Of a stretch of 64,000 nt of DNA, positions 1 to 64,000 are shown piece by piece (position 1 is the stretch's first letter; each line of letters starts with the position of its first letter). A program made the position numbers and the translations under genes. The notes below the pieces were generated by a model. The model was not told the DNA's origin, made no database searches, and saw only the letters and a program-made list of their open reading frames with translations. This stretch comes from a virus. The DNA is taken from the IMG/VR virus record IMGVR_UViG_3300045988_141143. One strand, given 5' to 3'.

Positions 1-70
1 ACTAAGCATATACTATATACTTTTAATTTTTTATATACTTTTGCAATACAAAATACTAATATTATACGTT

Positions 71-361
71 ATGAATAGGATAAAGCAAATACTAAAAGAA
101 CGCAATATTACGCAAAAGGAGTTCGCCGCCCTGCTTGGTATCTCTCCAGTCGGTTTATACCAGCAAATTAAAAAGCCATCTTATCCCACGTTAGAAAAGT
201 GGGCGGCCGTGCTTAATATTCCGATGTGGCAACTTTTCGCCAGCCCTGAAGAGGTTGCAGCCAACACGCAGCAGGAGGGGCAAGGCGTGCGCCTTGTGTG
301 TCCTCATTGCGGAAAACCTTTGCACATTGATTTAGCCAAGAGCGAAGTGTACCAAAATTAA
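71..361 (+). CDS. XRE-family HTH transcriptional regulator with C-terminal CxxC zinc-ribbon
   Basis: HTH 'ITQKEFAALLGISPVGLYQQIKK'; C-terminal 'CPHCG'. The ORF table starts at 41; the ATG at 71 (MNRIKQ) is more plausible. Paralog of 367..711 and 2194..2487. Confidence 0.6.
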   Translation: MNRIKQILKERNITQKEFAALLGISPVGLYQQIKKPSYPTLEKWAAVLNIPMWQLFASPEEVAANTQQEGQGVRLVCPHCGKPLHIDLAKSEVYQN

Positions 362-366
362 AAAAG

Positions 367-711
367 ATGAAATCATACATTAAAGATATACTAACCGAAA
401 AGGGCATTACACAAAAAGAACTCGCCCAGCGCCTCGACGTTAGACAAGCGACGATTTCCGCCGTAATCTCGCGGCCATCGTTTCCAACCTTGGAGCGCAT
501 CGCCGCCGCCTTGGATGTAGAGCCGTGGCAGCTCCTCGCCCCTCCTGCAGTTGTGGAGGAGGTGAAGCAAGCCAGGGCGCAGCGCGAAAGCGGTGTAGGT
601 GGTGCCCTGGTTGGTGTCGTGCGTGTCGGCGGTGAGATCTACACAGCCGACACCGTGCAACAGCTCCGCGCCATCGTGGAGAGGCTGGAGAGAGAAGAAG
701 CAAAGAAGTAA
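367..711 (+). CDS. XRE-family HTH transcriptional regulator (paralog 2)
   Basis: HTH 'ITQKELAQRLDVRQATISAVISRPSFPTLERIAAAL' parallels ORF 71..361. GC-rich 3' half. Confidence 0.6.
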   Translation: MKSYIKDILTEKGITQKELAQRLDVRQATISAVISRPSFPTLERIAAALDVEPWQLLAPPAVVEEVKQARAQRESGVGGALVGVVRVGGEIYTADTVQQLRAIVERLEREEAKK

Positions 712-724
712 AAAACAAAAAAAA

Positions 725-752
725 TCCCGACAGGGTGCAAACCTTGTCGGGA
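725..752. terminator. Bidirectional rho-independent terminator hairpin
   Basis: 11-bp stem tcccgacaggg/ccttgtcggga (one G.U) with a 6-nt loop. A-run upstream and T-run on the opposite strand. Sits between convergent genes 367..711(+) and 797..1204(-). Confidence 0.5.
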
Positions 753-796
753 AAACTTCGGCTAATTTCCTAAGCTGTCAAACAAATAAAACTAAC

Positions 797-1204
797 CTAA
801 AGTATAACGGCCGCCGCCAACTCACGGGCAAAACGGTGCAAAGCGTTTATAATTTTCTCTTTCTGTGCCTGTCGCGGTTTCTTGCGTCCGTGCATATAGG
901 CCCATAGTTGTTTTTGATTTATCCCCGTGATACGCTCCATACCTGCAAGAGATATAAAACTACCGTAATAATACAAAAAGCTTTCGGTATCATACCGCCA
1001 TATAATTGTATATTCGCCAGCCTTCAGAGGTTCGGGCCAGTCCTCGCGCGGCATGTTCTTTTTTATTAACTCGATAGCTCGCACGGTGTCGGCCTTGCAT
1101 GCTTCCACGGTGTCACCAGCCGCCCAAATTCCGGGGCAATTCTCAGAGCATGCGCCGAAACTGTCGGCACTTGCAGAAATAAGCATTATAATTTCGTTTG
1201 CCAT
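797..1204 (-). CDS. hicB: HicB-family antitoxin
   Basis: N-terminal HicB-like segment ('YTIIWRYDTESFLYYYG') and C-terminal DNA-binding tail ('QKQLWAYMHGRKKP...'). Lies immediately downstream of a hicA-like gene. Confidence 0.5.
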   Translation of the reverse strand: MANEIIMLISASADSFGACSENCPGIWAAGDTVEACKADTVRAIELIKKNMPREDWPEPLKAGEYTIIWRYDTESFLYYYGSFISLAGMERITGINQKQLWAYMHGRKKPRQAQKEKIINALHRFARELAAAVIL

Positions 1205-1233
1205 ATCCTTATATATATTATTTCGTTTGTTAT

Positions 1234-1267
1234 GAAAGAGGAAAGGGGCGCGCCCCTTTCCTCTTTC
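1234..1267. promoter_or_regulatory. 34-nt perfect palindrome between hicA and hicB
   Basis: gaaagaggaaaggggcgcgcccctttcctctttc is its own reverse complement. It lies between the hicA stop (1273) and the hicB start (1204). Confidence 0.6.
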
Positions 1268-1272
1268 TTCTG

Positions 1273-1451
1273 CTAAATTCCAATCGCTCGCGCTATGCTC
1301 CGCCGTAACGGCTCGGGCACCTCCTTTGCCCCATGAAAGGGGACAGGGGCGAGAGCTTTCCGCCCTTGGTGTAAAAGTAGTGCGAGCCTTCGGCGTGGTC
1401 GAACTTCCAGCCCTTGGCCTTGATTCTTCGGTGAAATTCTGTGTACTTCAT
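1273..1451 (-). pseudogene. hicA: HicA-family toxin interrupted by a 1-nt frameshift
   Basis: N-terminus 'MKYTEFHRRIKAKGWKFDHAEGSHYFYTKG' matches HicA. The conserved C-terminus 'GRKALAPVPFHGAKEVPEPLRRSIARAIGI*' is in the +1 frame, starting at AAGGGCGGAAAG (~1355). Frame 0 gives a non-homologous tail that stops at 1293. Confidence 0.6.
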
Positions 1452-1569
1452 TGCTTTATATGTTTTATTTGTTTGACGTTGCAAAGGTAGTAAAATTTCT
1501 ACCTTTTACCAAATATTTTTGCAATTATTTTTGCTTTCGTCATTATTTTTTTCTTTTCACCTTATTATA

Positions 1570-1800
1570 TAGGCGCACGGCTGCACCTCTGCGCCATCGT
1601 CGAGAGGCTGGAGCAGGGCAGCACACCACCACCGCGGACTACTTCGCCACCGTTCAGGCATCCACAGCAGCCACCGACGAGCAACAGCACACACGACCGC
1701 CACACCCTCGCCCCGTCTGGTATGCCTCACGCCCTGAGCTGCGCACCCTCTCCCCATCCAGGGCGCACCCTCTACCGCCTGAGTGCGTCCGCATATATGA
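1570..1800. other. GC-rich remnant containing a 22/23-nt copy of the 3' end of regulator gene 367..711
   Basis: 1591-1613 'gcgccatcgtcgagaggctggag' versus 668-690 'gcgccatcgtggagaggctggag'. About 65% GC island in an AT-rich non-coding stretch. It translates to '..RLHLCAIVERLE..' without a proper start. Confidence 0.3.
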
Positions 1801-2193
1801 TAAGTTTTAGCTAAATCGGGTGCACGCAAGGCTCTCCAGTGCGGCGGCGCTCTCGCCTGTGAATCGAAGTTGCAAGGGAAGTTTGCAGGATGCGATTGCT
1901 CTAATTATCAATTATTTAGGTGTTCCTCTTGGGATGGCTTTTACAGGAGTGATTTTTAGTTAAGACATTGATTATTAACTATTTATAGGGGTAAAATAAT
2001 AATTCAGATACAACAAAAAAAATAGATAATATGCCTCTATTTTTACAAAAAAATACAAAAGAAAACTCTGCGAACAGATAAAACTATACTCTTTTGAACA
2101 GAAATAAACGTATATAATAATTATTTTTCAGAAAAACTTGCAAAATACAAATATATGTATTAACTTTGCAGCCAAAACAATACTAATATAAAC

Positions 2194-2487
2194 ATGAGAA
2201 CGAAAATAGACATTCGTCGCGCCATAAAAGAGCGCGGTTACACCATTACGTCTTTCTGTCAGAAGTTCGACCTAAAGACGCAGAACATCATTCAGAATTA
2301 CATCAAAGGCAACCCTACAATAAAACGTTTGGAAGACCTTTGCGAGAAACTGGATTGCGACATCACTGATTTGTTCTATCCAATAGGCGATTCGAGCGAT
2401 GCACAGTCTACTATCAACACCACCGCTTTATGTCCTCATTGTGGTGCAAAGGTTCGGGTCGGTGTGGTGCTCCTGCCCGAAGAATAA
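2194..2487 (+). CDS. XRE-family HTH regulator with C-terminal zinc-ribbon (paralog 3)
   Basis: HTH-like 'YTITSFCQKFDLKTQNIIQNYIKG'; C-terminal 'CPHCGAKV' as in ORF 71..361. Confidence 0.55.
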   Translation: MRTKIDIRRAIKERGYTITSFCQKFDLKTQNIIQNYIKGNPTIKRLEDLCEKLDCDITDLFYPIGDSSDAQSTINTTALCPHCGAKVRVGVVLLPEE

Positions 2488-2557
2488 GAAAATCCCACGG
2501 CAAGTCTTTTTGTGCATGCCGTGGGAAATGTTAAGGCTTTTGTGTGCAAGCCAGCCT

Positions 2558-3001
2558 TTAAGACTCCAGCTCGCCGCCAGGTTTCTGACCGCCGCCTTCA
2601 GTGGTGGAGCCGCCGGGCTTCACGCCACCCGTGAGGTCGTTGCCGGCAAGGATGACCTTGAGGTCATCGGTGACGAGGGAGCGCATGTAGCTGTAGGGGT
2701 TGCCGATTTTGTGCTGCGCCTTGTAGGCCTTCATCACGGCGAGGTAAGCCTCCGTGCCCTTGGCCGACGTAGCCGACGGGCGGTTCTGCTTCCACCAAGA
2801 GGAGGCGAACTGCGATTTCTTCGTAAACGAAGATTTCACCGTCTGCTGTTTCTCACTGTTCGGCTGCACGCATCCGTGATAGCCAGCCGAATACATCTTA
2901 CCCGTGCGTTTGTTGACACCAATATAAGTAGTGTCCTTTTTGCACAGTTTGCCACTAATGGAACTAACCAAGTGGCTTGGAACAATCTTTGCCATACGCA
3001 A
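2558..3001 (-). CDS. Hypothetical protein with a Gly-rich C-terminal tail shared with the HU-like protein at 24288..24839
   Basis: C-terminus 'GGSTTEGGGQKPGGELES' versus 'GGGEQKPGGNPPEIES' of ORF 24288..24839. The overlapping plus-strand ORF 2399..3004 has antisense-like composition. Confidence 0.4.
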   Translation of the reverse strand: MRMAKIVPSHLVSSISGKLCKKDTTYIGVNKRTGKMYSAGYHGCVQPNSEKQQTVKSSFTKKSQFASSWWKQNRPSATSAKGTEAYLAVMKAYKAQHKIGNPYSYMRSLVTDDLKVILAGNDLTGGVKPGGSTTEGGGQKPGGELES

Positions 3002-3173
3002 TAAATTTTTCCGTGAAACATTGTCCCTAAAAAGGGGCGTTAATACACTCAGAGCAAGTCTACTGAAAGTCTACTGAAAGTTCACTGACGTTGCTCATAG
3101 TGTAAAGGTACGAAAAACGTGCGTGAAACATCGGACATAAAAAATAATTACTAACTAAAATAACAGATTTATT

Positions 3174-3758
3174 ATGAAGAAAATTTTCAGTTTTTTGCTC
3201 ATGTTAGCCATGATGCTTGCCATGGGCGCGAGTGTAGCGAGCTGTAGCAGTAGCAGTGACGATGAAGGTGGAGAAAAAAATCCTCCAGAAGAAGAGTATG
3301 TCGCAAAAGAAAGCAAGTTTTGCGATGCCTTGAGAAAATTCAAGGTATCAGGGTTTGACTACCATCAATACCAATATGTCAGTAAATTCTCGCTGCATAG
3401 CGAGGCTCGCAGTGGAATAGATGCCACCGACCGATGGGAGATTGGAATGTATATAGCAAACGACCCAGGTCTGGATAAGTGGGACGGCACATACCAGTTA
3501 GACCAACTTTGGGGTACGCTCTACGGCTTTGAAAATGGGTACGAGGTGACAAAGGCATATTTAGGTACGGAAGATACTCTCCCAGTGAAAGGAGCATGGA
3601 TAAAATTCACCTACTTGCACAAAAACGACAAATACGGCAACAAGATATACACCATAGAGCTGCATATCGACGAAATGAAGGAGAAAAACGGCGACTACGC
3701 ACGCGACATCAACATCACATATACTGGTTCGATTAGTGGCGGCATGATAGAATATTAA
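3174..3758 (+). CDS. Lipoprotein (signal peptide + lipobox)
   Basis: N-terminus 'MKKIFSFLLMLAMMLAMGASVASC' followed by a Ser/Asp/Glu-rich linker. Confidence 0.55.
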   Translation: MKKIFSFLLMLAMMLAMGASVASCSSSSDDEGGEKNPPEEEYVAKESKFCDALRKFKVSGFDYHQYQYVSKFSLHSEARSGIDATDRWEIGMYIANDPGLDKWDGTYQLDQLWGTLYGFENGYEVTKAYLGTEDTLPVKGAWIKFTYLHKNDKYGNKIYTIELHIDEMKEKNGDYARDINITYTGSISGGMIEY

Positions 3759-3994
3759 AGATATATGGGTGAAAGTTTGCATGTTTCGCAAACTTTGCTT
3801 ACCTTTGCAGTGCTATAATGTGACTCGAAGTTTCAAATAGAGAGTCATAATCTAAAATTAAAAGTATGGATCCCTGCTATTCGTGAGAATGGCAGGGATT
3901 GTTATATGTTTTTTCTTGAAACGACCAAATTTTTTCGTTTCCAATTATTTCCTAAGAAATAAAAGGAAATAAATGGAAACGAGTTCTGCCCCAA

Positions 3995-4276
3995 TCAACA
4001 GAGCACGACAATATGATTCATCTTCAAGATATAAGCAAAGATGAAATAGTTGATGATGCTTCCCAGGATGATGACGAGGGTGTATCGCACAATATCCTCC
4101 CACTCGAACTTTGCCAAATGATAGTGTTTGTATTGATATACCTCTCTACATATCATTACAGGCAAAGCAAGCGGACCTACAAATATACTGACAAACAGCC
4201 AACAGGCGAGACCGATGAGGTCGCGCTTGTTGAGGGTGATGAGGTTTCGGAGAAATGTCTTCATACGCAGAGCCAA
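3995..4276 (-). CDS. Small membrane protein
   Basis: Two hydrophobic helices. Overlaps the end of the upstream membrane-protein ORF and may be one gene split by a frame change. Confidence 0.3.
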   Translation of the reverse strand: MALRMKTFLRNLITLNKRDLIGLACWLFVSIFVGPLALPVMICREVYQYKHYHLAKFEWEDIVRYTLVIILGSIINYFIFAYILKMNHIVVLC

Positions 4277-4788
4277 TAGGTGAAATATACGTCAATGAAG
4301 CCCGCCATCTCTGCCCAATACCAGGGTTTGTAGAATGATGCCCTGCGGTCGAAGATGTAGAGGCAGAGAAGGTACTCTGCCAGTACGATGAGTGTCATCA
4401 TCCAGCATACGGACAGACTCCAACCTACACATCCTATGGCGGCTACGATGGCTCCTCCCTTATGGACAGGGTAGGCGTCGGCATCGAGATAGTTGGGTGC
4501 CGCACCGACAAAGAGCAGTCCTGCGCAACCTATGAAGGCGAGGCACTGAATGCCCTTGCCCGTGTCGAGCATACATATCATCATGGCGATGGCTGTGAAG
4601 AACATGATAAAGGTGAAGAGAAGTCCATAGTTGTGCTTCGTCTTGTTGCCTATCACCTCGCTGCCCGTGCAGTTTTGCAACTGATAGTAAATGTCGCTTA
4701 TCATGTCGGGTGCTCCGAAGCGCATAAACGACAGAAGAAGGAATCCTCCAAGCAGGAGGAATGAGATAATACTTAATATACACATCAT
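4261..4788 (-). CDS. Multi-pass membrane protein
   Basis: Four to five hydrophobic segments. No recognisable catalytic motif. Confidence 0.45.
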   Translation of the reverse strand: MMCILSIISFLLLGGFLLLSFMRFGAPDMISDIYYQLQNCTGSEVIGNKTKHNYGLLFTFIMFFTAIAMMICMLDTGKGIQCLAFIGCAGLLFVGAAPNYLDADAYPVHKGGAIVAAIGCVGWSLSVCWMMTLIVLAEYLLCLYIFDRRASFYKPWYWAEMAGFIDVYFTYWLCV

Positions 4789-4880
4789 AATCTTTTTATA
4801 TTAATGGGTTTTGGGAATACTGACCATTTTCGTGAGGTCACGAATATGGTTATCATTTTCCCGGCATCAGGAAAATGATA

Positions 4881-5399
4881 TTATACACTCATCTCAAGCA
4901 TCTTCGGGTAGCCTGCCTTGTAGTCGTAGGCTTCCACCTCCTCGATGGTCGTCAGCTGACTGACTGCTTGCTTATGGCTCGCCGTAACGTTAAAACACTC
5001 GTAAGCATAGTTTTCGATGCTTCGCATGAGTACTTCGGCTTGCGCACATGGCATAGTAAAAGATACACCTTTTAGCCATATAGCGATATTTTCCTCGCCA
5101 AGCGCAAACTTGTCAGCAATATTCTGTCGTAAGTCCATGCGCTTTTCGACGTTAGGAGAATTAGTGTCATCCTTGTTCCATGAAATAAGCATACCGTTTA
5201 AAATAAAGCCGTTTACCTTGTCTGAGGTGTCGTAGGCTGTTATCTCTTCCTCCTTCTTTGAGATGGCATAAGCCAATTCTGCCGCCTTTACTCTTTCATC
5301 GAATTTAGCGTAAGCAGCCTTCACCTCGTCCTCATCGAATAGCGATGTCGGGATGCTACATTCATAACACCGATAAGCTCCTATCTCGCTATCCAACAC
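4881..5399 (-). CDS. Tail-fibre assembly/chaperone-like protein (paralog A)
   Basis: C-terminal ~60 aa ('ENYAYECFNVTASHKQAVSQLTTIEEVEAYDYKAGYPKML') is homologous to the C-terminus of ORF 5974..6519. Lies downstream of the tail-fibre gene. Confidence 0.4.
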   Translation of the reverse strand: MLDSEIGAYRCYECSIPTSLFDEDEVKAAYAKFDERVKAAELAYAISKKEEEITAYDTSDKVNGFILNGMLISWNKDDTNSPNVEKRMDLRQNIADKFALGEENIAIWLKGVSFTMPCAQAEVLMRSIENYAYECFNVTASHKQAVSQLTTIEEVEAYDYKAGYPKMLEMSV

Positions 5400-5559
5400 C
5401 TCGCCAAGATGGTAGATGGTGATTGTTTCACTCTTGTCTGAACTACCGATTTCATATTTTTTTTAAAACTGGTCAGCAGGAATAATCGTACTGACAAACG
5501 AAATTGTTTTTTTCATAATTTTACCTTTCTTTTAAAGTTACTTTTTATTCTACTCTCTC

Positions 5560-5961
5560 TCAAAGAGGCAAATAGGTCAGCAAGCGTAGACAGGCAGAAA
5601 ACGAGTAGGCGACGGGCTTTCTGTTGGTGCCAATCTGATACGCGCAGTAAACAACAAACGTGGCACTACCCTGCGTTGAAGTCCATCTAATGGTTTTCTT
5701 AACGAAAGTTTCATAGGCTGTGGCAGTGCTTGCATCAAACAATTCCGTCAGAATTTCCTTGATAGTCTCAAGGTTAGCTACATGTACTAATTCCTGTCCT
5801 ATCGACATAATGAAACCACGCTGTTCTTCACCACCTAACGTAAGAATTGTGTTATATGCGTAGTCAAAGGCTGGCAAGGGGAAAGCCTGCGCTTGTCCCT
5901 CCACCATCTTCATCACTGGTATTCGCAGCGTGAAGTCGTTACCTTTAACGATTTTCTTCAT
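5560..5961 (-). CDS. Hypothetical protein
   Basis: Intact ORF between the two chaperone-like paralogs. Coding-like composition. Confidence 0.4.
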   Translation of the reverse strand: MKKIVKGNDFTLRIPVMKMVEGQAQAFPLPAFDYAYNTILTLGGEEQRGFIMSIGQELVHVANLETIKEILTELFDASTATAYETFVKKTIRWTSTQGSATFVVYCAYQIGTNRKPVAYSFSACLRLLTYLPL

Positions 5962-5973
5962 ATAGCTATAAAA

Positions 5974-6519
5974 TTAAATTGTTAGTCGTACTTTTTCGGG
6001 ATAACCTGCCGTAATATCATAAGCTATCAATGAGTCTATCGTCTGTAACTCCGCAACCTTATCAAGATGGGTCTGCGTAACATTGTAGCAGTCTTTGGCG
6101 TAGACCTCTATCTTGCTGATAAGGTCTTGAGCTGTGTCAATAGGCAGGGTATAACACTCACCGTCGAGCCACAGGGTCGTTTCCGTTCTCCCCATTCGTC
6201 TCAGTCGCTCGTTGCCCTGATACACTCTGTCTCTTGTCTCGAAGTCGAGCCAGTGAGCCTCGTCGTTGAGATAAAACGTATTCACCTCTGCGCTCTTATC
6301 GTACTCCGTTATCTGCTCGATGCACTTGATTCTCAGAGCCTCTGTCAGCTGTTCTTCTGTGGGCACCTCATCGGTATTCATACCGAGCAGCACGCAGTCA
6401 TACAGATACTCACCGTCTTCAGTCTTGCGTTCGTTCACAGCAAGACGCACCTCATTATTTTTCCATGTCGCAACCTTCGTTTCCAAAGGCGTAGCATACA
6501 ATTCCTTATATGTTATCAT
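5974..6519 (-). CDS. Tail-fibre assembly/chaperone-like protein (paralog B)
   Basis: 'EVYAKDCYNVTQTHLDKVAELQTIDSLIAYDITAGYPEKV' parallels paralog A. Starts 7 nt after the tail-fibre stop. Confidence 0.4.
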   Translation of the reverse strand: MITYKELYATPLETKVATWKNNEVRLAVNERKTEDGEYLYDCVLLGMNTDEVPTEEQLTEALRIKCIEQITEYDKSAEVNTFYLNDEAHWLDFETRDRVYQGNERLRRMGRTETTLWLDGECYTLPIDTAQDLISKIEVYAKDCYNVTQTHLDKVAELQTIDSLIAYDITAGYPEKVRLTI

Positions 6520-6525
6520 ATTCGT

Positions 6526-9168
6526 TTAGTAATTATTGTTGCTCATTATTCCTACGTCAAGATTACCGAAAGTGGTTTCTGTCTGTATCGAATAGATTCT
6601 TCCATACCCTGCGAGTGTCATGTACTTAGCGCCGAAGGTGGCTATCTGTACATAGAAGGATGGCCTTGTCACGCTCTGCCCCTTCTTGATGGCAGGCACC
6701 AGCTTTGTGTTGTCGTAGGCCGTGGCATCCCCAGTAAGGAACACGCCATCCGCAAGATTTGTCAGCGCACCATTCTTCACCATTGTGCGGCTCGTAAAAG
6801 TCCTTCCGTCGGCTGCACTCGCAAGGTCGTAAGTACCCAATCCGTTTGCCGAGTCGGCTACTATCTTTCCGTTCACTCTTGGCGCTGAGTAACGATACAG
6901 GGTTGTCGTTTTGCCCGTCGCACCCTTAACGAAAAGAATGTAGTTGTTATCCTTCGTTGCCGTGTACCACGACTTGGTGGTATCAACCCACGGTAGGTCT
7001 ACATTCTCTCCGAGCGGAGTCGTCAGTCCTGCGTCCTCTGCTTTGATATATTGCGCAGAAGTTATCTTCGCGTCGGTCTTGCTTAGCGAGGCGATACCAG
7101 CAGGGCCGAGGTCATAGAGAAAGTTTCCGTTGTCGTCGTAGTACGACAGCACGGCCTGTCCCGAACTGTTCAGACCGAAGCGGATGTTTGCAGTTCCTGC
7201 CTTGCCGTAGATATTGATAAGGCCATCGGCTATCCTTACCATCTGTCCGTTGTGTCCTTGGGATGTAAGCATCTGCGCCAGTATCAGAGCCGCATTGATG
7301 GCTCCGTCTTTAAAGAGAGCGGCTGTCGTTGTCTGACCGGTAGAGAGCGTGTTCTCCACCTTGATTTTCTCGCCATACAGAGTTACTCCTCTCGACGTAA
7401 TCTCAAGTCCTGCCGCCTTTGCTGTGGCTCTGTCGATGAGGTCGGTCTTCCGTTCTGTATAATCAGTAAGTTGTGCGCCTTCCTCCAGTTTCGGCTTTGT
7501 CACCCAAGCCTCAGTATCGCCTGGAACACGTATCAGCACCTTGTCTGGGATTACCTCTGCTCCCTCGCCAGTATAGTCCTCTATTCGCCAATGCACCCAG
7601 TACCGCTTATAGGTCGAGGTGAGTGCGAGCTGTGCGTATCCGTCAGCCCAGCCGTCCGTATATTCGTTTCCTTCGCAGGTTTCTGTATATACATTTGCAT
7701 GAACGCTGTCTCCATAGAGAAAGACGTTGATGTTTCCGCTGCCCTTGGCAACGAAGGAGAACACATAGTCCTGATTCTTTACTATTCTCGCCTGCCCAGA
7801 AAGGGTAGCTGTTGTTGGAAATTTATATTGCAAGACTTCTGTGTACTGAGACTCTGCCGAGTTGTTTTTGTTGTACAATATACCGTAGCAGCCTTCGTAT
7901 TTTCCAAACATAATCAGTCCACTGGCAAGCTGGAGATTGCTTTTGTCAGACGATCTGGTCAGTGTCATCGTGTCCTCCATAAGGTTTCCTCCCACATAGT
8001 CGTAGTCCGTTTCCGCAGGAGTCCAGCCTGTGTACTCGCTTCCTTCTTCAAGCATTGGCATACATATCCATCCGTTGCCCGAGGCAGTATAACCAAAGGT
8101 TCCGTCCACGGTTATGCCATTGTAGACAAAGATATTCACCTCGATAAACTCTGCGTTGCTCGTATTGAAGGTGTAGTTCACCTGCCTCCACTGATTCACC
8201 TCGTTCTCCTTTGTCAGCCCGTACATGTTACCCGAGGTGGCAGTAATTCTGTCCCCTCTATCGCCATTCAGCGCAGCCATTTTGAACACCTCCGATATAA
8301 CCTGTAAGTCCTTCGTGTCGCACTTTATCCATGCCGAGAAAGTGTAGTCTGTATTCTTCTTCACAGCGATGCCGTTGACGGCCTGTCCCCAGAAAAGACC
8401 CTTGTACTGAGGCGTTCCGTTACCCGTCACCGAGAAGCGGATGGCATTATGGCCGTTTACGCCCTGTGTTATCGTAGGCTGGAAGATGCCGTTCATATAA
8501 TATATATCACCCTTCCTCGTCAGTGACGTATCTCGCAGTAGGTTATGCCGTCCTTGCTGGCTCTGAGTCACACTGAGAGTAATCTCCTTTGCTGTCTGCT
8601 TGATAGTAGATGTGTAGGCTTTGAGAACGGTAGGATTGCTTCCTTTGAGGTCGTTCTCCAATGCCTTAAATTGCGACTGATACTGCTTTGCCGTAGCCTT
8701 TACACTACCCATATACTTCGACACGTTCACCGAGAATGGAACTTGCGCAAAATAGAGAACACCAGTGTAAACAAATTGTGCGACCGCATAGCCTGATGTT
8801 GCAGAAACCTGTCCTTGATTTACCCCGTCAACAATTACATCGTTCTTTGCAATATTACTGCCTGATACAGATACTTCGATATATCCATCCTTCTGTGTTG
8901 CACTACATTTGCAATTTACACACAAATCATCCCTTGAGTTAATATTGCTGCATTCATTAGAGATATTCAGGTTACCCTTCATTATCTTTACCTTCGCAAC
9001 CTTTGATATGCTAACAGGTACAATTCCACTATCATCTGTGTCAAAAACGAGCGGAGCGTCTTCGACAATAATAGAAACGGCATCCTTGCCAGGCTTGCCT
9101 TGCGGGCCTGGCGCACCATCCTTTATCGCCGCTATCGTTATCTGGCCCCTCGCCAATAATACTGCCAT
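6526..9168 (-). CDS. Tail fibre / receptor-binding protein (880 aa)
   Basis: N-terminus 'MAVLLARGQITIAAIKDGAPGPQGKPGKDA' carries a collagen-like GxxGxxG segment and an anchor motif shared with ORF 9214..10257. Long Ser/Thr/Asn/Gly-rich beta-rich body. Confidence 0.6.
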   Translation of the reverse strand: MAVLLARGQITIAAIKDGAPGPQGKPGKDAVSIIVEDAPLVFDTDDSGIVPVSISKVAKVKIMKGNLNISNECSNINSRDDLCVNCKCSATQKDGYIEVSVSGSNIAKNDVIVDGVNQGQVSATSGYAVAQFVYTGVLYFAQVPFSVNVSKYMGSVKATAKQYQSQFKALENDLKGSNPTVLKAYTSTIKQTAKEITLSVTQSQQGRHNLLRDTSLTRKGDIYYMNGIFQPTITQGVNGHNAIRFSVTGNGTPQYKGLFWGQAVNGIAVKKNTDYTFSAWIKCDTKDLQVISEVFKMAALNGDRGDRITATSGNMYGLTKENEVNQWRQVNYTFNTSNAEFIEVNIFVYNGITVDGTFGYTASGNGWICMPMLEEGSEYTGWTPAETDYDYVGGNLMEDTMTLTRSSDKSNLQLASGLIMFGKYEGCYGILYNKNNSAESQYTEVLQYKFPTTATLSGQARIVKNQDYVFSFVAKGSGNINVFLYGDSVHANVYTETCEGNEYTDGWADGYAQLALTSTYKRYWVHWRIEDYTGEGAEVIPDKVLIRVPGDTEAWVTKPKLEEGAQLTDYTERKTDLIDRATAKAAGLEITSRGVTLYGEKIKVENTLSTGQTTTAALFKDGAINAALILAQMLTSQGHNGQMVRIADGLINIYGKAGTANIRFGLNSSGQAVLSYYDDNGNFLYDLGPAGIASLSKTDAKITSAQYIKAEDAGLTTPLGENVDLPWVDTTKSWYTATKDNNYILFVKGATGKTTTLYRYSAPRVNGKIVADSANGLGTYDLASAADGRTFTSRTMVKNGALTNLADGVFLTGDATAYDNTKLVPAIKKGQSVTRPSFYVQIATFGAKYMTLAGYGRIYSIQTETTFGNLDVGIMSNNNY

Positions 9169-9213
9169 ACTCTTTCATTTTTTTTATTAATAAAAAATAA
9201 GGGTGAGGTGCCC

Positions 9214-10257
9214 TTATTTAGACACCTCACAAGTAAACGTGCCTCTCACTGCCACGTCAGCGTTGGACACCGTGACGTAAGGCTTGCTCGAAGCATTCAC
9301 CGCACTTGATGTACCGTTCCAGTTCGTGGCTACACCGCTGGCATTGTACTTCGTCCATTTGTAGATGTAGTTCGAGGCATGGTTGCTGTCTGCCTTCACC
9401 GCTGCACCATCCTCCACTACCTTGCCGTCTTTCCAGAGTCGGGCGTAAAGCTCCGTCGACTGCGAACCGTTCACTATCTTGTCGCCGGTCAGCGAATACA
9501 CCTCCACCACGTACGGGTCGCTCGCATCGAAGAACGTGATGATAGCGCTGGCCGTATCAGCACCGTCCTTCACCGTACAGCGGAAAGTCTGGAAGTTAAG
9601 CACGTCATTGGCGCTCACGTTCAGAGTGCTCACGCCGCCCGAAGTGCTCACGTTGCCCGAAGCCACGGCGTCCCATGTTCCTGCACTGATATTCAGCACC
9701 TCCCAAGTCATTGATGTCATGGTGGTGTCCTGCACGTTGCCACGGAAGAACTTGGCTATAGCACGCAGCTTATTGCTGTTGTTGGTCGAGTCGAACGTGT
9801 TGCCGTCGGGAGTCTCAATCTGCACCGTCTGAAGCGCACCGCCACTCTTAGCCAGCGAAATGGTCTTGTAGCCGATACACGTTGTCGTAGCCTTAGTTTC
9901 GGGGTCAGTATATTTGCACGACCACTCGATGTTCTTCACGCTGCCGTTCTTGTCGATGTTGCTGGCGAGGTTAAGCTGATACGACTTGCCGCTCACAGGA
10001 GTGGCAGCCACACCATCCAACTTCCACGACCATCCCGTACAAGCCGAGGTCGGAGCCTGGTCTGTAGCACTGCCCGTCACATATACACGGGCTGTTATCA
10101 CGTTTGGTTCACTCGACGAGTAGTTCGGAGTGTACACACCCGTGTCGGGGGTGTAAATCTGAGTCTCGCCCTTAGAGCATTGTGTAAAACACTGAACGGC
10201 CTTGCCGTCATTGAGGTCAACGATAGTAATCTGACCATTAGCTAATACTTTTGCCAT
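9214..10257 (-). CDS. Second tail fibre-like protein (347 aa) sharing the N-terminal anchor motif
   Basis: 'MAKVLANGQITIVDLNDGKA' versus 'MAVLLARGQITIAAIKDGAP' of the 880-aa fibre. Beta-rich, Ig-like composition. Confidence 0.5.
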   Translation of the reverse strand: MAKVLANGQITIVDLNDGKAVQCFTQCSKGETQIYTPDTGVYTPNYSSSEPNVITARVYVTGSATDQAPTSACTGWSWKLDGVAATPVSGKSYQLNLASNIDKNGSVKNIEWSCKYTDPETKATTTCIGYKTISLAKSGGALQTVQIETPDGNTFDSTNNSNKLRAIAKFFRGNVQDTTMTSMTWEVLNISAGTWDAVASGNVSTSGGVSTLNVSANDVLNFQTFRCTVKDGADTASAIITFFDASDPYVVEVYSLTGDKIVNGSQSTELYARLWKDGKVVEDGAAVKADSNHASNYIYKWTKYNASGVATNWNGTSSAVNASSKPYVTVSNADVAVRGTFTCEVSK

Positions 10258-10281
10258 AATCGTTTGTTTGTTTTAATATTA

Positions 10282-12597
10282 TTATATGTTACTATTAATA
10301 GTCTTTGTATCTGATACGCACACACTACATCCGAATTGTGCCTGTCTGTCTACGTCGTCACGTGTTATAAGACAGTTCCGGCCAATCCCCTCATGCAGCT
10401 TATTCCATACAGCATCATCTTCGGCATCAGCCGATTGTCGCCACCACGACCATGAGCTGTTGCCCACGGTGTCGCTTATGTCCTCGCCATTGCGTAGCAG
10501 CGTTGCCTTCAGCGTCATTTCGCCCGAACCGTTAATCATCACCGTGCCCGTATCGCTCGTTATCATTATCTGATAAGCCACGCCGTCCTCGCCCTTGTCT
10601 CCCTTCTCGCCTTTGCTTCCAGATAGAACTTTTTTCCATTGTGTCGAGCCGTCAGAAGGCTCACCTGTTACGTCCTCCTCTGAATTGGCAACACACACCC
10701 AAACGGCATTATTGTGATTTACTTGGTCGTTCTTATGATAGGTATTTCCTTCTACCCAGTCACCTCTATAATTGATGATATTAATAGTACTGCCGTCATC
10801 CGAAATCAATTCAAAGTGTGAGGAATTGATTTTCGTTCCACCCTTCGGTGAAGTCTCGAATACCGACAGAGATACTTCTTTGTTCTCGCCATTTACGCTT
10901 TTTGTGATAGTATGCTTGTACTCAGAGATATTAGCATAGCAAGCGATACGAGGAGCATAGTCGCCAGTTGTCTCAAGGATAATCACGTTCTGCCTGTCCG
11001 TCTTGTCGTACTCAAGATTGCCATTACGATGTCTGTTGCCGTCCAGCACGATTGTGTCGCCCTCAGCAGGGTCTCCCTTTATCTCAACAGGCGCATTCTT
11101 CTCTGTATATCCGTCTAAGCCTTCGGAATGCTTGCCAACGACAATCCAAGCAAACGCCTGACCATCGTACAATTCCACCTGTTCTTCTCTCGTCTGCTCC
11201 TTACCAGCTTCGTCAAGATAAGTCTCCGTTTTAGTGCCGTATATCTTCTCATTTTGCGTAGATACGCCACCATCAGGAATAGTACGCCAGTAACTCTTAT
11301 TACTTGTATCACTATATGCTCCACCAGCCACAATCTCGCCAATAGTCTGACAGCGCACTTGGTCGCCCTCCTGCCAGTAGTTCATCGTGGCAGTAGTTCC
11401 GTTGTCAGCTAAGAGATAGCATTTCCAGCCAGCGCATTCTGCATCATCCGCAGTTGTTTCTACCCAAGATATAACACCGTCAGCAGATACCGATTCCTTG
11501 ACAGGCACAACTTTGATAAGCTTGCTACCAGCTCCAGATAAATAGATGTTGCCTCCCGAATAAGACAGCTTGCGTACATCTAATTCGTGGAATATCGCCT
11601 TGCCCCAGATGGTGAGGTTCGTAACGAAGGCGTGATATTTTCCGTTATCCTTCTTAACAGCGAAACCCTGCTCTGCTTCGTTGTCGTAGTCGATGGACTG
11701 TAACGACTCAAAGATGGCACGTCCTGCCTCGTCTATCAACGCTCCTCCCTTACCAAAGTAAGCACCTCTGTTCAGCTTTACTAAAGCCTCGCTCACCAGT
11801 CCTTTGATAAAGGTAATCATGCCGTTTACCGTGTCATCATTCTCTTTGGATAAGAAATGGCGTACACCAAACTGCCCAAGGAACTCAGGAGTAACCACTT
11901 TGTTGGCTGACGTATCATCGGTGTTTTCTGTCGCTACGCCAACGATTTTATGTCCATTCAAGAAAAGGGTGGCGATAGTGGCTGTCGCTGCCTTGAGCGT
12001 AGTAAATGCTGCCACAGAGATGGTCTTCAGGAACTTGATGGTGTCGTGTACTGACTCATATCTCCACCACTGACCCTCGCCGCCGGAAGCTATCGCTTCG
12101 TCGGTGGCAAGAGAACCGTATTCCACAGTGAGAGTCCACTCACGATACTTTTCTATGATGTCCTGATCGTTCTCATCCTTACCTACATTTTTGGTCAGGA
12201 CCTCAGAGATTTCTCCTTGCAGATACACATAGTAATAGTCCTCGTTGCCCACCTGCTTGTCCGGAGATGCAATAGACTTACCGTAGATGTCAATGCGCTC
12301 GCTGGGGAATACCACCATTGCCGTACCGTTGACGCCATTGCTGACGCGCGGAATGGCTACGTAAACATACTTAGCCTTTGCATCAGGAAAGAGAGAGGGA
12401 TAAGCCACTAACGGCCAACGCTGATAGTTGTGCCCGGCATCGTAGCCCAGACCCTCAATGTCCTGCATATAGCATAGAATAGAAGCACCACTCGCCACGC
12501 TACACTGGATGTAGTTAGGCTCACCCATTGCGTTGAGTTGGATATAGAGCGCACTGCTCGAAATCCAATAATTCGTAATTTTGACTTCTGTTACCAT
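10282..12597 (-). CDS. Large tail/baseplate structural protein (771 aa)
   Basis: Position directly upstream of the fibres. No enzymatic motifs; Asp/Gly/Thr-rich. Confidence 0.4.
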   Translation of the reverse strand: MVTEVKITNYWISSSALYIQLNAMGEPNYIQCSVASGASILCYMQDIEGLGYDAGHNYQRWPLVAYPSLFPDAKAKYVYVAIPRVSNGVNGTAMVVFPSERIDIYGKSIASPDKQVGNEDYYYVYLQGEISEVLTKNVGKDENDQDIIEKYREWTLTVEYGSLATDEAIASGGEGQWWRYESVHDTIKFLKTISVAAFTTLKAATATIATLFLNGHKIVGVATENTDDTSANKVVTPEFLGQFGVRHFLSKENDDTVNGMITFIKGLVSEALVKLNRGAYFGKGGALIDEAGRAIFESLQSIDYDNEAEQGFAVKKDNGKYHAFVTNLTIWGKAIFHELDVRKLSYSGGNIYLSGAGSKLIKVVPVKESVSADGVISWVETTADDAECAGWKCYLLADNGTTATMNYWQEGDQVRCQTIGEIVAGGAYSDTSNKSYWRTIPDGGVSTQNEKIYGTKTETYLDEAGKEQTREEQVELYDGQAFAWIVVGKHSEGLDGYTEKNAPVEIKGDPAEGDTIVLDGNRHRNGNLEYDKTDRQNVIILETTGDYAPRIACYANISEYKHTITKSVNGENKEVSLSVFETSPKGGTKINSSHFELISDDGSTINIINYRGDWVEGNTYHKNDQVNHNNAVWVCVANSEEDVTGEPSDGSTQWKKVLSGSKGEKGDKGEDGVAYQIMITSDTGTVMINGSGEMTLKATLLRNGEDISDTVGNSSWSWWRQSADAEDDAVWNKLHEGIGRNCLITRDDVDRQAQFGCSVCVSDTKTINSNI

Positions 12598-12763
12598 GAT
12601 GATTTTTGATTATTTATTTTTAGATGTAGCAAAGTTACCGAAAACACTTTTCTTGATAGGGACAAAGCATGACGGGAGGGTGACACTTAGATACAAAAAA
12701 ACGAAGGACACAGCCCTAAAGCCGATGTCCTTTGCCAAACAAACTAAGAAAAAAAGTATTCTA

Positions 12764-13816
12764 TCAGAGTAGAAGTGAACCATTAATATCGATCACTACT
12801 TTAAACGACAAAGCATACATATTGGTGTTAGTGTCATCCTGGATAGTGGTCTCGTCTTCCAAAGTGATGGTGCATGGAATCCAAATGCCGTGCGATAGAA
12901 TCCATGCGTGTTCGCTCATGGCAAACTCGTGCAGATACCAGTCGAGCCAATTCTCGTCGAGTGGGTCAGTAGTGAGATTCCAAGTTTCTTGATCATTCTG
13001 TTTCTTGACCGACGCACGAGAGAAGGAGTTGAACGTCTCCTGCTTTGCCACAATATACGATTCTGTTGTAAGCGCCATCTTACGGCTGTTGGCTTTCGGC
13101 AGACTGACACTCTCAAGTACACCAAACAGATTGATGAAGCGTATGGTGTAACGGTTGCTCGCCTCTGTAGCAGGAAGCGCATAGAGTTGGTGAGTACCGA
13201 TGGTCTGTAGTCCTTCCTGCGTAATCTCCTTAGAGACAGACGTGGGAGGAACCAGGGTCGGACTGTTACTGAGCAGTTGTTCTGTCTCGTATGATGGAGT
13301 ATAAATAAAGGTGTCACCCACAACGACGGGTTGCGGCAATGTGTTCGGCTTTCGGGTAAACGAAACGACTCCCTTGCTGAGTCCAGACAGAAGGCGCACC
13401 ATATCAGAGAAAGCACCCGCTATGCTGCGAAGGTTCGTATTGCCGGTTTCGTCGGGGTTTTGAGGATAAAACACCTCGCCTACATTGGTATGTATCTCAC
13501 CATTGCTATCCATATATTCATCGTAGGCATGGACGTACCAGCTCACGAAAGGATAGGTTGTCGGCTCGGGAGTATATTCGTAGGAGTCGAGTGCCGCACG
13601 GAGAGCTGACGATACATCAAGCGATACATCAGTGCCCTCTTTGGTGACAGGCTCATTGAGTTGTATGACATCATAGCTGCCGTCATTGTCGAACATGACC
13701 TCTACGACGACACGATGAAAAGAAGGTGTATTATCTGGAACTGACGGCGAGATGGTAAAAGTAACCGGGTTGCCAGCAAGGATTGAACCAGATGTAAGTA
13801 AAATATTCTTTGCCAT
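12764..13816 (-). CDS. Hypothetical structural protein (350 aa)
   Basis: Intact ORF inside the structural operon, immediately downstream of the ACP gene. Confidence 0.4.
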   Translation of the reverse strand: MAKNILLTSGSILAGNPVTFTISPSVPDNTPSFHRVVVEVMFDNDGSYDVIQLNEPVTKEGTDVSLDVSSALRAALDSYEYTPEPTTYPFVSWYVHAYDEYMDSNGEIHTNVGEVFYPQNPDETGNTNLRSIAGAFSDMVRLLSGLSKGVVSFTRKPNTLPQPVVVGDTFIYTPSYETEQLLSNSPTLVPPTSVSKEITQEGLQTIGTHQLYALPATEASNRYTIRFINLFGVLESVSLPKANSRKMALTTESYIVAKQETFNSFSRASVKKQNDQETWNLTTDPLDENWLDWYLHEFAMSEHAWILSHGIWIPCTITLEDETTIQDDTNTNMYALSFKVVIDINGSLLL

Positions 13817-13879
13817 ATCTATAGATAAAACAGGAGATGAATGTATGTGCTGAGATTTTTCTTTTGGCTGCGAAAGTCG

Positions 13880-14128
13880 CTAAGACATTTTCTTCTCTAC
13901 GATAGCTGTCACATCAGACACAAGCTGTAAGTCTTTTGCCTCTTCTGGCGAAATCTTGATATGGAACATGGTTTCGGTCTGAAGAACGAGGTCGAGAAAG
14001 TCAATAGACTCAAGAGCAAGATCATCACGCAGGTTAGCGCTGTCGGTCACTTCTGCTGTCGATGCCCAAGGTGTGCGCAGGCCTTCAACGATATTGAACA
14101 CCCGCTGACGTATATCTTCTTTGTTCAT
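13880..14128 (-). CDS. Acyl carrier protein
   Basis: 82 aa, acidic. 'DDLALESIDFLDLV' matches the phosphopantetheine-attachment region (DSL to ESI). Start overlaps the KAS stop (ATGA). Confidence 0.6.
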   Translation of the reverse strand: MNKEDIRQRVFNIVEGLRTPWASTAEVTDSANLRDDLALESIDFLDLVLQTETMFHIKISPEEAKDLQLVSDVTAIVEKKMS

Positions 14129-15339
14129 GATGGTTGATATTTAGAGATGATGAATGATGAGTTGGTGCCTCCGAAGCCAAAGGCATTGCAGAGGATATGG
14201 TGTGCTGAGTACTCGCGTGACTGCATGACGAGATTGAGTTTGGGAAAAGCATTCTCGGCTGTGGTAGCCGCACCGAAGACAGTGTCTGTGTTGAGCATCA
14301 TGGATGCTTGAACGGCCTGCGATACACCAGCCATCCAGCACTCGTGCCCCGTCATGCCCTTGGTGGCTACGATATAAGGGCTCTCGGGGAATACCTTTCC
14401 GATGGCTTCTGCCTCTGCAGCATCGCCCAGCTCTGTACCTGTGGCATGGGCAAGGAGTACATCTATCATTCCTGCATCGAGTCCTGCCGATTCTATGGCC
14501 TTAATCATTGCCACTTCTTCCTGATAAGCATCCGGGGTACAGATGTTGGTGCCGTTGGTGGAGAAGCCGCAGCCGGAAAGTTCTGCCACGGGCGAGACTT
14601 CATAATCCTCGAAACGCAAGCTGTCGGAAGGCTCAAGAATGACACAGGCTGCACCACCCGAAGGAGCAAGACCATTGCGGCCTTTGCCGAAGGGCTGCAC
14701 CTTGTCGGGCGAGAAAACGCCCATGGCATCAAACGACAGCATGGAGAAGGGACCTGTCTCCTGTGCGCCAACGACAATCACCATGTCGGTTTGGCGCGTA
14801 TCAAGAAGCATCTTGGCAAGACCGATGGCATGACCTCCTCCGGCACAAGCCCCGCTGACGGTAAGCGAAAGTCCTTTCAGTCCGTAGATAGAGGCGAGAC
14901 TCATGCTGACGGTGGAATTGAGTGTACGGAACACTGCGCCTGCCCCTAAACGTCGGGTGTCGCGCTGTGTAATGGCAGTTGTCATTGCCTGATAGTTGTC
15001 TCCAGCCGTAGTGTCGTTGCTGACGATGACCGATACATTGTGAGACTGCAAGAACTCGGGAAGAATATTGGCTTCCATCAGAGCCTCGTTGACGGCAGAT
15101 AAGGAATATAGGGTCGGTTCGGAAAGACATTGCCGTTGAGCCCTGGTGAGTTCGGATAGCTTCCAAGGGTTCGGGTCATTTATCTTTCCGCACAGGTCGG
15201 ACTGATAACCTTTCTCGCTACGTGCGGGGTCGTGGTGAAGACCGCACTCTCCATACGCCAGCTTCTGTGCGACGGAAAAGGTATCGTTGCCAAGACAGGA
15301 AACGATACCTGTGCCTGTGATTAATATTTTTCTATCCAT
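14125..15339 (-). CDS. Beta-ketoacyl-ACP synthase (KAS I/II, FabF/FabB-like)
   Basis: Active-site Cys in 'VSGACAGGGHAIG'. His motifs 'LAHATGTELGD' and 'KGMTGHECWMAG'. C-terminal 'FGFGGTNSSFII'. Confidence 0.75.
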   Translation of the reverse strand: MDRKILITGTGIVSCLGNDTFSVAQKLAYGECGLHHDPARSEKGYQSDLCGKINDPNPWKLSELTRAQRQCLSEPTLYSLSAVNEALMEANILPEFLQSHNVSVIVSNDTTAGDNYQAMTTAITQRDTRRLGAGAVFRTLNSTVSMSLASIYGLKGLSLTVSGACAGGGHAIGLAKMLLDTRQTDMVIVVGAQETGPFSMLSFDAMGVFSPDKVQPFGKGRNGLAPSGGAACVILEPSDSLRFEDYEVSPVAELSGCGFSTNGTNICTPDAYQEEVAMIKAIESAGLDAGMIDVLLAHATGTELGDAAEAEAIGKVFPESPYIVATKGMTGHECWMAGVSQAVQASMMLNTDTVFGAATTAENAFPKLNLVMQSREYSAHHILCNAFGFGGTNSSFIISKYQPS

Positions 15340-15368
15340 GATTATGTTTGTTTGATTAAAGAATACTC

Positions 15369-18182
15369 TTACAAAGCATAGACGGTCAGTTCCACCTCTC
15401 CAATGCCTTCCTTAGCCGTGATAGTTGTATTCACCTTGTCGATAAGACATTTCACACCTCCGATGTTCCACCACGTCTTCCAATGGTTAGGTATGTCGGC
15501 TATCTGTGCGACAGAAGCCGAACAGCGGATGATGTACTTCTTGCGGTTAAGCAGAAAATAGGCGTAGGGCAAAATGAAGGTATCAAAAAGACCGCGTGAG
15601 CGTATCTTGGTTATCACGTTGCCTTTGGCATCCACCTCGTCGGGGTCGCAGAGAGAAACATCCTTGTATTCCGGCTTACTGAGCCATGACGGCTCTTTGA
15701 AAGCGCGTATCTTGAGCGAGAAGCGTTCACCTTTGCCTCTGCCTTCCTGCACACCATTGTAGTCGAATACATTGCCCATCATGTCAAGAGAGTCGCAAGC
15801 AAGAGCATACTCGCCTGCTGCCGTGCGCCACTTGGAAGTACCGAAGTGGTCATAGTTATAGTCATAGGGCTCTGTGGTTGCATTCGTACCGCCGCCTCGC
15901 ATCATGGCCAAGGCAAATCCCCATCGTGAATCGTCTTGAAGAGGCGAGTTGCCGTCTTCGGTGTTTGACGGGTCGTAACTCTCGACGAGTTTCAATGACT
16001 GCTGCATATAGAAGTCGCAGAAAGGCGAGGAGATGGTCTGGTTGATGATTTGCTCGACAAACTCATGTTCCATTTCCTCGTCGACATAGGCGCAGAGGAT
16101 GGGCTGTCCTTCCTTGATAACGACACCATAGGTTGTTGTCTTTGAATCATCATAGTACTTTGCCGTATGAGAGCCGTAAGCAGCCTCTATCTCCTTGAAA
16201 TAGTTGACATCGTTGAACGGCACGGGAGTGAAGTCGATGGTGATGTCGTGGATGAAGTCTTCATTCTCCTCGCTGCAATCACCATACTCCACACCCTTGT
16301 ACTGGCCTACCTCGAAAAGTACAGGTTTGAGGTCGGCTGTAGTAGTGGCGTCGCCATTCACCTTCACGCGATAGGCATTGCCCGTCTTGCGGTCGATGTA
16401 GCATCTTTTATCTCCAGAACTTAAATTATGAAAGAAGTCAACGTAATCTCGATCGTAAACCGTTTCGTTGTCTCCACTTCCCGGTTCGGGATAGTCGATA
16501 TAGTCGTAATCGGTGGCATAGCCCATATTTTTATTCTTGCGGCTGTCCTTGACGTTCTGCTGCTGATCCTTGGCATCGCTCTCTTCGGAGTATCGCATAC
16601 GTACACCCGTTATCTTCTCGCTGACGGGAATGATAGAATGAATGTCTGCGCGGAACGTGCGTGCTGGCTGTCCACTCTCGCGAAGCACGTCACGGATGAG
16701 GTAGGCCGTGACTTTCTTTTGCTCATAGTCGTAGGAGAACTTGATGCCGAAGGCGCTTTCCAAGGATGAGATAATCGTGCTGACACTCTCATCGGGGAAG
16801 TTGTCGCTGTTGGCCACCATATAGAGCACGTTGGCCTGCACGTTGAACTTAGAGATTTGCGCCTCGATGCTGATACCAGTCACCTTGCCGCCCTCTTTTG
16901 TCGTCTCTCCCACCTGTATGTGTTCGGAAGTCCCTTCGTTAGTGGTGAGGGTGAGCTCGTTGACCGTCTTGTCCTCTGCCTTTACGATGTTGATTTTTCC
17001 ACCACAACCGCGCGACTCCAACCAGGAGTTGATATGATCTTGCTTCTTGAAATATCCTTCCTTAATCTCGCCTTCCTTCTTTTTCTTGGCGATGACTTCG
17101 GGGTCGTCCTTCTTGTAGTATGTTCCGTGATGTGGATGCTCTTTGGTATCGTAGGCGCAAACGGTGGTGAAGAAACAGAGGTGCTTCATATCCTCTATCT
17201 GCATCAGTGCCGACTTGTCGAAGGTGACACCCAAGTGAGCAAACAGGCAGTCGAGAAAATAGAGTACATAGAAACAAATGCCCGACTGCGGACGGCGTGC
17301 GTCCAACACCCAATAGGGATAAAGATCTTCGTTAGTCCACTTGCAATCCTTTGTGCTGATAATGTCGCTCGATGTGGTGCCATCGTCTGCCAGTCCGTGG
17401 TGCTTGTAGCAGATACGGGCATTGCAATAGGCTGCGGGACGGCCTGCGCCATCAGTCTCGCCATAGGCTGCCGATGTGTTGATATAGTCGCCATTCTTGG
17501 CGATGGCGGGCTCGTTGACTGAATTTCCGTTGGGGTAGGATCGTGACGACTTTCTCTTGGCATCGGCCTTCATGTGTAAAGGATAAAGGATATTGGTGGT
17601 GTACTCCTGGCACGATGCAGGATAGGAGAAGCCAAGAGCCTGCGGTTCGAGCACTTTACTTACACTTACGTGCTCAGCATGAATGGTTCGGGTGACAGTC
17701 TCGTCATCCTTATGCTTTCCTCCCTCCACAAATACACTGACATTTACAACAGGGTCGCTCTCGATGTCTACCATTACATTGCCTATCTTCTCGCCGATGA
17801 TCAGTTCATCCTTGATGGGGATGTCACGACAGTTGAGCGATCCGATGAGGTCGCTGAAACTCTGTCTGCCTGCATTAATACTCATAGAGAGCGAGTCTTT
17901 TATCTCTTCAGCATCCTGCATGACGAGCGTACCGTTGCGGAAGGGCAGTCCGTCGGCATGAATGCGCGTAGGCAAATGCTCCATGTTGACAGCACGAAAC
18001 GATGCCCGCACGTCATCGATGTTCTTTACCAGCCATCGGTTGCCGTCGAGCGGAATGGAAAACGGATAGGCGAACATCTCGTTATCATTGAACACAGGGT
18101 TTTGGTCCTCTATGTCGATAGAGAAATCATCGGGCAGCGACACAGGGCGGTCGTTGATAAGTATGGTGAGATGTGAGTTCAT
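15369..18182 (-). CDS. Large virion/baseplate protein (937 aa)
   Basis: Intact 2.8-kb ORF upstream of KAS. No recognised motif. Coupled (ATGA overlap) to ORF 18179..18847. Confidence 0.4.
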   Translation of the reverse strand: MNSHLTILINDRPVSLPDDFSIDIEDQNPVFNDNEMFAYPFSIPLDGNRWLVKNIDDVRASFRAVNMEHLPTRIHADGLPFRNGTLVMQDAEEIKDSLSMSINAGRQSFSDLIGSLNCRDIPIKDELIIGEKIGNVMVDIESDPVVNVSVFVEGGKHKDDETVTRTIHAEHVSVSKVLEPQALGFSYPASCQEYTTNILYPLHMKADAKRKSSRSYPNGNSVNEPAIAKNGDYINTSAAYGETDGAGRPAAYCNARICYKHHGLADDGTTSSDIISTKDCKWTNEDLYPYWVLDARRPQSGICFYVLYFLDCLFAHLGVTFDKSALMQIEDMKHLCFFTTVCAYDTKEHPHHGTYYKKDDPEVIAKKKKEGEIKEGYFKKQDHINSWLESRGCGGKINIVKAEDKTVNELTLTTNEGTSEHIQVGETTKEGGKVTGISIEAQISKFNVQANVLYMVANSDNFPDESVSTIISSLESAFGIKFSYDYEQKKVTAYLIRDVLRESGQPARTFRADIHSIIPVSEKITGVRMRYSEESDAKDQQQNVKDSRKNKNMGYATDYDYIDYPEPGSGDNETVYDRDYVDFFHNLSSGDKRCYIDRKTGNAYRVKVNGDATTTADLKPVLFEVGQYKGVEYGDCSEENEDFIHDITIDFTPVPFNDVNYFKEIEAAYGSHTAKYYDDSKTTTYGVVIKEGQPILCAYVDEEMEHEFVEQIINQTISSPFCDFYMQQSLKLVESYDPSNTEDGNSPLQDDSRWGFALAMMRGGGTNATTEPYDYNYDHFGTSKWRTAAGEYALACDSLDMMGNVFDYNGVQEGRGKGERFSLKIRAFKEPSWLSKPEYKDVSLCDPDEVDAKGNVITKIRSRGLFDTFILPYAYFLLNRKKYIIRCSASVAQIADIPNHWKTWWNIGGVKCLIDKVNTTITAKEGIGEVELTVYAL

Positions 18183-18847
18183 TGTTTCTTGATATTTACT
18201 TGAGCGTTGTCGTATATAGAGATAAACTGACGGGTGAAGGAGTTGACGACGGCATTACCGAAAGCGTAGACAGCTCTGTGGCCATGGTCGGTGAGTGTGC
18301 CTGCCGTGATGTTGACCACCGACATGTCATAACACTCGGCAGAGGCATTGGTGGTCAGTCGGGACTGGTTGCGTGCCACGGCGTGACCTTCCTTGACGGT
18401 GGCCCGTGAGAAGTCGCGCAACTCTACATGGCAGTCGGGATTCATAACCAGGGCAGAGGCGATGTTGTGCAGCACGACACGGGCGTTGCCCAGGATATAG
18501 GCCGTGTGGGCATGATAGAGGTGGATGGTCTCTGTGCTGTCGCCGATGAGCACATTGCCCGTAGGCGAGTCCTCGTTGTAGAAGATGCCGGCAGCATTTA
18601 TCTCACTCTTATAGTCAGGATAGAAGTCCCGAAAAGCTGCCATGACCTGCTGTGGCACCTCGGTTATCATGCCGTGCCAATACTTGTGCCAGGCCGCGCA
18701 CATCTGCTGTATGCTCTCCGTGCCACGGAAGGCGAGTTGCGACTCCTGGCAGTTGCCGCTCTGGGCAAGAATGGCGATACACAATGCCTTAAACTTTTCG
18801 GACTTCTCCATATTCTGACTCTTCTCTATTATCGAATTTCCAGTCAT
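18179..18847 (-). CDS. Hypothetical phage protein (222 aa)
   Basis: Intact ORF. Its stop overlaps the 937-aa gene start. Confidence 0.4.
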   Translation of the reverse strand: MTGNSIIEKSQNMEKSEKFKALCIAILAQSGNCQESQLAFRGTESIQQMCAAWHKYWHGMITEVPQQVMAAFRDFYPDYKSEINAAGIFYNEDSPTGNVLIGDSTETIHLYHAHTAYILGNARVVLHNIASALVMNPDCHVELRDFSRATVKEGHAVARNQSRLTTNASAECYDMSVVNITAGTLTDHGHRAVYAFGNAVVNSFTRQFISIYDNAQVNIKKQ

Positions 18848-18884
18848 TTCTGACTAAAATAAGCACTAAACACAAAACGACATC

Positions 18885-19961
18885 TTAGACTCCCGCTTCG
18901 GCGATGGTCTTTGTAAGGATGGCCTCGTAGCCAGTGAGTTCGTCTTCGGTTACGATGTCGGCATACTCCTGGCGCAAACGGTCGATACGCTCCTTCAGTC
19001 CCTTAACCCTTGCCTTGGTACTTGGCTTGTCCTTGCGGATAATATACTTGATGATGGCATCAGCTTCGGCCTTGTGCTTGGCTGCCTTGTCGCGTGCGGC
19101 TTTCACCTCGGGGCGGTCGGCTGCGATTTTCTCTGCTATGCTGACAGCAAAGCGAGGATCACGCTCTTGGGCTTTCTCATAGAAGGGCTTGAGCTGAGTA
19201 CGCAGTTCCTGTGGCGACAAACTGAAAGTCTTTTCCACATAAGAGATAAATTCAGGATCGCCGTTGCGCTGATTCAATCGGAGATAGACTTCACCCATTT
19301 CACGGTCCACTGCCATGTAGATGTCGGGCAGGATGTGGCTCTCTATCTCTGTCGCACGGGTGGCGAGCAGCGCTATCTCGGCTTCAGTGTAGAGGATGCC
19401 CTTGTTCTGCTGTTGCGATTTCTCGTTGGCTTCTGCCATTGTCTTGGCTTGCTCGGCCTTGCTCGCCATTTCGTTGCGGAGGTCGCGCACGGTATTGACG
19501 CGCTGTTGAAGGGCGGGACTGAGGAAGGGACGTATCTGTGCGAGGTTGGGCATGGTGGCGGCGATGCTCTCGCCGTTGGGGTTGGCCACGATGCCGCCAT
19601 AGGTGAGTAGCTGTACGGCTACGTTGGGCTTCACCTCGGGGAAGAGCGACTGGCGGGCTTCGTCGAGGGCTTTCTGCTTCTGCTGTTCGTTGTATCGTGC
19701 CTGTTCCTCCTTGGTGGGTCTGCCCACGTGGCGCTTGGCTTCGGCAGCCTCGGGGATGGGGATAATCTGCAGGCTGGTGATCAACTGACGCACACGGCGG
19801 TGGTAGTCGCGAAAACGATGCGAGTCGCGCACGAAAGCCTGTGCGCTGGGCACGCTTTCGAGCAGTGTCAGTCCCTGCTCGAAGGCTTCTTTCTGTTCGG
19901 CAGTCAGCATTCGGGTGTTGAGTGCCGGCGTGAGTATCTGAATGATTTGCTCTTTGTTCAT
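18885..19961 (-). CDS. Hypothetical phage protein (358 aa)
   Basis: Intact ORF; helical, Lys/Glu-rich. Confidence 0.4.
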   Translation of the reverse strand: MNKEQIIQILTPALNTRMLTAEQKEAFEQGLTLLESVPSAQAFVRDSHRFRDYHRRVRQLITSLQIIPIPEAAEAKRHVGRPTKEEQARYNEQQKQKALDEARQSLFPEVKPNVAVQLLTYGGIVANPNGESIAATMPNLAQIRPFLSPALQQRVNTVRDLRNEMASKAEQAKTMAEANEKSQQQNKGILYTEAEIALLATRATEIESHILPDIYMAVDREMGEVYLRLNQRNGDPEFISYVEKTFSLSPQELRTQLKPFYEKAQERDPRFAVSIAEKIAADRPEVKAARDKAAKHKAEADAIIKYIIRKDKPSTKARVKGLKERIDRLRQEYADIVTEDELTGYEAILTKTIAEAGV

Positions 19962-19991
19962 ATTGTTGTGTCTTTTATTGTTGTCGGGGTT

Positions 19992-21101
19992 TTAGAACAT
20001 GAGTGGTGTGACGAATATCTTGCCGCCCTCCTGGTTATTCTCGTAGCTGCCGGATTTGTCTGCAGCGGATGATGAGGAAGCGGAGGACGTGGTGGAAGTG
20101 GAGGAGGAAGCGTTGCCTGCGGCGGCTTCCTGAGCCTGCTTCTCGTCCTTGAGGAGGCGATAGACGGAATCGCGGAGCGAGATGGACTCGTTGTGCGCCA
20201 GCAGACGGGTAGCCTTGTCGAAGGCGATGACGGTGGTTCGCTCCACGAGGTAGGCGGTCATCAGTCGGCGCACCTTGCGGAGGAGTTTGTCGCGGTCGTC
20301 AGCGTGCTGAAGACGGTCGATGAGCTCGTCGCCGAATACGTCGGCTATGTATTCGTCCTGCACGTAGCGGAGGTCGGGCAGCAAACGGATGAACTTGTCG
20401 CGGTTGTCGTAAATGTCGAGGTACTGCTGAAGGATGCTGCACGTAGGGATGAGGAGGTCGTGGTGCAGGTAGTAGTACTTACTCTCCTGCCACAACAGCA
20501 CTATTTCCTCGATAGCTGCGAGGCGCTCGGTACTTTCGTCCTGTGGTATGTCGGATTTTCCGTCGTCAGGTACTTCTGTACTTTCGCCCTTTGGTACTTC
20601 GGTACTTGCGCTGCCGTCTTTCGGGGCGGCTGTTTCGGCTGGCGTGTTGATGCTGACTGCCCAGTTTTCGAGAAGTATGAGGAGGTTGTTGAGTGACACC
20701 ATGGCCTCCTTTTTATATCCCGCAACTCCCTTGTCGAGGAGTTTCTCTGTAGCGGGGTCGTAGTCGGTAGAGGAGGCGATGTTGACGCCTGCGCCGTTAA
20801 CCGAAAGGATTTGCTGGTAGGCGTATCGCGCCATGGCATCGTTGACCACCATACGCTGTGCGAGGACGAGGAGGACGCTCCATGGCTTCATGACATAGGT
20901 GCCGTCGGTCATCTGCTGATAGAAGCCGTCGCCGCCCAGGGTGGTATAGTATTCGCAAAGCCGTGTGTAGAGCGGCTTGCCCAATTTGTCCTGCAGGAAG
21001 TCCTTCTCGCTGTTGTCGAGCACGCCCTGCAGGTTGGCTATCTCGTCCACGGCATTGCTGGGCAGGATAAGCCGAAGTTCTTGATTGGTGGAAAGTATCA
21101 T
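19992..21101 (-). CDS. Hypothetical phage protein (369 aa) with acidic internal repeat
   Basis: 'STEVPKGESTEVPDDGKSD', encoded by a tandem ~24-nt DNA repeat near 20548-20600. Confidence 0.4.
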   Translation of the reverse strand: MILSTNQELRLILPSNAVDEIANLQGVLDNSEKDFLQDKLGKPLYTRLCEYYTTLGGDGFYQQMTDGTYVMKPWSVLLVLAQRMVVNDAMARYAYQQILSVNGAGVNIASSTDYDPATEKLLDKGVAGYKKEAMVSLNNLLILLENWAVSINTPAETAAPKDGSASTEVPKGESTEVPDDGKSDIPQDESTERLAAIEEIVLLWQESKYYYLHHDLLIPTCSILQQYLDIYDNRDKFIRLLPDLRYVQDEYIADVFGDELIDRLQHADDRDKLLRKVRRLMTAYLVERTTVIAFDKATRLLAHNESISLRDSVYRLLKDEKQAQEAAAGNASSSTSTTSSASSSSAADKSGSYENNQEGGKIFVTPLMF

Positions 21102-21173
21102 GATGTGTTGTGCTGTTATGTGCTGAGTGAAAAAAATGTTGTTGTCGGGACGGAAGTCAGGGAGGGGGGAGGG

Positions 21174-22967
21174 TTACTCCTGTTCCTGCTTCTTGACGCC
21201 TGTCTTCGAGTTGTCGAGGGTGGTGAGCACCTCACGGTCTATCTGCCATTCGAGGTGTGTGTCCCATTCATTGACATCGTCGATTACCTCCAAGGCGCGG
21301 AGCATGAGCTGCTGCAATGGGGCAAACTGTATCTGCTTGACGAGGAAACGCTCACGGAGGTCGGTGCCGCCCGATGAGGTTGCGTCGCCAGGGGTGTTGC
21401 CGATGAGCTTGGAGTCGAGACCCATGGCGAAGAAGATGATGCTCGTAATCTCCTGCAGCTCGGTCTTCTCGGCTTGCGCTTGCGAGTTGGCCTTGCTCTC
21501 TATCTCCACAATCTCCCATGCCTTGTGCTCCTTGCCGTCGGCGCCGGTGAACACGGCAGAGATGAGCGCCTGACCTGCATTGTCGGGATTGGAGAGCCAC
21601 GTGTTGATGTCGCTGAACACTTCCTGCTGAAGCTGCGCCATGGTCTTGGTCTTCTTGTCGCCCTGCTGGGTGTAGAGGTTCTTGAGATATTCCTGGTGAA
21701 TGTAGATGACGCGACCGATGATGTTGGAGTTGCGCTTACGGGTGAGTCGGTCGTCGACAATGGTGAAGGCATACTCGTAGATGCTTCCGGCAAAGATGGA
21801 ATGCCAGAGGGCATCGGCATAGTAGGGACCGCCATAGTCGCGTGGCGACATGATGAAGCGGGTGGGGCGGTCCTTGCGGCTTACCCGCTGCTGACGGGCA
21901 CGGCGCACGGCTGCCTGGAGGTCTTTCACTGCCGACACGGTGGGAAGATAGGGCACGGCGGCGATGCTCTTGTCGAGGTCGGCGAACTGGGCGGTGCGGT
22001 CTTGCGTGGGGTCGAGCCACTGGTTCGACACGTAGGCATAATTGATGCGATAGTTGGTGTCCTGTCGCTCCAGTCGGGTGGTGAAGATGCTGCGGTGTTT
22101 CAGTCCTACGACCTTGGGGGTCCACTGGCTGGTGGGTACCGGCTTGCCATCGTCGGAGAGTTGCCGCTGGTTGAGTTGCAGCTCGACGAAGCACTGCGAC
22201 ATGAGCGACATGTCGCCCGCCATGTTGAGGAAGGTCTGCATCAGGTCGTTGTCCTTCATGAATTTCTGCACCTCGCGGTTGGTCTGTTCCCACTTGGCGA
22301 GGGCATCCTTCAGTGCTTTCATCTCATCGCTGTCCTTTGGCTGGCCTTCGGTCTGCTGACTGACGGAATGCAGAGGGTCGTCGGGGTCGCCGCTGACGCC
22401 GTTCTGTTGTTGTGCCTGACGTTCTGCTGCCTCCTGTGCCTTGAGGTCGGCTATCTGTCCGCGGAGCAGTGTGCCAGCCGATGCGTAGGGGATGTATTTC
22501 TCGGTGATGTTGCCGCCTACGTACTGGGTGTAGTGGTATTTGGGCGAGGGTCCGTGGCCTACGAGTATCTTCTTGATGAAGTCGACGCCGGCAGCGGTGA
22601 AGGGCGACATCCGTGAGAGAATCCAGACGAGGTTGGGCAGTCGGTTGCCCACGCCCCATTCCATGTAGCCCAGTCCGGGTGTTCCCACGCCGTTGGGCTT
22701 GGCCTTGTTCTCGCCGCCGCTGGAGGCGAAGATGGTGGAAATCTGTCGTCGTGCTCCCGATGAGGTAGTCGAGCTGCCCTGCGCTGTCATGCCGGCTGTC
22801 TCGAAGAGCATGGAGCGGACGTAATCGTTCCATGAGAAGACTTGTGCGCCGCTGTTGGGATTGATGAAAGCAGAGGGCGACACGGCCACATATCCATCGC
22901 GCTTCAGCTCCTCACTACGATCTTGGAACTGCTGTAAGTTGGTAACTCTGTTCTTGTTGCGTGACAT
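21174..22967 (-). CDS. Large hypothetical structural protein (597 aa)
   Basis: Intact ORF preceded by a duplicated promoter element. No motif identified. Confidence 0.35.
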   Translation of the reverse strand: MSRNKNRVTNLQQFQDRSEELKRDGYVAVSPSAFINPNSGAQVFSWNDYVRSMLFETAGMTAQGSSTTSSGARRQISTIFASSGGENKAKPNGVGTPGLGYMEWGVGNRLPNLVWILSRMSPFTAAGVDFIKKILVGHGPSPKYHYTQYVGGNITEKYIPYASAGTLLRGQIADLKAQEAAERQAQQQNGVSGDPDDPLHSVSQQTEGQPKDSDEMKALKDALAKWEQTNREVQKFMKDNDLMQTFLNMAGDMSLMSQCFVELQLNQRQLSDDGKPVPTSQWTPKVVGLKHRSIFTTRLERQDTNYRINYAYVSNQWLDPTQDRTAQFADLDKSIAAVPYLPTVSAVKDLQAAVRRARQQRVSRKDRPTRFIMSPRDYGGPYYADALWHSIFAGSIYEYAFTIVDDRLTRKRNSNIIGRVIYIHQEYLKNLYTQQGDKKTKTMAQLQQEVFSDINTWLSNPDNAGQALISAVFTGADGKEHKAWEIVEIESKANSQAQAEKTELQEITSIIFFAMGLDSKLIGNTPGDATSSGGTDLRERFLVKQIQFAPLQQLMLRALEVIDDVNEWDTHLEWQIDREVLTTLDNSKTGVKKQEQE

Positions 22968-23007
22968 ATTCTGTTATCCTGTTTTTAGGGGTTGATGTAT
23001 GTTGTTG

Positions 23008-23085
23008 TTGCTTTTTTCGACTACAAATGTACTAAGAATTGTCTTAGTGGTACGGACATGAGTCAGAACTGCGAGAGCTGCACGG
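23008..23085. repeat. Copy A of a ~75-nt duplicated element (Bacteroides -7 box + relic of an MTase 3' end)
   Basis: 'ttgcttttttcgactacaaatgta' is identical at 23008-23031 and 24969-24992. Downstream ~45 nt are about 80% identical. Minus-strand reading gives TACATTTG (TAnnTTTG). Confidence 0.55.
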
Positions 23086-23326
23086 TGCGGTTGCCTCATT
23101 CGGCGCACCGCGTATGAGCGAAAAAACTGCGGTCCCGTCGGTTCTCCCTTCCCTTTTCCGTCCACTTCATAGAATTGGAAAGTTCGAGAGTGTTGGTAGT
23201 CTTCGGGAATGAAGCCGTGCGAGCCGCAGTTAATCTAACAATATGTTTCACGTTTTTGCATTATGGCCTATATTATGTTGTTGTCGGGGTGTTGTGTTGC
23301 GTCCGCCTACATATCGTAGTCGTACA

Positions 23327-24145
23327 TTATCGTTTGATATTCCACATGTGCTCTGCCGGACCAACGAGCACGTCGATGTTTGCGCCCTGCTTCAGGGCCA
23401 CCGTCTCCACCCATTTAAGTTGAATAAACTGCTGTGGGTTAAGATTCATCTCGTTCATATACGCCTTGTCTGCCACAGCCTTTTGGCGTTCAGCCTTCTC
23501 GCGTGCCAACTGCACCTCATATTCACGTTCCTGCGTCTGCTTGGCCTGTACCATCTTTGCCGTGCGGTTCATTTCGGCAAGCTGTTCCTTGTTTGGGGTT
23601 GCCTTGCCGATGATAACGTCCTTGATGATGACGGGCATCGGCTTGTGCTTTGAGAGGGCAGCCACGTAATCCTGCATCTGCTTCAGAATCTTCTTGTCGA
23701 TGGTGCTCAATACCTGTCGGTTAGACATCAAATCGAATGGACTGTACTGCGAGATATGGTCTCTGATAAGATTGCAGAAATAGTTGTAGAGGTTGGTGTC
23801 AAACCAGTCGCGTCCATAGTTCTGCAACAGTATGGGAGACTTGCCTTGCTCCACCTGAGTGACTATGACAGAATGGAAGTCGAGTGGCGTGTTATCGTCG
23901 GAGAAGATGTCGTCAAGAACAACCTCGTGGCGTACAGGCACAATCTTGAATGTTTCAGAATGAGTACTCAGGGCACACCATGTCAAGCCACTCTGAACTG
24001 GGTCGTTGTCAACACCTCCGTGTCCGAAGAACCATGGTTTCTTTACCAACACGGTTTCCTCGTCAGCATCGGGCGACACAAAACAGCACGAGGATAACAT
24101 CACTACTGCGATAAGCGCAAAAAGAATTGAAAATAATTTTTTCAT
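23327..24145 (-). CDS. SPFH/band-7-like lipoprotein
   Basis: Signal peptide plus lipobox 'MKKLFSILFALIAVVMLSSC' (start chosen at 24145). C-terminal 'QLAREKAERQKAVADKAYMNEMNL' resembles SPFH/prohibitin repeats. Confidence 0.45.
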   Translation of the reverse strand: MKKLFSILFALIAVVMLSSCCFVSPDADEETVLVKKPWFFGHGGVDNDPVQSGLTWCALSTHSETFKIVPVRHEVVLDDIFSDDNTPLDFHSVIVTQVEQGKSPILLQNYGRDWFDTNLYNYFCNLIRDHISQYSPFDLMSNRQVLSTIDKKILKQMQDYVAALSKHKPMPVIIKDVIIGKATPNKEQLAEMNRTAKMVQAKQTQEREYEVQLAREKAERQKAVADKAYMNEMNLNPQQFIQLKWVETVALKQGANIDVLVGPAEHMWNIKR

Positions 24146-24287
24146 AATTGTTTTTTGTTTATATTGATTCATTAAAATCCTTATATATGACAATCGTACA
24201 TTGTCAATAGAGTGTCTGTAGGTATTCCAGTTCTTTCCAATTCTTTCAAAACTGGAAAGAACGGGAATGGCTATACACCCGCTGCCT

Positions 24288-24839
24288 TTACGACTCAATC
24301 TCGGGAGGGTTGCCACCAGGTTTCTGCTCGCCGCCTCCAGTGGTGCCGGAATCGCCCGTGCCGGGAGTTGCTGGAGCATCCGTTGCAGCATCGCCCACTC
24401 GCTTGAACGAGCCGTGCTGTGCGAAGGCGGCGGTGAACTTCTTGGAGAAGTCGATGGCTACGCCTGCGGTGAGGTCCTTTGTGGTGAGGTCGGCGGCGGT
24501 AATCTCTCGGTTCACGTCAACGTCCTCGCCTGCTGCCTTACGTGCTTCGAGCTTCGCCTTGAGCTGGCTCTGAGTGAGCGAACCGCTGACGGTAGGACGT
24601 ACCGTCATGCCCTCGGCAGACACCTGTACCTTGGTGCCCAGTGCCAACAGAAGCGGCAGCTTTTTCTCCAACTGCGTCATCACGGCCATTACGTCCGCTG
24701 CGCCTACTGTAGAGTCCTGCGCCATGTAGTCGCAAAATTCAGGGAATGACATCTGCTGCAAGTCAACGATCTGTGCGCTTGCAACCTTTTCTTTCGTGAA
24801 ATTATTCACACGAACTGCAATTCTTGTTTTGATTGCCAT
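24288..24839 (-). CDS. HU-family (Bacteroidales HU-like) DNA-binding protein
   Basis: 'MAIKTRIAVRVNNFT...VDLQQMSFPEFCDYMAQDSTVGAADVMAVMTQLEKKL' plus Gly-rich tail 'GGGEQKPGG'. Confidence 0.55.
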   Translation of the reverse strand: MAIKTRIAVRVNNFTKEKVASAQIVDLQQMSFPEFCDYMAQDSTVGAADVMAVMTQLEKKLPLLLALGTKVQVSAEGMTVRPTVSGSLTQSQLKAKLEARKAAGEDVDVNREITAADLTTKDLTAGVAIDFSKKFTAAFAQHGSFKRVGDAATDAPATPGTGDSGTTGGGEQKPGGNPPEIES

Positions 24840-24910
24840 AGGTTATTTTTTGTTTGGGCGTTAATACTTCCCTCTCTGTTTTTACCCGATTCCACAAAGA
24901 GGTTTTTTGC

Positions 24911-24967
24911 AATGTGCCGACACTTTTTATCGAATGTGCCGACACTTTTTGTCAAATGTGCCGACAC
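24911..24967. promoter_or_regulatory. Three direct repeats of AATGTGCCGACAC at exact 22-nt spacing (operator-like)
   Basis: Copies at 24911, 24933 and 24955. The core GTGCCGACAC is an imperfect palindrome. Lies between the -7 box (24985-24992) and the HU start (24839). Confidence 0.55.
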
Positions 24968-25045
24968 ATTGCTTTTTTCGACTACAAATGTAGGGAGAAA
25001 ATTTTGAGCGGTGCGGACATAAATTCAGAACAGCGTGAGCTGTGC
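24968..25045. repeat. Copy B of the ~75-nt duplicated element (overlaps the MTase 3' end)
   Basis: See copy A. This copy contains the real stop region of MTase 25025..25795. Confidence 0.55.
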
Positions 25046-25795
25046 TTGCTCCAACTTGATGCGCTTGCAAGCCTTGTCGTAATACTCCTTGTTGAGCTCA
25101 AAGCCGATGAAGTTGCGCTTCTCTTTTATACAAGCAATGGCGGTGGTGCCGCTGCCCATGCAGTTGTCTAATATGGTGTCGCCCTCGTTGGAGTAAGTAC
25201 GGATGAGGTACTGGATGAGAGCGACAGGCTTTTGAGTGGGGTGGAAGCTGTTGTGAATATCCCTCTGAAATAAGACAATATCGGTTGGATATTTTTCGTC
25301 GGTTATCATATCCTTCACTTTGCCATAATTTCCGTAACATCTGTTGGTTTGCTCTTTCTCTTGCTTTCCTCTGCTGTGATTGCGTTCATGTGGAAGACAT
25401 TTGCGCATTTGTGGATGATAGGTTGGCTGTCCGTCGTAGAAAACGGAAATCATCTCCGTTTGCTTTAGAGGCATCTTCTTTGTGTTCAAAAAGCCAGTTG
25501 TACGGCATTTATCCCACGTGATATTATAGCGCCACATCTTTTCATTGCTCATCATCAGTTTTGCCGTGAACATACCCTGTCCGAACAATATTATAGCCGC
25601 ATTGGGCTTACTGATACGAAGATATTGCTTCCATAAAGAATCAAGTGGAATAATACTATCCCATCCTCCTCCTTCGCTCTGCTTATTGAGGACACCATAC
25701 GGCAAATCGCACACAATGCAATCCACGCTTCCGTCTGGAATCCTTTTCATTCCTTCGAGGCAGTCTTCATTATATATTTTGTTCAGTTCTATCAT
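25025..25795 (-). CDS. DNA methyltransferase, beta-class N6-adenine/N4-cytosine type
   Basis: Motif IV 'CDLPYG' is N-terminal to the AdoMet motif 'DNCMGSGTTAIAC'. 'HPTQKPVAL' block present. Confidence 0.7.
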   Translation of the reverse strand: MIELNKIYNEDCLEGMKRIPDGSVDCIVCDLPYGVLNKQSEGGGWDSIIPLDSLWKQYLRISKPNAAIILFGQGMFTAKLMMSNEKMWRYNITWDKCRTTGFLNTKKMPLKQTEMISVFYDGQPTYHPQMRKCLPHERNHSRGKQEKEQTNRCYGNYGKVKDMITDEKYPTDIVLFQRDIHNSFHPTQKPVALIQYLIRTYSNEGDTILDNCMGSGTTAIACIKEKRNFIGFELNKEYYDKACKRIKLEQAQLTLF

Positions 25796-25802
25796 TGTCT
25801 TT

Positions 25803-26837
25803 TTACTTTTTCCTTATCTTTTCCATTTCCTCATTCTCCACCGTCAGGCGTTCCAGGTGCTCCAGCACGAGGGAATAGCTTTGGTTGTTCACCTGGTCCT
25901 CCGTCAGTCCGGCATACTTCTGCATGGTGGCGGTGGTGGCAGTGTAAATCTCCAAGGGCGTGGTGGGCTTCTGCGACTTGAGGGGCTGCACCTTGAACAC
26001 ATGACGATAACGATGAGCGAGGGTGTGCATCACGCCCGTCCACCAAAAGAGTATCACCTGCCATGCCGTTTCGGGAAAATCGCGGAAATAGGACTGGTTC
26101 GTCTCCCACTGGTTCAACTCGTAGTGGAAGTCGTGCTTCACCATGCCCGTGTTACTGTCCACATAGTCGGTCGTGCCGTTGAAGATGGTGGCGAGAAACA
26201 TCGTCCGGGCAGAACTCACGTTCTCCATCTGCCGCTGCATCTGCTCGTCGGTGAAAGTGCCGCGCTGCTGCATCTTCAAGAGGCTGTTGCTAAGTCGGGT
26301 GTAGGTCTGCATCATGTCGGAGGCGAAGCGATACTGCGCCCACGAGAATCCGTCGAGGTCGTTGGCAGGACCGCTGAACACCTTCTTGCGTCGCCACCAC
26401 GCGCGGCGTCGCCGGATGACAGGGTAGGGAAAACGGGTGAGGAAAGCACCGTTCTCGTTATCAAGCCAGTCGAGCAAGCCTGCTCCCTGAGCGATATACT
26501 CTGCCGACTTTCGGGCGTCGGTCTTTGCCTTGGGCGTCAGCCAATAGTTGATTTGCCACAGATACAGCGGAAAGGTGCCGCTGTCCTCGTCGTCCTGCAT
26601 ACGGCAGAGGTAATACTGCTCGCTGAGGTCGAGGCGAGTGTCGGGCGCTGCCACTATCTCCAAGCCCGACAGGGCAAAGAAGATCGCCACCTTCACATTG
26701 CGCATGTCGAAGGGGTGGTATCTGTCCTGCCGTTCCACCTGCTCACGTATCACGTCGGCTATCAGCTCCAACTGTTTCGTAGAGCAGAGGTTCCAGTGGC
26801 GGGGAAGATGTAAGTCTATTTTTTTTGGATTGTTCAT
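25803..26837 (-). CDS. Hypothetical phage protein (344 aa)
   Basis: Intact ORF. Arg/Trp-rich segment 'RRRRAWWRRKK'. Confidence 0.4.
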   Translation of the reverse strand: MNNPKKIDLHLPRHWNLCSTKQLELIADVIREQVERQDRYHPFDMRNVKVAIFFALSGLEIVAAPDTRLDLSEQYYLCRMQDDEDSGTFPLYLWQINYWLTPKAKTDARKSAEYIAQGAGLLDWLDNENGAFLTRFPYPVIRRRRAWWRRKKVFSGPANDLDGFSWAQYRFASDMMQTYTRLSNSLLKMQQRGTFTDEQMQRQMENVSSARTMFLATIFNGTTDYVDSNTGMVKHDFHYELNQWETNQSYFRDFPETAWQVILFWWTGVMHTLAHRYRHVFKVQPLKSQKPTTPLEIYTATTATMQKYAGLTEDQVNNQSYSLVLEHLERLTVENEEMEKIRKK

Positions 26838-26993
26838 TTTTACAGAATCCTAAGTTTTTATCCCAAAAATGCCAAAATTGGATTATTTTAGTCCAGAAAA
26901 ATCCAAAAATGGACGAATTTAATCCCAAAAATCCAAAAGCTGGACCAGATTTATCCAGAAAAATCCAAAAATGGATGGGAAAGTTATCAAAAA

Positions 26994-27548
26994 CTACCAG
27001 GTGATTTCCATTCCTCGGTTGTCGACGAGCGAGCCGTATCGGATGCCGTCGAGTCGACGAAGCCATCCGTCGAGGAACCGCCTCTGCGAAGGTTTGCTCT
27101 TCACCAACCGCTCATAGTACAACTTGCGGCGAGCCTTGAGGCGCGAGAAGAAAGTTTCGGGGTTCTGTCGGTTCAGGGCGGCGAGGGTGTTCTTGCCCAT
27201 GATGCCGTCGGCTTTCACACCCAGTAAGGCTTGGGTGAGGGTGACGGCAGGCGTACCGCTGATCCACAGCCAGTCCACAAGTAGGTTGGCGATGCTCTGG
27301 TCTTTGATTTCATCGGCACGGCATCGGCGCCAGTAGCATCGGCGCAGGATTTCCGTAGCATCAGTATCTGAGATAAGTCGGAGGTCGCGCACGTCTATCC
27401 GTCCGTCGCCGTTCTTGTCGTACCCCTGCTGCCGCCATGTGCCGATGGTCACGCCCTTGTTTGTAGCACCGCCACGGTCTTTCGGGTCGTTCACGAAACC
27501 GCCCTCAAACGAGAGAATGAATTTAGCTAAAGGTTCAATCTTTACCAT
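26994..27548 (-). CDS. Endolysin: GH108-type lysozyme with C-terminal peptidoglycan-binding domain
   Basis: 'SFEGGFVNDPKDRGGATNKGVTIGTW' (GH108 signature). The C-terminal half resembles PG_binding_3. Confidence 0.7.
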   Translation of the reverse strand: MVKIEPLAKFILSFEGGFVNDPKDRGGATNKGVTIGTWRQQGYDKNGDGRIDVRDLRLISDTDATEILRRCYWRRCRADEIKDQSIANLLVDWLWISGTPAVTLTQALLGVKADGIMGKNTLAALNRQNPETFFSRLKARRKLYYERLVKSKPSQRRFLDGWLRRLDGIRYGSLVDNRGMEITW

Positions 27549-27847
27549 AGTTTATCGTTTTCTTGTTCTGTTATGTATAAATGTAGGGCAAAGATACAAA
27601 AAAGTCATCCATCGTGCGGGACAAAAATATCCCAGATACTTTGCATGGCAGACTGCGCACCGTGGTCGGCGCAGCCGGAAAACAATGGAAGCCGCAATGC
27701 TGCACTCTTCGTGGAGCAAAGCGGCTTCTGAAACGAAATATTATCCTGAAAAGGAAAGATTACCATTTTGCTGACGCCAGCAAAATGATATTCGGCTCTT
27801 TTTACCTTTTTACTTTTTTGTCTTAGAAATCAGCAAGAAAGCTCTTT

Positions 27848-28375
27848 TTACCTTTTTACCTTTTTACTTTTCAAACATGGCCTCATGTATTCCCATATTT
27901 TCGTACAGTCGAGTACATCTGTGTCCTTCCAGTCGGCATCACAGAAGTAGAACAAGTATGCGGCCTTGATAATCTCCTCTTCGCTCATCTCGGCGCAGAG
28001 GTCAGCATACATGGCATTGAAGGCTACATACTTGTCCCAACAATTCACCTTGCTTGGGAAGTCGAAGTCCTTGGTGGCTTGCTCAATCTCCGATTTAGTC
28101 CAGTGAGCGCCCCTGCCCATAGGCACACCCTCATCGTCCAACTTGCTGTAGAGAAGTCGGTCGACATCATGATGGGCAAACATCTCGCTGTAGTGGCGGT
28201 CGTAGAGCACGGCATGCTGGTGACGGATAATCTTCCAGTAAAGTTCAGGATTCTCATTCTCCACCTTCATCAGGTCGCACGACAACTGCTCCAAGGCAGC
28301 ATTGAGTTTTTTGTCTGTCATCTGTCCGTCAACACGGGCCTGGTTGATTAATTGATTGTACTTCATGATTTTCAT
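27848..28375 (-). CDS. Hypothetical phage protein (175 aa)
   Basis: Intact ORF upstream of the lysin; soluble. Confidence 0.4.
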   Translation of the reverse strand: MKIMKYNQLINQARVDGQMTDKKLNAALEQLSCDLMKVENENPELYWKIIRHQHAVLYDRHYSEMFAHHDVDRLLYSKLDDEGVPMGRGAHWTKSEIEQATKDFDFPSKVNCWDKYVAFNAMYADLCAEMSEEEIIKAAYLFYFCDADWKDTDVLDCTKIWEYMRPCLKSKKVKR

Positions 28376-28522
28376 TTATTTTTTTAAGAATTAATGGTCT
28401 AACAATTGGGGCAAGCGCCACGGAAATGTGGAATGACGGGAAGCGCCGTCGCCTGTCCCGAATCGGGAAGAAAGAAAGAAACTTGCTCTAACTTTCTTTC
28501 TTTCTTATTTTCTCTTAGGTCA

Positions 28523-28852
28523 TCACTCGATGGTTCTGTCAGAGCCTCGGGCATGACCTTCACTTTCTTTTCTTTCATAATCGTATAGTCTTGTGAATAA
28601 TCTCTGCAGCCAAAGCAGCAAAAGCAAAAGCCAGTTGGAACAATAAGCTGCAAGAATGGACAACAGCGCAGCCCCGACGGGAGGACAACGCATACAAACA
28701 AGTACGGCAAGCACGCTCCAGAACGTAAGGCACTGAGGGCATGATGCTACCTTGTTCAACACCTGGGCTACGGCTTCAGCCAATCCCAGATGCTGAATGA
28801 GCGTCGCGGCCGTCAGGACTGCGAGGGTTACTAACAGGTACTCCGTCATCAT
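28523..28852 (-). CDS. Small membrane protein, holin-like candidate
   Basis: 109 aa with 2-3 predicted transmembrane helices, in the lysis neighbourhood. Confidence 0.35.
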   Translation of the reverse strand: MMTEYLLVTLAVLTAATLIQHLGLAEAVAQVLNKVASCPQCLTFWSVLAVLVCMRCPPVGAALLSILAAYCSNWLLLLLLWLQRLFTRLYDYERKESEGHARGSDRTIE

Positions 28853-28861
28853 CGTCAGAGT

Positions 28862-29293
28862 TTAAGCGGTCGCTGTGATGGTGAGGGTGAGAGGCGCATC
28901 GCACACAAAGGTCTTACTGCAGCTGCAACAAGCCACACGGGCTATGCCGTTCTGAATCGCACCTACCGAAGCAGACACGGCTGTAATTGCTGTAGCACTG
29001 AACACGGGAATGGTGAAGTCCTGACTCACCACCTGGGAGCGGGTGCAGCACGTGCCGCAGTTGCAGGGCACGTAGTTGATGACACCCTCGGCGTGCATCA
29101 CCACGAGATACTGCGAAGTGCCTACCTTGACAATATTCTTCACCGAAAACTGGGGCACGAACACGGGTGTCTCGTCCACACAGGCAGGTGTGCAGAGCTG
29201 CTGCGTGATGTTCACATCATAATAAGGGGCAGTGGCTGTCGCACCTACTGCCAGAGTAGCCGTAATGACGGCTGGAATGGTTCTTTTGTTCAT
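28862..29293 (-). CDS. Secreted cysteine-rich protein (143 aa)
   Basis: Signal peptide 'MNKRTIPAVITATLAVGATATA' (start taken at the internal ATG at 29293). About 12 Cys, including 'CNCGTCC' and 'ACCSCS'. Confidence 0.4.
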   Translation of the reverse strand: MNKRTIPAVITATLAVGATATAPYYDVNITQQLCTPACVDETPVFVPQFSVKNIVKVGTSQYLVVMHAEGVINYVPCNCGTCCTRSQVVSQDFTIPVFSATAITAVSASVGAIQNGIARVACCSCSKTFVCDAPLTLTITATA

Positions 29294-29401
29294 AATCTTT
29301 TTCTTTTTTAATAAAGCGACGAAACTTGCCGCCGCATTCTTTTTAATTGATAAATAGTGCAGGACGTATCTCCTACTGTCAGAGAAAAGGCGAGGCACAC
29401 G

Positions 29402-29824
29402 TTAATGTTTCACCTGATAGCCTGTCGATGACTCCACAGGGAGGTTCTTCTGCAGAAGGTCTGCCAGCTCGTCGAGGTCATCCTCGTCGAAGGTGATCAT
29501 GCCCTCAAGGATAGAGAGCGACCCCTTGAAGCGCAACTGGTCCACCACGTCGTGAGCCATCTGCGGAATGCTCTCGTCGGGAATGTTACCGAAGTACTTG
29601 CATAGCATCGGCGTGACGAGCGCATTCACTATGGGCTGAATCATGGGTTCCATGTCGGCCTGCAGCGAGTAGTTGCCGCTCACCAGTCCCATGCTGCCGA
29701 TGGTGGCTTGCAACGACTGGAGCATGGGCAGACGCATCAGGTTGCTGGCAGCAATCTGCGAAATGGCTGGCCGTGCCCACTCGGACACGACCGCCGCCAA
29801 AATCTGAGAATTGGTGTAATCCAT
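29402..29824 (-). CDS. Hypothetical phage protein (140 aa)
   Basis: Intact ORF, acidic. Confidence 0.4.
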   Translation of the reverse strand: MDYTNSQILAAVVSEWARPAISQIAASNLMRLPMLQSLQATIGSMGLVSGNYSLQADMEPMIQPIVNALVTPMLCKYFGNIPDESIPQMAHDVVDQLRFKGSLSILEGMITFDEDDLDELADLLQKNLPVESSTGYQVKH

Positions 29825-29836
29825 ATCTCACGCCGA

Positions 29837-30355
29837 TTACTGGTTACAGCCACAACCACAACCGCAGCCGGTCTGGCATACGTTGGAGGAAGGGATAAAC
29901 ACCTTGGTGACACTCGCAAGAGATGCCACCTGCGACTTCAGCACGTCGATGTTGGCATTGGCAGCAGCATTGTATGCCACCTGCTGTGCGTTGATCGCCT
30001 GCTGTGCGTCCTTGTTGGCATCCACCTTGTCTTCCACACGGCGCAACTTCGTGTCGAGATACTGGGTTACCTCCACCAACTTCTTGTCGGTGTAGTTCTC
30101 GCTCTTCTGGATGGCGAGCTCAGTCTTGAGTGTAGAGTTCTCCTGAATGAGGTTGGTCTCACTCTTGGTGACAAAACGTGCATCGGGGTCGGAAGGGTTG
30201 GCAGTAGCCGGACCGCCGTTTCTCGTCATGCCCAACAGCGAAGCGCCACCGCCCAAAAGGCTGGTAGCCAATCCCGCAATACCAAGGCCAAGGGCTGTGT
30301 TACCTAAGCCTTTGCTGGCAACATCATAGTTGCCGTCATTAGTTTTTACTTGCAT
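29837..30355 (-). CDS. Spanin-like protein: glycine-zipper TM helix, coiled coil and C-terminal CGCGCGC
   Basis: 'LGNTALGLGIAGLATSLLGGGASLLG' (glycine zipper). Heptad-rich middle. C-terminus 'CQTGCGCGCGCNQ'. Confidence 0.35.
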   Translation of the reverse strand: MQVKTNDGNYDVASKGLGNTALGLGIAGLATSLLGGGASLLGMTRNGGPATANPSDPDARFVTKSETNLIQENSTLKTELAIQKSENYTDKKLVEVTQYLDTKLRRVEDKVDANKDAQQAINAQQVAYNAAANANIDVLKSQVASLASVTKVFIPSSNVCQTGCGCGCGCNQ

Positions 30356-30530
30356 AATGATTGATATTTAAAAAAATTCTTCCAATATCGGAATCATCTG
30401 CAAAAGTAAAGGGAAACAGACAAAAAGAAAAGGGAAGTTTATGAAGTATTCTTACAGGAAAACCACGAAACAGAAATGCTTATGAAAACATAAACAGGCA
30501 CTATATATAAAGGTATAATAAGAATATCTT

Positions 30531-31439
30531 TTATCGCATGGCTTCCTCAAGAGTTCTAATATAAGGTATGGCTTCGTTGCGCACAATGTCGAGAAAAAGT
30601 TGTGCTGACCGCTTCATCGGCACGTCCTTCATCCAGTGGGCATTGCTCATCAGGTCGTGCTCAAGCCCAGCGATGGGACGGACGGTAAGGGTGGGGTGAC
30701 TCTTCAGATAAAGTTTAGGCATGAAAGTAACACAATGGGTTTCTTCCACGATGGCAAGGTCTTCGTTGGGGTCGCTCACAATACATTTTACATTCAGTTT
30801 CATCAAGTCGTATCTCAGATATTGCTGGAAGGTATTGAACACCCTTTCGCCTACATCGGGCATAATCACGTTGTGCCTTAACAAATCCTCGTATGACACC
30901 TTTTCCAGTCGGGCCAAAGGATGGGTGTCCCGCATCATCGCATAGATACGGAAAGGAATACAGGGTTCTGACTTGATACCCTCATTCTTGTAGGCAGAGT
31001 TCAGAGTGAAGGCGAGGTCAATGGAGTGGCTTCTCAACAGGTGGTTCAAGTTCGCTGCCTTGGCAAACTCGGCGTTGATTCTCACATTCGGGTATCGCTC
31101 CATGAAGATAAGTGCAGCCATCCGAATGTAAGGTGCGATAAAAGAGCCTACACCTATCCTCAGCTCGCCCACAAGGCAGTTGTTGAGCGCATTGATTTGC
31201 TCCTTGCAGTCATCCGTCTGCTTCAGTATCTCCTTGGCGCGAGGCAAAAGCGCCTCGCCGCTCTCGGTGAGCATGATGCTGTGCGAGGTGCGGATAAGCA
31301 GCTTGCACCTCAGTTCATCCTCAAGAGCCTTGATGTGCTGACTGATGGCGGACTGAGTGACACAACAGCGCGTGGCTGCAATGCTGAAAGATAAAGTTTC
31401 AGCGACATATACAAATGAGCGCAAATGACGAAGTTCCAT
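30531..31439 (-). CDS. LysR-family transcriptional regulator
   Basis: N-terminal wHTH 'MELRHLRSFVYVAETLSFSIAATRCCVTQSAISQHIKALEDEL' followed by a substrate-binding-like domain. AT-rich flanks. Confidence 0.75.
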   Translation of the reverse strand: MELRHLRSFVYVAETLSFSIAATRCCVTQSAISQHIKALEDELRCKLLIRTSHSIMLTESGEALLPRAKEILKQTDDCKEQINALNNCLVGELRIGVGSFIAPYIRMAALIFMERYPNVRINAEFAKAANLNHLLRSHSIDLAFTLNSAYKNEGIKSEPCIPFRIYAMMRDTHPLARLEKVSYEDLLRHNVIMPDVGERVFNTFQQYLRYDLMKLNVKCIVSDPNEDLAIVEETHCVTFMPKLYLKSHPTLTVRPIAGLEHDLMSNAHWMKDVPMKRSAQLFLDIVRNEAIPYIRTLEEAMR

Positions 31440-31812
31440 AATAGTTAAATGTTAATAGACCAATAATAAATTCATGCCGCAAATTTACACAAAATATTTA
31501 AAGATAACAGAAACCTCGCATTAAAATTGCTAATATTATAATAACAAAAAACCCGGTATCATAGACTTATTAGCCAAGATACCGAGTCTTTGAAAGTATA
31601 AATTTTAAAATCGTAAATGTTATGCCTTACAATTTAGAGCGATCAATCATCATCAATCAATGTACTGGCGGTGCTTGTCGGAGTTGTACTTGCGTCTGTC
31701 GGCTTCACACTTGCAGAGCTCGTCCTTCCCGCAGTCGCTCTCGCAGCCGCTTTCTTTGCTGCTGATGTTCCTGGGTCGGCGGAATCAGTCTCGCCCTTAT
31801 CAGTTCCGCCCG

Positions 31813-32379
31813 TTATCCCCCCACTGCCTTGGAAGCAAGGAGTGAATCCCATCCTTCCGTTGCAGGATCGGTCACGTAGAGGTTAGGATAAAGCACACCG
31901 GACAATTTTGCCTCGTAGGTGGTTTTACGCTCGTCGCCGATTTTTGCGCCAGTGTCCGTTTTAATTCCACCATTGTCGAACTTCACCTTGATGTTAGGAT
32001 CGTACATGATCTGCGTCTTGTCGTTTCCCTTACCTGTTACAATGATGAAAATATCCAGGTTGTTGGCGGCGCGGGCAAGCTTGCCGGCGACCTCGTTCAC
32101 AGCGGCGACAGCAAAGTTAGAGGTGATCTCGAAGCCACCTTTATAACCAGCCGAAGAACCCTGAATCTGCTGTGTGTCATCGCTGGCTTCAACCTTGTAA
32201 AGTCCCTTACCGCTCTTGAAGGTAGGAGTAGAATAAGTGCTGCCGGTGAGAGTCAGTGGCGCAGCCAAATCACTCTTCAGACCGATATACACATTATTGC
32301 CCATACCTGCGATATTCTCCAAGCACTCGTTTTCGTTCAGTACATCCACGAGCTCAGGACATGTTGCTTTTTCTGCCAT
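31813..32379 (-). CDS. Hypothetical structural protein downstream of the capsid gene (188 aa)
   Basis: Position only. Beta-rich, Gly/Thr-rich. Confidence 0.4.
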   Translation of the reverse strand: MAEKATCPELVDVLNENECLENIAGMGNNVYIGLKSDLAAPLTLTGSTYSTPTFKSGKGLYKVEASDDTQQIQGSSAGYKGGFEITSNFAVAAVNEVAGKLARAANNLDIFIIVTGKGNDKTQIMYDPNIKVKFDNGGIKTDTGAKIGDERKTTYEAKLSGVLYPNLYVTDPATEGWDSLLASKAVGG

Positions 32380-32490
32380 AGTCGTATCTTGTTTTAATGG
32401 TTTAATAAGAAAAGGCGGCGACCGACATTTTCCGTCAGGTCAGCCGACCGCCGCCCGTGAATTTATTATTATGAGCAGTCGTGCCGATGA

Positions 32491-33777
32491 TTACTCACTT
32501 GCCTTGAAGAAGGCAGTAAGACCCATACTCATACCAGTAGCGGTGATGGTGATGGACTTCTCCTTGCTGCCGTTGCTCCAATGTGAGAACTTATCCTTTG
32601 TACCGTCCTTTGCCTCAAGAGTCAGGATCTGGTTAGGAGTGGTTTCTACGGCCTTGTCGTATTTAGTACCGTTGACGGTTACTGAAGCGTCGGTAATCTC
32701 CTTGCCTTCAGTTTCTGCGATAGTCACTACAAGGTTAGAGTTGGTATAGTCGCCAGATACGAAGTCAGTGCAGCGCAGCTCACCATCCGTAACAGCCAAA
32801 GCCCATGAGAATGGATTTTCGATACCGTAGCCCTGAATACTCTGACACTGGAACTGCAGGTCACGTGTATCGTTGTCAGAGCCGAGGCGTACATCGACGA
32901 AAGTCTGATTACCCTCTGAATCAACAGCGAACACGAGGTTGCCGGCAACAGAGAAGATGATGCGGTCGCCTTCACCCATACCGTCTACAGGAGCGATAGT
33001 TACCTTTGGCAACTCAGGAATCTTGTAGTTACCGTCTGCTACTACGTCGAGCTTGTGAGTACCGTATGACTGGAGAGCATAAGCATCAGAGATATTGATA
33101 GCAGTCTCTGTAGTCATGTAAGCGAAAATCTGCTGACGACGAAGACGTGGATCAAGCTTCATGTAAGCTTCACGGAAGTTCTTGTAAGCAGAACTATCTG
33201 TGGAAGACGTAGGAGCTGAGATGGCTTCACAATGAATGAGGTTATGGTTAGCCTCACTGATCAAGCCGTCCTCGATGTCATGGTTGATACAGGTAATCCA
33301 GCCATCAGCCAAGCCCATAGCCTTCTCCTCTTCGGTAGCGCCCTCGTGATCGTTGTCGATGTCACCCCACCAGGCGTTATTGTAGATGTCATCTGCATGG
33401 GTTTTGATTACGGCCTCTACAGCAACAGTAGAAAGAGGATAAGCACCCTGCGCGTCTGTACCATGGATTGTCTCGCAATATCTGTCGATATTATCAGAAC
33501 CATGGAACCAAGCGAGCTTGGCAGTAAGTACGCGCTCTTTCAGGAAGCCCACCTCGCTGTTCATCTTAGGATTGACATCCTTTCGGCGAGTGGTGCCACC
33601 TTTACGCAAGAAGATGTTAGTTGTACGCTGATACTGGATGCCACTGATAACTTTTACTCCAAGACGCTGCATATCTTCAGGAGCTGCATACTGTGGTCCC
33701 ATCACGACGCTTTTAAAAACTTGGTTAGCTACCTGCTGAAGGACATCAATACCAATAAAGTTTTTAGGTGTATTCAT
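32491..33777 (-). CDS. Major capsid protein candidate (428 aa)
   Basis: Immediately downstream of the S49 protease/scaffold gene. Size and composition fit HK97-like MCPs. No diagnostic motif visible by eye. Confidence 0.45.
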   Translation of the reverse strand: MNTPKNFIGIDVLQQVANQVFKSVVMGPQYAAPEDMQRLGVKVISGIQYQRTTNIFLRKGGTTRRKDVNPKMNSEVGFLKERVLTAKLAWFHGSDNIDRYCETIHGTDAQGAYPLSTVAVEAVIKTHADDIYNNAWWGDIDNDHEGATEEEKAMGLADGWITCINHDIEDGLISEANHNLIHCEAISAPTSSTDSSAYKNFREAYMKLDPRLRRQQIFAYMTTETAINISDAYALQSYGTHKLDVVADGNYKIPELPKVTIAPVDGMGEGDRIIFSVAGNLVFAVDSEGNQTFVDVRLGSDNDTRDLQFQCQSIQGYGIENPFSWALAVTDGELRCTDFVSGDYTNSNLVVTIAETEGKEITDASVTVNGTKYDKAVETTPNQILTLEAKDGTKDKFSHWSNGSKEKSITITATGMSMGLTAFFKASE

Positions 33778-33830
33778 AATACTTTACTTTTTAAAAATGT
33801 GAATGAAAGTTTGAAAAAATAGAAATGATG

Positions 33831-35552
33831 TTAGAGAAGACCATTATCACGTTTATACTTCTCGATAGCCTTCTTTGAGCCAACAGGATCTGAAGGGTTC
33901 CAAGTGGGGTAGGCTGTATGAGGTTCGGTTACCTGTGCGCCTTCTCCGTTGTTACCTGGTGCAGTTCCTGCCGCAGGTTCCTTGCCAGCCTCTTCGGTAA
34001 GGGCGGCTATCTGGGCGTCCTTGTCGGCAATGGTCTGCTCGGCTGTAGCGAGCGATTCCTTTGCGCCTTTCAGTTCCTCTTCGACCTTGGCTTTGTCGGT
34101 TGTCAGGGCAGCTATCTCCTCATCCTTCTTGGTTGTCAGGGCAGCTATCTCCTCGTCCTTCTTGGCAGTAAGAGTTGTCAGTTCCTCGTTCTTCTTGGCG
34201 AGAGTTGCAGCCGTTTCATCAGAAAGAGTCTTAGCTGCATCGTGTTCTTTCTGAAGAGCATCAAACTTAGCCTGAAGGTCGGCGAGCTTTTGCTCTGCTG
34301 TAGTGGCTTTCTGCTTGGCATCGGCCACAGCCTGCTCGTTGGTGTTCAACTTGGTTTCGAGAGAGTCGAGCAATGGAGCATTCATGAATGTGCCTTCTGC
34401 ATTGACTTCAATCTCGCCTTCCTTGATACCACAAGCAGCGCTAATCAATGGGTAATTTTTCATATCAATATGAGTTTGGTTAAAATTGTTGTTGTTATCC
34501 TTTTTTGAAGATGGAGCGGTTGTTGGCTCTTGTGCTGAACTGGCTACTGTAGCTGAGGTAGAGGCGTTCTTAGGCTCTTTTTCTGTGCCTTCGGTATCAG
34601 TACCTTGGTCATCAGTGGTGATTTCTCTCTCGATAGGCTTTGCTGTACCATTGTAGAGATCGAAGCAGCGGTGGATGCAGTCAAGGAAAGTAGATTGACC
34701 ATCCACCAAAATGCCCTTTGCCTCTTCGGCTGTGAATATCTTTCCATGGAGATGCTCCTTTTTAGCTTTCGGGCAAGCCTTCTTTACATCTCTGCGGAAC
34801 TCGACGCCCAGTTCAGCCAACTCTGCCACGAACTTCTTCGTATTGCCGTCGTTGGCAATATCACGGAACTCGCGATTCTTGTCATAAGACTCCGGATCGT
34901 AAATCTCGTGATAAGTCTTGTTGGTGAACTTGTTGGTACTGCCGTCGGCCTCAGTATAAAAAGCACCCATCACACCGATGCAGCCTACACCGTCCTTCGG
35001 GTGCATGTAATATCGCTCATCGCAGAGAGAGGCGAGATACATACCGGCAGAATAGCAGTCGCCATCGATAAAACACAGAACTGGCTGGCCAAGTGAACGT
35101 GCGTAATTGATGGCCTGTTCATAATCATTCTTAGCCCATGCTGTACCGCCAGGTGTGTCAATAATAAAGATATGACCACGACACAAAGGATGATTGGCTG
35201 CATTAATCATTATGTTACGATGATCGACGGAACCATACGAGCAACCGCCGCCATTGCGGGTGATAGGACCATCAACTGTAAGGACAGAGACAAAAGGAAA
35301 ATTTTGTGCATCATCATCTTTGAGAGCCCACTGACTTCTCACCTGATTACCATCCTCTGAGATCTGATATTCCTCGGGATAGTAGACGCATCCGTTCTCG
35401 TCTATAGCAGTGACAAAACCGCAAGTCTTCTGAGGCTTCTCGAAAGCAGCATGAGTGTTCAGGTTCTGCTCTAAGGCCTTACGTATTCCGTGTACGAACT
35501 CGGGGTTGATCATCCACTCCTTGTTGGTCATAATTTCAAAAAGACCTTTCAT
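33831..35552 (-). CDS. Prohead protease (S49/SppA family) fused to a coiled-coil scaffolding domain
   Basis: 'TVDGPITRNGG', 'IDTPGGTA' and 'GDCYSAGMYLASLCDERY' (S49 Ser region). C-terminal 200 aa form an Ala/Glu/Lys coiled coil with a tandem 11-aa repeat. Confidence 0.65.
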   Translation of the reverse strand: MKGLFEIMTNKEWMINPEFVHGIRKALEQNLNTHAAFEKPQKTCGFVTAIDENGCVYYPEEYQISEDGNQVRSQWALKDDDAQNFPFVSVLTVDGPITRNGGGCSYGSVDHRNIMINAANHPLCRGHIFIIDTPGGTAWAKNDYEQAINYARSLGQPVLCFIDGDCYSAGMYLASLCDERYYMHPKDGVGCIGVMGAFYTEADGSTNKFTNKTYHEIYDPESYDKNREFRDIANDGNTKKFVAELAELGVEFRRDVKKACPKAKKEHLHGKIFTAEEAKGILVDGQSTFLDCIHRCFDLYNGTAKPIEREITTDDQGTDTEGTEKEPKNASTSATVASSAQEPTTAPSSKKDNNNNFNQTHIDMKNYPLISAACGIKEGEIEVNAEGTFMNAPLLDSLETKLNTNEQAVADAKQKATTAEQKLADLQAKFDALQKEHDAAKTLSDETAATLAKKNEELTTLTAKKDEEIAALTTKKDEEIAALTTDKAKVEEELKGAKESLATAEQTIADKDAQIAALTEEAGKEPAAGTAPGNNGEGAQVTEPHTAYPTWNPSDPVGSKKAIEKYKRDNGLL

Positions 35553-35757
35553 ACGGGTTTAAAAATTAAGATTGTGAATGTAAGTTATCCTGTAAACAAT
35601 TCTTTTTACCAAAGAATGTACTATGTCAAATGTTTCTGTTTGCAAAGGTAATAGATTGAAGGTAGGCAAAAAGGACAAAAAAACGCCGCTATCCTCACGG
35701 ACAACGACGTTGACAACTAAATACTATTTCTGATATTTAACGAATATATTATAAAAT

Positions 35758-36246
35758 TTATTCCAACTGAATAGGAATAAAATCGGACATTGCTTTACAA
35801 GTGGCTGTTATGGTTCTCGACTCCGAACTGTTTGTAGCAGTCGAAGATGTGGCAAGTCGGAAAGTATGAGCAAGCGTATAACAGAGCCAAAACGATTCGT
35901 CTCGCCTACGAAGTACTATATAATAGTCCTTACCCTTCATTAGTTTAGACGCTTCGCATACAAGATTACCACCAGTCAACACATTTACACTCACCTCAAA
36001 GGTATAAACAGTTCCGTTTCCACCTTGCGATGGAGTTTCTTTTGCTGTAATGCTGCTTGCCAATACCGTATGTTCTCCTTCAGACATGGCGATATGCAGC
36101 GCTGGCTCGGAAAAATTGCAGTTGTTTATCTGCATAATCTGAGCGACAAATGGCGGAACAGGGATAGAGGAATGTTCCACATCATGAAAGTAAACGTCGG
36201 TTACGCCATCGAGAAACGTCTCCCTACAATTATCTGGTACAAACAT
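35758..36246 (-). CDS. Hypothetical phage protein (162 aa)
   Basis: Intact ORF upstream of the protease. Confidence 0.35.
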   Translation of the reverse strand: MFVPDNCRETFLDGVTDVYFHDVEHSSIPVPPFVAQIMQINNCNFSEPALHIAMSEGEHTVLASSITAKETPSQGGNGTVYTFEVSVNVLTGGNLVCEASKLMKGKDYYIVLRRRDESFWLCYTLAHTFRLATSSTATNSSESRTITATCKAMSDFIPIQLE

Positions 36247-36318
36247 ATATATCGAATATTATAATTAAACTTTTAACTTATTTTACTTTTCTTATTAACA
36301 CATTTTTAAAGGCGGTAT

Positions 36319-37050
36319 TTATAGCCATTGTATCTCGTCAATGTGCATACAGCTTTCTTTTGCGTCGCCATACTGCATATCGAAACACGAAAACGACTTA
36401 TAATTGGCGTGTTCGGTACTCAACCAGCGGTTGACGATGCGGCGAAGATTATCCTTTTCTTCGGTTGTCGGTTCTATGCCATATCTCATTAAGTATCGCT
36501 CCAGCGCAGCAGCCCTGGAACGAGCTATCAGACGGCCTTTTGACGTGCAATAATCGAAAGTAGAAAGCGACCACTCCACAATGCTTCGCTTGAAGTCATT
36601 GTTTATGGATGTAAGCAGGCGACGCACACCATGGGTATCAATCGTCCAGGAAGGAGTAACCGACTTGACTACATCTACCATCTCCACCTCATTCGGAAGT
36701 TTAATGCAAAGATAATCTTCATTGTTGGTTTTAGCGTAATCAAGTTTACCGTTCAAGTATTGAACTTCGCCATAAGAAAGATATTGGTGAACATCTCTCT
36801 TGATGACAATACTTCCACCTAAAGGATGTCTGCCTTGCATCATGTTTCGCCACTGCTGTTGCGAAAAACAAGTCATATTGATTTGCTTACAATTAGCCAC
36901 AGCCGGGGTCAGTGAATTGCGCAGAATGAAATGCTCCGGCATATAACTGTTAAAGACCAGAGGATCACACTCGGACAATACGTGGTTAGGGTCTCGATTC
37001 CTGATAAACTGGCACCGACTCAACGGAAGCCGAAGATAGATATTTGGCAT
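36319..37050 (-). CDS. Hypothetical phage protein (243 aa)
   Basis: Intact ORF. Confidence 0.4.
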   Translation of the reverse strand: MPNIYLRLPLSRCQFIRNRDPNHVLSECDPLVFNSYMPEHFILRNSLTPAVANCKQINMTCFSQQQWRNMMQGRHPLGGSIVIKRDVHQYLSYGEVQYLNGKLDYAKTNNEDYLCIKLPNEVEMVDVVKSVTPSWTIDTHGVRRLLTSINNDFKRSIVEWSLSTFDYCTSKGRLIARSRAAALERYLMRYGIEPTTEEKDNLRRIVNRWLSTEHANYKSFSCFDMQYGDAKESCMHIDEIQWL

Positions 37051-37099
37051 CTTAAAAAATGTTTACTTTTTACATTCAGATTGGCAAGAGGGTCTTTTT

Positions 37100-38077
37100 T
37101 TACCTTTTTACTTTTTTACCTTTACTTCTATGGTAGTACAACAGGATAATATCTGTTACTCTAAAGCAATAGTTGGCTGGATCTTTATCCGCTGTGACAG
37201 TACATCCCGCCTCTTTCATCACCTTGTCGAGCCTTTCTGTCTGACTGGGCGATAAAACTTTGACGAGCGATAAAGCATCTATATACGTTCCTCCACTTTC
37301 CGTATGCTTGATAAATTCCTTATCAAAATGGGTTTCATTGTAAAAAAACAGGTTAATGGCTTCTACCATCTGCTCTGCAGTATAAACTGGCAACATGGGT
37401 GTCAGTTTACGAAGCTTCTTGCTGTAGGTAGTCAAACGTTTGCTGAGGTAATCGTCGATACTGTCAGAATATTCAAAATACAGCTGTGCTTTAGGAGTGT
37501 TGTCATCCTTACCAATAACAGACTGATAAAAGCCACGAAGTTGCTGTATCATTTTGATAACACCGTCGAACTGATGGAACTCAGTAGTATTGCCGAAGAC
37601 TGCATACATATTCGACCTGACATCCTTCACGACGCATTCCAGCATGTCGGAAAGAAACGCTACCTTATCAAGGTTGAGTGACAATGTATCTACCTTCTCT
37701 TGCATACCATCCTGAGAATAATCTACAAAATATCTCAGTAGAGTACCGAAGGAGAAAAAGTCGAAGGTAACGTTGGAACGAACATTCGCCAACACAACGG
37801 AGGAATACATCGTATAAGCCAGCTCTAAATCGCGCTTCTGTATCTGCTTCACCAGATTTTGAATTTCCGATGAACCTTGCTTCAACCGACTTGCCACCTT
37901 CGCGAGGTTGTTGCGTCTCGTCATCAACTCATTAAAGTCAGGATCACGAAAGAGTAGGTCAAGCGACTCGGTATATTTCTCCAAAGGTACGTCTTTGAAG
38001 TTAATGGAATAAATGGTAGGCTGCGCATAGATGGCATCTATGCGCTTTGCCTCTTGTTGCTTTTTGCTTTTGCCCAT
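37100..38077 (-). CDS. Hypothetical phage protein (325 aa)
   Basis: Intact ORF. Confidence 0.4.
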   Translation of the reverse strand: MGKSKKQQEAKRIDAIYAQPTIYSINFKDVPLEKYTESLDLLFRDPDFNELMTRRNNLAKVASRLKQGSSEIQNLVKQIQKRDLELAYTMYSSVVLANVRSNVTFDFFSFGTLLRYFVDYSQDGMQEKVDTLSLNLDKVAFLSDMLECVVKDVRSNMYAVFGNTTEFHQFDGVIKMIQQLRGFYQSVIGKDDNTPKAQLYFEYSDSIDDYLSKRLTTYSKKLRKLTPMLPVYTAEQMVEAINLFFYNETHFDKEFIKHTESGGTYIDALSLVKVLSPSQTERLDKVMKEAGCTVTADKDPANYCFRVTDIILLYYHRSKGKKVKR

Positions 38078-38156
38078 ATTAAAATCTACTATTTATCATA
38101 ACGTCCATTAATGACCAAACGGAAAACGCATCTTTAGCCATGATTATCAAATACGA

Positions 38157-38546
38157 TTATCTCTCGTCACCATCGCCGGCAATGACATTTCGCTGCTTGC
38201 GAGAGGCAAGTTTAGCCAGGTTTTCCTCAGCCACTTCTTCGAGCGTAACACCCATCACTTTTGCCAGTCCTGCTGTCTGCCAAAGAATGTCGCCGATTTT
38301 AGAAAGCATCAGATGGCGTTCCTCGTCACTGACGTTCCACACCTGTGTATGCAGGATCTTGCCTTCCTCGTCGCGCTGGGTAGTGGTGATATGCAGCTTG
38401 CCTTTGCGCATGTGCTTACCGGCTTTGCTTGCAAACTCACCAACCTCGCCAACGAGATTGGCAAGCATATAGAAGAGGTTGTCACTCTCAGGAAGACAAG
38501 TACTCATTGCCTTGTCCTGATATTCGTTTAATGTTAAATTTGCCAT
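38157..38546 (-). CDS. MazG-like nucleoside-triphosphate pyrophosphohydrolase
   Basis: 'LTLNEYQDKAMSTCLP...LANLVGEVGEFASKAGKHMR' (EEVGE-type MazG motif). Start taken at the internal ATG at 38546. Confidence 0.55.
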   Translation of the reverse strand: MANLTLNEYQDKAMSTCLPESDNLFYMLANLVGEVGEFASKAGKHMRKGKLHITTTQRDEEGKILHTQVWNVSDEERHLMLSKIGDILWQTAGLAKVMGVTLEEVAEENLAKLASRKQRNVIAGDGDER

Positions 38547-38571
38547 GATATATATATGTTTATATTGATGA

Positions 38572-39468
38572 TTATATGTCAAACTCATCACAATACTGGC
38601 GCATACGCTCGATGATGATGTTGCGTATCTTCTCACCAATAATCTTGGCATTGGGATGCGGTGTGCCCGTCTTGCCATGATAGCGAAGGTCGAGAATATG
38701 GCTCCAGTCGGAAAGCGTATAGGTATATGCCACAACGGTATAGGTATCGAGAGGCAGAACACCTCGTGCGTCCTGCGGCTTCAAGCCGGACTTCAGAAGT
38801 CGGTTGTAGCCCCACTCGCATACTCGGCATACAAGGCCATAGACCATGCGCTGCCAACGACTGCCTTCTACGTGCCAATGCGGACGTGCTATCTGTACGC
38901 CTCCCTTCTTCTCTAAATAGCAATAGCGTGTGCTCTGTTCGGCGATGCTGTTGGGCGACGTGCGGTTGAGCTCACGCGAGGTACTTATCTGCGTGGTTAC
39001 TACCAGCGTCATGCGGATAATAGAGAATGCCTCCTCGCACTCGTACTTCAGTGCCTTCTCGATAAACTCGTCTTCGCTGACACCATACTGACTAAGCGTA
39101 TTCATTATGTCCTCGTGCTCAAGCGCAAACTGAGTATTGGTACTGAACCATACCTTATGATTCTTGGTGGCATAGTTGATGTAAGGCGATGCCTCCAGAT
39201 ATGCCCAGATGTGGTTAGGAAGACCCCTTTCGTTGGGCATAAAGAAATAGACTGTGCCGTGGCGAAACATCGAGCGATGTCCGCTTTCCCAGAAGCCTTT
39301 GCAGCGTTCCTCGTCACGCTTCTGGATGAAAGTTTTCTCTTCCTCTTCGGTCATTCCTTCTTCGGGCTGCTTGCCCTTTGCCTTGTAGCATATTCTGCCC
39401 ACTCTTGCTATATGTTGTGCAAGAGTAGTCTGCTGCCACCATTCTACTTGTGGTTCGATGAATTTCAT
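38572..39468 (-). CDS. thyX: FAD-dependent thymidylate synthase ThyX-like
   Basis: 'TSRELNRTSPNSIAEQSTRY' resembles the ThyX RHR...S.RY signature. C-terminal 'ARGVLPLDTYT...LDLRYH' block. Confidence 0.5.
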   Translation of the reverse strand: MKFIEPQVEWWQQTTLAQHIARVGRICYKAKGKQPEEGMTEEEEKTFIQKRDEERCKGFWESGHRSMFRHGTVYFFMPNERGLPNHIWAYLEASPYINYATKNHKVWFSTNTQFALEHEDIMNTLSQYGVSEDEFIEKALKYECEEAFSIIRMTLVVTTQISTSRELNRTSPNSIAEQSTRYCYLEKKGGVQIARPHWHVEGSRWQRMVYGLVCRVCEWGYNRLLKSGLKPQDARGVLPLDTYTVVAYTYTLSDWSHILDLRYHGKTGTPHPNAKIIGEKIRNIIIERMRQYCDEFDI

Positions 39469-39509
39469 TATGGATGAATTTTAATTTGTTATTAAAAGAT
39501 AGTGCATTC

Positions 39510-40016
39510 TCATATTTTCCGAAGTTTACTCAATACTCGTCGCTGCACCTTGTCACACAGACTTTCGAGCGAGCCGTTATTGAAGATTACTGCATCGTAG
39601 AAGAACAAGGACAGAAGATTGCGCTGTTGGTCGCGGTCTAAGCGTTCCTGCGACACCCCTCGGCGCAGTCGAGTTGCTTCCCATGCCGTCACACAAATCT
39701 TGAATAGCTCGATGTCGGGGAATTTCTCGCACAAGGCTTTCAGTCCGTCCTCGTCAATGACGTAAATAGCCTTGTCCGTCACCTGGTCGATGGTGGTCCA
39801 ATACTCATAGCCGCCATACTGGGTGTATGCCAACATCTTGTCGTGCGGTACGTCGCACTTCTCTACAAAATAATGCTGCCAACCGTCAATTTCGCCTTCA
39901 CGCTTCGGACGAGTGGTATAAGAACATATCACTTTATAGCCGCCCATGTCGGACAGCATCTGAGCCACAGTGTCCTTTCCTGCACCACTCGGACCAGTAA
40001 TTGTTATCAGTTTCAT
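39510..40016 (-). CDS. Guanylate-kinase-like dNMP kinase
   Basis: P-loop 'ITGPSGAGKDT'. 'TTRPKREGEIDGWQHYFV' matches the Gmk 'TTRPPRPGEVDGVDYHFV' block. Confidence 0.6.
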   Translation of the reverse strand: MKLITITGPSGAGKDTVAQMLSDMGGYKVICSYTTRPKREGEIDGWQHYFVEKCDVPHDKMLAYTQYGGYEYWTTIDQVTDKAIYVIDEDGLKALCEKFPDIELFKICVTAWEATRLRRGVSQERLDRDQQRNLLSLFFYDAVIFNNGSLESLCDKVQRRVLSKLRKI

Positions 40017-40194
40017 ATATTTTTTGTTTGAATTTTAACATTTGAGCAATCAGTAAACAATCAGTAAACAATCAGTAGACATGAAGTAAATACGCATAGG
40101 CTTCACTCTTTGCGAAAATCGGGGCTTTTTTTGCCGTTTTTCGAGTTTTTGATTTAACACTTGTGAAAAAGTGTTTTTATGTGATTACGACCCT

Positions 40195-41280
40195 TTAGCC
40201 ATAGATTTCCTGCATATCCTCCCTCGAAAGTGTTACCTTGGCTCTTTTGCAAAACATGAAAAAAGTATTTGCTCTTACTCTTTCGTATTTTCCGAATGAC
40301 TTCCAAGGAGCCACAAAGTCTGATTCACGGTGTCCGTGGTTGGCATCAAAGGGACGGAAACGAGAAACTCGCTTCCACATATCATAGCCTTCATTCGGAT
40401 CGATACTGTATAAAGACATTCCGCATTTAACCCAGTCATCATAGTTTTCCATAATGTCAACAGCATTCTGCTCTACCTTACGTACAAGGACACGCGCTTT
40501 GCGCAAGATGATGTCGGGTGTATCATTTTCCCAATCACCAGTATAACCCGACCTCTGACCTGACGACGTATTTTCGTAATGCGTAGCAACTTTAGTTACA
40601 GGAATTAGCGATGGCAACACAGCCATATCTTCCAGTCCCTTATACGGCACCACATTTTCATTGATATATATATGTTCGGGATCGTCCCAGGAGGCGAAGC
40701 GCACACGACCGATGTTGCTGCAAGCCTTGTCGAGCATGATGCCGATAGCGGCATATTCTTTGAGCAGAGCTTTGAACTGGTCTTTGTGTCTTTCGGGATA
40801 GGCCAGACGAACCAGACCGAAATAACCAGTACCAGAGCAAGACCGCATCATTAATCCTATCTCAGGACGAAAACGGGCAAGCTTAAATATACTTTCAAAA
40901 TCAGTTATCTGAAGATTGTCCTGCAGATCAATGTCGATGGCGAGCCAGCCCGTGTGCTGTTTCAGGTGGCTCTCTCGTCGGCTCACCATGACACGCTGCC
41001 CTGGATGCGTCAGACTGTCATCTTCATAGAGAGCGAACAAGCCGCTAAGAGTGGCACCAGGTAACATCTTCTTGGTATTGATGTACTCAGGCATTTTCTT
41101 TGCCTTGCTGCCAAATTCCTGACGCATAGCACGAAGACGCTGCACATACGGCTTCCATCTATCCGTAAGACAGAACTCGCGGATGGTCATCTGCTGAATG
41201 CACTCACCCGTCTCGCGGTCTACGAAACGGCCATAAGCATCTTGGGCAGACTCATAAATAGAGCAAACTTCGTCAAACAT
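40195..41280 (-). CDS. Prim-Pol (AEP-superfamily) primase-like replication protein with PriCT-like C-terminus
   Basis: AEP motif I 'LAIDIDL', motif II-like 'SCSGTGYFGLV', 'RVRFAS'. C-terminal 'YDDWVKCGMSLYS'. Confidence 0.5.
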   Translation of the reverse strand: MFDEVCSIYESAQDAYGRFVDRETGECIQQMTIREFCLTDRWKPYVQRLRAMRQEFGSKAKKMPEYINTKKMLPGATLSGLFALYEDDSLTHPGQRVMVSRRESHLKQHTGWLAIDIDLQDNLQITDFESIFKLARFRPEIGLMMRSCSGTGYFGLVRLAYPERHKDQFKALLKEYAAIGIMLDKACSNIGRVRFASWDDPEHIYINENVVPYKGLEDMAVLPSLIPVTKVATHYENTSSGQRSGYTGDWENDTPDIILRKARVLVRKVEQNAVDIMENYDDWVKCGMSLYSIDPNEGYDMWKRVSRFRPFDANHGHRESDFVAPWKSFGKYERVRANTFFMFCKRAKVTLSREDMQEIYG

Positions 41281-42199
41281 ATCTTAGTTATTATACTTAA
41301 TACTTTCACTGCAAAATTAAGAAATAAAACCTAAATAACAAAATATCTGGGGTATTTTCTTGTGTATTTAAGATATATTAAAAGAAATTTAATCGAAATA
41401 TCCCAGTTGTTTCACGTAATGATAGGTATTTTTGAGTGATGAGAAGGAGCATAAAATAAAATGAGACCAAAAAGAAGACTCTGGTCTCATTTCTGTATCA
41501 AAAAGTCCCATTTTTCAAAAATGAACCAAAAAGCAAAAGTCCACTCATCCTATTTTTCTCCTTTTTAGTCCCATGATTGTCTCACGATTATCACCCTGTT
41601 GCCCACTTATTTCTTGCTGTTACTTGCTTACTAATTAGCTTTTTATATTATTTTGGTCTCAAAATGATTATTTTTTTTATAAACTAATATGCGCATAAGA
41701 AATAAAATATTTATCTAAAAGATATAAAATACAGCAAAATTGGCTCAAATCCATCTTATACTTTGCTCCATTTCAATCTTGTAAGTAACTTATTGTCTGA
41801 TGTTTACGGCAAAGCCGTTAATGCTACTAACTTCTAAATTGAGGTTAGGGGCTTTTGATTTTAGGAGAATAAAAAAATTACCCAAAATTCTGATATAGTA
41901 TGCTTAGGATTCATGAAAAATGCGACCAAAACCCTGAAATGAGACCAAAAATGCGAATAAAGTCCCAATAAATGAGACTGTTACACCACTACTCTACCCT
42001 GTCACATTCATATTTGCGAAATGCGACCAGATTATTCGGATTCCATATTGACTATCGTTTTATAGCCGTTCACACCTCACAGCGAAAGAGAAAAACACTG
42101 CGTTTCACAACGAAAAAAGACCACCACGTTTCACAACGGAGCGGTCTCATCAGAAAATACTAACTAATAAATAAGATAAAGAAAATAAAATTCGTAAAC
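41281..42199. repeat. 0.9-kb AT-rich non-coding region with iteron-like repeats (candidate replication origin)
   Basis: At least 8 copies of AATG(A/C)GACCA(A)AA in both orientations (41458, 41482 inverted, 41518, 41651 reverse, 41915, 41937, 41969, 42017). 'AAGTCCCA' occurs 3 times. Inverted repeat AAATGAGACCA-N13-TGGTCTCATTT at 41458-41492. Confidence 0.45.
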
Positions 42200-45100
42200 T
42201 TAGCCCTTGCCTTTCATAAACTGGTTGGCTTTTGTCATGCTGTCATAAAGATTACCACGGCCATACATGTCTATCTTTGCGTAGATAGGTTCATTCAGTC
42301 GGTCGAGGAGGGTCTTGACGGCTTGCATGAGAGCGGCTTGGCTGGCTGTGTTGTTAGCGATTACATTGTTGGCCGCTGGTGCGCCCAACAGAAGATTACC
42401 ATTTTCTGCTGTAAAGCCCGCTGCTGCGTCCCCCATTGCGCTCGCAAGCTCGCCGACATTACCATTGTCAAATGCGCGTCTTGCTGCACGTCTGCCTGAA
42501 TAGTTGCTGTCGTAGTTGACGAGAGCCTTGAGGAGTGCCGGATTGTTCATCATCATGGCGTGTGTCGTCTCACGACCGATTACTATCTCGGGTCCATTCT
42601 CTGCTACAAGAGAAGGCTGGCCATTGATGGTAGTAGCCCTTGGAGTAGTTATCATTTGCACGCCAGTTTTTTGCCTGCCGTCATCCTCTGTTGCCCAATA
42701 AATATCACCATTGTCGGCTACAAATGGCTTCAGGTCTTGCACGTTACCGCTGTCATACGTAAGCATACCTGAAACGAGCTTCGTGTTTTTAGATACAGAA
42801 GAAGATTTCTTACTGCTGCTGCTGAAAGCCGAATTAAGTGCCCACTGAAGCAAGCCCATCAGAGTAGCCATCACTCCTGCTGCAGCAATAGGACCAGCAA
42901 TAGGACCTAAGAACTCAAAACACTTCGCCATTGCTCCCGCGATAGAGAATGTCACCTCTTGGTCGGTGCGGGCCGCGTCCGAGTTTGCCACATCCTGATT
43001 GTTCTGTTCTTTAGCTGCAAGATTGGTGGTCATAGCCGTCTGGGTCATATCAAGAATGGCATTCTGCGCTATCTCCGTACTCTTACTTTGCTCTTTATTG
43101 CCGGCATCGGTGATGTCAGTTATATTCTTGACACCTTGATGGGTTTCTTTCTCTCTATCCTTAGCTCCCTTTTTAACCTCTTTGCTGAGTTCTTTTTGAT
43201 GCTTCCTTTCTTTCTTGAGCTGCTTGGCTTTTTCCTTGTCGTCTCCAGTTTTCTTTGAAGAACCGCCAAGAGTGAAATTGGTATTCATCAAGTCACCCAC
43301 AAGGCTGCCTCCGATACCGGCTACGGCATCGGACAGAGTAGTACCACCTGTAATAGCACCAGCAACGGCTGTTCCCGCTTGAGAGGCTGTATCAATACCG
43401 TAAGTCTCCTTGTTATAATCATGGATAGTACCGTTTGGATGACGTTTCTTCCATGCAGCAGGAGGCTCAGTATTTGCAAGATTGTTGCCGTTGGCATCAA
43501 TATACTGACCTCCTACGACACGTACCCACATCGGGTTTTCAGCCGTGCCCAGGTTACGCCAATCCATATCAATGGTAGTAGCATTAGCATTAGCATTGGC
43601 TCTCGCTGCATCAATGCCAGGCTGTGCGTTTTTCTTGCCTTGTTTCGCTCCGGCATCATTGATGGCTTTCCACATTTGGGTGTTCACGTCATTTAGCGCC
43701 ATATTAGCCCACGACTCAATCATAGACTTCAGGGCATTCTTGATGCTCTCCTGTGCGCTTGATACGTCAGACTCCATCATGGCGAAAGCCTTGCCTACCT
43801 CTGCACCGAAGGTTTCAATAGGCTGTACGAGCTGCTGCATCTGCGAAAGGCGGTTCTTCATCGCCGTCGCCATTTGGTTGGCATAAGCAAGTTCGGCCTC
43901 CTGGCGAGCCTTATCCGCCTCGTCTACCAACTGCTTGTTACGAGAGTTCTTCAGACAGAAGGCATAGTAATCTTCTGCCAGCTGCATCTTCAGCTTCAGT
44001 AGTTCTACCTCTGGGTCAGCGGTAAGGTCGGCAAGACCGAGGTTGGAAAGAAGGTTGGTCCGCTTGCCGAAGAGAGAACTTTCCTGCTGCATCTTGCGCA
44101 GCTTTGCCTGCTGATCGAGATTGCGTTTGTTGTTTTTCCAAAGAAAATCAGAAATCTTCTTGGCTTCATCGTATTCTTTTTTCTGTGCAGCTGTATATTC
44201 ATCAACATATTGGATAAGCTTGTGATAGAATAGCTTTACATTCTGCTCAGTCTCGCCCATCAACGCAAGAAAGACAGAAGGCATCTGCATATAGTCTTTT
44301 CCAAATAAGAACTGAAGCAGCTTCTGCTTCTCCCCGTTTGTCTCAAAAAGTGCCGCCATTTGTGTGCGAGCCTTTTCCAAAACTTTTATAACATCAGCCC
44401 TATCTTTATTTAGCGTTTCAAGCGAAACGTCTGCAAAACGAGAATTTATTAATCCCAAGAAAGAATTTTGTTGAACTATGCCTGTGTAATCATGTTCAAG
44501 TAGCTCCTTCCGACGTTGCTCTATGCGTTTTTGAATCACATTGCTTGAATCGTTCTCTTTTGATGAAGCATTCAGCCACATTCGGTCAAGATAAGCACGG
44601 TCGCGTTCATCTGATTTATATCCGACAACTTGCCCTTTCTTAATTTTAGGCATTTGCTTTAATAAATCAGAACGAAGTTGTGCTACATTAGTATTCAATA
44701 TGGCATCCTCAAGCATACGAGACTGAGATTGTCCAAACTCATCGTCTTTTTCCTTGCGATATTTGTCTATTGATTTTTTAAATTTATCCCAAGTTTTATT
44801 TCCAAAGACAATAGACTGCTGCGCAGCTGCAAGGGCAGCATCCATTTGTATTTGAATGTCATTAACTGCCTGTTCTTGTAATTCTTTCTCTACACCCTTC
44901 TTTGAAAGATCCTCAACAGTAGCTGTCATTTGGCGCTTATAGAAATTCTTTATCTTCGTAATAAACTCAGATATGTTGTTGCGAGCATCATCTTCAGGAG
45001 TAGTTGTGTTACCTCCACCACCGTTGCCGCCATAAACTTTTTGACCTACAGCCATTCCATCTCCTACATCAAGTTTAGCCCCAAACTTTTTCCGTAAGGC

Positions 45101-48100
45101 TTCTTCTTGTGCGTTTATTTCATCCAGTCTTGACTGAGCCTTATCTCGCTCGCGTTTCGCAGCCGCACGTTGTCCTGCCTGTCCGATTGCACCCTGTGCC
45201 TGCCCTGGCATCATAGCACCACCAGAGGTCTGAATATATCTTCCATTAGGAGCGTTCACGTGTGTATTTGCATACGCATCTTCTTTTTTCTGCAAATCAA
45301 GAATAGCATCCACTTTCTCACGACCCAATTCTGCCAACTTAGAACGAGCGCCCTCAAGTTCGTAGTAATCTTGTAGACGTTGAAAGTTTTTCTCCCATGC
45401 CTTAGTGTTTTCCTTAACAACACCCGTCTCTGTGTTAATTTTAGCGTTGAGGTTAGGAATAGCGCCATTCAATTTATTCATAGCTTCGAGGCGAAGATTC
45501 ATTGACGCAGAAGTATCGTGCATAACATTATGCAGACGCTTCAACGATTCTTGTTCCTCCATAGCCTTACGCTTACCTTCTTCTTGTACTTCGTTAAGCA
45601 CGCGCTGTCCTGCGGATAAACCGTTCAAAGAGGAAGAATATTCGGCAAGTTTTACGACCAATATACCCAATAATCCAATTAATCCTCCCATAATACCCGC
45701 CTGCTTGGCAAACGACAAGCCATTAAATGCAGCTTTAGTTTTGGCAACAACAGCCCCCAGAGACAACATACCTCCCTCTAATCCCTGAACATAAGTAAGC
45801 AGTTTTGCAAAGCCACCCGCTAATCCTGCCATACTAATCATGGTGATCAACGTAGGAAGTATGCTCAGTAGCATCTTTATAGAGGCAAAGAGCAGCGCTA
45901 ACGCTACACGAACCTCTGTCATAAAACTCATACTGGTTGTAAGTTCCTTTACAACTTCAAACCAAGCTTTTGCTATATCACGAATAGGTCCCGAAGCCGC
46001 ACTTGAAGAAACAAACTGTTTTTCAAGAAGGTTGTTAGCCCTCTCCATATACGCGGCTGCAGTTTCCTGCTGCATATTATACTCAACCGTAACAGCAGAA
46101 CCTTCATTAAAAGCTTTATTAGACTCCTTTACCGCTTTAGTAAGCATACCATTCTTGGCAGCCATTGTTACCATAGTTTTTACCAAACGAGCGCCATCTG
46201 AGCCTAAGTCCTTAAATAAGCCATCAAGAGCAAAAAGGTTTTTAGTTTCGCCCATTCTGCGGAAAATGGTTAAGATTGCATCCATACCTCTTCCACTCTC
46301 GATCATCTTCTTCAAAGAACCAGAAGCTATACCGAGTGATTTTTCAATAGGGCTTGTACCTTTACGAAGCTCTACAACCAACTTTCCAAAAGCTGTTGCT
46401 GCAACTTCTGGCTCAAGGGCCATTGAGTCAACAGCCGCACCAAGAGCCAAAATATCTGGGGTTGTTAAAGCCGCCTGTTCGCCCAATGCAAGCATACGAT
46501 TAGAGAAATCCACAATCTTTCCGCTTGTCGCTGTAGATGTAGATGCCAGTCGGAAAATCGCAGAGCCTGTTTTCAGCATAGCCTGCTCCACTCCATATTT
46601 ATCCGCAAGACCCATCACCTCAGTAATCTTAGCAAGAGCCGTCAACGCTTCATCGCCCAAATCCTCTTTCAATGCGACGTTCACCTGGTCTGCGGCACGG
46701 ACGAAGCCAGCTAAATTTTGAGTTGTAACACCAAGTTTAGCTCCCGCATAGGCCAAGTTGTTCAGTTCTTCTATGCTTGTACGGGTATCGATTTTAGCAA
46801 GTTCCTTTGATAAATTTGCTACTTCGTCAGTTGTAGATAAAGCGACCTTACGAATATTAGTAAGCTGTTCGCTATACTTCATATTAAGACGAAACAAATC
46901 CATAAAGTACGTTTTAAGCTGATTGAACATCGCAAACAATCCGACATAAGCCGTGAGGTTCTTCAGTGCTGTCTGCCATGCGCTGCCATGCTTGTTGGCC
47001 GCACCCGTCGCCTCGTCGATGTTCTTCTTCAGCTCCTTCATCGACTTCTGCTTGTCGGCAAACTCCTTACTCTTGGTATTGATTTGGTTCAGTTCCTCTT
47101 CGAGTTGCTTGTAGGCACGGCGCAGTTCGTCGAGGGAGGCCTTACCCTGCTTGCTACGGGCGAGAATGTCGTTAAGGGCACTCTGCGACATACGGGTCCC
47201 CTTGAGGGTCTGTTCGAGCATGGAGTATTGGCGACGGAGGTCGGCCACATACTTGCTGCCAGCAGGGAGTTGCTGAATCTTCTGCTGTATCACTTCCATC
47301 GTGCGCTTGATGTCTTCGCCCGAAGCCTTGTTAGGTTCAGCCAATACCTGCTTCATCTGCTTCCAGCTCATTGATGCTTTCTGAGTCTTACCCGACACAG
47401 CCTCCAGCCGCTTCTCTATCTCCTGGAGCTCGCTGTTGTATTTTGCAATATCAGCCGAATTGCCTGTAGGTGTGTTGTCGCGAGCCTCAGTAAGCGTAGA
47501 CTTGGCTCGGCGCAAATCAGATGCTGAAGCGTTTTGACTGGTTACAGTCTGATGTGCCTCTGCCACGCCCATTTTGCCCTTGCGTCTGTCCTCCTCGGCT
47601 TCAAGTTGCTTCAATGTGGCGAGATTCTGCTGATAGGACGCATCCGATTTTTGCAGCGAACCTACGAGGTCACGCTGTTGTTTGATGGCCTTGTCGAGCC
47701 ATTGATCGGATTGGTTCTTTACATTATTCAAGCCATCGGCTATCTTGACATACTGACCTTCAATAAGGCGCATTTGATCGCCCACTTGCTTCATCTCGCT
47801 TCGTATCTGCTCTGCCTTCTTCAGGTCGGCATCCGAGCCGGTGAGCTTAGCAAGAGCCGACTTGCCCGAACCCATAGCACGACGCAGGTCACGAAGCTTA
47901 GTGTTGGTGAGGTCTTGCACCACCTCGCTCAATCGCTTCGTGTCCTCGATATTGTCACGCTGCACTTGCGACAACGCCTTCAATGTGCTCTCTGCCCTCT
48001 TACACTCAGCAGTGTTAGCCTGTCCTGCGGCAGTCATCTTCTGGATGTCGGCAGTATATTTCTGCACAAGATTGTCAATCTCTTCCAACACCTTCTTGGC

Positions 48101-48151
48101 TGTAGAGGCATTGGCCGTGATTACTACTTTTGCTAATTTTTGTGTTGCCAT
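42200..48151 (-). CDS. Tail tape measure protein (1983 aa)
   Basis: Long coiled coils. Core 'TSIEELNNLAYAGAKLGVTTQNLAGFVRAADQVNVALKEDLGDEALTALAKITEVMGL' resembles the TP901-type TMP domain. Hydrophobic segments and Gly-rich C-terminus. Confidence 0.65.
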   Translation of the reverse strand: MATQKLAKVVITANASTAKKVLEEIDNLVQKYTADIQKMTAAGQANTAECKRAESTLKALSQVQRDNIEDTKRLSEVVQDLTNTKLRDLRRAMGSGKSALAKLTGSDADLKKAEQIRSEMKQVGDQMRLIEGQYVKIADGLNNVKNQSDQWLDKAIKQQRDLVGSLQKSDASYQQNLATLKQLEAEEDRRKGKMGVAEAHQTVTSQNASASDLRRAKSTLTEARDNTPTGNSADIAKYNSELQEIEKRLEAVSGKTQKASMSWKQMKQVLAEPNKASGEDIKRTMEVIQQKIQQLPAGSKYVADLRRQYSMLEQTLKGTRMSQSALNDILARSKQGKASLDELRRAYKQLEEELNQINTKSKEFADKQKSMKELKKNIDEATGAANKHGSAWQTALKNLTAYVGLFAMFNQLKTYFMDLFRLNMKYSEQLTNIRKVALSTTDEVANLSKELAKIDTRTSIEELNNLAYAGAKLGVTTQNLAGFVRAADQVNVALKEDLGDEALTALAKITEVMGLADKYGVEQAMLKTGSAIFRLASTSTATSGKIVDFSNRMLALGEQAALTTPDILALGAAVDSMALEPEVAATAFGKLVVELRKGTSPIEKSLGIASGSLKKMIESGRGMDAILTIFRRMGETKNLFALDGLFKDLGSDGARLVKTMVTMAAKNGMLTKAVKESNKAFNEGSAVTVEYNMQQETAAAYMERANNLLEKQFVSSSAASGPIRDIAKAWFEVVKELTTSMSFMTEVRVALALLFASIKMLLSILPTLITMISMAGLAGGFAKLLTYVQGLEGGMLSLGAVVAKTKAAFNGLSFAKQAGIMGGLIGLLGILVVKLAEYSSSLNGLSAGQRVLNEVQEEGKRKAMEEQESLKRLHNVMHDTSASMNLRLEAMNKLNGAIPNLNAKINTETGVVKENTKAWEKNFQRLQDYYELEGARSKLAELGREKVDAILDLQKKEDAYANTHVNAPNGRYIQTSGGAMMPGQAQGAIGQAGQRAAAKRERDKAQSRLDEINAQEEALRKKFGAKLDVGDGMAVGQKVYGGNGGGGNTTTPEDDARNNISEFITKIKNFYKRQMTATVEDLSKKGVEKELQEQAVNDIQIQMDAALAAAQQSIVFGNKTWDKFKKSIDKYRKEKDDEFGQSQSRMLEDAILNTNVAQLRSDLLKQMPKIKKGQVVGYKSDERDRAYLDRMWLNASSKENDSSNVIQKRIEQRRKELLEHDYTGIVQQNSFLGLINSRFADVSLETLNKDRADVIKVLEKARTQMAALFETNGEKQKLLQFLFGKDYMQMPSVFLALMGETEQNVKLFYHKLIQYVDEYTAAQKKEYDEAKKISDFLWKNNKRNLDQQAKLRKMQQESSLFGKRTNLLSNLGLADLTADPEVELLKLKMQLAEDYYAFCLKNSRNKQLVDEADKARQEAELAYANQMATAMKNRLSQMQQLVQPIETFGAEVGKAFAMMESDVSSAQESIKNALKSMIESWANMALNDVNTQMWKAINDAGAKQGKKNAQPGIDAARANANANATTIDMDWRNLGTAENPMWVRVVGGQYIDANGNNLANTEPPAAWKKRHPNGTIHDYNKETYGIDTASQAGTAVAGAITGGTTLSDAVAGIGGSLVGDLMNTNFTLGGSSKKTGDDKEKAKQLKKERKHQKELSKEVKKGAKDREKETHQGVKNITDITDAGNKEQSKSTEIAQNAILDMTQTAMTTNLAAKEQNNQDVANSDAARTDQEVTFSIAGAMAKCFEFLGPIAGPIAAAGVMATLMGLLQWALNSAFSSSSKKSSSVSKNTKLVSGMLTYDSGNVQDLKPFVADNGDIYWATEDDGRQKTGVQMITTPRATTINGQPSLVAENGPEIVIGRETTHAMMMNNPALLKALVNYDSNYSGRRAARRAFDNGNVGELASAMGDAAAGFTAENGNLLLGAPAANNVIANNTASQAALMQAVKTLLDRLNEPIYAKIDMYGRGNLYDSMTKANQFMKGKG

Positions 48152-48171
48152 TGTTTTCTGTTTTTGTGTTG

Positions 48172-48699
48172 TTAGAGAGTGATATGGATGTCATAATCCT
48201 CGAAAGCCTTAATTATCTGTGCTTCGCCCTGGAATCCGTAGAAATCTACGAGATATTTTTGCATACGCGTTTGCAGGTGTCGAAGCTCCATCATAATGGC
48301 AGGACGCTGAGAGCGACCCGCTCCGTAGCGTTTCCAAGAACGGACATAGCGGCGAGAATAGTTGGCCTTTCGTGCGCTATCCACATCGTTGTACTTAGTA
48401 CCGAGACCTACACCCATATCCACAAAGCGCATATAGTCGTTGTAGGTAAATTCGTAGGTCCAGCCTTCGGGAGTATCGTTCACAATCCTGCCTTGGAAAG
48501 AGTTTACGCCCACTCCCTCGGCGTGCCATTGTCCGCGTGCTCCACGGGCATCGTTTATAGCCCGAAAGCCGCTGTAAATCTCCTTCGGGAAGATGCACTG
48601 CGTCTCGGTGTTTATCTTGAGCTGACGCAATACGTCGCCAAGATACCATCGTGCGGTGTCCTTGAAATCAAAGGCCGGGGCTTGTATTGGTTTTGGCAT
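48172..48699 (-). CDS. Hypothetical protein in the tail-assembly-chaperone position
   Basis: Immediately upstream of the TMP start. No motif. Confidence 0.3.
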   Translation of the reverse strand: MPKPIQAPAFDFKDTARWYLGDVLRQLKINTETQCIFPKEIYSGFRAINDARGARGQWHAEGVGVNSFQGRIVNDTPEGWTYEFTYNDYMRFVDMGVGLGTKYNDVDSARKANYSRRYVRSWKRYGAGRSQRPAIMMELRHLQTRMQKYLVDFYGFQGEAQIIKAFEDYDIHITL

Positions 48700-48705
48700 G
48701 ATGTT

Positions 48706-49311
48706 TTACTTTTTTTTATCATCCGAGTTTTCATCTTTCGGCACGATATACTTTCCGTTGCTGCCACACGCGAAGTTGTATAGCGGTTGCAGGCTCTTCC
48801 AGTCCATGCCCACCACGAGCCATTGTCCGGCATAGATGTCGCCCACCATGCCGAAGGAGATGGAGCTGGTGTCGATGCTTTGCAACTCTGCCATCATTAC
48901 GGCATCATCGGCGAAGCTGCGCTTTGTGACGGGACAGCGGCCTGTGCGCTTCACCTCGATAAGCCAGGCTATGAGGTCCTTGCAGTAGTCGGTGAGGTCG
49001 TTGGCCGTGCGTTCTATCTTGTTGCCGTCGTAACGGCCAAGGGTCTGCGGCGTGTCCTTCACCTTAGCGAGAAACCACACCTGGTGAGAGACCGATGCCT
49101 TCTTTGCGTCAACGAGTTCGCCGGTGGTGAGTACGCTGTATAGCATACACGGTGAGTGAACGACGTTGGCGTTTCGGGAGAAAATGTTCTCAAGGTCGAT
49201 GTAGCGGATGCGGAAGAAGCTCTGGTCTTCGAGGCGCTTGCTCTCGGGGTTGTGAGACAGGGGCTTGTAGATGGAAGCCCAATGCTCAAGAATGTTGCTT
49301 ATTGTTGCCAT
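48706..49311 (-). CDS. Hypothetical protein in the tail-tube position
   Basis: Position two genes upstream of the TMP. 201 aa. Confidence 0.3.
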   Translation of the reverse strand: MATISNILEHWASIYKPLSHNPESKRLEDQSFFRIRYIDLENIFSRNANVVHSPCMLYSVLTTGELVDAKKASVSHQVWFLAKVKDTPQTLGRYDGNKIERTANDLTDYCKDLIAWLIEVKRTGRCPVTKRSFADDAVMMAELQSIDTSSISFGMVGDIYAGQWLVVGMDWKSLQPLYNFACGSNGKYIVPKDENSDDKKK

Positions 49312-49367
49312 ACTCTTTTCACTTTATTAGGGTTGCCGGGCGGCGAACCGCCCATGCTGCTATATGA

Positions 49368-49898
49368 CTATTCGGGGTCGGGGGATTTTTCTTTATTCAT
49401 CTCCTCATCATCCCGCATGAGTTCCTTCAACTTGATATTGAAATGTCGCTCGGTCTTGTCGGCTACTATCTTCTGCATCACTCTCGCCCATCCTGCTCCG
49501 TTGCAGGTGCTTTCGTTCTCAAGGATGCTGACGAACTGGACTCCGCAGTAAAGGGCGGCGAGATAGTTGGCGAGGTGGAGCGGATTCATATAGTCGAGTA
49601 CGATGGTGTCGATGGCGGTGGCGAGGAAAATGGCGAGGATGAGGACGGAGAAGTCCTGCACCATCTTGGTCATCTTCTTGGATTTCAGTTTGCCGTCCAT
49701 CTGGCATTTGGGGTTCTTCTTGATGGCCTCACGATACCGGCTGTAGATACGGCGGTTGAGCCGCCATGCCGTGTAGCAATCCAGTAGAAGGGCGAAGAAG
49801 CATACACCGATGTAGTTGAGTGAGGGTTCGATGTAGCACCACAGCAGACCTATTGCGGCTGCTATGAATCGGGTAATGTTGGGTAAGATCGTTTGCAT
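49368..49898 (-). CDS. Holin (phage holin 4_1/LL-H-like family)
   Basis: 3-4 TM helices. 'YLAALYCGVQFVSILENES' resembles the conserved '...EGLSILENA' holin block. Confidence 0.5.
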   Translation of the reverse strand: MQTILPNITRFIAAAIGLLWCYIEPSLNYIGVCFFALLLDCYTAWRLNRRIYSRYREAIKKNPKCQMDGKLKSKKMTKMVQDFSVLILAIFLATAIDTIVLDYMNPLHLANYLAALYCGVQFVSILENESTCNGAGWARVMQKIVADKTERHFNIKLKELMRDDEEMNKEKSPDPE

Positions 49899-50096
49899 TG
49901 TTGTGTTTGATTTTTAATGTGTGAAGTAAATGTGAAGTGTTATCCTGTTTTGATTAAGATACGATGCAAAGGTAACGAAAGGCGAAAAAACGGGTGGGAC
50001 ATATTATTTCGCCATGGGGACGGGCAGCGAGGCTTGTCCCAATCGTTTTGGGACGATTTCGTAACTTTGCCGACGTAACAAACAACATAAACAAAG

Positions 50097-50900
50097 ATGA
50101 GTCAGATAACACAAGGCACATTGGCACGCATCGACAAATGGTTGGCGCAAGGCATCAGTATCGAGACGATGTTCCCGAACCTGGAGCAGCGCTATCGTAT
50201 GCAACTCTGTGCGGAATATTACAAGAGGTGGGTGCAGAACAAGGACATTGACCCTCGTACCACCTGTCGCAACATTGCCAGACGCGACTACGAGTTGTTT
50301 ATCAACCAGGCCGCGCAGGGCAACAAGGAGGCTGTGGCGATGATTCAGGCGCTGGGCATCACGGTGGATGACGAGGGCAATGTGAGAAATCGCACCATCA
50401 CGGAACTCAACAACGACGTGGCGGTGTGCAATCACATCATCCGCTTCTTCACCACCGACGAGAGTCCGCGCCACAAAGCCATGTACCTCAATTCGGCAGA
50501 ATGGTTGATACGCACGGGCAAGCAGCAGAACAACGACCGTGCCGTGGATAAGGGTATGCAGGCCTTGGCCAACATATACAGCAACTTCATCGAGGAGAAG
50601 GACGCTACGGACGAGATGCCGGACATGAGCCGCATTGCCATCACGCAGGACGTGAGCATCGTGAAGCGCGACCGCATCAACTACACCGAGGAGGAGAAGC
50701 TTCGTCTGGCCCGCAAGTATGGTCTTACGGCAAAGGATATGCGGGATATAGCCGAAGAGGAATCCCTGCAGGCTGTAGGCAAAGAGAATGAGCCCGACTA
50801 CTTCGAGTACATGGAGAAGAAAGACGAGGAGGAGGACGTGATTAGACACGGGTACATGAAAGAAAGCGAAATGACGGATTCCGAAACGACGGATGAGTGA
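50097..50900 (+). CDS. Hypothetical early protein (267 aa) with acidic C-terminus
   Basis: Coding-like composition. The opposite-strand ORF 50004..51011 is Leu/His-rich antisense-like. Confidence 0.4.
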   Translation: MSQITQGTLARIDKWLAQGISIETMFPNLEQRYRMQLCAEYYKRWVQNKDIDPRTTCRNIARRDYELFINQAAQGNKEAVAMIQALGITVDDEGNVRNRTITELNNDVAVCNHIIRFFTTDESPRHKAMYLNSAEWLIRTGKQQNNDRAVDKGMQALANIYSNFIEEKDATDEMPDMSRIAITQDVSIVKRDRINYTEEEKLRLARKYGLTAKDMRDIAEEESLQAVGKENEPDYFEYMEKKDEEEDVIRHGYMKESEMTDSETTDE

Positions 50901-50978
50901 AAACGAAACAGAAGTATCTGTTTGATGCAAACATAAGTATCTGTTTGATATAAACAATGGGCATCGTTTGAAAAACAA

Positions 50979-51080
50979 CTTGCCGACACTTTTCATCGAA
51001 TGTGCCGACACATTAAAACGAAGGTGTTAGCACTTTTTGCCAAAAGTGTTAGCACATTTTACCAAAAGTGTTAGCACATC
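50979..51080. promoter_or_regulatory. Five operator-like sites at strict 22-nt spacing (two GCCGACAC-type, three GTGTTAGCAC-type)
   Basis: 'gccgacac' at 50982 and 51004; 'gtgttagcac' at 51024, 51046 and 51068. Same motif family and orientation as the 24911-24967 array. Confidence 0.55.
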
Positions 51081-51193
51081 AAAAAAACGGAGGTTCAGTT
51101 GATTTCATCAAAAGAGTCGGCTGATTTCGCCAAAAGAGTCGAACCTCGGCAAATATATAGTGCATAAATGCGCTATAAAAACACTATAAAAAT

Positions 51194-52044
51194 ATGTTAA
51201 ACGAACAACTGCAGAAAAAGGTAAAACAGTCGATAAAACTCCTGCAGAGTGTGCAGAAGCGATACGACGGCGAGATAGAGATAGCCTACTCGGGCGGTAA
51301 GGACTCCGACGTGATCCTTCAGCTGGCGAAAGAGGCAGGCATCAAGTATCGGGCCATATACAAGAATACGACCATCGACCCGCCAGGCACGTTGGGGCAC
51401 GTCAGAGAAATGGGAGTGGAGATACTGCGGGCCAAGACATCCTTCTTTCATCTCGTGGCACAGAAAGGATTTCCATCTCGCTTTACTCGTTTCTGTTGTG
51501 AAGAACTGAAGGAATACAAGGTGCTCAACAAAAGTATTATCGGCGTGCGCAAGGCTGAGAGCCGGAAACGAAACGAAAGATACAACGAGCCGACAGAGTG
51601 CCGATACTTCGGAAAGAAGAAAGAGGAAAATCACGTAGAACAGATTTATCCTATTCTGGAATGGACCGATGAGGACGTGCGTGACTTCATCATAGACAGA
51701 AAGTTGAAACTCGCACCCATTTATTACAATTCGGGGGGCAAATCGACGTGTCGAAACGTCTTGGCTGTATGTGCTGTCCTCTTGCCTCAAGGCGCAAGCG
51801 CATTATCGAGTTTCAGAAATATCCCAAGATAGCAAAGGCTTATCTCCGTGCGGGGCAACGATTTATGGAAACGCATCCTGACAGCAAGGCGTGCCAGAGG
51901 TACGACAATGTTTACGAATGGTTCGTTCGCGACGTATTTTACAGCTCCAATGCAGATTGGAGCAAGGTAAGCACAGGGCTGTTCGGTAAGCCGGACTTCA
52001 AGAAATTCTTGGAGGACAAGTTCGGTATTGACTTGACATTATAA
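51194..52044 (+). CDS. PAPS-reductase-family (PP-loop) protein split by a 1-nt frameshift in a G6 tract
   Basis: 'IAYSGGKDSDVIL' PP-loop, 'RFCCEELK', 'IIGVRKAESRKRNE'. Conserved C-terminal 'RLGCMCCPL' continues in frame +2 after GGGGGG at 51733-51738. Reported ORFs 51194..51832 and 51748..52044. Confidence 0.55.
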
Positions 52045-52065
52045 ACAACACAAAACAATAACGAT

Positions 52066-52395
52066 ATGGCAAAGATTATTTATTTCGGGACAGAAGGCAA
52101 CGGGCGAGCAGGACACTACCCTATGGGTATCGACAAATACCTTACCCTCGAAGAATGCAAAATATGGACTGAATGTGACAACGAGACGTGGATCAATAAC
52201 ATCTACAAGAATCCCGGTCGTCACTTGATAAAACATCACGGTGTTGTATATACCAACTATGCCGTGCCGTTCTCCGTAGATGATGAAAGGGGTGGGTCGC
52301 ATACTGAAGTATTTTGGGAAGGAATACACTCCGAGGAGGAAATGATAGAGCTTATTAAAAGCAACACTTTCTTGAAAAAACAATTCAAAATGTAA
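52066..52395 (+). CDS. Hypothetical protein (109 aa)
   Basis: Intact ORF with coding composition. Confidence 0.4.
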   Translation: MAKIIYFGTEGNGRAGHYPMGIDKYLTLEECKIWTECDNETWINNIYKNPGRHLIKHHGVVYTNYAVPFSVDDERGGSHTEVFWEGIHSEEEMIELIKSNTFLKKQFKM

Positions 52396-52401
52396 GCGAC
52401 A

Positions 52402-52683
52402 ATGATAACAATAAAAATCAAAACATGGAAGGACTGGAAGAAGGACTTCATCGATTGGGTAAAGGAGCCGCGGCGCAAGACGTGCAAGGAGTATGTGGAC
52501 TATATGGAGGCTTTACAAAAAAATACTCTCTACCAAATAATAGAGGACACTTGTGATAAATACAACAATATGCGTGAGGATCAAATCAAAGACATCACAG
52601 AAGCAGTAGAAAAATGCGTGGCTGCTTGTGCTGAAGAAGCTCGCAAGTTAATCGATGAAAGTCAGCCCGTAAAATTCTTCTAA
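52402..52683 (+). CDS. Hypothetical protein (93 aa)
   Basis: Intact ORF. Confidence 0.35.
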   Translation: MITIKIKTWKDWKKDFIDWVKEPRRKTCKEYVDYMEALQKNTLYQIIEDTCDKYNNMREDQIKDITEAVEKCVAACAEEARKLIDESQPVKFF

Positions 52684-52724
52684 GACTGGAACTTTCATTA
52701 TAAGCAACAAAAACTCTACACAAC

Positions 52725-53333
52725 ATGAATAACAACATAAAAAGAAAGGACTGGGTAGGCGGCTCGGCTGCTGTATTCAAGACGTTGGGCGCGAGCAACC
52801 ATACGAATGCGGATAGACAGCGTGAGGATTACTATGCCACTGAGCCGAAGGCTACGGAATGGCTGTGCAAGCTGGAGAGGTTTGAGGGCAGGATTCTTGA
52901 GCCTTCGTGTGGCGAGGGCCACATGAGTAGAGTATTGGAGGCAGCAGGGTATGAGGTGGTGAGCCGCGATCTTGTGGATAGAGGGTACGGCGAAGTTGCC
53001 GACTTTCTCTCTATTGACAATATGGAGTGGGATGGCAATATCGTGACTAATCCACCCTACAAATACGCACAGGAATTTGTGGAGAAGGCTCTAAGCATCA
53101 TTCCCGAAGGAAAGAAGGTGGCGATGTTTCTAAAGCTGACTTTCCTCGAAGGCAAGGGTCGACGCGCTCTCTTCCGTTCTACTCCCCCCATTCGTGTTTG
53201 GGTAAGTTCATCACGACTGAAATGCGCCATGAATGGCGACTTCGAGGCTTACGGCAGCAGCGCCGCGGCTTACGCATGGTTCGTGTGGGAGAAAGGATAT
53301 AAAGGCGAGACAACTGTAAAATGGTTTAACTGA
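52725..53333 (+). CDS. Small N6-adenine DNA methyltransferase (phage Dam-like)
   Basis: AdoMet motif 'ILEPSCGEGHM' followed by 'IVTNPPYKYAQEF' (NPPY). Confidence 0.6.
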   Translation: MNNNIKRKDWVGGSAAVFKTLGASNHTNADRQREDYYATEPKATEWLCKLERFEGRILEPSCGEGHMSRVLEAAGYEVVSRDLVDRGYGEVADFLSIDNMEWDGNIVTNPPYKYAQEFVEKALSIIPEGKKVAMFLKLTFLEGKGRRALFRSTPPIRVWVSSSRLKCAMNGDFEAYGSSAAAYAWFVWEKGYKGETTVKWFN

Positions 53334-53372
53334 CGGAAAATAGAACAACTAACAACAACACAAAAACAACAC

Positions 53373-53603
53373 ATGAGTAACAACCGACACAAATACTTCA
53401 ACAAGGTACCGCCGTTCAAGCCGGACCCTGAACACTACACTCGCAAGCAACACTCTTGGAAAGCGAAGGAGGCCTACGAGACGGAAGATGATGCTTGGGA
53501 ATATCTCAATCAGAACCCGAAGCTGCGGGCGCAGGGCATGACGGCGTACCGATGCAGGACGTGCAACAAATGGCACATAGGACATAAGACGCACAGCGAA
53601 TAA
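53373..53603 (+). CDS. Small zinc-ribbon protein
   Basis: 'YRCRTCNKWHIGH', 76 aa, directly upstream of TerL. Confidence 0.4.
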   Translation: MSNNRHKYFNKVPPFKPDPEHYTRKQHSWKAKEAYETEDDAWEYLNQNPKLRAQGMTAYRCRTCNKWHIGHKTHSE

Positions 53604-53632
53604 GCTACACAACACAAAATCAGGATAACACA

Positions 53633-55627
53633 ATGCAGCAAGCACACAACATATACTTAACCAAATTCCAGCAGCAGTCACTATACATGGGAGCCAAGGA
53701 TGAGCGAGTGATTGCTGCCCGCCGTGTGGGTAAGACCGACGGACTTGTGGCTCCTTACGTCTGGACGGCAAGCAACTCCATGCCTGGTATGCTCGGCGCA
53801 TGGGTGGCTGTGTCACGTCAGCAGGGCTTCGGCAAGACCATACCGAGTACGATGGCGGCCATGGAACGTATGTTCGGATTTACGCAGGGCATTCACTTCG
53901 GTTGGGGTCGCCCACCGAAGCACGCTCGCGAGAGTATCTTCAAGCCTAAGAACTACGACAACTACATTTGGTTGGCCAATGGTGCGGGATGGGTTCTTAT
54001 CTCCCTCTCGCAGACCGCCTCTGCCAACTCCTACACGTTCTCTGCGATGGTGGGCGACGAGGCGAGATTCTTTCCCTATAAGAAAGTGACCGACGAGCTG
54101 ATGCCGGCGCTTTCAGGACAGACGCACCCCTTGGGCGACATCAACTTCTCTGACCACAACCCGATGTATAAAAGTACGCGCTTTCTCTCGGATGCCTCGC
54201 TCACAGCCAAAGGTTCGTGGTTGGAGAAGGAGGAGGAGAAGTTGGATATGACGGTGGAGACGGGTCCATTCAAGGGCAAGACCTACCGATGGGTACAGGA
54301 GCAGCTGGAGGATTATGCCGACAAGGTGATACGCTACAACGACCTGTTGTATAACGCCAAGAAGACCGGTCACGGGGTGCATGTGGTGCCGAAGGAACTG
54401 CGCACGATGATACGCGCCGTGGCGCTGAAGATGATGAAACATGAGGGGCAGTTCCGCATCATGCCCAACCATGGCCAACACGTCACGAAGGGCATGGTGG
54501 AGATGGCTGTCAACTACAAACTCATTCCGCAGGAGGATGCCGAACTGATTTACGATTACGAATACCTTATCACGCCGGAAGAGGATTTCGAGATGCAGAT
54601 GTTTCTGCGGTCGAAGAAATTCTCTGAAAACTATCTGCGTGAGCTGCGCCGTGTGGCTTTCTGCGTGCGCCGTGCGTCATCGCTCGACAATGTGGATATT
54701 CTGGGTGAAGACTATATTCGCCAGATGAAACGAGATTTGCCTCCGATGACCTTCGCTATTTCAATCCTCAACATCAAAGTAAAGAAGTCAAACGACGGAT
54801 TTTACTCCAACCTCGACATCGATCATGTTCACGGATATATCCCCGACGAGATAGACCCCTTATCGTCTGCCAAATTTTCCACGCAAAAGGTATCGGGCAT
54901 CATCGGTGGCAAGAAAGTCACGAGCGAGAGTTATCAGCCCGACTTCAAGGAGTTGGGCGAGCGCAACGACTCGCGCCAGGACTCCGACTGCATCAACTCC
55001 CTTCCTTTATATATAGCCCTCGATTACAATGCCAATATCAATACGTTGGTGGTCGGGCAGATGTACGAGCGCGACGGCATGGAATGTCTGAACGTCATCA
55101 AGAGTTTCTATGTAAAGAACGAGCGCAAGTTGCGTGAAGTGATAGCCGATTTTTCCGACTATTACGCACCGAAGCGAGCCATCAACCGTGACGTGACGTA
55201 TTTCTATGATGCTACGGCAAAGCAGGGAGCATCCTATGCTTCGTCGGACGAGCGATTCTATATGACCGTGATTGCTGAATTGGAGAAGCACGGCTGGAAC
55301 GTGACGGCCATTGATATGGGCGCACCAGAGAAGCACGAGGTGAAGCACAAGATTATCAACGACGGACTGGCTCACCTCTCCTACCCTGCCATCCGCATTA
55401 ACCAGGTGAACAATCCCGACCTTATCATCGCCATGCAGCTGTGTGAGGTGCAGATTTCGTACAAGGGATTCCACAAAGACAAGAGTCAGGAGAAGAAGCC
55501 CGAAAGCGAGGACACGCTGCCCCTGCAGCAACGTACCGACTTCACGGATGCCTTCGATACGCTGTACTTAGGTTGCAAGTTCTTCCGTGTCGGTGGCGGT
55601 TGGTTTGTGCTGCCGAGTGGAAGATAG
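53633..55627 (+). CDS. terL: Terminase large subunit
   Basis: Walker A 'AARRVGKTDG'. Walker B 'AMVGDEARF'. C-terminal nuclease-like acidic residues. 664 aa. Confidence 0.7.
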   Translation: MQQAHNIYLTKFQQQSLYMGAKDERVIAARRVGKTDGLVAPYVWTASNSMPGMLGAWVAVSRQQGFGKTIPSTMAAMERMFGFTQGIHFGWGRPPKHARESIFKPKNYDNYIWLANGAGWVLISLSQTASANSYTFSAMVGDEARFFPYKKVTDELMPALSGQTHPLGDINFSDHNPMYKSTRFLSDASLTAKGSWLEKEEEKLDMTVETGPFKGKTYRWVQEQLEDYADKVIRYNDLLYNAKKTGHGVHVVPKELRTMIRAVALKMMKHEGQFRIMPNHGQHVTKGMVEMAVNYKLIPQEDAELIYDYEYLITPEEDFEMQMFLRSKKFSENYLRELRRVAFCVRRASSLDNVDILGEDYIRQMKRDLPPMTFAISILNIKVKKSNDGFYSNLDIDHVHGYIPDEIDPLSSAKFSTQKVSGIIGGKKVTSESYQPDFKELGERNDSRQDSDCINSLPLYIALDYNANINTLVVGQMYERDGMECLNVIKSFYVKNERKLREVIADFSDYYAPKRAINRDVTYFYDATAKQGASYASSDERFYMTVIAELEKHGWNVTAIDMGAPEKHEVKHKIINDGLAHLSYPAIRINQVNNPDLIIAMQLCEVQISYKGFHKDKSQEKKPESEDTLPLQQRTDFTDAFDTLYLGCKFFRVGGGWFVLPSGR

Positions 55628-55663
55628 GGGATTTTTTGAGTTTTGATATTAGAATAGAAAGGC

Positions 55664-55701
55664 GAAGGGCAGACGTTATCACAACGGCTGCCCTTCTTTT
55701 T
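55664..55701. terminator. Bidirectional rho-independent terminator between convergent terL and the minus-strand block
   Basis: 9-bp stem gaagggcag/ctgcccttc with a 15-nt loop, followed by ttttt. A T-run sits on the opposite side as well. Confidence 0.6.
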
Positions 55702-55750
55702 GTAAAATAATGAATAAATGTGCAATCTTTTGATATGATATGATTAGATA

Positions 55751-56395
55751 TTACTTATTTCTTTGTTTACCATGACGATATTTGTGCGTCTTAAAAAGAG
55801 GACGAGTAAGTCTTGCGGAGACTGAGTAATAAGACGGAGTATTGAATACCTCTGCTTTAAATCTTACCGTATAGCCCACCTTCTTTATATAACCGTTGAT
55901 GTGCTTCACATCCTCCATCGTGAGGGTAGCCATTTTGTATGTCTCCCGTAGACGCAAAGACGCATGCCTGCCAATAAGATTACAGAAACCCATCGAATAG
56001 TCACTATATGGTATCGACAAAGTATCGTCTGCCACATAGAGAGTATCAATGTTATTCGACTCGTGTACCAAAAAAGCGTAACACATGACCGTCTTCCCTT
56101 TCTCACAGGGACTTTTCAAAATGGCAATAATATACGTCCCAGGATGTTCGGAATCTAAAAACTTGTAATATATGCCGTTAGCAGCATCATAACGGTCGCG
56201 ATCTCCGAGGGCAGCACTCCCCATACTAAACTCTATATGCTTGTTCCTCTCAACACCACTGCCCTTTGCGGACAACTGACTTATGCGCTGTTCCAGCTCT
56301 TTAATGCTCTTAGCGTGCTCGTCGAGCGTATCTATTACAGACCCCATATTGTCCATCAATGCCTGCAATAGTTTTTCTTTTAATTGTTTACACAT
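55751..56395 (-). CDS. Hypothetical phage protein (214 aa)
   Basis: Intact ORF. Confidence 0.4.
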   Translation of the reverse strand: MCKQLKEKLLQALMDNMGSVIDTLDEHAKSIKELEQRISQLSAKGSGVERNKHIEFSMGSAALGDRDRYDAANGIYYKFLDSEHPGTYIIAILKSPCEKGKTVMCYAFLVHESNNIDTLYVADDTLSIPYSDYSMGFCNLIGRHASLRLRETYKMATLTMEDVKHINGYIKKVGYTVRFKAEVFNTPSYYSVSARLTRPLFKTHKYRHGKQRNK

Positions 56396-56470
56396 GTCTT
56401 TTATGTTTAAAATTCACTCTTTTTCTTCCTTCAGCATTACAAATTGCTTTGTGGGTGGGGATGGTTATCA

Positions 56471-57142
56471 TTACAAGAACACTGGCAGTCTGCGCCACAC
56501 GCCTCCGTTCGGCTGAAACTCCTCATGCCATTCCCGATATTCCACTTCAAACTTTGCACCATAATAAGCCAAACCTTTGAGAGGTAGGCTCTTGATATAT
56601 TTCTCCTGCTCCTCACGAGTCATAAAGTCGTTAGGCATGAGAATGATGCGATTGCTACGGACATGAATAAAGAACTCTATCGCAAAATTACTATTCGTCA
56701 GCATTCTCTTAATCGCGTCATAGTCCCACTTGCCTTTAGGCGAAAAGTTTATGCCATCCACATAAGGGTAAAAACGTTCGGGAAAGTTGTTTATATCCAC
56801 GTTGGCAAACATCCATCTACCAGAAGTGTAGATATAGAGCTGCTTGATGTTAGGATAATCATGGCGCAGGTGTGAGCATATATCTATGATACCAGTCACA
56901 TAGAATGGGTCTCCACCAGTAAGCATAACAGTATGTGCTGCCTTCAACTCCTCTACAGTTGCCACAGGCACCGTATCGAGGTCGTACTGCTTGTTGCAGT
57001 ACACGGGACAGGAGTTAGTACATGTACGGTTAATAATCAAGTGTATGGCTTCCTTATCGGAGCCCGGCTCGTCAGCATATTTACGTTTTGTTTCCATTAA
57101 CTTTTTCATATCTATATGTATTAGTTTTATTACTTCTAACAA
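56471..57142 (-). CDS. Radical-SAM-like 4Fe-4S protein of the NrdG/QueE activase type (atypical CxxxCxxxC)
   Basis: 'LIINRTCTNSCPVYCNKQ' versus the NrdG 'SGCVHECPGCYNKST' block. 'VMLTGGDPF' versus the 'SLSGGDPL' SAM-binding block. Confidence 0.45.
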   Translation of the reverse strand: MLEVIKLIHIDMKKLMETKRKYADEPGSDKEAIHLIINRTCTNSCPVYCNKQYDLDTVPVATVEELKAAHTVMLTGGDPFYVTGIIDICSHLRHDYPNIKQLYIYTSGRWMFANVDINNFPERFYPYVDGINFSPKGKWDYDAIKRMLTNSNFAIEFFIHVRSNRIILMPNDFMTREEQEKYIKSLPLKGLAYYGAKFEVEYREWHEEFQPNGGVWRRLPVFL

Positions 57143-57259
57143 TATATAAGGCTTTTGCCCTTACAGGGCGCATTACCAATTGCCATTACACCCAGTGCGA
57201 TGCCCTGGGCTAAGAGCTTCTGCCCCCTTCAGGGCGTGCTGATTATATGACCTTTGCCT

Positions 57260-58291
57260 TCAGGGTGTGGTGACTCTGGAGCTGCCCGATGGGTTGTCAG
57301 ATACTTCTTGGCTCTTCTGCTGTTCCTTTACCGCACTGGACGCAGGCTTCTCATAAATATCGAACTTGCGTGTGGTTGGACACCAACTGATTCCGGCGGC
57401 GTGCAGCGCATTGTCTATTGTGATTTCAGTCGCAAGATCGGCTGGAATGATAGACAGAGGAACGCCACCTTGATAGAGGTGGTCGAGATAGATACACGGT
57501 CCAAAGTATATGCCGTTATTAAAACCAATAAAGGTCATGCTGTAATCTAAACCCCTAATGTCTTTGTTTTTCTTTACCATGGAATGCAGGTGGATGGTTC
57601 TGCTCTCCACATCGTAGCAGTTGAAGATAGCTGCATAAGAAGCCAGTCCGCAGCCAGGCCTTGCGTAGGTAAGCTCTACGTACTGACCAGTCTTGAATGC
57701 CGGAAGGAGCTTATAACCTTTACGACTGGAGAAAAGACGACCCGTAAACTTTTCTATTTTACGGTAAAGCTCTCGGGTGTCTTCTTCGTTGAGCTTGCTG
57801 TAGCTATTGACGGAAATCTTACACTTTTCGCCATCCGAGGTCTTGGGGCATTCCTCTATACTCTGAATTTCTGAATATCTGTCCTCAAATACTTCCACCA
57901 GCGGAGTAAAGGTGTTATAATCATCATTGTTTACCTTATCGACAATAAAGAATGGGCCGTCGTATTCGTAAGGACGTCTCACTACCGTGCCCTTGCGCCA
58001 TGTAAGCACGTCCCATTTCGCTTTACTTGGATTGGGATGTATCACGCAGTCGGAACCTAAAAGGTCTGAGATTTCGATGTTTCCTACCTTGAGTTTCAGA
58101 CAGCCCTCCTTATTGAACGTAAGGTAGGCGGTCTTTGGGTCGGCTTTTTTATCGGCGATGGCACAGAAAATCTCGTCATCCGTCACGTCTATCAACGTCA
58201 TCCAACCGCACAGGTCGCACCACACTTGCATTCCTACCCTGCCGTATTGAAACAGAACCTCCTTCACGTTCTCTAAATTTCTCTGGCTCAT
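57260..58291 (-). CDS. Hypothetical phage protein (343 aa)
   Basis: Start taken at the internal ATG at 58291 (MSQRNLENV). Confidence 0.4.
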   Translation of the reverse strand: MSQRNLENVKEVLFQYGRVGMQVWCDLCGWMTLIDVTDDEIFCAIADKKADPKTAYLTFNKEGCLKLKVGNIEISDLLGSDCVIHPNPSKAKWDVLTWRKGTVVRRPYEYDGPFFIVDKVNNDDYNTFTPLVEVFEDRYSEIQSIEECPKTSDGEKCKISVNSYSKLNEEDTRELYRKIEKFTGRLFSSRKGYKLLPAFKTGQYVELTYARPGCGLASYAAIFNCYDVESRTIHLHSMVKKNKDIRGLDYSMTFIGFNNGIYFGPCIYLDHLYQGGVPLSIIPADLATEITIDNALHAAGISWCPTTRKFDIYEKPASSAVKEQQKSQEVSDNPSGSSRVTTP

Positions 58292-58409
58292 AATATATAC
58301 ATTTAATAAATTGATTAAACATGCTGTTCTCTTTACTGGTCGCTGTCCGAACATCAACGCCAATCCACGAGCCGCTACATGGCGTTCATCTCATCCCACT
58401 TCTTCTTCA

Positions 58410-59048
58410 TCACTCATCGGCGGGAAAGCTGATCTTTGCATCTGCCAGTCTTTTCTTGCAGATCACACCAAGGCCTTCAATGACACCCAAACATGAGCTA
58501 CAATCCAAACAGTAAGCATAGCCAATCATGGCGCTAACGGTATTGTATGGGCATTTCTCCCCCTTTATCGCATAAAGGTGTTTGTCCTCCATAAAGGCGT
58601 GGATTTCTTTTTTTAACCCATTCAGTATTTTGTTCTCTCTTTCCAGCTCGTCGCAATGGTCGCGCATCTGCTGCATCTCAACAAGCGACTGCCTTGACTC
58701 GCGCTCCTCCTTACTGCCCAACTGGTGAGCGACATCGTTGTAATCATCCGTGAGCTTATGCACAAGCTGCTCAAGTTCTCCGTTCTTTCTTTCCAGCTCA
58801 TCACAATGGTCGCGCATCTTCATCATCTCGCCAAGCGTCTGCTTGGAAGAGTTTTCATCCTTGCGTGCCTCCAGTCCATGCTGTTGGCGCACGGCATCGT
58901 TGTAATCGTCCATGAGCTGATGCACACGTTGCGTCATCTCAATGTTCTCTGCCTTCAAGTCGGCTACGATATAGGAAAGAGCCAACATACGTTTGTTTTC
59001 TTCTGTTGTCATTGTTTCTTGGGTTTTATGTTTGTTATTCATATTCAT
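58410..59048 (-). CDS. Coiled-coil protein with ~49-aa tandem repeat and C-terminal Cys-rich zinc-finger-like tail
   Basis: 'QLMDDYNDAVRQQHG...MRDHCDELERKNGELEQL' repeated as 'KLTDDYNDVAHQLG...MRDHCDELERENKIL'. C-terminus 'CPYNTVSAMIGYAYCLDCSSC'. Confidence 0.4.
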   Translation of the reverse strand: MNMNNKHKTQETMTTEENKRMLALSYIVADLKAENIEMTQRVHQLMDDYNDAVRQQHGLEARKDENSSKQTLGEMMKMRDHCDELERKNGELEQLVHKLTDDYNDVAHQLGSKEERESRQSLVEMQQMRDHCDELERENKILNGLKKEIHAFMEDKHLYAIKGEKCPYNTVSAMIGYAYCLDCSSCLGVIEGLGVICKKRLADAKISFPADE

Positions 59049-59206
59049 ATACTATATGCGATGTGGTATTGCCCAGTCCGTCGCGAGGGTCGGTAATACC
59101 TATCCCGACCATTGTCGTCACGGCATTGGCTATCTGCTTGCGCGGTCGACTCTTTACGAGGCCCTTGCCGTCCTTGCCGCTGCGTACCCAACCGATGTAA
59201 TACTTG

Positions 59207-60019
59207 TCAATCATCGGTCTGTGGTATGGTCAGATACATTCGTTCATTAGCCTTGCACGACTCCCCTTGCATTCTACCTGCCTCTAACCCTGCTTTCTTT
59301 AGAGCTTCGTCACGCTCATGCTCCAGTTTTATGCAATATTCAGTCAGGCGATTATATTCTTTCTGCAAGGCGTTGAAATCCTCGCGCAGTTGCTCGGGAG
59401 TGTGAGTTTCTGAATCTAATGGCACAAGACGCTGCTTTCTCTTGTCCCATATTTTCCCGATTCTCTCCACGGCATTGTTGAGAAGTTTTTCTTCCGTAGG
59501 CGTGGCGTATCTCAGTTCGATGCTTACTTCTTCTGCGCATGTACCGAGAAGATCAAGATGGACGTTAGGAGTAAGTTCGTCGCTGTTTTTGCACAAGCAG
59601 GCGTATGTTCTTATCTTGGGATAAGAATCTATAAAATCCACTTCATTGAAAATCACAATGTAGGTCAGGATGTTGCCATCTTTATTTTTAATATCCATTG
59701 CCACGATGTCGCCGGGCTGGAAGTTGAGCACATTCCAATGCCGGTAAAGATGCGAGAGAAACAGCATACACTCTCCTTTTTCAAAGTTCGCTAAACGCCC
59801 ATTGCAACGAAAAAGAATGTAGTGTGCTTCATCCTCGTCAGGAATGGAGGGACCCACCAAAATACCCGAAGCGTTTGTTTCTTTCACATTCAGATAGCCA
59901 AACAAAGGTGAGTAAAGCGTGTCACCTTCAGTCAAGCCGTAGAGGAAGGCTGCCATTTTTTCAATCTCGAATAATTTAGCTTTTATCTCAGGGATGCTTC
60001 TTGTTGCTTTTTGTTTCAT
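59207..60019 (-). CDS. Hypothetical phage protein (270 aa)
   Basis: Intact ORF preceded by the conserved ~40-nt upstream element. Confidence 0.4.
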   Translation of the reverse strand: MKQKATRSIPEIKAKLFEIEKMAAFLYGLTEGDTLYSPLFGYLNVKETNASGILVGPSIPDEDEAHYILFRCNGRLANFEKGECMLFLSHLYRHWNVLNFQPGDIVAMDIKNKDGNILTYIVIFNEVDFIDSYPKIRTYACLCKNSDELTPNVHLDLLGTCAEEVSIELRYATPTEEKLLNNAVERIGKIWDKRKQRLVPLDSETHTPEQLREDFNALQKEYNRLTEYCIKLEHERDEALKKAGLEAGRMQGESCKANERMYLTIPQTDD

Positions 60020-60060
60020 AATGTCTCTATTTTAAATTATCACTCATATTCTATCTTGTG
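60017..60060. promoter_or_regulatory. Conserved ~40-nt upstream/junction element (copy 1)
   Basis: Minus-strand 'aagatagaatatgagtgataatttaaaatagagacattATG' versus copy 2 'ttgatagaatatgagtaacaatttaaaatagagaattATG'. Confidence 0.5.
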
Positions 60061-60072
60061 ATGTTATTCATA

Positions 60073-60363
60073 TTACCCTTTTTCTACTAATTCCCAGGTC
60101 TTTTCATCGTGAGAGGAATAGACGGTATAGGTAAGTTCACAACAGTTCTTGGCTGTCCTCACTTCATGCAACATTTCTCTCGTATAGAAGCAACGCTCCA
60201 TAAGGTACGCCAATGCCTTAAACTGGTCTTGAGTAAGAAAGACCTCCTGCTCGCCGCAAGTGATACCAACATTATCAGTAATGGTAGAATAGAAGAGCTT
60301 TACGTCCTCTTCCTTCCCTGTGTCCTCGTTCTTTACGATTATCTTTTCTGTATTGAAACTCAT
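60073..60363 (-). CDS. Hypothetical protein (96 aa)
   Basis: Intact ORF. Confidence 0.35.
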   Translation of the reverse strand: MSFNTEKIIVKNEDTGKEEDVKLFYSTITDNVGITCGEQEVFLTQDQFKALAYLMERCFYTREMLHEVRTAKNCCELTYTVYSSHDEKTWELVEKG

Positions 60364-60503
60364 AATTTATTTCTCCTTTTATAATTCAACAAACACGCAA
60401 ATTCCACCACTTGCAGCGATCAGTGCGTTTACAAGCTTACTCCCATCCTCGCCATTCGAGCCGATGGCTAACGGGATGCACGGAAATGTAGATGTGGGTC
60501 ATG

Positions 60504-60965
60504 TTACTCTTGAAGATACTCGCCGTATAGTTTCCACTCCTTATCATGGATGTTGCCGACAACCTCAAAGCTCTTCATCTTCTCTTGCAAGAGATCATCT
60601 GGGATGCCGTCTTCAAGACCACCTACGTCAGAGTAGGGATTTTTTACCGTAACGATACCAAAGCAAGCTTTCTTCTCACAATAATACACTACGGCATAGT
60701 AGTCGTCGCAAGTATTGTATTCGATTCTGCTATACGGATATTCGTTCGATCGCAATACGTCGCCTTCATAAATCTCCTTGCCGTTCTTGTCGGTGAAGCC
60801 AGTGAACTGGCATACAGTAGAGGGGTCAACAGCAAACGTAAAAACAGGCCGTCCATCACTGACTGGATTATTTTTTACGAGAGTCTGGTCACCCACATGG
60901 GACAAATCGCCGTAATTCCACTTCCCGTCCTCTATACTCTTAGCCTTAAACTTAATTGTTCTCAT
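60504..60965 (-). CDS. YopX-family phage protein
   Basis: 'MRTIKFKAKSIEDGKW', 'GFTDKNGKEIYEGDVL', 'EVVGNIHDKEW' match the YopX consensus blocks. Confidence 0.65.
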   Translation of the reverse strand: MRTIKFKAKSIEDGKWNYGDLSHVGDQTLVKNNPVSDGRPVFTFAVDPSTVCQFTGFTDKNGKEIYEGDVLRSNEYPYSRIEYNTCDDYYAVVYYCEKKACFGIVTVKNPYSDVGGLEDGIPDDLLQEKMKSFEVVGNIHDKEWKLYGEYLQE

Positions 60966-61006
60966 AATTCTCTATTTTAAATTGTTACTCATATTCTATC
61001 AATACA
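60963..61006. promoter_or_regulatory. Conserved ~40-nt upstream/junction element (copy 2)
   Basis: See copy 1. Includes the ...LIEYE* stop of a 19-aa mini-ORF and the YopX ATG. Confidence 0.5.
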
Positions 61007-61125
61007 ATGGTGTGCTGTCCGTGCTCGTCGTAGAGTCCTGCCATCCGTCGTAGCGGGCGGACAATGCCGTGGAATACCCCCGACGAGGGCAAAGCTGGGA
61101 TGTGCGTAACACGAAAGGAATTTGG

Positions 61126-61296
61126 TTACACATAATCGGGATTGAAAAATATGCCATTTACACCTTCAATATCGATGGTGTTTCTGTTACAGTCAAAATC
61201 AGCATCACAAAACTCGTCGCCATTGACTGTTACTTCCAATTCGCCATGTTCTTTACGCAAAAGTTCAAGGCGGTTTATAAGTTCGCTTATATTCAT
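61126..61296 (-). CDS. Small ORF (56 aa), translationally coupled to an upstream TRD-like mini-ORF
   Basis: 'MNISELINRLELLRKEHGELEVTVNGDEFCDADFDCNRNTIDIEGVNGIFFNPDYV'. Below the ORF-table cutoff; coding-like composition. Confidence 0.25.
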   Translation of the reverse strand: MNISELINRLELLRKEHGELEVTVNGDEFCDADFDCNRNTIDIEGVNGIFFNPDYV

Positions 61297-61306
61297 ATTA
61301 TTTTCT

Positions 61307-62100
61307 TTACAAATATTCTATCAATGCCATATTATCCTTGCCTACTGACGTAAGGGTGTTGGTTGTACTTCCCCCGTTTATCTCCATTCGCTGACAGAAG
61401 CGTCCGTTGGAGGGATGCTTGCGGTCGGACGGATTGTCGGGGTCACGGCCTCGGAAGGCTGCTATGCGAAAGTGTAGCATAGGAGGTTGTCTTTTGTTAC
61501 TGTTGTTATCGAATTGCTCCACGCCCACGGACTTGGGCGGTGATACTTGTCGCTGTATTTGCACCCTCCCCGGTCGCCATGTTCACGACGGAAGGTTTTG
61601 GCTTCCTCGGTGCGGTAGTGGACGAGGACGGAACGATTAATCATACTCTATCAATATTTTCGGTTTATCCACGTCGTGACCTTTACCTCCCCCGGCTATG
61701 CACAAGGCTATGCCGCGCGGCGACACGATGATGCCGTTCTGCGAGGGGCTGTAGGAGCCGAGGATGATGGGGCGAGGGTTGTTATTCATATATTACAATT
61801 ACGCCAGTGGCTTTGAAATTTGCTCCTTGGGTTGAAACGTCAAGAACATCGTATGCACCCTTCTTGAAATAATTGGCTTTGATAGTGCGTGATGTGCCAT
61901 CGGATTCGGTGTTGAAAGGGAATGTCATAATTCTACTGCTACAAAGAACACGTCGCTGCAATCGGTGCGCGACATGATAGTTACTGCTATACCGTGAAAT
62001 GCTCCGTTGAAGCGTTCTGCGCTGAACATCGAGGCAGGGCAGGTGAGCAAACTACCCCCCAATCATATCAGCTATGATACGGATTACACGGTCGGGTGGA
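61307..62100 (-). pseudogene. Array of out-of-frame C5-methyltransferase target-recognition-domain (TRD)-like fragments/mini-ORFs
   Basis: 'FRGRDPDNPSDRKHPSNGRFCQRMEINGGSTTNTLTSVGKDNMALIEYL', 'RREHGDRGGCKYSDKYHRPSPWAWSNSITTVTKDNLL', 'SPRGIALCIAGGGKGHDVDKPKILIEYD' and 'ESDGTSRTIKANYFKKGAY...GVIVIYE' sit in different frames separated by stops. Each resembles the conserved TRD blocks of multispecific m5C-MTases. Confidence 0.4.
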
Positions 62101-62103
62101 TTA

Positions 62104-63306
62104 TCAGTTCTCATTCTTCCTCTCCATATTCTCCTTGAACATTTCTCCGAAACCATCCCAATAATGAGCGTCCATCCATTCGGGCGAGGATAAAAACTGC
62201 TCATACATCATTGTCGCAGGTATCGTCCGTAGGTATTTCTCGCAAGCCTTAACGTCTTTGTCCCACAAATCCATCCGCTCCATTTCTATCTGAAAATACG
62301 TCTTGAGGAACATTGCCGCCTCATGTGTCGGTGGCAGGTCGAATTGAAGGAATAAGGCATTGTCGGAGTCGTTTGCCTTGAGGAACTTGCTCACGGCATC
62401 GTCCTTGAGGAAATAGCGGTCAGACACTTCCTCTTCGAGCACGTCTTCCAATCGGGTAAGCAGCTCGAAAGGTTCTGGGAACTGATAGTCGAATGCCACG
62501 TCTCGGCGCATGGAGAGGCAGAACACACGGTCGCGGTTTTGTGGCACACCGTAGTTCTTGGCGTTGAGTCGCGTCCAACGGCTCACATAGCCGAGCGACG
62601 AGAGTTTGTCGAGCCACTTCTGAAAGTCTGGCAAGAACTTCTGGCTTACCAGTGCCGCCACGTTCTCCTGCAAGAGATACTTCGGGCGAAGCACCTCCAC
62701 AGCATCCGCCACACGCCAAAGCAGTGCGCTTCGGGTGTCGCTGCCCTCCTGCAAGCCCATTTGCTTGCCCGCCTGACTGATGTCCTGGCAAGGCGAGGAA
62801 TAGGTGAAGAGGTCTACTTCGCGGCCTTCGAGCGAGCTTTCCACCTCGTGCCAGTCAATCTTGGTGATGTCGCCCAGGGCGCAGTCGGCAAACTGAGGGA
62901 AGACGAGGTTGTGCATCTGACAGGCGTATTTGTCGATGTCGCTCCATCCTATACATGTCCATCGGAAGTCGGGATGCCACTCGCGGAGCACATCGGCTGC
63001 CATAAGCTGCGAGTCGTAGCCGAAGAACGTGGTAAGGAATATCTTCTCCTCGTTCTTGTTGGCTGCGGTGGGCGGCAGGGCGGGTAATGTGTCTTCGAGG
63101 TCGTCGAAGAGCGAGAGTTGCTTTTGCTTACGAGGTTTGGGCGTAGGATAGAAAAGTTGCTCGTAGATGTGGGCCAACACGTCCACCACGATGCTGTTTC
63201 CGGCTTGCTTGTACTGCTGTGAGGCAGATATAGCCATGTCTTCGGGCTTGCCCTTGCCTTTCCAGTCGGGCAGACGTTCGGCTGCTTGAGCATTGCTGCT
63301 CTGCAT
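62104..63306 (-). CDS. C5-cytosine DNA methyltransferase core with non-canonical (circularly permuted) motif order
   Basis: Motif X 'QYKQAGNSIVVDVL' lies near the N-terminus. Then 'GWSDIDKYACQMHNLVFPQ...GDITKI' (II/III), 'SSPCQDIS' (IV), 'LLQENV' (VI), 'QNRDRVF' (VIII) and a TRD-start-like 'LEDVLEEEVSDRYFLKDDAVSKFLK'. Motif I is not clearly recognisable. The ORF table lists 62104..63348 from a GTG. Confidence 0.55.
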   Translation of the reverse strand: MQSSNAQAAERLPDWKGKGKPEDMAISASQQYKQAGNSIVVDVLAHIYEQLFYPTPKPRKQKQLSLFDDLEDTLPALPPTAANKNEEKIFLTTFFGYDSQLMAADVLREWHPDFRWTCIGWSDIDKYACQMHNLVFPQFADCALGDITKIDWHEVESSLEGREVDLFTYSSPCQDISQAGKQMGLQEGSDTRSALLWRVADAVEVLRPKYLLQENVAALVSQKFLPDFQKWLDKLSSLGYVSRWTRLNAKNYGVPQNRDRVFCLSMRRDVAFDYQFPEPFELLTRLEDVLEEEVSDRYFLKDDAVSKFLKANDSDNALFLQFDLPPTHEAAMFLKTYFQIEMERMDLWDKDVKACEKYLRTIPATMMYEQFLSSPEWMDAHYWDGFGEMFKENMERKNEN

Positions 63307-63314
63307 CGTGCCGA

Positions 63315-63419
63315 TTACATTGTCACGAACGCCATCAGACGAAAACACTCCTTGGGTGTGAGCTTGCGGATGGCATAGCTCTTGATGGTGCGGTCGGTGA
63401 AATTGAGTTTTGTAATCAT
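63315..63419 (-). CDS. 34-aa mini-ORF carrying a C5-MTase motif-IX-like peptide, out of frame with the MTase core
   Basis: 'MITKLNFTDRTIKSYAIRKLTPKECFRLMAFVTM*'. 'RKLTPKECFRLM(G)F' is the motif-IX consensus. The core continues in the +1 frame a few nt downstream. Confidence 0.4.
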   Translation of the reverse strand: MITKLNFTDRTIKSYAIRKLTPKECFRLMAFVTM

Positions 63420-63436
63420 ATTGTTGCTGTTATTAT

Positions 63437-63584
63437 TCGTATTCTATTAAAATTCCTGGAGCATGATTATCTGCCTTGACGCATCTATTTATTCCTTCTA
63501 ACGGAGGTCTTTTATAGTCAGGCGAAACATTCCAATAAATGCTCGATATTGCATGAGCGTGATAGTCTATTGTGATGTTATTCA
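63437..63584 (-). CDS. 49-aa mini-ORF ending in ...ILIEYE, translationally coupled
   Basis: 'MNNITIDYHAHAISSIYWNVSPDYKRPPLEGINRCVKADNHAPGILIEYE*'. Its start overlaps the stop of the upstream mini-ORF within 'GAATATGAATAA'. Confidence 0.3.
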
Positions 63585-63709
63585 TATTCTTCAATCAAAA
63601 ATACATTTTGCTGCCACGAGTTGATTGTTACGGTCGGGCAAACGTCTGTACCTAATCGACCTCCATCGTTATTGCCACGAGGATATTGGTAGAAGTCAAG
63701 ATTAATCAT
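63578..63709 (-). CDS. 43-aa mini-ORF with C5-MTase 'TLTA-block'-like sequence
   Basis: 'MINLDFYQYPRGNNDGGRLGTDVCPTVTINSWQQNVFLIEEYE*' resembles '..G.SPTLTA....G..LI.E' preceding motif IX in m5C-MTases. Confidence 0.35.
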   Translation of the reverse strand: MINLDFYQYPRGNNDGGRLGTDVCPTVTINSWQQNVFLIEEYE

Positions 63710-63718
63710 ATTCTTCAA

Positions 63719-63976
63719 TCAAAAGAACGCTTCAGATTGCAAGTCGCCAATATAACAATAACGCTGCACTTCGTATTCGCTGATAAACATTCGCCAATTC
63801 TGTTCGTCATGATCGAAATGTTCATGTACGAAGCATGTACCACCGAGTCGCCAACAGAGAAGCGATCCTATGCAATGCGGTTGTTCTCTGGCTGGATGCC
63901 ATAACTGAACGATATTACGATATTCGGCTCTTTTATCCGTTTCTACATCGTCAGACAAGGAATCCTTAAAGCTCAC
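63719..63976 (-). CDS. Hypothetical protein (85 aa)
   Basis: Intact ORF. Its stop lies 7 nt before the next mini-ORF start. Confidence 0.3.
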   Translation of the reverse strand: MSFKDSLSDDVETDKRAEYRNIVQLWHPAREQPHCIGSLLCWRLGGTCFVHEHFDHDEQNWRMFISEYEVQRYCYIGDLQSEAFF

Positions 63977-64000
63977 GCCTTTTTTATCGGAATCGACAAA

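Follow-up and report, generated by a model that had tools for sequence, protein, structure and literature searches.

Classic multispecific phage C5-methyltransferases are those of the Bacillus phages SPR, phi3T, rho11s and H2. Naturally split C5-methyltransferases include M.AquI (alpha/beta) and M.EcoHK31I, and to our knowledge no C5-methylase in three pieces has been described. Phase variation of specificity is found in Type I hsdS shufflons and Type III mod repeat tracts. The pieces of split C5-methyltransferases are translated separately and the cut lies in the variable region (PMC5944983); circularly permuted enzymes are M.BssHII, M.Alw26I, M2.Eco31I, M.Esp3I and M2.BsaI (PMC5944983). A split or a permutation in the variable region is compatible with activity in both natural and engineered C5-methylases, as seen for M.AquI, M.BssHII, M.SssI and M.MpeI fragments (PMC5944983, PMC3404938). 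Hypermutable polyG tracts are present in Campylobacter phage receptor-binding genes (Sorensen et al. 2021, as cited in PMC12823448).

Organization of the methylase locus

The DNA analyzed is a stretch of 64,000 nts from a virus (the window). Its minus strand carries, at 60985..63709, a C5-methyltransferase core (PF00145) with short ORFs on either side, every gene being on this strand. The features, with TRD standing for target-recognition domain, are the following:

63578..63709, minus strand: mini-ORF A, family T04, 43 aa, MINLDFYQYPRGNNDGGRLGTDVCPTVTINSWQQNVFLIEEYE; intact, start ATG within junction TTGATTGAAGAATATGATTAA
63433..63585, minus strand: mini-ORF B, family T06, 50 aa, GILIEYE end; intact, 8-nt overlap with A (TATGAATAA)
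62104..63419, minus strand: circularly permuted, TRD-less C5-methyltransferase core, from PF00145, intact relatives and PDB alignment
61925..62114, minus strand: mini-ORF D0, family T26/T16, 63 aa if intact, VAVEL end; OFF, start overlaps the core stop
61782..61928, minus strand: mini-ORF D1, family T02, 48 aa, ...SRTIKANYFKKG...GVIVIYE; intact, ATGA overlap with D0
61637..61789, minus strand: mini-ORF D2, family T01, 50 aa, ...GIALCIAGGGKGHDVDKPKILIEYD; intact, G5 (in-frame) tract at 61689-61693
61462..61644, minus strand: mini-ORF D3, family T21, 60 aa, ...HYRTEEAKTFRREHGDRGG...SNSITTVTKDNLLCYTFA; intact
61307..61480, minus strand: mini-ORF D4, family T09/T15, 57 aa, ...AAFRGRDPDNPSDR...TNTLTSVGKDNMALIEYL; intact, 19-nt overlap with D3
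61126..61296, minus strand: 56-aa ORF within the array; not TRD-like, ends in DYV and a stop
60985..61133, minus strand: T03 mini-ORF, 49 aa if intact, M.NQIPFV...YDGWAGLYDEHGQHTIVLIEYE; frameshifted near 61041

The short ORFs at 63578..63709, 63433..63585, 61782..61928, 61637..61789, 61307..61480 and 60985..61092 end in h-I-E-Y-[E/D/L] or V-I-Y-E, and the other C-termini are VAVEL (61925..62062) and YTFA (61462..61644). With at most 2 mismatches, the junction TTGATAGAATATGA is found 8 times in the window for 0.54 expected, a number reached in none of 100 shuffles; four of these matches are inside the methylase locus, and longer variants TTGATTGAAGAATATGAnTAA are present at 63580 and 63705. 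Across 75 related loci, stop and start overlap by 8 nts (TATGAnTAA) at 175 junctions and by ATGA at 50, other junctions have spacers of 1-60 nts, and the consensus is T.aT.aTaGAATATGAaTAA. The excess of TTGATAGAATATGA and the 8-nt overlaps of the relatives confirm the earlier note, in which short ORFs around a methyltransferase core were described as linked through a conserved junction where stop and start overlap. The 56-aa ORF overlaps the next module by the same 8-nt type (TATGTGTAA); its counterpart is absent from the same position in the related locus L002.

The junction Tyr is encoded by TAT in 407 of 460 cases, compared to a genome-wide TAT share of 55%, and the embedded ATG opens an ORF of at least 30 codons in 348 cases. 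TAC junctions are all without overlap (53/53) and have a separate ATG downstream; mini-ORF B of the window uses TAC for this Tyr and closes with a double stop, 13 nts ahead of the core ATG. As the embedded ATG is selectively kept, these data indicate that the mini-ORFs are separately initiated genes.

A circularly permuted catalytic core

Profile positions 23-217 of Pfam PF00145 align with the 414-aa ORF of the core (62104..63348; E=1.3e-45), in which motif X (QYKQAGNSIVVDV) stands at the start, ahead of motifs I, IV (PCQ), VI (ENV) and VIII (QNRDR). Motif I reads FFGYDS in the window and FSGYDS in relatives. Motif IX (IRKLTPKECFRLM; PF00145 positions 269-289, E=0.01) lies in a 34-aa ORF (63315..63419), whose frame differs from that of the 414-aa ORF because of a 1-nt deletion at 63333 (ATGGGC to ATGGC, G2 vs G3 in relatives, mapped against L002). 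This deletion is private to the window and its site is not a repeat. Motif IX and the core form a single full-length alignment in 67 of 81 loci and are frameshifted in 4 loci only, and more than 100 close relatives carry an intact permuted core of 436-442 aa with the N-terminus MITKLNFTDRTIKSYAIRKLTPKECFRLMGVRDNV. The order is IX, X, a linker with QLSLFDD, I-VIII, a hinge and a C-terminal helical bundle. The circular permutation proposed earlier is therefore real in the intact relatives, where IX-X precede I-VIII, whereas the idea that motif IX is a separate mini-subunit has to be abandoned. A designed split between motifs IX and X was likewise rejected, the break being the deletion at 63333.

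In the alignment to PDB, core residues 198-347 correspond to M.MpeI 122-274 and residues 15-50 to M.MpeI 333-368, and the TRD stretch of M.MpeI (~58 aa) has no counterpart in the core. This alignment indicates that the core is without a TRD; the proposed docking gap is placed by it only, because the AlphaFold model of the core is poor (pLDDT 46). The C-terminal ~80 residues are confidently predicted to form a helical bundle, and this region exists in at least 4 sequence variants among relatives. This variable bundle could itself be one specificity element.

Homology of the mini-ORFs to TRD modules

Concatenated mini-ORFs compared by tblastn with 50,697 phage records matched solely annotated C5-methylase genes. 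In Dulem virus 39, whose enzyme is a single chain with several TRDs, one HSP covers D2, D3 and D4 (E=2e-5); in Dulem virus 40, one covers A and B within the TRD-IX-X subunit (E=3e-3). A phmmer search with D4 against 1.84e9 representatives gave 291 matches at E<=1e-3, consisting of stand-alone proteins of 49-110 aa and of TRD positions of long multi-TRD methylases; D4 shares 56% identity with the TRD of the Streptococcus phage Javan179 methylase (E=8e-6), and the profile of the D4 family gives 1.9e-13 with the methylase of Dulem virus 39. The profiles of A (T04) and B (T06) match the beta subunit of Dulem virus 40 at residues 163-196 (iE=8e-4 at Z=2.5e6) and 199-227 (iE=9e-3), respectively, and that of D1 (T02) matches residues 2-29 weakly (iE=0.04). 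Against PDB, the T07 profile matches only the TRDs of M.HhaI (239-257) and M.MpeI, with E about 1. The T-L/V loop of the VIII-IX insert is present in the mini-ORFs and missing from the core tail. Combined, these results bear out the TRD-like, multispecific-methylase nature first suggested for the mini-ORFs, and indicate homology to single TRD modules within multispecific phage methylases of the single-chain type. The profile comparison was positive with family profiles (2e-13, 8e-4, 9e-3), whereas generic profile libraries did not recognise the mini-ORFs; measurable similarity to known TRDs is seen in only ~5 of ~25 families.

Comparison with related phage genomes revealed that the array is conserved: the mini-ORFs, of ~25 families, are found in 75 related phage loci, the median phage carrying 9 intact copies, and they accompany the core in 75/75 loci. 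The modules are also present in more distant, GC-richer relatives, and the architecture is retained between cores only ~67-70% identical and across differing GC content. Purifying selection is apparent in frame, with pN/pS of 0.12-0.37 in 14 families (0.28 for A, 0.37 for B, 0.13 for D2, which is found in 59 loci, and 0.21 for D3, broad family F2), compared to at least 0.83 in other frames. These comparisons indicate that a TRD-less core with a mini-TRD array is a widespread family trait, common to many relatives of this gut phage and not noticed in the earlier note. A decayed permuted multispecific methylase, as also envisaged in the earlier note, would fit the frameshifted core, D0 and T03 of the window but not the conserved and selected copies of the relatives.

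Poly-G tracts in the modules

Runs of at least six G occur at ~0.7-0.9 per kb in the arrays vs 0.05-0.12 per kb elsewhere; the tracts of the mini-ORFs are on the coding strand only, with a 10-20 fold local enrichment. In large phage genes, GGG accounts for 4% of Gly codons and GGGGGN for 0/42 Gly-Gly pairs; the mini-ORFs, contrary to this codon bias, use GGGGGN in 237/628 pairs. Single-chain Dulem enzymes have no G run longer than 4. Among relatives, 109 of 786 module copies are frameshifted, the site being a poly-G tract in 92 of the 109, and a change of tract length alone restores full length in 85. The frame is open with G5, G8 or G11 and closed with G6, G7, G9 or G10. Tract lengths, taken as assembled from sequences that are all metagenome assemblies, span 5 to 11, including G6 vs G11. 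Over 5819 bp, loci L042 and L043 differ in nothing but the lengths of three tracts, and near-identical independent contigs share out-of-frame states (L034/L035 and L014/L015).

In the window, the D0 tract (62055-62060) is G6 vs G8 in the intact L002 copy, its length being 6-9 nts in relatives. D2, for which G5 and G8 are in frame and G6, G7 and G10 out of frame, is open, and D4 carries a G5 tract at 61371-61375. The T03 module has a G5 tract at 61077-61081 and a frameshift near 61041 (TGGGCAGG to TGGCAGG); this and the core deletion at 63333, the two non-tract frameshifts, fall at short G3 runs. The window copy is probably inactive, or mis-assembled at core 63333, at the D0 G6 tract and at T03 ~61041. 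The tracts, which had escaped the earlier note, appear to constitute an on/off feature of individual modules, and switching may be reversible.

A proposed modular methylase with exchangeable specificities

The reading that we prefer, and consider moderately probable from these sequence comparisons, is that of a modular multispecific methylase: TRDs made as individual, translationally coupled subunits would serve, in trans, a core that has none, and each of them would be phase-variable alone. The locus would be a single minus-strand operon for a modular, multispecific DNA (cytosine-5) methyltransferase. Tandem TRDs, located between VIII and IX in single-chain enzymes, would have been excised at module boundaries to become proteins of their own (43-63 aa), and the X-to-I linker of the core may go back to the leader at the N-terminus of a second copy of the gene. 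Ribosomes would move from module to module through the overlapping stop/start (TATGAnTAA or ATGA). We infer assembly in trans as follows: a mini-TRD would dock non-covalently between the C-terminal hinge of the core and its N-terminal pre-motif-IX segment, rebuilding the small domain and conferring one DNA specificity. Most module families have a coding-strand tract, located in their Gly-Gly(-Gly) loop, where slippage could toggle a single module within the population, possibly reversibly, leaving the core and the other modules untouched and generating mixed methylation patterns among the phages. With ~9 modules of one specificity each, many motifs would be methylated and many host type II restriction enzymes therefore escaped. 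If this is true, the selective reason for mixed methylation may plausibly be a hedge against methylation-dependent restriction.

It is very unlikely that the mini-ORFs are functionless debris, left after frameshifts and stops had broken up a once single-chain multispecific methylase. As decay would predict, the modules have homologs in the tandem TRDs of single-chain enzymes and frameshifts are seen in the window (three) and in relatives (109/786), but the low pN/pS is restricted to the coding frame, hundreds of junctions break at the same module boundary with the same stop/start overlap, the architecture is kept between divergent cores of differing GC content, and 85 of the 109 frameshifted copies are intact otherwise. 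Less probable again is recoding, in which a +1 shift (or hop) at TAT-GAn-TAA junctions would join the TRDs of an array, and possibly the core, into a single polypeptide. The following ORF is always +1 across the 8-nt overlap, such a shift-prone stop context is formally possible and single-chain homologs exist; the embedded ATG is nevertheless under selection, TAC junctions have their own downstream ATG, and the 50 ATGA junctions, the 1-60 nt spacers and the double stop with a 13-nt spacer between module B and the core argue against shifting. Moreover, TRDs flank the core on both sides, so that no single chain gives the canonical order for all of them, and up to ten serial shifts would result in a negligible yield.

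Differences in poly-G length may be homopolymer sequencing or assembly errors, in which case the modules would be constitutive and the split-TRD reading could still hold. We consider this unlikely: although all sequences are metagenome assemblies, differences are mostly of 1-2 nts and the two other frameshifts of the window are at G3 runs, the tracts themselves are genomic, enriched on the coding strand against the GGG bias, they vary as widely as G6 vs G11, the same out-of-frame states recur in independent contigs, and frameshifts do not abound in the long genes of these contigs. Finally, the core might be a complete single-specificity enzyme recognising DNA by its C-terminal helical bundle, the minis acting, for example, on host restriction or modification enzymes as decoys or inhibitors. 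The confident prediction and variability of this bundle are in keeping with such a role; yet known TRDs are VIII-IX inserts with the T-L/V loop that the minis have and the tail does not, the closest relatives of the minis are at the TRD position inside methylases, and the minis are translationally chained to the core and accompany it in all 75 loci, which makes this explanation very improbable.

Comparison with known systems

Like the multispecific phage enzymes, represented in this analysis by the 527-aa enzyme of Dulem virus 39 and by P0130, the locus has several TRD modules per catalytic core, and the modules are homologous and partly collinear (D2-D3-D4). The hydrophobic-hydrophobic-Glu strand at the module end is VLEP/VVEP in those enzymes and LIEY in the present modules. 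They carry all TRDs on one polypeptide between VIII and IX and have no poly-G tracts, whereas here each TRD has its own gene, tracts are present and the core is permuted and TRD-less. Split C5-methyltransferases, with Dulem virus 40 alpha+beta and L093 as examples in this analysis, resemble it in that pieces cut in the variable region are translated separately, and the C-terminus of Dulem virus 40 beta (…QQKSRQLSLFDDL) matches the linker between X and I in the core described here. Enzymes of the M.AquI type are in two pieces with TRDs covalently attached to IX-X; in contrast, the TRD alone would be separate here, in ~9 alternative versions. Permuted C5-methyltransferases share IX-X ahead of I-VIII and a permutation point in the variable region (PMC5944983), but keep the TRD in the chain and belong to bacterial R-M systems, whereas the core described here is a phage core adjoining TRD mini-genes. 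As in phase-variable systems, the exchangeable unit would hold specificity, homopolymer length would set the on/off state, and close genomes differ mainly at tracts. Those systems involve bacterial adenine methylases or phage tail proteins; here the tracts lie in many parallel TRD genes of a putative phage m5C enzyme, and switching would therefore be combinatorial.

The methyltransferase core is permuted and carries no target-recognition domain

The features of the locus to which the analysis refers are as follows.

60504..60965, minus strand: YopX-domain gene
61126..61296, minus strand: 56-aa ORF (MNISELINRLELLRKEHGELEVTVNGDEF...) inside the module array
62055-62060, minus strand: poly-G tract of module D0
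62104..63348, minus strand: 414-aa ORF of the core
62104..62370, minus strand: C-terminal helical bundle of the core (residues about 356-436)
63315..63419, minus strand: 34-aa ORF with motif IX
63719..64000, minus strand, and 8816-9588 of the parent scaffold (L001): two 123-aa ORFs

The core is a member of the DNA (cytosine-5) methyltransferase family by profile match and by its catalytic motifs. The 414-aa ORF matched Pfam PF00145 with E=1.3e-45 (156.7 bits, cut-off 22), over profile positions 23-217 only, and contains PCQ (motif IV), ENV (VI), QNRDR (VIII; QxRxR) and GNS as well as AdoMet motifs I and X; motif I reads FFGYDS in the window and FSGYDS in relatives. The 34-aa ORF corresponds to motif IX (profile positions 269-289, E=0.01). 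No target-recognition domain (TRD) was found between VIII and IX in the same polypeptide, profile positions 217-269 being unmatched. Alignment to PDB structures placed core residues 198-347 on M.MpeI 122-274 and core residues 15-50 on M.MpeI 333-368, and found no counterpart in the core for the TRD of M.MpeI (residues 275-332, ~58 residues).

A search of 5.8e9 proteins returned more than 7000 homologs of the core at E<=1e-3, and identity is at least 84% for the closest 120, whose lengths are 436-451 aa save one entry of 412 aa. Close relatives start MITKLNFTDRTIKSYAIRKLTPKECFRLMGVRDNVIG, so that motif IX is normally an in-frame fusion to motif X; their N-terminus reads MITKLNF...IRKLTPKECFRLMG (IX), then QYKQAGNSIVVDV (X), then a linker, then I-VIII. 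The order in the family is IX, X, a linker with QLSLFDD, I-VIII, a hinge (FDYQFPEP...YFLKDDAVSKFLKAN) and a helical tail. With IX and X N-terminal to I-VIII and the permutation point in the variable region, the core is circularly permuted in the manner of M.BssHII. No TRD was found at either of its ends, where 16 residues precede motif IX and a helical bundle without a T-L loop follows the hinge. An AlphaFold2 model built with 42 close homologs was poor (pLDDT 46) and confident only for the C-terminal helical bundle. Among close relatives this bundle has at least four versions with unrelated sequences, every one ending F..MFKENMERK; docking, dimerisation and specificity are candidate roles for it.

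The mini-ORFs are conserved, separately initiated genes

The short ORFs around the core end in LIEYE, LIEYD, LIEYL, VIYE or VAVEL, and eight TRD-like modules are present in the window. We used scripts to compare 80 IMG/VR loci with a core 67-97% identical. In these relatives about 25-30 families with members of 40-63 aa, and one further family of 105 aa, make up the small plus-strand ORFs beside the core; ends of the form h-(I/V)-E-(Y/L)-x are shared across families. Intact modules number 3-14 per phage (median 9). The array, left open earlier as either conserved or variable among related phages, is conserved in layout and loosely in module order but variable in content, some families lying upstream of the core in one phage and downstream in another. 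The same layout is found in two more distant, GC-richer relatives (L085, L086).

With up to two mismatches allowed, the window contains 8 copies of the junction TTGATAGAATATGA, where 0.54 would be expected; 4 of them are in the locus. At 175 junctions consecutive ORFs share 8 nt (TATGAnTAA), which puts the second in the +1 frame, and at 50 they overlap by ATGA. The junction tyrosine codon is TAT in 407/460 cases, compared to 55% TAT in the large genes of the phage, and the embedded ATG opens an ORF of at least 30 codons in 348 cases; at TAC junctions the overlap is absent in 53/53. For 14 families read in the annotated frame, pairwise pN/pS was 0.12-0.37; the two alternative frames gave values of at least 0.83, most of them above 1. 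Every module is bounded by an ATG and a stop codon of its own, and the modules do not stand in tandem in one polypeptide as they do in multispecific enzymes.

Other ORFs are interspersed with the modules. The 56-aa ORF is not TRD-like; it runs into the next module through an 8-nt overlap of the same kind and is missing at the corresponding place in the 98%-identical relative L002. The two 123-aa ORFs lie between upstream modules (T05, beyond the window end) and modules A and B. The second of them ends in junction DNA (TTGATTGAAGAATATGATTAA) in another reading frame, so that conservation of the junction is at the DNA level and not just in the peptide.

Similarity of the mini-ORFs to target-recognition domains

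The earlier note had read the mini-ORFs as similar to methylase TRDs. Generic profiles (Pfam, PHROGs, NCBIfam) gave no usable match for ten mini-ORFs and did not bear this out; since such broad profiles do not model TRDs, direct tblastn and phmmer were used, and these upheld the similarity for some families. By tblastn, the ten concatenated mini-ORFs matched six of 50,697 phage records, all within annotated C5-methylase genes. One HSP over D2, D3 and D4 (E=2e-5) lay in Dulem virus 39, whose methylase gene (527 aa, canonical order) has about five tandem TRDs ahead of motif IX. Another, over A and B (E=3e-3), lay in Dulem virus 40, whose enzyme is split in two: the alpha subunit has motifs I-VIII, and the beta subunit has many TRDs together with IX and X. 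The C-terminus of beta, ...QLSLFDDL, recurs as the linker of the present core. D4 shares 56% identity with a TRD of Streptococcus prophage methylases (E=8e-6), and phmmer of D4 against 1.84e9 representatives returned 291 matches at E<=1e-3, many of them stand-alone proteins of 49-110 aa and others among the tandem TRDs of long methylases (P0130, P0159, P0169). Two of the top matches from that search, P0126 and P0175, were discarded as compositional, being repetitive eukaryote-like proteins.

Family profiles run against the Dulem enzymes (Z=2.5e6) gave E-values of 1.9e-13 for T09 (D4), 8e-4 for T04 (A), 9e-3 for T06 (B), 0.04 for T02 (D1) and 0.16 for T07. Against the PDB, T07 touched only the TRDs of M.HhaI (ERIYSTRGIAITLSAYGGG, 239-257) and M.MpeI, with E about 1; the T01 (D2) profile gave only a spurious match. 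The C-terminal h-I-E-Y of the minis is the counterpart of the VLEP/VVEP strand that closes each module in single-chain enzymes. By homology to tandem TRDs, several distinct TRD modules accompany one catalytic core, as in multispecific enzymes. Direct and profile comparisons found no measurable similarity to a known TRD for most mini families, which are putative TRDs by their context and shared ends.

Poly-G tracts set the reading frame of the modules

Within 1.5 kb of the core on each side, the density of coding-strand runs of at least six G is about 0.7-0.9 per kb. In the core itself and in flanks farther out it is 0.05-0.12 per kb, and for C runs it is 0.04 per kb. In the window, 4/15 G/C runs of at least five fall in 61077-62055. 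Within the minis the tracts encode Gly-Gly(-Gly). GGG makes up 4% of glycine codons in 12 large window genes, where GGGGGN is found at 0/42 Gly-Gly pairs against 237/628 in the minis, and the longest G run in the single-chain Dulem enzymes is not above 4.

Frameshifts affect 109/786 module copies; 92 of the 109 break at a tract of at least five G, and 85 regain full length by a change of tract length alone. Lengths of 5, 8 and 11 are in frame and lengths of 6, 7, 9 and 10 out of frame. Two loci (L042, L043) are identical over 5819 bp save three tract lengths, and another pair (L051, L052) has G6 versus G11. The minis share two properties with simple-sequence-repeat contingency genes. Their ORFs contain homopolymer tracts in excess of what composition and codon usage predict, and the length of these tracts varies between near-identical genomes and sets the frame. 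The D0 tract is an out-of-frame G6 in the window and G8 in L002 (L002:5352); among relatives it ranges from G6 to G9, and other lineages have interrupted sequences in its place (AGGGGTGG, ATGGGTGG), which are unable to slip.

Homopolymers also occur inside the core of some sub-clades. In L072-L081 a G7 tract at residue 196 encodes VGGQ, and in L059, L062 and L065 a C7-8 tract in motif IX encodes TPPE, all three loci being frameshifted there. Such tracts are possible master switches.

The window copy is partly frameshifted

The core frame is interrupted in the window, where one G is lost at 63333 (ATGGGC to ATGGC) relative to L002 and to protein record P0001. D0 (tract G6) and the T03 module (about 61041) are also frameshifted, as is the T05 module just past 64000; the frames of A, B, D1, D2, D3 and D4 are intact. 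One change, GATGGGC to GATGGC, is seen at both the core break and the T03 break, with no long repeat there; this shared context could reflect a mutational or sequencing hotspot, or chance, and the two breaks may be real inactivation or assembly errors. The same truncated core product, of 400 aa, is recorded from five contigs, which may not be independent. Among 81 related loci the core is a single full-length HSP in 67 and frameshifted in 4, the window included; in most of the others it is intact with a divergent C-terminus.

These data bear on the two readings of the earlier note, a decayed permuted multispecific methylase or a split enzyme with exchangeable TRD and motif IX modules. Its description of a permuted core with an array of short ORFs sharing ends and junctions holds, given the PF00145 match and the excess of junctions. 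Decay applies to the window copy, with its frameshifted core, D0 and T03, but not to the relatives, in view of their intact modules and pN/pS. Separate modules are upheld for the TRDs by homology, own ATG and stop, and selection, but motif IX belongs to the core, being part of that single HSP in 67/81 loci. Stop-codon reassignment was rejected because the ORFs stand in different frames and none of the breaks is an in-frame stop, inteins or introns because motifs are absent and the modules too short, and an inversion shufflon because the junction repeats are direct, not inverted.

Phage setting

The window is part of a 102-kb metagenome scaffold (L001) and also encodes a tape-measure protein, a tail fibre and a head protease, and so belongs to a tailed phage. 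One scan found 137 IMG/VR loci with the core family, which is abundant in gut viromes; the mini-genes are mostly uncalled or labelled hypothetical. A genome scan for the host returned MAG bins only, two of Prevotella and several of Clostridia that are probably mis-binned; Prevotella is the likely host. At the DNA level, the sole match of the locus among 50,697 phage records was a YopX gene fragment in Dulem virus 39. YopX-domain genes lie on both sides of the methylase region (60504..60965 and L001:6237-6695), and a PAPS-reductase-family gene is found near the methylase in the distant relative L086 (1214-2329) and in Dulem virus 39 (L082:3888-4955).

A proposed mechanism and its origin

Taken together, the comparisons show that the locus holds a TRD-less permuted core, that it is chained to an array of mini-genes, variable in make-up, which are homologous to TRDs, under selection and initiated separately, and that tract-mediated frameshifts are specific to the mini-genes. 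The core and one TRD at a time would assemble in trans, giving multispecific methylation with switching of each module. This mechanism is plausible and the most economical one. The core would be permuted because the TRDs were cut free, its chain ends sitting exactly at the TRD insertion site; poly-G would be tolerated in the minis and absent from single-chain enzymes because a slip there would destroy the downstream motifs IX-X. We tentatively suggest, with slightly less than even confidence, a C5-methyltransferase built like a Type I system in miniature, in which the permuted TRD-less core takes any of ~25 kinds of free 45-60 aa TRD subunits in trans, a poly-G switch in each TRD gene allows up to 2^n methylation patterns per phage genotype, and the junction repeats let modules move between phages. 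The likely evolutionary route would start from a single-chain multispecific enzyme (Dulem virus 39 type) and pass through an alpha/beta split (Dulem virus 40 type) and fusion of the IX-X end to the leader and motifs I-VIII of the next copy to the separation of the TRDs into their own genes.

To our knowledge, no structure has shown how a single catalytic domain works with many TRDs in multispecific C5-methylases. If the mechanism is true, free TRD subunits would make this directly testable per 50-residue module and, as swappable DNA-recognition units, would form a ready toolkit for targeting m5C methylation. It would also represent a new counter-defence logic of phages, with methylation specificities independently on or off, by which a phage population would hedge between hosts cutting unmethylated and hosts cutting methylated sites.

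Comparison with known systems

We know of no documented C5-methylase with a free TRD subunit. In natural permuted C5-methylases such as M.BssHII the permutation point likewise lies in the variable region, and the TRD is kept (PMC5944983); the present core has the same IX-X-first order and permutation site, but the TRD is absent. Active split and permuted C5-methylases, whose fragments complement each other, are documented (PMC5944983, PMC3404938), and the gene anatomy here is compatible with an M.AquI-type split enzyme. Hypermutable poly-G tracts are known in receptor-binding genes of Campylobacter phages (Sorensen 2021, as cited in PMC12823448); our literature search found neither poly-G tracts in methylase TRDs nor the present core and mini-TRD architecture described.

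Other interrupted enzymes were seen among the comparison records. In the split methylase of Dulem virus 40 (L083, PP511379, 1699-3639), the leader peptide of a following copy, QLSLFDDL, forms the end of the beta subunit; this enzyme resembles an evolutionary intermediate on the way to the permuted core. In Streptococcus phage Javan179 (L084, 573-1851) a prophage multispecific methylase is annotated as two genes, the first ending ...GGAVIELIE*, and one more TRD, located between the two genes, is broken at an A-run. Here too a multi-TRD enzyme is interrupted, and the host group is an unrelated one. L093 was rejected as a distant permuted relative, being an ordinary two-piece split enzyme in canonical order. 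In multispecific phage enzymes the TRD modules stand in tandem in one chain, whereas here they are separate genes, and this arrangement is a new form of C5-methyltransferase organisation, widespread in gut phages.
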